From assembly GCA_045642645.1 (NCBI GenBank), contig JAZUJG010000094.1, forward strand, positions 1-29,750: DNA of 29,750 bases, in the 5' to 3' direction. Below the pieces are notes generated by a model. It did no database searches. It was not told the DNA's origin and worked only from the letters and a program-made list of their open reading frames with translations. This stretch comes from Acutalibacteraceae bacterium (lineage in GTDB: Bacteria; Bacillota; Clostridia; Oscillospirales; Acutalibacteraceae). The position numbers were made by a program, and so were the translations under genes. Below are positions 1-29,750 of this stretch, piece by piece. The number at the start of each line of letters is the position of its first letter. Position 1 is the first letter of the stretch.

Positions 1-70
1 AAGACGGCGAAATATATGTTTCGTTTTGTTAAATTGATATATTGTAAATTTTGAAAAAAGTTGTAAAATT

Positions 71-99
71 TTATCATCAAGTATAAATATGCATATAAT
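71..99 (+). promoter_or_regulatory. putative sigmaA promoter of gdhA
   Basis: TTATCA (71-76), 17-nt spacer, TATAAT (94-99); GGAGA RBS at 132-136 before the ATG at 145. Confidence 0.5.
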
Positions 100-144
100 A
101 ACAATGCGGCATTTTTACTAATACTCAGAAACGGAGAAAACAAT

Positions 145-1491
145 ATGAACCCATATATTGAAAAAACAATCGAAAAAGTTAGAGCGAATAACGCTAATGA
201 GCCTGAATTTATTCAAACGGTCGAAGAGGTCTTGAGATCTGTCGAACCGGTTGTCAATCAGCATCCCGAATATGAAAAATATGACATTCTCGGCAGAATG
301 ACCGAACCTGACAGATGCATAACTTTCCGTGTGACTTGGGTAGATGATGCAGGCAATGTACAGGTCAACAGGGGATACCGTTTTCAATTCAACAATGCTA
401 TTGGCACATATAAAGGTGGTTTGAGGTTTCACCCGTCCGTTTACAGCGGCATTATGAAATTCCTCGGATTTGAGCAGACTTTCAAAAACTCGCTTACAGG
501 TCTTCCCATAGGCGGCGCAAAAGGCGGCTCCGACTTTGACCCAATCGGTAAGAGCGACGCAGAGGTTATGCGCTTCTGCCAGGCATTTATGACAGAACTC
601 TATAAATTTGTCGGACCCAGCCTCGATGTTCCCGCGGGCGATATCGGTGTCGGCGGCAGAGAAATCGGCTACCTTTTCGGTCAATACAAGCGCATTAAGA
701 GCTCGTTTGAAAACGGTGTACTTACAGGTAAAGGAATTCAATACGGCGGCTCACTTATCAGACCCGAAGCAACGGGTTACGGCGCTGTGTATTATCTTAA
801 CGAAGTTCTCAACCATTTCGGAGACAGTATTGAAGGCAAAATTGTTTCAATATCCGGTTATGGTAATGTTGCCTGGGGCGTTGCCAAAAAACTTGCTCAA
901 CTCGGAGCAAAGGTTGTAACTCTTTCCGGTCCCGAAGGATATATTTATGATCCCAACGGTGTTTCTACCGACGAAAAAATCAATTATATGCTTGAGCTCA
1001 GAGCAAACGACGATTTAACTCTTGCCGATTATGCCGAAAAATTCGGTGTTGAGTTCTTCCCCGGCGAAAAACCCTGGAACACCAAGGCTGACATTATTAT
1101 GCCTTGTGCCACTCAGAATGAAGTGACAATGAAAGAAGCTGAGTGGATAGTTAATAACGGTGTTGAATATTACATCGAGGTTTCCAATATGCCTACCACC
1201 AACGATGCTCTTTCTTACCTGAAAGAAAACTGCAAAGCGGTCGCTCCCTCCAAGGCAGTTAACGCCGGCGGTGTTGCTGTATCTGCACTTGAAATGAGCC
1301 AGAATGCAATGAGATACAGTTGGTCGGCTGAAGAAGTTGACAGTAAGCTTCACACTATAATGAAGAATATTCACGATAATTCGGTTGCAGCAGCCAATGA
1401 GTTTAACCTCGGCTACGATCTTGTTGCGGGTGCAAATATCTGCGGCTTTAAAAAAGTTGCCGATGCAATGGTTGCACAGGGAATTATATAA
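145..1491 (+). CDS. gdhA: NADP-specific glutamate dehydrogenase
   Basis: 448 aa; YKGGLRFHPSV, GGAKGGSDFDP, DVPAGDIGVGGREIG, RPEATGYG, SGYGNVA nucleotide-binding motif, KAVNAGGVAVS. Confidence 0.97.
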   Translation: MNPYIEKTIEKVRANNANEPEFIQTVEEVLRSVEPVVNQHPEYEKYDILGRMTEPDRCITFRVTWVDDAGNVQVNRGYRFQFNNAIGTYKGGLRFHPSVYSGIMKFLGFEQTFKNSLTGLPIGGAKGGSDFDPIGKSDAEVMRFCQAFMTELYKFVGPSLDVPAGDIGVGGREIGYLFGQYKRIKSSFENGVLTGKGIQYGGSLIRPEATGYGAVYYLNEVLNHFGDSIEGKIVSISGYGNVAWGVAKKLAQLGAKVVTLSGPEGYIYDPNGVSTDEKINYMLELRANDDLTLADYAEKFGVEFFPGEKPWNTKADIIMPCATQNEVTMKEAEWIVNNGVEYYIEVSNMPTTNDALSYLKENCKAVAPSKAVNAGGVAVSALEMSQNAMRYSWSAEEVDSKLHTIMKNIHDNSVAAANEFNLGYDLVAGANICGFKKVADAMVAQGII

Positions 1492-1508
1492 TAAATTTAT
1501 AATATTTT

Positions 1509-1549
1509 AAACAGAGGCGTAAACAAATTGTTTTACACCTCTGTTTTTT
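1509..1549 (+). terminator. intrinsic terminator after gdhA
   Basis: AAACAGAGG-c-GTAAA...TTTAC-a-CCTCTGTTT stem ending in a T run. Confidence 0.85.
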
Positions 1550-1596
1550 AATTAGTTAAGAAATTATGTCAAATATATTACATATTGTGCATTTCA

Positions 1597-1625
1597 TTGA
1601 CTTTTTTTGTAAATAATGGTATTAT
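1597..1625 (+). promoter_or_regulatory. sigmaA promoter (extended -10) of the HD-GYP gene
   Basis: TTGACT (1597-1602), 17 nt, TATTAT (1620-1625) preceded by TGn; GGAGG RBS at 1661-1665. Confidence 0.75.
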
Positions 1626-1672
1626 AAATTGATTTAAGATGTAGTAATCTGTTCACAATCGGAGGCAATTAT

Positions 1673-4600
1673 ATGCGAAATACAACGGCTGTATTTTTCA
1701 CAAACGAAGCTGATAAGCACACTGAACTCATAAATATGTTGAAAACCGCTTGTGATGTTGATATTTGCTCCTATTCGTCGGAAAGCTGGAATGATGTCGA
1801 CTTTTACGCAAACAGTAATGTTGCCTTCATTCTTGATGAAATTCCAAATGACAATGTTGTATCCAAAGATGCTATTTGGATTCTCTCTAAACTTACCGAG
1901 GATGGTTTATTTTCGGAAATACCGGTTCTCTTTACAACATTCGAAGCTATGTACAGCTTTGAAAGCAGGGGATTCTCATCGTTTGCTTCAGATATTTTTC
2001 CCGTTCCGCTGGACTTTGAGACGGCGCGCCGCCGTTTTGATAATATTTGTGAAATCCGACAGTTGAAGCGTCAGCTTTTAAATATGTCTCAAATTCACAC
2101 AAAACGCATACTAAACCAGGCAAGCAAGCTCAAAGAGCAAAACAACAAAATGAAAAATATAAACTATGAGCTTGTTGAATTACTTGTTGCTGCGATTGAG
2201 AGCCGCGATCTTGAGAGCGGGCAGCATATCAAAAGAATCAGATATTTCACAAGAGCATTACTTGATCAAGTTATTGAGAACTGTCCCGAATACAATATAT
2301 CCAAGGAACAAGCTGAGTATATTTACTATGCATCTTCAGTGCATGATGTGGGGAAAATTGCAATTCCCGATGCGATTATGCTGAAGCCTGCGCGTCTTAC
2401 AAAGGAAGAATTTGAAGTAATGAAGACACACACCACCAGAGGTGCCGATTTACTTTCTATGCTTGATGATATAAGCGACAGTAACCCGTATTTCAAATAC
2501 TGCCAGGAAATTTGCCTTAATCACCATGAAAGATGGGACGGAAAGGGGTATCCTCGCGGTCTCAAAGGCGATGAAACACCGATTTCGGCACAAATTGTGG
2601 CAGTATGTGATTGTTATGATGCTTTAACGAGTCACCGCCCTTATAAAAATGCCCTTTCTCACGAAGAAGCGGTCGAGCTTATCACGGGTGGCGCTTGCGG
2701 CGCATTTTCACAAAAGCTTATGAATTGTTTTGAAGCGGCTTTACCCGAATTTGCAAGAATCGAAAGTGAATTCAAAAGTGTTGCATCCGCTGAGCAAAAA
2801 AATGTGCCGCAGGAAATTGCTTCGTCTGCCGATTCGCACAATGAAGTCGAAAAAACTGATTTCTCATGTGGTGAACGCGTTGTATTAAACGCATTTGATA
2901 TAATCTTTAATGCCGACATTGACAACGACAATTTTGAGATTCTCAAAGGAGATTGGAAAAGTTATTTTCCGTATATTCCCAAGAACTTTACCGAAGCCGT
3001 TTCTCAAATAGTTAAGGTTTGTCACCCTGCCGATTGTGCAAGATTTGATAATAATTTTAATATTCCGTATTTCAATAAAATCGTTGGAAAAGGCAAAACA
3101 AAGGCACGTATAGAATTCCGAACAGCTAAAGACGGTAATGAAAAACTTGTTATCGGTTTTGTTGTGTTTACATTGAATGACAGTCATGAAGTATCTTCGG
3201 TGTACGGTGCTTTCAATATTTATTCGGAAGATGAAATTAAGTTCGATATTACCCAGGGCTTCGGCGTATCCGATGCCTTGACGGGTTTATTAACTCAGAA
3301 CGCGTTCAACGAAGCTGTTGACGAATTTATAAAGCTCAATCCGGCATCGAAAAATGTAATGATTTACATAGATGTTGACAATATGAGTCTTATAAACAGT
3401 TCACTCGGTTATGAGTACGGCAACAACCTTATTAAAGAATTTGCCAATAAACTCCGCTCACTAAATCAAAAAAATATTATAGTTTGCAAAGGTCCGTCGG
3501 ATAAGTTCTATTTATTCGTTGAAAACATTTCACACCAAAGTCAGCTTGTTCTTTTCATAGAAAAATTACATCAGGATCTCAGAAAACCGTTCAAGACTCC
3601 GTATGAAAGCGGAATTTTCACGGCAACAATGGGCATTTCGCGTTATTCGGTTGACGGAAAAGATTGCAAGCACCTCCTTATGACTGCCGAATATGCCGCT
3701 ACATCTGCGAAACTTAACGGAAACGGCGCTTATGCATTTTATAATGCAGGTATGAAAAATGCACTTGCACTCTCCGAAAAGAGCGAGCGAACTGCTGAAA
3801 ATTCGGCAATTGAACCGAGATTTGTCCCTGTAACTGATTCGGTGAGCAAAGAAATTGTTTACTATGACTTTGTTCCGTTTACGGTTTACGATAATGCCGT
3901 TAATGTTAACCCTGAGGTTTTTTACGACCTCAACAAAAATGATAAAAGTAATAAAAACAAGAGTTTTCTTGCATTTAAAACAATCGCATACATGCTTTTG
4001 GGGATGAAAACGGCAGGTAAACAAGTTCCGCCGGTGGCAATCTATACCTTGTTTGCACCCGAAGATATATCGGGACTTACACAGGAACTCAAGAATTTTG
4101 TTCGCGATAACGACTGCACGGGTCTTGACATCTGCATAATGCTTCCTCAGGATTTTGTTGACGGTGTTTCGGTGCGAAGATTGACAACATTTTCAAAATT
4201 TATCAATCAATGCGGATTCAGCCTCGGATTATATCTTGTCGGTGCAAGGTACATTCACAACACATGTTATGTTGAAAACATTTTCAAGCGCTATGTTGTG
4301 ACTCCGGAGATATTCAGCCATTCTATTTCTTACGGAACCGACATTTATTATGATATTGAAACAATTAATCACTTGCGCAGTGCTGTTTCCGATGTAACAA
4401 TACCGGGTGAAAACATTGGGTTAAGCTGTGATAAATTACATAAACTCGGCTGTAAGTCATTTTCAATCACCGGTGAAGTGCTTGTTGGTTCAGAAGCTTT
4501 GTTGGATGACTTTGATAAACGCTCAAATGCAGTAAACAAGTCCGTTTCATATTCCAATTCATCGGTTAGTGAAATTGACCCGATGATGTTCTATCTCGAT

Positions 4601-4942
4601 TTCCTTCGCAGTGAGAGTGTTTACGGTATTTACAATATTAACACCGACAGCATTGCTTTATCTTCAAATGTTAATAAAGTATTCGGTTTTGATATATTTA
4701 ATCACATCTCCAACGGAGCTACGGTGAAATTCCAGAACTTGATTCATCCGGATGATATCGAATTTGTACTTGCCGAACTTGCCAAACTGAAGATTTCGCT
4801 TTCGGTCACTCGTTTTGAAATCAGACTTATTGCCGATTCGCATGCATATTCTTACCGGAATTATGAAGCAACTGTATTTTGTGTGGTCGATGACAAGGGT
4901 GTACCTGTCAGATTCCATATGATATTTATGCCAAAATCATAA
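1673..4942 (+). CDS. multidomain cyclic-di-nucleotide signalling protein: degenerate receiver + HD-GYP phosphodiesterase + PAS-like + degenerate GGDEF + degenerate EAL + C-terminal PAS
   Basis: 1089 aa; ESRDLESGQH, SVHDVGK, HHERWDGKGYP, DCYDALTSHRPYK (HD-GYP); DALTGLL...IDVDN...GPSDKF...ATMGIS (GGDEF-like); EPRFVPVTD...YYDFVPF (EAL-like); LIHPDDIEFV (PAS_3-like). Confidence 0.85.
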   Translation: MRNTTAVFFTNEADKHTELINMLKTACDVDICSYSSESWNDVDFYANSNVAFILDEIPNDNVVSKDAIWILSKLTEDGLFSEIPVLFTTFEAMYSFESRGFSSFASDIFPVPLDFETARRRFDNICEIRQLKRQLLNMSQIHTKRILNQASKLKEQNNKMKNINYELVELLVAAIESRDLESGQHIKRIRYFTRALLDQVIENCPEYNISKEQAEYIYYASSVHDVGKIAIPDAIMLKPARLTKEEFEVMKTHTTRGADLLSMLDDISDSNPYFKYCQEICLNHHERWDGKGYPRGLKGDETPISAQIVAVCDCYDALTSHRPYKNALSHEEAVELITGGACGAFSQKLMNCFEAALPEFARIESEFKSVASAEQKNVPQEIASSADSHNEVEKTDFSCGERVVLNAFDIIFNADIDNDNFEILKGDWKSYFPYIPKNFTEAVSQIVKVCHPADCARFDNNFNIPYFNKIVGKGKTKARIEFRTAKDGNEKLVIGFVVFTLNDSHEVSSVYGAFNIYSEDEIKFDITQGFGVSDALTGLLTQNAFNEAVDEFIKLNPASKNVMIYIDVDNMSLINSSLGYEYGNNLIKEFANKLRSLNQKNIIVCKGPSDKFYLFVENISHQSQLVLFIEKLHQDLRKPFKTPYESGIFTATMGISRYSVDGKDCKHLLMTAEYAATSAKLNGNGAYAFYNAGMKNALALSEKSERTAENSAIEPRFVPVTDSVSKEIVYYDFVPFTVYDNAVNVNPEVFYDLNKNDKSNKNKSFLAFKTIAYMLLGMKTAGKQVPPVAIYTLFAPEDISGLTQELKNFVRDNDCTGLDICIMLPQDFVDGVSVRRLTTFSKFINQCGFSLGLYLVGARYIHNTCYVENIFKRYVVTPEIFSHSISYGTDIYYDIETINHLRSAVSDVTIPGENIGLSCDKLHKLGCKSFSITGEVLVGSEALLDDFDKRSNAVNKSVSYSNSSVSEIDPMMFYLDFLRSESVYGIYNINTDSIALSSNVNKVFGFDIFNHISNGATVKFQNLIHPDDIEFVLAELAKLKISLSVTRFEIRLIADSHAYSYRNYEATVFCVVDDKGVPVRFHMIFMPKS

Positions 4943-5608
4943 TTTTGATTTTAATTCCTCCAATACTCTTTTTTCAATGCGTGAAACATAAGATCTTGAT
5001 ATTTTAAGTTCGTCGGCGATTTCCTTTTGTGTCAACGGTTCTTTGCCGTCGAGTCCGTACCGTCGTATTATTATCAAACGGTCTCGTCTGCCTTTGATTT
5101 CATTCACGAGTTTCACAAGTTTTACAATCTTGGTTTTGGTATCTATATCTGCTATTATATCGTTATCGGTACATATTATTTCCATCAATGTCATAGGGTT
5201 TCCTTCGCTGTCTGTATCAATCGGCTCACTTATCGATATTTCCTGTGAGATTTTTTTACAACTTCTGAAATACATCAGTATTTCATTTTCAATGCAGCGT
5301 GAACAATATGTGGCAAGTTTGGTTCCCTTTTGCGCATCGAAACTGTTGATTCCTTTTATCAGTCCAATTGTTCCTATCGAAATCAAATCATCCTGCTCAC
5401 TGTAATTTGAATAATACTTTTTAATTATGTGGGCAACAAGTCTTAAATTATGTTCAATCAATTTTTCCTTTGCATTTTTATCGCCGTTTTCAAGTAAGAT
5501 GAGCATTTTAGCTTCTTCGTCGGGGCTTAAAGGTGCAGGGAAGGATTCATCATTGGTTACTTGCAAAATCAAGCAAAGCATATTATTTAAAGCGGATATT
5601 ATATCCAT
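4937..5608 (-). CDS. sigK: sporulation RNA polymerase sigma factor SigK (pro-form, uninterrupted)
   Basis: 223 aa; SFPAPLS, LIEHNLRLVAHIIKK, DDLISIGTIGLIK, KGTKLATY, RCIENEILM, TQKEIADELKISRSYVSRIEKR; GAGGTG RBS. Confidence 0.93.
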   Translation of the reverse strand: MDIISALNNMLCLILQVTNDESFPAPLSPDEEAKMLILLENGDKNAKEKLIEHNLRLVAHIIKKYYSNYSEQDDLISIGTIGLIKGINSFDAQKGTKLATYCSRCIENEILMYFRSCKKISQEISISEPIDTDSEGNPMTLMEIICTDNDIIADIDTKTKIVKLVKLVNEIKGRRDRLIIIRRYGLDGKEPLTQKEIADELKISRSYVSRIEKRVLEELKSKL

Positions 5609-5624
5609 ACTATCACCTCGTTTA

Positions 5625-5652
5625 AATCTATGCTTTTATCTATAAAAATTGC
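5625..5652 (-). promoter_or_regulatory. possible mother-cell (sigmaE/sigmaK-type) promoter of sigK
   Basis: minus strand CATAGATT (5632-5625) fits the CATAnnnT -10; the -35 is imperfect (GCAATTT, 13-nt spacer). Confidence 0.3.
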
Positions 5653-5676
5653 AAGTCCGTAAAAAAGAGTGAGCGA

Positions 5677-7029
5677 ATGAAAAAATTTGAACAATTCAGT
5701 TCCACAATACGAGTTTCCGCATTGTTGATTTTCGGCATTGCCGCAACCATTATTTACTATTTTATTTGGAATGCTTTTTACAACTTAAAAGTTTTTGAAC
5801 ATCCGTATATCGGTACGGGTAAATTATTCATTATTGCCGTTTATTTTATAATTCTGATTGTTTGCGGAGTATTTTTAGGTGCTTCAAGAATAGATAAACT
5901 GCGTAAGGGTGAAATTATTTTCAATTGCGTTGTTGCGCTCATTTTTACTGATTGCATCGCTTATTCTCAGGTTTGCCTCATAGCATCAAAATTCGTCAAC
6001 ATAATTGGTATGGTTTATATACTCATCTGTCAAGCGGCATTTTTACTTTTGTGGGTATATGCTTCATTTTCAATCGTTCACAGTCTAAATCCGCCGGAAA
6101 AAATGCTTATTATATTCGGTAGTCATCAAGCAACTGAACTTGTTTATAAAATGAGTAAAATCGAAGAACGATTTGTAATAAGTGAATCAGTAAGTGTTGA
6201 TGAGGGCTATGATGAAATAATAAAAAAAGTTGACAAATTTGACAGTATCATTATCTGTGATGTTCCCGCAAGATTGCGCAACGATATTTTAAAATACTGC
6301 TACGACAACAACAAAAACATTTATGTAGTTCCCAAAATTTCGGATATTCTTTTGCGCAGTGCCTCAGATGTCACATATTTTGATTCGCCTTTGATAAATT
6401 GTAAATCTAACGCACTAACCATTGAACAAAGATTCTTTAAAAGACTTTTTGATATTTTATTTTCGCTTTTTGCGCTTATTATTTTTTCACCGATATTTGC
6501 GGTGGTTGCATTATGCATTAAATGTTATGACCGCGGACCCGTTTTCTATAAACAAAAAAGATGCACATTGAATTTAAAGGAATTTGATATTTTAAAATTC
6601 AGAAGTATGGTTATTGATGCGGAAAAAGACGGTCCTCAACCGGCGGTAAAAAATGATAAGAGAATAACGCCTATCGGTAAGTTCATACGCGATACACGCA
6701 TAGACGAATTACCTCAGCTTATCAACATCCTCAGGGGAGATATGTCCGTTGTCGGTCCGCGCCCCGAAAGAATTGAGCATGTAAGCAAATATTGTGCGCA
6801 AATACCGGAATTTGTATTCAGATATAAAGTTAAAGGCGGTCTTACCGGTTATGCGCAGGTTTTCGGTAAATACAACACCAAACCATACGATAAATTAAAA
6901 ATGGACCTCATATATATCCAGAATTATTCGGTTGCTTTAGATGTAAAACTGATAATTATGACTGTAAGAATATTGTTCAGTAAGGAAAGCACGGAAGGCT
7001 TTAAAGAAAAGACGAAAGGTAAAAATTGA
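5677..7029 (+). CDS. polyprenyl glycosylphosphotransferase (priming sugar transferase, WcaJ/CpsE family)
   Basis: 450 aa; N-terminal TM helices; KRLFDI, GPVFYKQ, KFRSM, RITPIGKFIRDTRIDELPQLINILRGDMSVVGPRPER. Confidence 0.92.
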   Translation: MKKFEQFSSTIRVSALLIFGIAATIIYYFIWNAFYNLKVFEHPYIGTGKLFIIAVYFIILIVCGVFLGASRIDKLRKGEIIFNCVVALIFTDCIAYSQVCLIASKFVNIIGMVYILICQAAFLLLWVYASFSIVHSLNPPEKMLIIFGSHQATELVYKMSKIEERFVISESVSVDEGYDEIIKKVDKFDSIIICDVPARLRNDILKYCYDNNKNIYVVPKISDILLRSASDVTYFDSPLINCKSNALTIEQRFFKRLFDILFSLFALIIFSPIFAVVALCIKCYDRGPVFYKQKRCTLNLKEFDILKFRSMVIDAEKDGPQPAVKNDKRITPIGKFIRDTRIDELPQLINILRGDMSVVGPRPERIEHVSKYCAQIPEFVFRYKVKGGLTGYAQVFGKYNTKPYDKLKMDLIYIQNYSVALDVKLIIMTVRILFSKESTEGFKEKTKGKN

Positions 7030-7030
7030 C

Positions 7031-7741
7031 GTGGATCTGTTTTATATGATACTTGCCGGCGGAGTCGGCGCACGAATGCATTCACCGGAATTACCGAAGC
7101 AGTACATCAAAGTCGGCGGCGAACCGATAATTATCAGAACTGTTCGCAATTTTGAAGATTTCGGTCTGTTTCAAGCCGGGGTTATTTGCTGTCCGGTAGA
7201 CTGGATTGAATACACCAAAGCTCTGCTTGGCGAATATGGATTAAATTCCGAAAATGTTTATGTTATTTCCGGCGGAAAAAACAGGAGTTCGTCTGTAAAA
7301 AACGGCTGCAGATTTTTAACAGAAAAGTTCAATGTTACCGATGATGATATTGTCCTTACACACGATGCTGTTCGTCCGTTTTTCGATACTCGCATAATTA
7401 AAGAAAATATTGAAGCCTGCGAAAAATACGGAGCAGCCAATACCGTTATGCCTGTATATGATTCGGTAATCAGAACGGTAACCGGGGACTTCCTTACCGA
7501 ACATTTACCGCGTAAGGAGTTATACAGAGTACAGACTCCGCAGACTTTTACTGTCACAAATCTCAGTTTTGTTATGAATTCTCTTACCGACAAAGAACTC
7601 GAAAGCTACACAGATGTTGCGTCCGTCTATTTCGATCGCGGTTTTCGTGTTAAACTTGTCGAAGGTTCCGATTCAAATATTAAAATCACCACGCCTTTTG
7701 ACCTTGCCGTAGCAGAAACGATAGTTAAAAATATGCCCTAA
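7031..7741 (+). CDS. tarI: IspD/TarI family cytidylyltransferase, TarI-like (ribitol-5-phosphate cytidylyltransferase)
   Basis: 236 aa, GTG start; ILAGGVGARM..LPKQY, GGKNR, DDDIVLTHDAVRPF..RIIKENI, QTPQTF, NIKITTPFDL. The family is certain; TarI versus IspD is a judgement from recalled sequence features. Confidence 0.78.
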   Translation: MDLFYMILAGGVGARMHSPELPKQYIKVGGEPIIIRTVRNFEDFGLFQAGVICCPVDWIEYTKALLGEYGLNSENVYVISGGKNRSSSVKNGCRFLTEKFNVTDDDIVLTHDAVRPFFDTRIIKENIEACEKYGAANTVMPVYDSVIRTVTGDFLTEHLPRKELYRVQTPQTFTVTNLSFVMNSLTDKELESYTDVASVYFDRGFRVKLVEGSDSNIKITTPFDLAVAETIVKNMP

Positions 7742-8049
7742 CTCGTATAATCTGTTAACATTTCGCTCAATTCATCGAGTCCGTCAATCTCAATACCTCT
7801 TTCGATTTTTTCGGCATCTTCCGGTGGCAGTGTGCGTGTGTATATTTCAAAAATTTCATTAGGAGTTTCGCTGCCTTGATAAAAAACAGCTATTCTGCCG
7901 TTGTAATCTTTGAGAATATATTTTTGAATTGTTTTTTCAGATGTTGTTGTAATAAGTGTATCAATATTTTTATTGCCGTGCAACACTCCGCTTAACACCA
8001 GTGCCGATGCAGCAACCGCCAATGCTGCAAAAATTACATTATTTTTCAT
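7738..8049 (-). CDS. membrane-anchored/secreted BofC C-terminal domain protein
   Basis: 103 aa; hydrophobic N-terminus, then YILKDYNGRIAVF...TLPPEDAEKIERGIEI..LDELSEMLTDYTS, typical of BofC_C. Confidence 0.75.
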   Translation of the reverse strand: MKNNVIFAALAVAASALVLSGVLHGNKNIDTLITTTSEKTIQKYILKDYNGRIAVFYQGSETPNEIFEIYTRTLPPEDAEKIERGIEIDGLDELSEMLTDYTS

Positions 8050-8187
8050 TTTTACACTTCCCGTTATTAAGGTTTTTCAATTTTCACCGTTTTATTCAGG
8101 TTGTTAATTTTTCACACAACAAAATTCGCAGGAATTTTGTGATATATTATTAATGTTCAAACATTAAAATTGGAGGTACTTTCCTTT

Positions 8188-10662
8188 ATGGCGAAAAATC
8201 CGCACAAAAAAAGCTTTTTGGATTCTGTTCTCAAAAGCAAAAAATCCGCAAAGCATTCAAATGAGGCACCAAGACCGTCTCGCATAAAGAAAAAAAAGCG
8301 TAAACCTATGCCGACCTGGTTAAAAAGAACATTAACTGTTTGCTTTATACTGTTTTCCGTTGCATTGATTTGCGGTGTTGTTGGCGGCACTTATGTTTAC
8401 ACATTTGCTAAAGATTATGTCGAGGGTGAGAAGAAAATCGATCTTGATGATTATAAGGCAAACCAGGAACAAACAAGTATAATTTATGCCTATGACTCAG
8501 ACGATAATCTCGTTGAACTTCTCCGCCTTCACGGTGCCCAAAACCGTGTTTGGATAAACTATGATGAAATTCCGGACACACTTGTCGATGCTTTCAGAGA
8601 TCTTGAAGACAAGCGTTTTAAAGACCATCACGGCGTTGACTGGATTCGTACAATAGGCGGTGTTGTAAAATCCGGCTTCAAGGAAGGCGGTTCTACAATA
8701 ACACAGCAGCTTATCAAAAACTTAACAGGTGAAAACGGCAGAACTGTTTCTCGTAAATTCTACGAAATTCTCAATGCACTTAATGTCGAACGTTTTTACA
8801 ACAAAGACACGATTATGGAATTTTACCTCAATACCGTGTACCTTGGTAACGGCTGTTACGGTATAAAAACCGCTGCTGAAAAGTATTTCGGGAAAAATGT
8901 AGGCGACCTTAATGCAGCCGAATGTGCCGTTATTGCTTCTATAACACAATTTCCCGCTGATCAGGACCCGTTATACGACCCGGACAGTGTTACCGCTCGT
9001 AAGGAGCTTTGCCTTGATTATATGCTTGAATCCGGAGATCTTAGCGAAGATGAATATAATGAAGCATACGAATTTGAACTGATATATACAAACAGCGAAA
9101 ATTATAAAGGCAGTACAGTCACCGACGACGATGATGAAAAGGAGGACGACACCCAATACACCGAAGAAGATATCCGATTTAAAGATTCGGGTGAATCTTC
9201 ATATTATGTTGAATATGTTATAGATAAGGTCATCACTGACTTACAGAAAGAATATGACTGGACTTATAATGAAGCCTGGCGAAAAGTTTTCTTTGGCGGT
9301 TTAAGAATTTACTCTGCAGTTGATTTAAAAGTTCAGCGTGCTGCCGAGGATGTTTATGTAAACCGAGAGACAATGCCGGAGGAGGAAGATACCGATGATG
9401 AACCCGCTGCGCAGTCTTCAATGACTGTTATGGATTACAGCGGAAGGGTAGTAGCTATGGTCGGCGGTGCCGGTGAAAAAGAAGCCTTCCGCGGACTCAA
9501 CAGAGCTACCGATTCACCGAGACAGCCCGGTTCATCTATCAAACCTCTCTCAGTTTACGCACCGTGTATTGAAAATAATATATGCACCTATTCAACCAAA
9601 GTACAGAACTACGGTATAAGACTCGGATCTTCACGCTGGCCGCGAAACTTTGGCGGTGTTACCGGTTCAGCCAAAGAATTCGTTACAGTCCAGTACGCTG
9701 TTGCAGAATCACTTAATACGGTTCCCGCGCAGCTTGTAAGGCAGCTTGGAATTTCACCCTGTCTTGATTTCCTTGTTGATGATCTTAAATTTACTACTCT
9801 TATCACAGATGAAAACGATCCCGATTATGACGGTAACTATTCTTCAATTTGCGTTGGTGGTATGAGCCACGGTGTTACAACACTTGAAATGACTGCCGCT
9901 TATGCAATGTTCGGTAATAACGGCTATTACTTTGAACCGTATTGCTACTATAAAGTCACAAATAATGACGGCTCTGAAATTCTGCTTGAAGACGGAAATA
10001 AACCCGGCAAGCAAGTATTGAGTGAAAGCGCAGCCGGAGTTATGCGCCAGTTATTAAGAACCGTTGTTACCATGGGTACCGGCGGAAGTTATGCAATAAG
10101 CGGTTTTGAGACCTTTGCAAAAACAGGTACTACAACCGATGATAAAGACCGTTGGTTTGTCGGCGGTACTCCGTATTATGTTTCTGCTGTTTGGTACGGT
10201 TATGATGAACCGCGCGCAATTACCAACACTTGGGGCAACCCCGCAGGTAAACTCTTTAACGCGGTTTTGGAAAAAGCGCACGAAGGGCTTGAAGACAAGA
10301 GTTATCCCTCTGCAAGCGGAATGGTTGCAAAGCGTTACTGCACAATCACCGGTGATATTGCATCCGAAACTTGTGCAAGTACTTCTTTGGGGTATTATAA
10401 ATCATCCAACATTCCCGCAACTTGCAAGAATTGTGCTATGATACACGCAATCGGCGCGGAAATTCCTGACGAGGTTACAAAACCGTCTGCAACTACTACG
10501 AAAAAAATTACAACAACCGAGGCGCTTTCTGCTTCCGAGGAAAATCCGGAGGATACAACAAAACCTGTTGAAACTACCGAAAAACCGGCAAACGACGAAC
10601 CTGCGACGACACCACCCGTTATTGAAGACGGTGACACAATTTCGGCAGAAAACACTGATTAA
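8188..10662 (+). CDS. class A penicillin-binding protein (PBP1A family, transglycosylase/transpeptidase)
   Basis: 824 aa from the ATG at 8188 (GGAGG at 8172-8176); basic N-terminus + TM; EDKRFKDHHGVD, GGSTITQQLIKN, YLNTVYLG; RQPGSSIKP (SxxK), SLN, KTGTT; Thr/Glu/Pro-rich tail. Confidence 0.95.
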   Translation: MAKNPHKKSFLDSVLKSKKSAKHSNEAPRPSRIKKKKRKPMPTWLKRTLTVCFILFSVALICGVVGGTYVYTFAKDYVEGEKKIDLDDYKANQEQTSIIYAYDSDDNLVELLRLHGAQNRVWINYDEIPDTLVDAFRDLEDKRFKDHHGVDWIRTIGGVVKSGFKEGGSTITQQLIKNLTGENGRTVSRKFYEILNALNVERFYNKDTIMEFYLNTVYLGNGCYGIKTAAEKYFGKNVGDLNAAECAVIASITQFPADQDPLYDPDSVTARKELCLDYMLESGDLSEDEYNEAYEFELIYTNSENYKGSTVTDDDDEKEDDTQYTEEDIRFKDSGESSYYVEYVIDKVITDLQKEYDWTYNEAWRKVFFGGLRIYSAVDLKVQRAAEDVYVNRETMPEEEDTDDEPAAQSSMTVMDYSGRVVAMVGGAGEKEAFRGLNRATDSPRQPGSSIKPLSVYAPCIENNICTYSTKVQNYGIRLGSSRWPRNFGGVTGSAKEFVTVQYAVAESLNTVPAQLVRQLGISPCLDFLVDDLKFTTLITDENDPDYDGNYSSICVGGMSHGVTTLEMTAAYAMFGNNGYYFEPYCYYKVTNNDGSEILLEDGNKPGKQVLSESAAGVMRQLLRTVVTMGTGGSYAISGFETFAKTGTTTDDKDRWFVGGTPYYVSAVWYGYDEPRAITNTWGNPAGKLFNAVLEKAHEGLEDKSYPSASGMVAKRYCTITGDIASETCASTSLGYYKSSNIPATCKNCAMIHAIGAEIPDEVTKPSATTTKKITTTEALSASEENPEDTTKPVETTEKPANDEPATTPPVIEDGDTISAENTD

Positions 10663-10669
10663 TTAAACA

Positions 10670-10697
10670 GAGGCTGACGGTGTAGACAGTCAGCCTC
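10670..10697. terminator. intergenic hairpin between the PBP gene and ruvX (weak terminator or stabiliser)
   Basis: GAGGCTGAC-10 nt-GTCAGCCTC perfect 9-bp stem; only a weak U-tract on +. Confidence 0.45.
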
Positions 10698-10712
10698 GGA
10701 TTTTGGAGATTT

Positions 10713-11132
10713 ATGATAATTTTATCAGTTGATTACGGCGATAAAAGAACGGGGATTGCCGTTTGCAATAAGAGCGAAACGCTTGCCACAGGCATAAAAG
10801 TTATAACAGAGTGGAACGCCGATGAACTCGCAATAAAAATAATTGAAGAAGCTGTTGTGCGAGGCGCCGAACTCATTGTAATCGGTTTACCCAAGAACAT
10901 GGACGGAACTTGCGGATACAGAACAGATGACTGTCGCAAGTTTGGTGCTGTTATTGAATCGAAAACGTCAATCCCGGTAGATTATTGGGATGAAAGACTG
11001 ACAACAGTAAGCGCTCACGCAATACTTAATGAAGTAAATGTTCGCGGAAAAGCAAGAAAAAACTCAGTTGATGCTGTTTCGGCTGAAATAATACTTCAGG
11101 ATTATATTGACCACCGCAGGATTAAAGGTTAA
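10713..11132 (+). CDS. ruvX: RuvX/YqgF family nuclease (Holliday junction resolvase-like, pre-16S rRNA processing)
   Basis: 139 aa; ILSVDYGDKRTGIAV, VIGLPKNMDG, WDERLTT, VDAVSA..ILQDY. Confidence 0.95.
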   Translation: MIILSVDYGDKRTGIAVCNKSETLATGIKVITEWNADELAIKIIEEAVVRGAELIVIGLPKNMDGTCGYRTDDCRKFGAVIESKTSIPVDYWDERLTTVSAHAILNEVNVRGKARKNSVDAVSAEIILQDYIDHRRIKG

Positions 11133-11155
11133 ATTATAATTTTTTGAAATATAGA

Positions 11156-11184
11156 TTGACTTAAACGCAGCTAAATGATAAAAT
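11156..11184 (+). promoter_or_regulatory. sigmaA promoter (extended -10) of the hisB-like/thrE operon
   Basis: TTGACT (11156-11161), 17 nt, TGa-TAAAAT (11179-11184); AAGGAG RBS. Confidence 0.8.
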
Positions 11185-11221
11185 ATCAGTGTAAAATGTT
11201 TTGTTAGTTAAGGAGAAGTAA

Positions 11222-11812
11222 ATGAGAACCTACGGCATTACAAAAACTACAAATAATACCAAAACTTCATTTTCACTCAATATCGACGGCACTGGTAAAA
11301 CCAAGATAAAAACCGGTTGTGCTTTCCTCGATCATATGTTTGAGGTTGTCGCTAAATACGCAAATTTTGACATATACATAACCTGCGAAAATGTTTCTAA
11401 ACAGTATGATGCATTCCATATAGTTGAGGATGTTGCTTCACTTTTCGGTACTGCATTTCGCGAAGCACTCGGTGATAAGCACGGCATACGCCGTTTTGCT
11501 GATTGTTACCTCCCCATCGACGATGCGCTTATTCTTGAGGTTGCAGATATTGCAGGCGGTTCTTATGTAAAATTTGATGTTGCTCTTGAAAAAACAATGA
11601 TAGGTGACTTTGACACACAGTTTTTGGAGTCATTCTTTATAGTTTTTGCCCGCAACGCAGGTGCAACACTGCATGTTAAAGAAATTTCCGGATCAAATGT
11701 TCATAATGTTGTAGAGGGTTGCTTTAAAGCTTTGGCGAGGGTGCTCAGAGATGCTTGTGCTTTCGAAGACCCTGCAAAAATAGAGCTTCCCACGACCAAA
11801 TCCGGCTTTTAA
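11222..11812 (+). CDS. hisB: imidazoleglycerol-phosphate dehydratase (HisB)-like protein with degenerate metal-binding motifs
   Basis: 196 aa; TGCAFLDHM, EALGDKHGIRRF, PIDDAL, FDTQ..ESFF, TLH, FKALARVLR, PTTK; HHxxE motifs appear as FHIVE and HNVVE. Confidence 0.85.
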   Translation: MRTYGITKTTNNTKTSFSLNIDGTGKTKIKTGCAFLDHMFEVVAKYANFDIYITCENVSKQYDAFHIVEDVASLFGTAFREALGDKHGIRRFADCYLPIDDALILEVADIAGGSYVKFDVALEKTMIGDFDTQFLESFFIVFARNAGATLHVKEISGSNVHNVVEGCFKALARVLRDACAFEDPAKIELPTTKSGF

Positions 11813-11825
11813 TTTAAGGTGTTTT

Positions 11826-12647
11826 ATGTTTAAATCATTGCATATAGCCGATTATATAAATTCAGATCTACCGCAGAATTCCGACGGGTTTTCTGCGGAT
11901 TTCGTTTTAGGCAAAGCACTGAATATTGCCGAATCTATTCTGAAAAGCGGCGGTGAGCCTCATAGAATTGAGGATACCGTTGAGCGAATTTGTCTTGCTT
12001 ACGGTGCCGCAAGTGCTGATGTTTTCGCATTACCGTCGCTGATAATCGCAGGTATTCGTATGCCGGATGGAACTCACTCAACACAGATGCGGCGTGTTCT
12101 TAAAAACGAAAACAATATGTTTAGGCTTGATTTGGCAAACGATATTTCGCGTAAAGTGTGTTCTTTCGAAATACCGCTTACCGATGTAGATGAAAAACTT
12201 AATGACATCGCAGAAAAAGAGCCATATAACCCGCTGTGGGTTTATATAGGCAGTATTTTAGCTGCAGGTGGTTTTGCAGTTTTTTTCGGAGGCACTATTA
12301 TAGATTGTTTTGCAGCAATGATTTGCGGCTCTTTTGTCACTTTATTAAACCGTCACCGAATCAAATTCATAAATCCGCTCATCCATACCGTAATCACTTC
12401 ATTTATTGCCGGCATCGTCGCGTTATTGCTGATTAAATTCGGCATTGGTGATAATACAGATATGGTTATGATAGGCACCATAATGCTGCTGATTCCCGGT
12501 TTATCGTTCGGTAACGCCATTCGAGATTTAATGTTCGGTGATATTATTTCAGGAATATTCCAATTTGTTCAGGCAACGCTTATTGCTGTTATGGTCGCTT
12601 TCGGCTTTGCAGCGGCAGGATTTGTATTCGGGGGTGTTATTGTATGA
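11826..12647 (+). CDS. ThrE family threonine/serine-type exporter, large subunit
   Basis: 273 aa; ILKSGGEPHRIEDTVERI, LAAGGFAVFFGG, IMLLIPGLSFGNAIRDL..GDIISG. Confidence 0.9.
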   Translation: MFKSLHIADYINSDLPQNSDGFSADFVLGKALNIAESILKSGGEPHRIEDTVERICLAYGAASADVFALPSLIIAGIRMPDGTHSTQMRRVLKNENNMFRLDLANDISRKVCSFEIPLTDVDEKLNDIAEKEPYNPLWVYIGSILAAGGFAVFFGGTIIDCFAAMICGSFVTLLNRHRIKFINPLIHTVITSFIAGIVALLLIKFGIGDNTDMVMIGTIMLLIPGLSFGNAIRDLMFGDIISGIFQFVQATLIAVMVAFGFAAAGFVFGGVIV

Positions 12648-13099
12648 TTCCCGAAATGATAATCAGAATAATTGCCGGTATGTTCGGTACACTCGGATTT
12701 GCGATACTTTTTAAATTAAAAGCCAAACACCTTCCTTTTTCGATTATTTGCGGTTTTGCTGCCTGTATAGTATATTTCCCATTAACTTCAGTTCTTGACG
12801 GAATATTTGCTCCGAACTTTTTTGCCGCTTTTGCAACGGCTATTATGGCTGAAATTTTTGCGATTGTCTGCAAAACACCTACAACTGCATTTCTTTTTAC
12901 AGGCTGCATAACCCTTGTGCCCGGTAGTTTTCTGTTTTACGGCATGAGCAGTCTGCTTGAACAGAATTACGGTGATGCGGTTAACTACCTCTTAATGACT
13001 TTAAATGTGGCGATAGCAATCGCCGGAGGTATTATTGCTTCATCCTTGGTTCGTCTTGTAATAAAATCTGCAATTATACAATATAAAAAGCACAAGTAA
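12644..13099 (+). CDS. ThrE_2 family exporter, small subunit
   Basis: 151 aa hydrophobic; GTLGFAILF, KTPTTAFL..G.ITLVPGS; ATGA overlap with the upstream gene. Confidence 0.88.
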   Translation: MIPEMIIRIIAGMFGTLGFAILFKLKAKHLPFSIICGFAACIVYFPLTSVLDGIFAPNFFAAFATAIMAEIFAIVCKTPTTAFLFTGCITLVPGSFLFYGMSSLLEQNYGDAVNYLLMTLNVAIAIAGGIIASSLVRLVIKSAIIQYKKHK

Positions 13100-13124
13100 A
13101 AGGCTTGAAGCGACAAATATAAAT

Positions 13125-13150
13125 ACCCCCTGTGCAAATGCACAGGGGGT
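13125..13150. terminator. bidirectional intrinsic terminator (thrE2 / adh)
   Basis: ACCCCCTGTGCA-aa-TGCACAGGGGGT perfect inverted repeat with AT-rich flanks between convergent genes. Confidence 0.85.
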
Positions 13151-13163
13151 TAAATTATATAAA

Positions 13164-14381
13164 TTATTTCTTTATCTGAAGTTTCTTAATAAGGGCTTTA
13201 CAATCATCCAAGTCCATAATCTTCGGAACGGGGTATAGGGGATTGCCTTCTTTTAGAGCGCGCTTTGCAATAGTTTCTATATCTTCGTCTTTAATCTGCT
13301 CAAAACCGGTAGGAATACCCATTTCTTCGTTATACTGACGAACTGCAGCAATAAAGCGCTTTGCTTTTTCTCTGTCGCCCTGTGCGGGACCTGAAACACC
13401 TACTAAATCAGCAAGTTGTGCAAGGCGTTTATATGCCGTTTCGCCATAGAAATCAAGAACATGAGGAAGAATAACAGCCATGGCAAGACCGTGAGGAATG
13501 TGGTAGAAACCGCCGAGATTATGGCCGATTGCATGAACATAACCGACATATGCTCTTGTAAATGCCATACCGGCATAATAAGAAGCTTTAAGCATATTGT
13601 TACGGGCATTTATATTTTTGCCGTCGGCATACGCAAGCTTAACATTATCAAATATAAGCTTAATTGCCTTTACAGCGTATTCTTCGGTATTGGCTACATT
13701 ACTTCTGCCTATGTACGCTTCAACTGCGTGTGTAAGAGCATCCATACCGGTTGTTGATGTAATGTGGGGAGGAAGACCAACCGTGAGCTCGGGGTCAAGC
13801 ACTGCGTAAAGCGGACGAAGCTTCGGGTCATTTATGGGGCATTTCTCGTGAGTGGATTCATCTGTAACAACCGCAGCAAGAGTAACCTCGGAGCCTGTGC
13901 CTGCGGTAGTCGGTACTGCGAAAAGCGGGGGAAGAGCATGGCGTATATGCAGAAGTCCGCGCATATCTCTTACGCTGATTTTGGGGTTAGTAACTCTTGC
14001 GCCTGCAGCTTTCGCACAATCCATGGGTGAGCCGCCGCCGAATGCAACAATACCATCGCAATTATTATCAAGATAAACCTTTTTGGCATCCTCAATATTC
14101 TCAATAGAGGGGTTGGGCTGAACACCGTCAAACACGCTGTATTTTACGCCCTCTATTTCGAGTGCTTCAAAGAGACCGTCGAGAAGATGAAGACCCATAA
14201 GACCCTTATCTGTTACAATGAGAACATTTTTAAGACCTTTGGATTTAATAAATTCGGGGAGTTTTTTTACTGAGCCGGGACCTTCAAGAAGTTCGGGTTC
14301 TTTCCAGTTGAAAAGATTTGTACCCATTACCATTTTAAAGGTTGACTGGTATGCTCGGTAATAGAAATTTTTGACACTCAT
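13164..14381 (-). CDS. iron-containing alcohol dehydrogenase
   Basis: 405 aa; GGGSPMDCAK, PTTAGTGSEVT, GMDALTHAVEAY, HAIGH..GG..HIPHG. Confidence 0.93.
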   Translation of the reverse strand: MSVKNFYYRAYQSTFKMVMGTNLFNWKEPELLEGPGSVKKLPEFIKSKGLKNVLIVTDKGLMGLHLLDGLFEALEIEGVKYSVFDGVQPNPSIENIEDAKKVYLDNNCDGIVAFGGGSPMDCAKAAGARVTNPKISVRDMRGLLHIRHALPPLFAVPTTAGTGSEVTLAAVVTDESTHEKCPINDPKLRPLYAVLDPELTVGLPPHITSTTGMDALTHAVEAYIGRSNVANTEEYAVKAIKLIFDNVKLAYADGKNINARNNMLKASYYAGMAFTRAYVGYVHAIGHNLGGFYHIPHGLAMAVILPHVLDFYGETAYKRLAQLADLVGVSGPAQGDREKAKRFIAAVRQYNEEMGIPTGFEQIKDEDIETIAKRALKEGNPLYPVPKIMDLDDCKALIKKLQIKK

Positions 14382-14399
14382 AAAATCATTCCTTTATCT

Positions 14400-15236
14400 T
14401 TATTTTAATTTATTGACTTTATCCTTTAAATCGTCCAACAACTCTTCAAGCAGAATTGTTTGGCGTTTAAATCCTTCTCTGATGAACGGAAATGCACGCA
14501 GCAGGCGAGATTTCGTTTTGTTCTTTTTCTCTGTTGCTTCAACCTTGAATCTGTCATACTTACAACGCAAATCTGCGAAACCGGTTATAATTTCGTCACG
14601 GCTTTCTTCTGAAATGCGGTCAAATTTACTTCCCATAACCGTGTAAGCTTTTTCAGCATAGGCAGATATTTCTTCGGAAAGTTTTTTGAATCTGATAGAT
14701 ACTTTTCTGATACCAAGAGCGTTAATAACGGTATCAAGCAAATCAAAGAAAAAGACGGTAAGGATAATATAAACAATAATATCGCGCGATGTCTCGCTTA
14801 CTTGTTTAATTATAAATAAATCAATAATCGGGTGAAGTACATAGCAGAAAAGACATGACGCCGTACCCCAATACAATGTATGCGTAAGGCAGATTCTGCC
14901 TTGAATGTTAAAACGCATACCCGAATAATCCCACCAACGCGCATGAAACAGCTTTTCCATAATATAGCTTGTGGCAAACTCAACTATATCGCAAACTACC
15001 ATACCTACTGCAAAAATAAGCAATTCATTAAGATAAGGGTGAGCGGTTGCTTCACGCAAGGGCATTAGCACAAGCAGAATCACCATTGCTCCCGTGCCGT
15101 AAATAGGGCAGAGCGGGCCGCGCAGAAATCCGCGATTAATCCACTTTTTAGGTTTAAATGAGCAATAACAAGATTCAAAAAACCAACCTATAAAGCTATA
15201 GAAAAAGAAATAAAATATTAAATCGATTATTCTCAT
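14400..15236 (-). CDS. putative ABC-transporter type IV permease (CmpB/TMEM229-like) with a charged helical C-terminus
   Basis: 278 aa; YSFIGWFFES, INRGFLRGPLCPIYG, WWDYS..RFNIQGRICL. Confidence 0.85.
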   Translation of the reverse strand: MRIIDLIFYFFFYSFIGWFFESCYCSFKPKKWINRGFLRGPLCPIYGTGAMVILLVLMPLREATAHPYLNELLIFAVGMVVCDIVEFATSYIMEKLFHARWWDYSGMRFNIQGRICLTHTLYWGTASCLFCYVLHPIIDLFIIKQVSETSRDIIVYIILTVFFFDLLDTVINALGIRKVSIRFKKLSEEISAYAEKAYTVMGSKFDRISEESRDEIITGFADLRCKYDRFKVEATEKKNKTKSRLLRAFPFIREGFKRQTILLEELLDDLKDKVNKLK

Positions 15237-15772
15237 TTTTCACCTCCGAGTCCGGTAAGAGTATGGAATTTTACTCGATAGTTTTCAGAAGCGGAATAAA
15301 TAAGTTCGATTGTTGCGCAATATTTATCCATCGCAGTGACAACATAACTTTCGGTATAACGCGGAGGCTTAACGGTAAGAGGCCACATGTGTTTGCCGAT
15401 AATGTCAGCTTCCTTTTTATTGAGCGTACCGCACAGGTAGTATGCGTTTTTAAGTGCGGTTTTCGGGTGTCTGTAACCGTGAAGCTTGTGGCTGAGATCA
15501 TCCTCGCGCCAGTCGTAATAAAACAAATCGTGCATAGTTGCCGCGCGTGCAGTGCTGACATAATCAAGACCGAGTTTTCGGGAAATAAGAAAACTTAAAT
15601 AAGCAACGCTCGTTATATGCTGAAGTCTGTTGATTTTAAAATGCTGTTCAAATTCGGCAAGCTGCTGAAGCTGAGGTGAATTGTATAAATCGCCAGCAAC
15701 GGCAAGATAATCGTTCCACGAGGGCTTATCCTTGCGGTAAGACGAAATATAAGCATTATAAAGCTTGCTCAA
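15233..15772 (-). CDS. HD-domain metal-dependent phosphohydrolase
   Basis: 179 aa, TTG start after AAGGTGA; QH...RLQH, MHDLFYYDW, HP..AL.NA, IIGKHMWPLT, MDKYCA. Confidence 0.85.
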   Translation of the reverse strand: MSKLYNAYISSYRKDKPSWNDYLAVAGDLYNSPQLQQLAEFEQHFKINRLQHITSVAYLSFLISRKLGLDYVSTARAATMHDLFYYDWREDDLSHKLHGYRHPKTALKNAYYLCGTLNKKEADIIGKHMWPLTVKPPRYTESYVVTAMDKYCATIELIYSASENYRVKFHTLTGLGGEK

Positions 15773-15784
15773 AAAATCACCTTG

Positions 15785-17011
15785 TTATTTCTTTATAATT
15801 TTATGGAAGACCTTTTTGCCTTTTTTAATAATAACATAACCTTTTTCAAAATCGGCAACAGGAATAAGAGCGGAGGGTGAAGTAACTTTATTATCGTCAA
15901 CACTTACGCCGCCTTGCTCAATAAGTCTTCTTGCTTCACCGCGCGATGCAGTAAGACCTGCTTTTATCATAACATCGATCACACCTATTGAACCGTCTGT
16001 AAAGTCGGTATCGGCGATTTCTGTTGAAGGCATATTCTCTGAATTGCCCGAGCCGGAGAAAACGGCTTTTGCTGCAGCCTCGGCTTTTTTGGCTTCTTCC
16101 TCACCGTGAACAAGCGCAGTAAGTTCATAGGCAAGAATTTCTTTGGCTCTATTAAGCTCACTGCCTTCCCATTTATCCATTTCATCTATCTGTTCAAGGG
16201 GCAGGAATGTGAGCATTCTGATGCATTTAAGAACATCGTTATCGCCGACATTGCGCCAATATTGATAGAAATCATAGGGAGGAGTTTTGTTTGCATCAAG
16301 CCATACTGCATTACCGGCGGTTTTACCCATTTTTTTGCCCTGCGAGTCAGTAAGCAGGGTAATGGTCATGGCGTGGGCATCCTTGCCGAGCTTCTTTCTT
16401 ATAAGCTCAGTACCGCCGAGCATATTCGACCACTGATCGTCACCGCCGAACTGCATATTGCAGCCCTTGTTCTTGAAAAGATAGTAGAAGTCATAGCTCT
16501 GCATAATCATATAGTTGAACTCGAGGAAGCTCAAGCCCTTTTCCATACGCTGCTTGTAGCATTCCGCTCTGAGCATATTGTTTACGGAGAAGCACGGACC
16601 GACCTCGCGAAGAAGGTCAACATAGTTGAGTTTAAGAAGCCAATCGGCATTATTAACCATTTCAGCCTTGTCTTCACCGAACTCAATAAAACGCTCCATT
16701 TGTCTCTTGAAGCATTCGGCATTATGCTCTATATCTTCTTTGGTGAGCATTTTTCTCATATCGGTTCTGCCTGAGGGGTCACCAATCATAGTTGTGCCGC
16801 CGCCGATAAGTGCAACGGGTTTGTTGCCTGCCATCTGCAGCCTTTTCATAAGAGTAAGTGCCATAAAGTGACCTGCAGTGAGGCTGTCGGCAGTGCAGTC
16901 AAAACCAATATAAAACTTTGCTTTACCGCTGTTAACCATGTTTTTGATTTCCTCTTCGTTTGTAACCTGGGCAATAAGCCCGCGGGCGATGAGTTCTTCA
17001 TAAATACCCAT
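15785..17011 (-). CDS. tyrS: tyrosine--tRNA ligase
   Basis: 408 aa; YIGFDCTADSL-TAGH, IGDPSGR, EFNYMIMQSYDF, QFGGDDQWSN, KMGKT, C-terminal S4 domain. Confidence 0.97.
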   Translation of the reverse strand: MGIYEELIARGLIAQVTNEEEIKNMVNSGKAKFYIGFDCTADSLTAGHFMALTLMKRLQMAGNKPVALIGGGTTMIGDPSGRTDMRKMLTKEDIEHNAECFKRQMERFIEFGEDKAEMVNNADWLLKLNYVDLLREVGPCFSVNNMLRAECYKQRMEKGLSFLEFNYMIMQSYDFYYLFKNKGCNMQFGGDDQWSNMLGGTELIRKKLGKDAHAMTITLLTDSQGKKMGKTAGNAVWLDANKTPPYDFYQYWRNVGDNDVLKCIRMLTFLPLEQIDEMDKWEGSELNRAKEILAYELTALVHGEEEAKKAEAAAKAVFSGSGNSENMPSTEIADTDFTDGSIGVIDVMIKAGLTASRGEARRLIEQGGVSVDDNKVTSPSALIPVADFEKGYVIIKKGKKVFHKIIKK

Positions 17012-17047
17012 AAAATGATCTCCTGTTTCCTATAATTTAGCAGTATT

Positions 17048-17076
17048 ATTATATAGAATCCGTGAACGAATGTCAA
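17048..17076 (-). promoter_or_regulatory. perfect-consensus sigmaA promoter of the tyrS operon
   Basis: minus strand TTGACA (17076-17071), 17 nt, TATAAT (17053-17048). Confidence 0.9.
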
Positions 17077-17119
17077 CCGAAAGAGCAAAATGTTATAAAT
17101 GAATTTCGAAAATTATTTA

Positions 17120-17148
17120 TTGACAAACAATAAATTGTGTGATATATT
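17120..17148 (+). promoter_or_regulatory. sigmaA promoter of the DUF2975 operon with a dyad operator in the spacer
   Basis: TTGACA (17120-17125), 17 nt, TGa-TATATT (17143-17148); dyad ACAAT-aa-ATTGT at 17127-17138. Confidence 0.8.
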
Positions 17149-17167
17149 TTCAACGAGGTGAAAATTT

Positions 17168-17620
17168 ATGAAAGAAAACACATTTTCTCTTAAATTTACG
17201 ATTGGCGTTGTAAAGGCGATAAGCATTATTTTTATTGCACTCATTTTCTCATTTTGGAAGTTGGCGGAATTATACTGCAAATTCGCTTATGTAAGTTTTA
17301 ACCACGATAATTACCTTGCTCTTGTTATTACGTTTTACATTTGTTCCCCCATGGCAGCACTTGTACTTTTTAATCTTCACAAGTTTTTGAAGAATGTGCA
17401 AAAGGGCAGCATTTTCACGACAGAAAACACAAAAATACTCAGGCTGTTGTCTTATCTTTGTTTTGCGGCAGTTCCTGCATCAATTCCGCTTTGCTTTTTC
17501 TTTGCGGGTGCGTTCCCCATACCTTGTTCAGCCGGGTTTATGGCATTGATTTTACGAGTACTGAAAAATGTTTTCGCCGAAGGCTGCATAATTAAAGATG
17601 AAAACGACTTGACTGTTTGA
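17168..17620 (+). CDS. DUF2975 family membrane protein
   Basis: 150 aa, about 4 TM; FLKNVQKGSIFTTENTKILR and the C-terminal IKDENDLTV signature. Confidence 0.88.
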   Translation: MKENTFSLKFTIGVVKAISIIFIALIFSFWKLAELYCKFAYVSFNHDNYLALVITFYICSPMAALVLFNLHKFLKNVQKGSIFTTENTKILRLLSYLCFAAVPASIPLCFFFAGAFPIPCSAGFMALILRVLKNVFAEGCIIKDENDLTV

Positions 17621-17629
17621 GGTGGCAAT

Positions 17630-17860
17630 ATGGCAATTATAGTTAATGTAGATGTTATGCTTGCCAAAAGGAAAATGTCATCACAAACGCTTGCTGCGCG
17701 AGTGGGTATAACGCAGGCTAATCTCTCGATATTAAAAACGGGTAAAGCGAAGGCTGTACGCTTTTCAACACTTTCGGCAATTTGCCGTGAGCTCAACTGT
17801 CAGCCGGGTGATATTCTTGAATACACCGAAGACGACGGAACGGAGGATTATGATGGATAA
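17630..17860 (+). CDS. Cro/C1-type HTH transcriptional regulator (YozG-like)
   Basis: 76 aa; MAIIVNVDVMLAKRKM...LSILKTGKAKAVRFSTL..ICREL.CQPGDILEY. Confidence 0.92.
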   Translation: MAIIVNVDVMLAKRKMSSQTLAARVGITQANLSILKTGKAKAVRFSTLSAICRELNCQPGDILEYTEDDGTEDYDG

Positions 17861-19847
17861 TAGTGCTGTGACTCACGATACACAAGGCAATTTTCAATAT
17901 AACAAACCGCAGAAAAAAACAGTAAAGCTTGATAAAAAAGATTCTGTTTTCTTTATTATTCTTGCCGTTCTTACATTCTGTGATTTGTTTCTCGGTGTAT
18001 TTTGCGAATTTAGTTTGGGTTTTTCGATTTTTTCTGTTCTTTTTACAGTGGCATCGTATGTGTATATTTATAAAAAGAAAAGCAAAATTAGTTTTTATTC
18101 AAAATTCATATTTGTACTCGCAATATTGCTTGAACTGTCATTTGCTTTTAATGATGACACAACGGTGAAATTTTTAGATGTTATCGCGCTGGGATTTCTG
18201 TATATAACCTTTACCGCCGATGAATGTGGATCTCTTACCTGTAAAGACGGCAAATATATGGCACTTTTTGAGCCGATTGTCAACGCAATTACGAAAGTAA
18301 TCGATTATTTCACATTACCGGTCAATTCTCTTAAAAAGGCTGAAAAAGAGGGGAACAAGAGCCCTGTAATACGCATTGCACTCGGCTTACTAATTGCAAT
18401 ACCGCTGCTTGCCGTGATTTTACCGCTGCTTATTGAATCGGATATAGCGTTTTCTTCACTTGTTTCAAAATTGTTTGAAGATGTTTCAACGGTTATCGGC
18501 AGCCTTGTGCTATCGGCTTTGGTTTTTCCGTTCGTATTCATCTATCTTTTTGCAGAAAGAAAATGCGGTACTGAAAATAATAAGGTGTTTATAAGTAAGC
18601 AGGGCAGTATATCTCCCGCCACGCTGAACACGGTTCTTTGTTGTGTATGCGCTGCTTATATTATTTATCTTATTTCTCAGCTCGCTTATATTTCCGATGC
18701 ATTTGCATTTATACTGCCCGACAATTTCACGAAGGCGCAGTTTGCAAGAAGCGGCTTTTTTGAAATGAGCGCAATAGCTTTTATAAATGTTTTGATTATC
18801 GGTATTGTCGGCAATCTTGTTAAACATAACGAAAATGGCAATTTACACGGTTTTACAAAGATATTGCTTGTGTTTATAAATGTTTTCTCGCAATTCTATA
18901 TTATCACCGCTTTCATCAAAATGGCGCAGTATATCAGCGCTTTCGGCTTAACAAGGCTGAGAGTTCTTACAAGTGTTTTTATGGTTATGCTGTTCGTGAT
19001 ATTTACGGTAATTCTATTGAGTCTTTTTGTTAAAAAGATACCCTACGGAAAAGCGATAATAATTATAGCTGCTTTTACACTTCTTTCTGTTTCGATTTGT
19101 GATATAAACTATATAATAGCCGAACACAATTACGAACGCTATGCAGTCGACGGCAAAGAGCTCGACTTGAATGAATACACCGAATTGGGTGTTTCCGGAT
19201 ATTGGCAGTTATATGAAATAATTAAAATTGGTGATGAAAAATACAGCAGTAAAGCCGAGTATATTCTTTTGGAAGATGCTCAGATGAGGTTTGATTTTAA
19301 CAGCGAAAACTATAATAAAAATCATCGCAGTATATACGATATTTTCAGATTTAATACAACTAAATTCAAAGCTTTGAAGATTGTCGATGAATTGCGCAAT
19401 ACTTATACCGAGGCAGATATTGACGAAATTTACAACAAACATTCTATGTATGATTATGCTGCCGACGGAATATATGAGTTTTTGCCTTATGATTCCGTTA
19501 TTGAACAGAGTGTTACATACGATAATTTGGGCGAGATCGACATATATTACAATAAATACACATTTAAAGAATCAGAATTTGAATTCTCGGATTACGATTA
19601 TTGCATGGCAAAAGTCAATGATGAAAACATCGCTGATTTTAAAAAATCATTATCGGAATTTGAAAAGTATGTTGCGGAAAGTGATAAAATTTTAAGAGTG
19701 TACGATTTTGATAAATCCATATTAAGCGAAAATGATTATTTCGGAAAGAATTTTTACGCACAGGGGAGTTTTGAAAATTTACAGTTCGTACTGTATGATG
19801 CCGAAACGGGAATAATATATTATTTCAAGTTTGAACGAAATATGTGA
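17853..19847 (+). CDS. DUF4153/DUF4173 family polytopic membrane protein
   Basis: 664 aa from the ATG at 17853 (GGAGG at 17842-17846; 17850 also possible); more than 10 TM; AQFARSGFFEM, YISAFGLTRLRV; soluble acidic/aromatic C-terminal extension. Confidence 0.8.
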   Translation: MDNSAVTHDTQGNFQYNKPQKKTVKLDKKDSVFFIILAVLTFCDLFLGVFCEFSLGFSIFSVLFTVASYVYIYKKKSKISFYSKFIFVLAILLELSFAFNDDTTVKFLDVIALGFLYITFTADECGSLTCKDGKYMALFEPIVNAITKVIDYFTLPVNSLKKAEKEGNKSPVIRIALGLLIAIPLLAVILPLLIESDIAFSSLVSKLFEDVSTVIGSLVLSALVFPFVFIYLFAERKCGTENNKVFISKQGSISPATLNTVLCCVCAAYIIYLISQLAYISDAFAFILPDNFTKAQFARSGFFEMSAIAFINVLIIGIVGNLVKHNENGNLHGFTKILLVFINVFSQFYIITAFIKMAQYISAFGLTRLRVLTSVFMVMLFVIFTVILLSLFVKKIPYGKAIIIIAAFTLLSVSICDINYIIAEHNYERYAVDGKELDLNEYTELGVSGYWQLYEIIKIGDEKYSSKAEYILLEDAQMRFDFNSENYNKNHRSIYDIFRFNTTKFKALKIVDELRNTYTEADIDEIYNKHSMYDYAADGIYEFLPYDSVIEQSVTYDNLGEIDIYYNKYTFKESEFEFSDYDYCMAKVNDENIADFKKSLSEFEKYVAESDKILRVYDFDKSILSENDYFGKNFYAQGSFENLQFVLYDAETGIIYYFKFERNM

Positions 19848-19854
19848 TTACCTA

Positions 19855-19882
19855 TTGACATTTGACTATTTGGTGCTAAAAT
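19855..19882 (+). promoter_or_regulatory. sigmaA promoter of the FMN riboswitch/ribU
   Basis: TTGACA (19855-19860), 16 nt, TGc-TAAAAT (19877-19882). Confidence 0.75.
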
Positions 19883-19892
19883 GTATACAAAT

Positions 19893-20000
19893 GAAACTTC
19901 AGGGCGAGGTGAAATTCCTCACCGGCAGTATAGTCTGCGAGCCTTACGGCTGATCGGGTGCAATTCCCGAACCGACGGTATAGTCCGGATGGAAGAATGT
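19893..20000 (+). ncRNA. FMN riboswitch (RFN element)
   Basis: CTTCAGGGCGAGGTGAAATTCCTCACCGGCAGTATAGTCTGCGAG...TGATCGGGTGCAATTCCCGAACCGACGGTATAGTCCGGATGGAAGAA matches the RFN consensus segments; lies upstream of an ECF S component. Confidence 0.96.
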
Positions 20001-20020
20001 TTCGCATCATTCTGTGATTT

Positions 20021-20049
20021 TCGCCCTGTTTTTTCAGGGCGATTTTTTT
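20021..20049 (+). terminator. riboswitch-controlled intrinsic terminator
   Basis: TCGCCCTG-tttttt-CAGGGCGA followed by TTTTTTT. Confidence 0.9.
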
Positions 20050-20063
20050 ACGGGGTGATTAGC

Positions 20064-20633
20064 TTGTCAAAGCGCAATAAACTTTCTACTCGGCAGAAAA
20101 TACAGCAGATAACCGTTGCGGCGATATTCACGGCAATCTCATTTTTACTTATGCTTCTGTTCAGAATACCGCTGTTTACATCTTTTTACGAGCTTGAATT
20201 CTCGGATTTTCCGCTGCTGATGTGCGCATTTGTCGTAAGCCCTGCATACTCAATGGTCTCACTTTTCATTGTCAGCATTTTACAGATGCTCACCGTCAGC
20301 TCATTCAGCGGAATAATAGGCTTTATAATGCACTTTGTTTCTTCTTCGGCAATGATTTTGCTTGTTTATTTTATAAAGAAACACTTAAACGGCATAAAAG
20401 GTGTAATTATTTCGGCAATTGCGGGCACTATTATTATGACGGCTGTTATGATACCCATGAATATATGGCTTGCTTCCGAGTTTATGCAGCTGCCTGCAAA
20501 AGAATTTATCAGCGGATACATTGGCGTTTGCATAGCGTTTAATGTAATCAAATCATTCGCAAACATCATCTTGTTTAATATTTTATACCCCGTAATCATA
20601 AAACAATATAACAAATTGTTTAATAAAAAGTAA
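20064..20633 (+). CDS. ribU: ECF transporter S component, riboflavin-specific (RibU)
   Basis: 189 aa from the TTG at 20064 (GGGGTG at 20052-20057); FRIPLF..FYELEFSDFP, AFNVIK; about 6 TM; FMN riboswitch upstream. Confidence 0.88.
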   Translation: MSKRNKLSTRQKIQQITVAAIFTAISFLLMLLFRIPLFTSFYELEFSDFPLLMCAFVVSPAYSMVSLFIVSILQMLTVSSFSGIIGFIMHFVSSSAMILLVYFIKKHLNGIKGVIISAIAGTIIMTAVMIPMNIWLASEFMQLPAKEFISGYIGVCIAFNVIKSFANIILFNILYPVIIKQYNKLFNKK

Positions 20634-20669
20634 AATATATTCAGGTGAGCTGTTTATTTACCAAAACTA

Positions 20670-20698
20670 TTGACAAAACGTGTTAAACTGAATAAAAT
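20670..20698 (+). promoter_or_regulatory. sigmaA promoter of the ACP-like/proS operon
   Basis: TTGACA (20670-20675), 17 nt, TAAAAT (20693-20698). Confidence 0.8.
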
Positions 20699-20744
20699 TT
20701 TATACGGCTATCAGCTCAATTTAATATTTGGAGTGATTCTTTTA

Positions 20745-20978
20745 ATGGTGTTCGAGAAAGTCAAACGAATTCTTTGTGAGGAATTTGATGTTGACGAATC
20801 TGAAATCTCACTTTCCGCAACACTTGAAGGCGATTTTGATATTGACCGCGAAACGGATATTTACGATCTTGTTATGTCGCTTGAGGATGAATTCAGCATT
20901 GAAATAACCGATGAAGCTCTTGAAGAAATCTCAACATTGGGTGACCTTATAAGCTACATCGAAGAAAACATTGAATAA
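20745..20978 (+). CDS. acyl-carrier-protein-like protein lacking the phosphopantetheine serine
   Basis: 77 aa from the ATG at 20745 (GGAGTG RBS); MVFEKVKRIL..EF.VDE.EI...LVMSLEDEF.IEITDE..E.I.TLGDL..YI, very acidic; DSLD appears as DRETD. Confidence 0.85.
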   Translation: MVFEKVKRILCEEFDVDESEISLSATLEGDFDIDRETDIYDLVMSLEDEFSIEITDEALEEISTLGDLISYIEENIE

Positions 20979-20990
20979 GAGGATTTTAAA

Positions 20991-22430
20991 ATGGCAGAAC
21001 AGAAAAAAATGGTAGAAGCGATAACCTCTATGGAGGATGACTTCGCACAATGGTACACCGATGTTGTAAAAAAAGCAGACCTTGTTGACTATTCAAGCGT
21101 CAAGGGCTGTATGATAATTCGCCCCTACGGCTACGCTATATGGGAGAATATACAGAAAATTCTTGACACCCGTTTCAAAGAAACCGGTCACGAAAATGTA
21201 TATATGCCCGTATTTATTCCCGAAAGCCTTTTACAGAAAGAAAAAGACCATGTTGAAGGCTTTGCACCCGAGGTTGCCTGGGTTACTCACGGCGGCAACG
21301 ATTTGCTTGAAGAAAGACTTTGCGTAAGACCTACATCCGAAACGCTTTTCTGCGAGCATTATGCAAAAATAGTTCAGTCATACAGAGATTTGCCGAAGCT
21401 CTATAACCAGTGGTGCAATGTTGTCCGCTGGGAAAAGACAACCCGTCCGTTCCTGCGTACACGCGAATTTTTGTGGCAGGAGGGTCACACAGTACACGCC
21501 ACCGCAGAGGAAGCGGTCGAAGAAACCGAGCGTATGCTCAATGTTTACGCCGATTTCTGCAAAAAGTCACTTTGTATGCCGGTAGTTAAAGGCAAAAAGA
21601 CCGAGAGCGACAAATTTGCAGGCGCAGTTGCTACATACGCCATTGAGGCGCTTATGCACGACGGCAAGGCGTTGCAGGCAGGTACTTCTCACTATTTCGG
21701 CGACGGCTTTGCAAGGGCATTCAATATGACCTTCCAAGACAAAGATAATAAACTTCAGTATGTTCACCAGACCTCGTGGGGTACGACAACACGCCTTATA
21801 GGTGCTGTTATTATGTCACATGGAGATAACAACGGTCTTGTATTGCCGCCGGATATTGCCCCGATTCAAGTCGTAATCGTTCCCATTGCGCAGCACAAGG
21901 AAGGTGTGCTTGATAAAGCCTGCGAACTCAAAGACAAACTCGCAAAGTCATTCAGAGTAAAAATCGATGCAAGCGAACAGTCGGCAGGTTGGAAATTTGC
22001 CGAATACGAGATGAAGGGCGTGCCCATTCGTCTTGAAATCGGTCCCAAAGATATCGAAAATAATCAGTGCGTACTTGTAAGACGCGACAACCGCGAAAAG
22101 ATTTTCGTTTCACTCGATAACCTTGAAGATGGCATACAGAAAGCTCTTGATGCTTTTGCAGAAGCTATTTACAACAAAGCACTCGACAACCTTAATAACA
22201 GAACATTTGCCTGCACAAGCCTTGATGAAATCACCGAAAAGCTCAATGCAAACGGTGACGGATTTGTTAAAGCCATGTGGTGCGGCAGCGAAGAATGCGA
22301 AGATAAAATCAAGGAGCTTACAGGTGTCGGCTCACGCTGTATTCCATTTGAGCAGGAAAAACTTGCAGATACCTGCATCTGCTGCGGCAAACCCGCCGAG
22401 TGTATGGTATATTGGGGCAAGGCATATTGA
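20991..22430 (+). CDS. proS: proline--tRNA ligase (archaeal/eukaryote-like type, no insertion editing domain)
   Basis: 479 aa; [50 protein letters not shown]-terminal Cys motifs and terminal AY. Confidence 0.97.
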
Positions 22431-22440
22431 TTGTAAATTT

Positions 22441-22476
22441 AAAAGAACGGTTTTCGTTTTCGGAAACCGTTCTTTT
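22441..22476. terminator. bidirectional intrinsic terminator (proS / dapA)
   Basis: AAAAGAACGGTTTtcg-tttt-cggAAACCGTTCTTTT, about 16-bp stem with A/T tails on both sides. Confidence 0.9.
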
Positions 22477-22494
22477 CATTATTTCTTATTCAAA

Positions 22495-23397
22495 TCAAAA
22501 CATTTTAATAATACCGTGTTTTTTCAATGTTTGTTTAAGTACATTTAATTTTTCGTCATCTAATTCTGTCAATGGCAGTCTGCCTGTGCCGACATTATAT
22601 CCCATAAGCTCCAAGGCTGCTTTTACGGGAATCGGGTTAACATCACAAAACAAAGTATTGCACAGGTCCAAATATTCTGTCTGCAGCTCTGCGCTTGCTT
22701 TAAAATTGCCATTTAGGGCATATTCTGCAATTTTGTGGGTCACGGCAGGAACTATATTGGATAAAACTGAAATCACGCCTACGGCGCCCAAAGACATAAA
22801 AGATGTTATCTGGTCATCATTACCCGTATAATAATTCAGCTTATCGCCGCATAGCGAAACTGTTTTGGCAAATGCGGAAATATCCCCATTGGCTTCTTTA
22901 ATACCGTTGATATGGTGCAATTCCGAAAGAGCGGCATATGTTTCCGGTTTGATATTTACACCTGTTCTTGATGGAACATTGTAGAGAATAACAGGGGAGG
23001 ACACCCGCTTTTCGATATAGGTAAAAGAATCTATCAATCCTTGCTGTGAACATTTATTATAATACGGTGTAACCATTAAAAGACCGTCAACCCCCAACTT
23101 TTCAGCTTCATTGGAGAGTTTGACGGCCTTTTGAGTATCATTACTTCCCGTGCCCGCAATCACGGGCACTCTTTTGGATGCGGAGCTGACCGCAGCGCGA
23201 ATCAGCTCGTAGTTTTCGGCATCGGCAAGCGTTGACTTTTCACCGGTGGTGCCGCAAACAATAATTGCATCCGTTCCGTTATTTATTTGTTCTTCAATAA
23301 GAGTTTCAAACAGACTGTAATTGATTTTTTCAAGATCCTTGCCGGTAAATGGTGTGACAATAGCACAACCGGCTCCCGTGAAAACAGGCTTTTTCAC
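22495..23397 (-). CDS. dapA: 4-hydroxy-tetrahydrodipicolinate synthase
   Basis: 300 aa, GTG start after GGAGG; GTTGE, VIAGTGSN, VTPYYNK, LYNVPSRTG, GIKEA, NPIPVK. Confidence 0.96.
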   Translation of the reverse strand: MKKPVFTGAGCAIVTPFTGKDLEKINYSLFETLIEEQINNGTDAIIVCGTTGEKSTLADAENYELIRAAVSSASKRVPVIAGTGSNDTQKAVKLSNEAEKLGVDGLLMVTPYYNKCSQQGLIDSFTYIEKRVSSPVILYNVPSRTGVNIKPETYAALSELHHINGIKEANGDISAFAKTVSLCGDKLNYYTGNDDQITSFMSLGAVGVISVLSNIVPAVTHKIAEYALNGNFKASAELQTEYLDLCNTLFCDVNPIPVKAALELMGYNVGTGRLPLTELDDEKLNVLKQTLKKHGIIKMF

Positions 23398-23424
23398 AGA
23401 AAGACCTCCAAAAATTATTTATTA

Positions 23425-24507
23425 TCAGTCCATATATCCTTCAGCACAAAGTAATTCAGCAAGAAGCACCGCGCCGCCCGCAGCACCGCGCAGGGTGTTA
23501 TGAGCAAGACATACGAACTTATAATCAAACTGCGAATCCTCGCGAAGTCTGCCGATAGAAACCGCCATACCGTTTTCAAGATTCCTGTGGAGCTTTGTCT
23601 GCGGGCAGTTATCCTCGGTAAAGTAATGCAGGAACTGCTTTGGTGCGCTCGGAAGCTCAAGTTCCTGAGCTCTGCCCTTAAAATTCTGCCAGCATTCGAT
23701 CATTTCCTCGGCAGTGGGTTTGTTCTCAAATCTTACGAATACAGCACCCATATGACCGTCTGTAACAGGAACGCGAATGCACTGAGCGGTAAAGTGGGGC
23801 TCGGCAGCGGGTACAATTTCGTCACCGACGATTTTGCCCCAAAGTTTAAGGGGTTCTTTCTCGCTTTTTTCTTCTTCGCCGCCAATGAAGGGGATGACAT
23901 TATCAACCATCTCGGGCCATCTTTCAAAGGTTTTGCCTGCGCCGGAAATAGCCTGATAAGTACAAACAACAACATCTTTAACTTTATATTTGTCATGAAG
24001 CGGGAAAAGTGCCGGAACATAAGCCTGCAGTGAGCAGTTGGATTTAACCGCGATAAATCCGCGCTTTGTTCCGAGGCGTTTTCTCTGCGACTTGATGATT
24101 TCAATATGCTCGGGATTGAGCTCGGGAACTACCATGGGAACATCGGCAGTCATTCTGTGAGCGCTGTTATTGGAAACAACAGGGCATTCTGCCTTGGCAT
24201 ATTTTTCTTCAAGAGCTTTTGTTTCGGCTTTGGTGAGATTAACCGCACAGAAAACAAAATCAACCTTTGAAACGATTTCTTCAATATCGTTTTCGGCATC
24301 GTAAATCTTCATATCGAGATATTTTTCGGGAGTGGGCTCGGTCATGCACCAACGAGAGCCTAAAGCCTCTTTATATGTAAGACCGGCTGAACGGGAGCTT
24401 GCGGCAAGTACTGTTACATCAAACCAAGGGTGATTTGCGAGCAGTAATGCAAAACGCTGACCTACCATACCGGTTGCACCGATAATACCGACTTTGTATT
24501 TTTTCAT
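23425..24507 (-). CDS. asd: aspartate-semialdehyde dehydrogenase
   Basis: 360 aa from the ATG at 24507 (GGAGGG RBS); GIIGATGMVGQRF, SNCS, TYQAISGAG, CIRVPVTDGH, HNTLRGAAG. Confidence 0.96.
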   Translation of the reverse strand: MKKYKVGIIGATGMVGQRFALLLANHPWFDVTVLAASSRSAGLTYKEALGSRWCMTEPTPEKYLDMKIYDAENDIEEIVSKVDFVFCAVNLTKAETKALEEKYAKAECPVVSNNSAHRMTADVPMVVPELNPEHIEIIKSQRKRLGTKRGFIAVKSNCSLQAYVPALFPLHDKYKVKDVVVCTYQAISGAGKTFERWPEMVDNVIPFIGGEEEKSEKEPLKLWGKIVGDEIVPAAEPHFTAQCIRVPVTDGHMGAVFVRFENKPTAEEMIECWQNFKGRAQELELPSAPKQFLHYFTEDNCPQTKLHRNLENGMAVSIGRLREDSQFDYKFVCLAHNTLRGAAGGAVLLAELLCAEGYMD

Positions 24508-24535
24508 AACTATCCCTCCGGATATAAAATAATAC

Positions 24536-24564
24536 TTGTAAAAGCGTGGTAAATGAATTATAAT
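24536..24564 (+). promoter_or_regulatory. sigmaA promoter of queA-tgt
   Basis: TTGTAA (24536-24541), 17 nt, TATAAT (24559-24564). Confidence 0.65.
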
Positions 24565-24587
24565 GATACTCGCTTTACTGAATTTAT

Positions 24588-24616
24588 ATAATACCATTTA
24601 TATTCAATTTAGTCAA
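24588..24616 (-). promoter_or_regulatory. sigmaA promoter (extended -10) of asd-dapA
   Basis: minus strand TTGACT (24616-24611), 17 nt, TGg-TATTAT (24593-24588). Confidence 0.75.
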
Positions 24617-24649
24617 TTATTATTTAACATAATTTTTAAGAGGCCAAAA

Positions 24650-25681
24650 ATGAACAAATCCGACTTTTTTTACGATTTACCGGAAGAACTGATTGCACAG
24701 CACCCGCTTGAGCCGCGCGACAGTTCACGCATGCTCGTTATGCACAAAGGCAATAATAAACTTGAGCACCGTCACTTTTATAATATATGCGAGTACCTTC
24801 GCCCGGGTGACTGCCTTATTTTAAACAACACCCGCGTACTCCCGGCGAGGTTATACGGCATAAAAGAGGGCACAGGCGCCAATGTGGAATTTTTGCTTTT
24901 GAATATGGTCGAAAAGGATGTATGGGAAACGCTTGCGGGTCCCGGCAAACGCGCTAAAGAGGGGACAACATTCATTTTCGGAAACGGATTATTGAAGGGA
25001 ACAGTCGAAAAGGTGCTTGATACCGGTAACAGAATTGTCCGTTTCACCTATGCGGCAGGTGAAAACTTCTACACGATTCTCGATAAAATCGGTCAGATGC
25101 CGCTGCCGCATTACATAACCGAAGAATTAAAAGACAATGAACGTTATCAGACGGTTTACTCAAAGGAGCTCGGCTCAGCCGCAGCACCGACCGCAGGCTT
25201 ACATTTCACACCCGAGCTTCTCCAAAAAATCAGCGATATGGGTGTTAATATCGGCTATGTTACGCTTCACGTGGGACTCGGTACATTCAGGCCCGTAAAA
25301 GCCGAAAAAATCGAAGACCACCACATGCACTCAGAGCATTATCATCTGCCGAAAGAAACGGCGGAACTTATAAACAGAACAAAGCAGAACGGCGGCAGGG
25401 TAATTGCCGTAGGCACCACAAGCTGCCGCACACTCGAATCCGCCGCCACATTCTGCGGTGAAATTCGCGAGGATGACAGATTCACGGATATTTTCATCTA
25501 TCCCGGCTATAAATTCAAATGTATCGACGGTCTTATCACCAATTTCCATTTGCCCGAAAGCACGCTCATAATGCTTGTTTCGGCATTTTACGGCTATGAA
25601 AAAACAATGGAAGCATATAAAATCGCCGTCAGGGAAAAATACAGATTTTTCTCATTCGGCGATGCCACTCTGATTATATAG
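24650..25681 (+). CDS. queA: S-adenosylmethionine:tRNA ribosyltransferase-isomerase
   Basis: 343 aa from the ATG at 24650; [78 protein letters not shown]. Confidence 0.97.
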
Positions 25682-25690
25682 GTGTTTCTT

Positions 25691-26821
25691 ATGTATAAAT
25701 TACTTAAAACCGAGGGAACTGCCCGCCGCGGTGAATTTGAAACCGTACACGGCACTTTTCAGACTCCCGCTTTTCAGAATGTTGCCACTTGCGGTGCTAT
25801 AAAAGGTGCTCTTTCAGCCTATGATTTGAAGGATGTTGATTGCCAGGTACAGCTTTGCAACACATATCACCTCCACGTAAGACCCGGTGACGAGCTTATT
25901 AAGGAATTGGGCGGCTTGCATAAATTCACGGGGTGGGATGGTCCCATACTTACCGACAGCGGCGGTTTTCAGGTTTTTTCTCTCGCGGGACTCCGTAAAA
26001 TCAAAGAAGAAGGCGTTACTTTCAATTCACACATTGACGGCAAAAAGATTTTTATGGGTCCCGAGGAAAGTATGAGAATACAGTCAAATCTCGGCTCAAC
26101 TATCGCTATGGCGTTTGATGAATGTGTTAAAAATCCCGCTGAATACGATTACGCCAAAGCATCGGTCGAAAGAACTACGCGTTGGCTTATTCGCTGCAAA
26201 AACGAAATGGAAAGGCTGAATTCTCTGCCTGGTACTCTTAATAAAAATCAGCTCTTGTTCGGCATAAACCAAGGCGCAACTTATGATGATTTGCGCATAG
26301 AGCATATGAAAACAATCGCTGAACTTGACCTTGACGGCTACGCAATAGGCGGACTTGCAGTTGGGGAGCCGAAAGAAGATATGTACCGCATAATTTCCGC
26401 TGTTGAGCCCTATGCGCCAAAGGATAAAATCCGTTACCTCATGGGCGTGGGTACTCCCGGTAATATTCTTGAAGGTGTGAGCCGCGGCGTTGACCTGTTT
26501 GACTGTGTTATGCCGAGCCGCAACGCAAGGCACGGGCATCTGTTCACCTGGAACGGAATAATCAATATGAATAACGCTAAATATGAACGCGACGAATTGC
26601 CGATTGACCCTTTATGTAACTGCCCGACCTGTCAAAGACATTCTCGTGCATACATACACCATCTTTTCAAAGCGAAAGAAATGCTCGCAATGAGACTCTG
26701 TGTTACGCACAACCTCTATTTCTACAATAATCTGATGACTCGAATCCGTACCGAACTTGATAACGGAACATTCAGCGAATTTAAAAATAAATATACAGAT
26801 TTGCTTGATACGAGGATATGA
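25691..26821 (+). CDS. tgt: tRNA-guanine(34) transglycosylase
   Basis: 376 aa from the ATG at 25691 (the in-frame GTG at 25682 overlaps the RBS); NTYHL, TDSGGFQVFSL, MAFDEC, GLAVGE, YLMGVG, FDCV, CNCPTC zinc motif. Confidence 0.97.
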   Translation: MYKLLKTEGTARRGEFETVHGTFQTPAFQNVATCGAIKGALSAYDLKDVDCQVQLCNTYHLHVRPGDELIKELGGLHKFTGWDGPILTDSGGFQVFSLAGLRKIKEEGVTFNSHIDGKKIFMGPEESMRIQSNLGSTIAMAFDECVKNPAEYDYAKASVERTTRWLIRCKNEMERLNSLPGTLNKNQLLFGINQGATYDDLRIEHMKTIAELDLDGYAIGGLAVGEPKEDMYRIISAVEPYAPKDKIRYLMGVGTPGNILEGVSRGVDLFDCVMPSRNARHGHLFTWNGIINMNNAKYERDELPIDPLCNCPTCQRHSRAYIHHLFKAKEMLAMRLCVTHNLYFYNNLMTRIRTELDNGTFSEFKNKYTDLLDTRI

Positions 26822-26845
26822 ATTTTAAAATTTATAAAAAAACAC

Positions 26846-26874
26846 TTGTATAATTTATAAGTTACAGTTATAAT
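26846..26874 (+). promoter_or_regulatory. sigmaA promoter of yajC
   Basis: TTGTAT (26846-26851), 17 nt, TATAAT (26869-26874); GGAGG RBS. Confidence 0.7.
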
Positions 26875-26906
26875 ACATTATACGATTTTTTTGGAGGATT
26901 ATATTT

Positions 26907-27446
26907 ATGTTTAATTTTGTGAATTTCATTCAGCTTACAAGCAACGGCACTGCCGGTGCTAAGCAGAACCCCGCATCTTCACTCATTCTTATGGCAGTTC
27001 TTTTTGCGGCTATGTATTTTCTTATGATCCGTCCGCAGAAGAAGAAACAAAAAGAAGAACAGAATATGCGCGACAGCATCCAGATAGGCGACGAAATCAC
27101 CACCATCGGCGGTATAATCGGCAGAGTTGTTACCGTTAAGGAGGACAGCATTGTTGTCGAAACCGGCGCCGACAGAGTTAAACTCAAAATGCAGAGATGG
27201 GCTATTCAGACCAACGAGACCGCCAATGCAAGATTGGAAGCCGAAAAGAAAGCTGCAGAAGATGCAAAGAAAGCAAAAGACGAACAGGCTGCTATTGACG
27301 AAGCTGTAAACGGCAGGCACGGCAAGCGCAAAGAAAAAGTCAAAAACAAAGGTACTGTTGAAGAATTCAAAGCACAGGAAGATACTGCGATAGCAGAAGC
27401 TGCAGAAACAGCTGAAGAAGCTCCCGCGGAAAATACCGAAGAATAA
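26907..27446 (+). CDS. yajC: preprotein translocase subunit YajC with a long charged C-terminal tail
   Basis: 179 aa; MYFLMIRPQKKKQKE, IGDEITTIGGIIG; follows queA-tgt. Confidence 0.93.
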   Translation: MFNFVNFIQLTSNGTAGAKQNPASSLILMAVLFAAMYFLMIRPQKKKQKEEQNMRDSIQIGDEITTIGGIIGRVVTVKEDSIVVETGADRVKLKMQRWAIQTNETANARLEAEKKAAEDAKKAKDEQAAIDEAVNGRHGKRKEKVKNKGTVEEFKAQEDTAIAEAAETAEEAPAENTEE

Positions 27447-27447
27447 T

Positions 27448-27476
27448 TCATAAATCAAACAAGCTCCGCATACCAT
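27448..27476 (+). promoter_or_regulatory. putative sigmaE promoter for the TIGR04086-type gene and spoIIM
   Basis: TCATAAA (27448-27454), 14 nt, CATACCAT (27469-27476) versus the B. subtilis sigmaE consensus (G/T)(A/C)ATA(A/T)(A/T)-14-CATACA(A/C)T. Confidence 0.65.
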
Positions 27477-27503
27477 TTACCAAATGGCGTGCGGAGGTTT
27501 TTT
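27464..27503 (+). terminator. intrinsic terminator after yajC, overlapping the downstream RBS
   Basis: CTCCGCATACCATTT-acc-AAATGGCGTGCGGAG (one mismatch, one G:U) followed by gTTTTTT; GGAGG 27493-27497 lies in the 3' arm. Confidence 0.8.
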
Positions 27504-27908
27504 ATGCTTAAATTAAAATCTAAAAACAAAAAAAGAATAAACGGAAATTATAAAAATGTCTTACTATACCTGATGCCCGTTTTATTGGGCTCAGTTACTT
27601 TTTCAATTCTTTTCTGCTTATTATGTCTATACACATATTCAACCGGAGTAATCAATATATTCACAGTAATAATAGGGTGGATTTCTTTTGCCGCAGGTGC
27701 ATTTTCAGCAGGTTTACTCGCACATAAAAACCTCGGCGGCAGGGGATTTGCCACGGGTGCAATTTACGGCATTTTATATTGTGCAACGGCACTGGCGATG
27801 GTTTTGGCATTATCTGAAAGTGAATCACCGGGTATATTTTTAGGCATACCCGTTTCGATACTGTTTTCAATGATGGGCGGCATAACCGACTCTGTTAACA
27901 AACACTAA
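27504..27908 (+). CDS. TIGR04086/DUF3792 family membrane protein (YrzE-like)
   Basis: 134 aa from the ATG at 27504; 4 TM; AF.AG......GGRGFATGAIYG..Y, SMMGG; position after tgt-yajC. Confidence 0.7.
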   Translation: MLKLKSKNKKRINGNYKNVLLYLMPVLLGSVTFSILFCLLCLYTYSTGVINIFTVIIGWISFAAGAFSAGLLAHKNLGGRGFATGAIYGILYCATALAMVLALSESESPGIFLGIPVSILFSMMGGITDSVNKH

Positions 27909-27925
27909 TCGACGTGAGGATTATA

Positions 27926-28552
27926 ATGAAAAAACCGATGATTATAAAAAGAAAAGGAATTATAAACACCGGCAGGAATTATGCTTATATTGTGTTTTCC
28001 GCTTTATTTACGGCGGGTGTTATCATTGGCTGCTCAACTGTTAAAAGAGCTGATTCGGACGTTATAAAAGCATTAAGTGAATTGTTGGGAACACTTGTAC
28101 AGGCTGATATAAAAAACAGTTTCATTAAATGTTTACTGTCATCGCTGACAGCAGCATCGCTGTTCCCATTAATTGCAATGCTCGCGGGTTTCAGCGCAAT
28201 CGGTGCACCGGTCGCAGCTTTAATACCGTTTGCTCTCGGCGGAGTGTGCGGAATAACCGCTTCTGCTTATTACTGCTCTTACGGTATAAAGGGTATCGGC
28301 TTTTGCACACTTGTAATTTTCCCGTTTCTTGCAATAGTGACCGCTACGGTTATAAAATGCTGTAACGAAAGCATTATAATGTCAACGGAGCTTTTCGGTT
28401 TTTTGACCTTTAATAGTAAAACAAAAAGCAAGAAACCTGAGCTGAAAGAGTTTTGCGCTAAATACGCGGTTTTGTGCATACCGCTTATAATAGCTGCACT
28501 TTTCAGAGCCGTAGGCATCCTGCTTTTTACAGAAATGTTTGATTTTATTTAG
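27926..28552 (+). CDS. spoIIM: stage II sporulation protein M-like membrane protein
   Basis: 208 aa from the ATG at 27926 (GAGGA RBS); hydrophobic; GFSAIGAP, YGIKGI, basic loop then Y..L; adjacent to a Xer recombinase, similar to the B. subtilis spoIIM-fur-ripX neighbourhood. Confidence 0.65.
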   Translation: MKKPMIIKRKGIINTGRNYAYIVFSALFTAGVIIGCSTVKRADSDVIKALSELLGTLVQADIKNSFIKCLLSSLTAASLFPLIAMLAGFSAIGAPVAALIPFALGGVCGITASAYYCSYGIKGIGFCTLVIFPFLAIVTATVIKCCNESIIMSTELFGFLTFNSKTKSKKPELKEFCAKYAVLCIPLIIAALFRAVGILLFTEMFDFI

Positions 28553-29591
28553 AAGAACCCATATCGGAATTATCTTCATTTACTTGTTCGTCAAAATGAA
28601 TATCAGGTCTTTTGGGTGCCTTGATTCCGCTCAAAGGATTGGCTGCAGCGGCATTTTTAAGCTGCTCGTCCAAAACATGAGTATAAATTTGAGTTGTGCT
28701 CAAGCTTTCGTGACCCAGTATTTCCTTAATAGCAAGAACATCAACATCTCCGTACTGGTACATAAGTGTTGCCGCAGTATGTCTTAATTTATGAGTAGAT
28801 AAATCGCGTTCTGCAAGCCCTGCTTTGGATAAAGTGTGCTTAACTATATGCTGAACTGTTTTAGAGCTGAGCCGTTCGCGTTGGCGACTGATAAAAAGGG
28901 CATTTTTATCTTTGGCGGCAACACCCTCAACAGAGCGATAGGGAAGATAGGCATTTATAGCATCAATGCACGCGTCATTAAGATAAATTGTTCGCTCTTT
29001 GTTGCCTTTACCGGTTACAACGAGTGTGTTGTTTGTGCGTATATCGGAAACATCGAGCGACACAAGTTCCGACAAACGCAGACCGCAATTAAGAAAAAGG
29101 GTAATGATACAGTAATCGCGTTCCTTGTATTTGCCGTCGACAGAACTCAATAATTTTTTACTTTCCTCAAGTGTCAAATATTTCGGCAATGTCTTCTTCA
29201 ATTTAGGGGAATCAAGCTCCTGAATCGGATTCTCTTTTAAAAGTCTGCGCTGAATAGTAAGATACTTAAAAAAAGCTTTAAGGCTTGAAACCTTGCGTGC
29301 ACGTGTACGCTCATTATTATTGCGTTCGGTTTTACAGTAAACAAGATATTTATAAGCATCATTCAAAGTAACCGATGAAATCATTTCAAGATCAATATCT
29401 TTAATTTTAATATCATCAAAATCAACGCCGTCATCAACAAGACGGCGTTCGATTTTCAAAAACTTGAAAAAAGTAGATAAATCGTTCGCATATTCGCAAA
29501 CGGTCAGCTCCGAACGGTTTTTAATTACACTGCAATAATTAAGAAACTCAAAGGCAAGCGGAGGGAGTAAGTCGAAATCTTCACGCCTCAA
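28545..29591 (-). CDS. xerC: tyrosine recombinase, XerC/XerD-like (chromosomal type)
   Basis: 348 aa, TTG start; TRARKVSSLKAFFKYL; full catalytic set GLRLSEL (R), GKGNKER (K), HKLRH (HxxR), LGH...TTQIY (H, Y). Confidence 0.9.
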   Translation of the reverse strand: MRREDFDLLPPLAFEFLNYCSVIKNRSELTVCEYANDLSTFFKFLKIERRLVDDGVDFDDIKIKDIDLEMISSVTLNDAYKYLVYCKTERNNNERTRARKVSSLKAFFKYLTIQRRLLKENPIQELDSPKLKKTLPKYLTLEESKKLLSSVDGKYKERDYCIITLFLNCGLRLSELVSLDVSDIRTNNTLVVTGKGNKERTIYLNDACIDAINAYLPYRSVEGVAAKDKNALFISRQRERLSSKTVQHIVKHTLSKAGLAERDLSTHKLRHTAATLMYQYGDVDVLAIKEILGHESLSTTQIYTHVLDEQLKNAAAANPLSGIKAPKRPDIHFDEQVNEDNSDMGSSK

Positions 29592-29660
29592 GACATAAAA
29601 CCACCTTATAAAGAACAGTAAAAAAATACATCGAGTTAGACAAAATTAGGGATTTGAACC

Positions 29661-29689
29661 ATTGTAACATTTAATCAGCTTATTTGCAA
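29661..29689 (-). promoter_or_regulatory. sigmaA promoter (extended -10) of the Xer recombinase
   Basis: minus strand TTGCAA (29689-29684), 17 nt, TGt-TACAAT (29666-29661). Confidence 0.7.
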
Positions 29690-29750
29690 GAGGTAAGACA
29701 ATAATTCAAAAAGACGTTTCTGCAAATCATCATAAAAAAATAGCTTAATT

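Follow-up and report, generated by a model that had tools for sequence, protein, structure and literature searches.

The acyl carrier protein (ACP) presents its helix II as the surface that binds Fab enzymes, SpoT and MukB (PMC3340395, PMC8602292). Apo-AcpP is sufficient to stimulate MukB (PMC8602292), binding of Escherichia coli IscS needs the Ser36 site of ACP (PMC13343975), and PlsC canonically uses acyl-ACP (PMC10146087). In Plasmodium, the mitochondrial ACP (mACP), with Phe in place of Ser after type II fatty-acid synthesis (FASII) was lost, stabilises Isd11-Nfs1 and was proposed to be a cofactor-free binding module (PMC8547962). Non-lipid roles of ACP are hard to study because the carrier role is essential; in the bacterium described here the two are naturally separated. 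A literature search, incomplete in its coverage, yielded no paper on a bacterial Ser-less ACP.

The window, that is the whole stretch of 29,750 nucleotides analysed, contains a Ser-less ACP gene (acp) at the head of a two-gene unit with proS. The features of the unit are as follows.

20670..20698, + strand: sigma-70/sigmaA-type promoter of acp-proS, TTGACA-17-TAAAAT (11/12 consensus match)
20730..20735, + strand: ribosome-binding site of acp, GGAGTG (from the sequence)
20745..20978, + strand: acp, Ser-less AcpP orthologue of 77 aa (ORF call, PF00550, AlphaFold2 model)
20847..20849, + strand: Arg35 codon CGC, a lineage-specific one-residue insertion (alignment)
20850..20852, + strand: Glu36 codon GAA, in place of the phosphopantetheine Ser (column of the 86-ACP genus alignment)
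20856..20894, + strand: helix II, residues 38-50, the partner-recognition helix of ACP (model and alignment)
20978..20983, + strand: ribosome-binding site of proS, AGAGGA, overlapping the end of the acp stop codon (from the sequence)
20991..22430, + strand: proS, prolyl-tRNA synthetase (ProRS) of the archaeal/eukaryote-like family I, without the INS editing domain (TIGR00408, Pfam)
22441..22476, + strand: intrinsic terminator hairpin ending the acp-proS unit (terminator prediction)

The terminator is probably bidirectional and shared with dapA. The leader of the unit is short and lacks a T-box, and an Rfam search of the window gave an FMN riboswitch as its sole match (19891-20005), located upstream of an ECF S-component (RibU-like) gene; an ORF called from 19881 in the riboswitch region probably has its true start later. 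ProRS is 479 aa long and belongs to family I (TIGR00408, 609 bits), with no Pfam match to the tRNA_edit domain. It is encoded 12 bp downstream of acp, of which proS is a co-transcribed, ancestral neighbour, and no fab genes are found near the locus. A first, sequence-only reading had described the acidic ORF, its own promoter and ribosome-binding site, the 12-bp spacing, the absence of fatty-acid genes nearby and a ProRS type without the editing insertion, and these descriptions hold.

The acp product is strongly acidic (26 Asp/Glu versus 4 Lys/Arg; 33% acidic residues). It matches PF00550 with 34.7 bits (cut-off 20.8) and scores under every cut-off of the NCBIfam ACP models. The four-helix ACP fold is indicated by both the PF00550 match and the AlphaFold2 model (pLDDT 93), which superposes on the Thermotoga apo-ACP 6LVU with a TM score of 0.90 and an rmsd of 1.0 Å (Foldseek/model superposition). 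The Ser of the DSL motif is missing; the motif is D34-R35-E36-T37-D38, Glu36 stands in the Ser column, and the closest Ser residues lie at positions 24 and 45. Across the 86 ACPs of the genus this column holds Ser 40, Glu 42 and Asp 4 times. The D-R-E-T-D motif, with CGC at 20847-20849, had been read as a replacement of Ser by Arg next to a one-residue insertion. Loss of the Ser and the insertion both stand, but the insertion is the Arg itself: its column is a gap in every Ser row and in 43 of the 46 Ser-less ones, and the extra residue is common only to this species and its two nearest species, which read DWETD. By alignment, then, the actual replacement is Ser to Glu, and Arg35 is a local insertion. 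A sequencing error or a recent AGC-to-CGC change is ruled out by the nine other members of the 90% cluster (ENA/Logan assemblies), of which eight read DRETD and one, a strain with His at residue 35, DHETD, and by codon 35 being TGG (Trp), not AGC, in the nearest relatives. The divergence, as first suspected, is real.

The 77-aa protein is the only PF00550 match in the genome (assembly 92% complete), and a single match is likewise found in most of the Ser-less genomes without a phosphopantetheinyl transferase (PPTase). The search for a canonical acpP elsewhere in this genome, which the sequence-only reading had called for, gave nothing, and the single match lends no support to its idea of a decoy, for which a second, canonical ACP would be needed in the genome. 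Orthology to the housekeeping acpP is supported by position, the locus being the same as that of the GADSLD ACPs of PlsX-bearing congeners and of other genera. Profile searches of the genome returned no PPTase (PF01648), no ketosynthase (PF00109), which is the enzyme that the FASII search covered, and no PlsX (PF02504), PlsY (PF02660) or DegV (PF02645). By synteny, no acpS lies between obgE and nnr, which are assembled on contig C242, and plsX is simply gone from between trmFO and rnc, assembled on contig C194. Because both flanking pairs adjoin on assembled contigs, these two losses are not assembly gaps. At the former acpS position there is an unrelated short ORF of ~86 aa with its own promoter (G000:C242:4530-4790). 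Neither FASII, as judged by ketosynthase, nor PlsX was thus found to load or use acyl-ACP. PlsC is present. The remaining lipid genes comprise, besides plsC, those for CdsA, a CDP-alcohol transferase, two DAG-kinase-like proteins, GDPDs and an MBOAT; motif scans of the genome, which are weak evidence, found no FakA and gave no convincing GpsA. From this inventory, membranes would seem to be built by an undescribed route out of salvaged lysolipids or diacylglycerol. The genome also encodes, after a leuA-like gene, an 820-aa fusion of an AMP-binding acyl-CoA ligase with an N-terminal domain that by eye resembles a sugar-phosphate isomerase TIM barrel (L179:646-3108, G000:C358).

With the Ser absent and a PPTase not found in the genome, phosphopantetheinylation by the known route is not possible, as had been proposed at the outset. 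That the protein is still a carrier, modified at Thr37 or elsewhere by an unrecognised enzyme, is most improbable. The fold and helix II are retained, as is PlsC, canonically an acyl-ACP-using enzyme (PMC10146087), but PPTase is absent here and in 29 Ser-less genomes, and E. coli ACP with the S36T substitution is not modified (PMC3340395). Thr37, which had been offered as a substitute site, is not conserved: 39 of the 46 Ser-less rows have Leu or Ile at position 37, and 6 have Thr. The database label of these Ser-less proteins is 'acyl carrier protein', which can mislead metabolic reconstructions.

Among 98 genomes of the genus, ketosynthase was strongly matched in 2, and PlsX was found in 8, PlsY in 6 and PlsC in 97. 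Seven of the PlsX genomes have an acp-proS locus; the ACP of each is canonical, with GADSLD, and the seven fall on one branch. The comparison of orthologues, which the sequence-only reading had asked for, upholds loss of the Ser at 46 of the 86 acp-proS loci (42 Glu, 4 Asp) and not at the other 40, where it is kept. Of 82 single-locus genomes, 25 have a short AcpS-type gene, and the Ser is kept in every one of these; none of the 44 Ser-less genomes has such a gene (29 are without any PPTase and 15 have only a long Sfp-type one), the two types being assigned by open-frame length alone (< or > 150 aa); the genomes are kin and not independent, hence no p-value is claimed for this association. The long Sfp-type PPTase mostly co-occurs with other carrier domains. 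Thirteen genomes keep the Ser without AcpS, and replacement by Glu or Asp occurs only in AcpS-less genomes of the genus. Loss of the Ser is accordingly joined to loss of FASII and PPTase, as in Plasmodium mACP. In G043, whose ACP still reads DSLD, the acpS-like match contains internal stops (G043:C23:22812-23063), possibly an intermediate stage of AcpS loss. Two genomes have two acp-proS loci each, G079 (L076 = G079:C66 and L071 = G079:C7) and G101 (L111 and L114), with discordant ACP and ProRS affinities, which reflect contamination or recombination.

Two other genera without ketosynthase and PlsX, g124 and g38, have Tyr and Asp at the site, respectively; at further unplaced loci the residue is Glu in three cases and Tyr in one. 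Loss of the Ser therefore recurs within the family. A Ser-bearing control genome from outside the genus has PlsX. No match came from scanning metagenomes with the query of a Ser-less ACP of another lineage. The number of events depends on the tree: the proS tree requires 10 changes of Ser state, or 15 losses if these are irreversible, and the ACP trees only 4-5. A single clade of Ser-less rows is rejected by the proS tree (p-AU 1e-48) but not by the short ACP trees (p 0.10 and 0.13). On these trees, acp may have been exchanged between congeners, or Glu may have reverted to Ser.

Linkage to proS is conserved at the 86 genus loci, as had been expected, but canonical ACPs have the same linkage. 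Canonical DSL ACPs stand directly before proS at 40 genus loci, at 7 of the 27 loci that were sampled from other genera, and in another family. In other lineages, Ser-less ACPs with Glu, Tyr or Asp are found in the order acp-HAD-proS, usually after ftsZ (L252-L255, L287-L292), and some of these loci have a bacterial-type ProRS with an editing domain. The arrangement ftsZ-acp-HAD-proS is found with ProRS of both families and with Ser-bearing as well as Ser-less ACPs, and it appears to be ancestral. Since the linkage is common to canonical ACPs and to either ProRS family, inheritance by position fits better than a co-evolved interface, and by gene order the linkage of acp to proS is not special. 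In one congener, G102 (90% complete), acp is cleanly deleted and proS is kept, with a similar promoter directly before it; no PF00550 match was found elsewhere in that genome. ACP is therefore, to judge from this genome, dispensable in G102. G102 has three tandem plsC copies at L185 (G102:C27:6485-10921) and five in all (another site is L230, G102:C44). Five further genomes (G048, G051, G064, G103 and G057) lack both an acp-proS match and a family-II proS, and the four tested lack a family-I proS too; since proS is also missing, absence of the locus there probably reflects assembly gaps.

A partnership with ProRS had been drawn from the gene order; on this view the synthetase would be regulated or chaperoned by a dedicated acidic protein that mimics tRNA. 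The 12-bp gap, the common promoter and the linkage in 86 loci would suit it, as would the Ser-less ACPs that other lineages have upstream of a bacterial-type ProRS. It is nevertheless very unlikely, because canonical carriers have the same linkage, within the genus and beyond it, the apparently ancestral order is found with either ProRS family, and G102 retains proS with acp gone.

The dN/dS of the Ser-less ACP was 0.17-0.19 (15 disjoint pairs, chosen on the proS tree; bootstrap 0.13-0.24), compared with 0.05-0.065 where AcpS is present and 0.27-0.35 for Ser-bearing ACP without AcpS; for this species and its nearest relative it was 0.10. Constraint on the Ser-less ACP is thus about 3-fold weaker than on a functional ACP. 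None of the 46 Ser-less ORFs has a stop or frameshift. On a tree with 13 substitutions/site in all, no change is seen at D41, M44, E47, D48, F50, E53 or E73 and one at D38, and D41, M44, E47, D48 and F50 of helix II, with E53, are invariant across the 46 Ser-less orthologues. Site 36 changed only twice, by Glu/Asp exchanges alone, whereas acidic sites of helix I and the first loop changed 4-14 times each. The invariance of F50, and perhaps of E47 and D48, may have a structural cause. Taken together, the substitution patterns indicate purifying selection on the Ser-less ACP, concentrated on the acidic helix-II face, which makes the protein-binding role proposed earlier the likely function.

That dN/dS is relaxed once AcpS is gone (0.17-0.35, against 0.05) is also what a slow vestige would show, that is, a partnerless protein kept at the head of the essential proS transcript, with selection merely for a folded, harmless product until clean deletion. 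The loss in G102, the ancestral position ahead of proS and the disappearance of the known partners PlsX, AcpS and the Fab ketosynthases all agree with this explanation, which has some weight but is on the whole unlikely. Against it, the surface acids of helix II do not vary, in contrast to the free variation of those elsewhere on the surface, and no copy among the 46 is pseudogenised. Moreover, proS has its own ribosome-binding site and deletion is feasible, as in G102, yet 86 of the 87 examined proS loci have acp. Finally, the change from Ser to Glu or Asp at site 36 needed 2-3 nucleotide changes, and the site has stayed acidic within the genus.

By analogy with Plasmodium mACP, the Ser-less ACP is probably a non-carrier binding module with a putative partner. 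The protein is the housekeeping ACP of the lineage, its carrier role having been lost probably in the order FASII ketosynthase, then PlsX/PlsY, then AcpS, then replacement of Ser by Glu or Asp. What is left would be an acidic four-helix module without cofactor, helix II of which docks on a basic patch of the partner and stabilises or modulates it, as mACP does Isd11-Nfs1 and apo-AcpP does MukB. Glu or Asp may take the place of holo-ACP's phosphodiester charge; alternatively, it may suit the N-terminal start of helix II or reflect the acidic composition of the protein. Tyr at the site in one genus shows that an acidic residue is not obligatory. With acp deleted in G102, the role would be useful and not universally essential. 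PlsC is the only classical ACP-docking enzyme found left; PlsC, when compared between Ser-bearing, Ser-less and acp-null genomes, revealed no diagnostic change. IscS was set aside as a partner, as an iscS-iscU pair was not found and binding of E. coli IscS needs Ser36. The PF00266 matches in the genome are a NifS-like protein encoded beside thiI, a desulfurase-like protein encoded beside ispF/cdaA-like genes, and SerC. A MukB-type partner is not expected in this bacterium. It is conceivable, and is put forward tentatively, that ACP has a second, phosphopantetheine-independent function with a partner outside fatty-acid synthesis, that several lineages independently fixed a genetically encoded stand-in for the modified Ser, mostly Glu or Asp, after the loss of FASII, PlsX/PlsY and AcpS to keep this interaction, and that membranes are made by ACP-independent lipid salvage.

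The genus offers a graded loss of the pathway. The series starts with canonical ACP accompanied by PlsX, PlsY and AcpS; at the next stage AcpS alone accompanies ACP, then AcpS is missing too, then the Ser, and last comes deletion of acp. Through this series a carrier-independent role of ACP becomes directly testable. The genomes further imply that a common gut lineage makes phospholipid without FASII, PlsX or PlsY. The protein resembles the bacterial ACP that serves type II fatty-acid synthesis (AcpP/AcpA; PF00550, TIGR00517) in synteny, a continuous sequence series, fold and acidic helix II; it differs in being Ser-less (Glu36 plus the insertion) and below the NCBIfam ACP cut-offs, with AcpS, ketosynthase, PlsX and PlsY not found. 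With E. coli AcpP bound to MukB, SpoT and IscS (PMC8602292, PMC3340395, PMC13343975) it would share docking of the acidic helix II on basic patches, although those partners use a canonical, modifiable ACP, and the desulfurase-like proteins here have other neighbours than an IscS system. Plasmodium falciparum mACP has Phe at the site, is essential and has a proven partner, Isd11-Nfs1 (PMC8547962), whereas here the site holds Glu or Asp, the host is a gut clostridium, one congener is acp-less and the binding partner is putative. The likeness between the two is that each was kept after the loss of FASII and PPTase, with its Ser replaced (PMC8547962).
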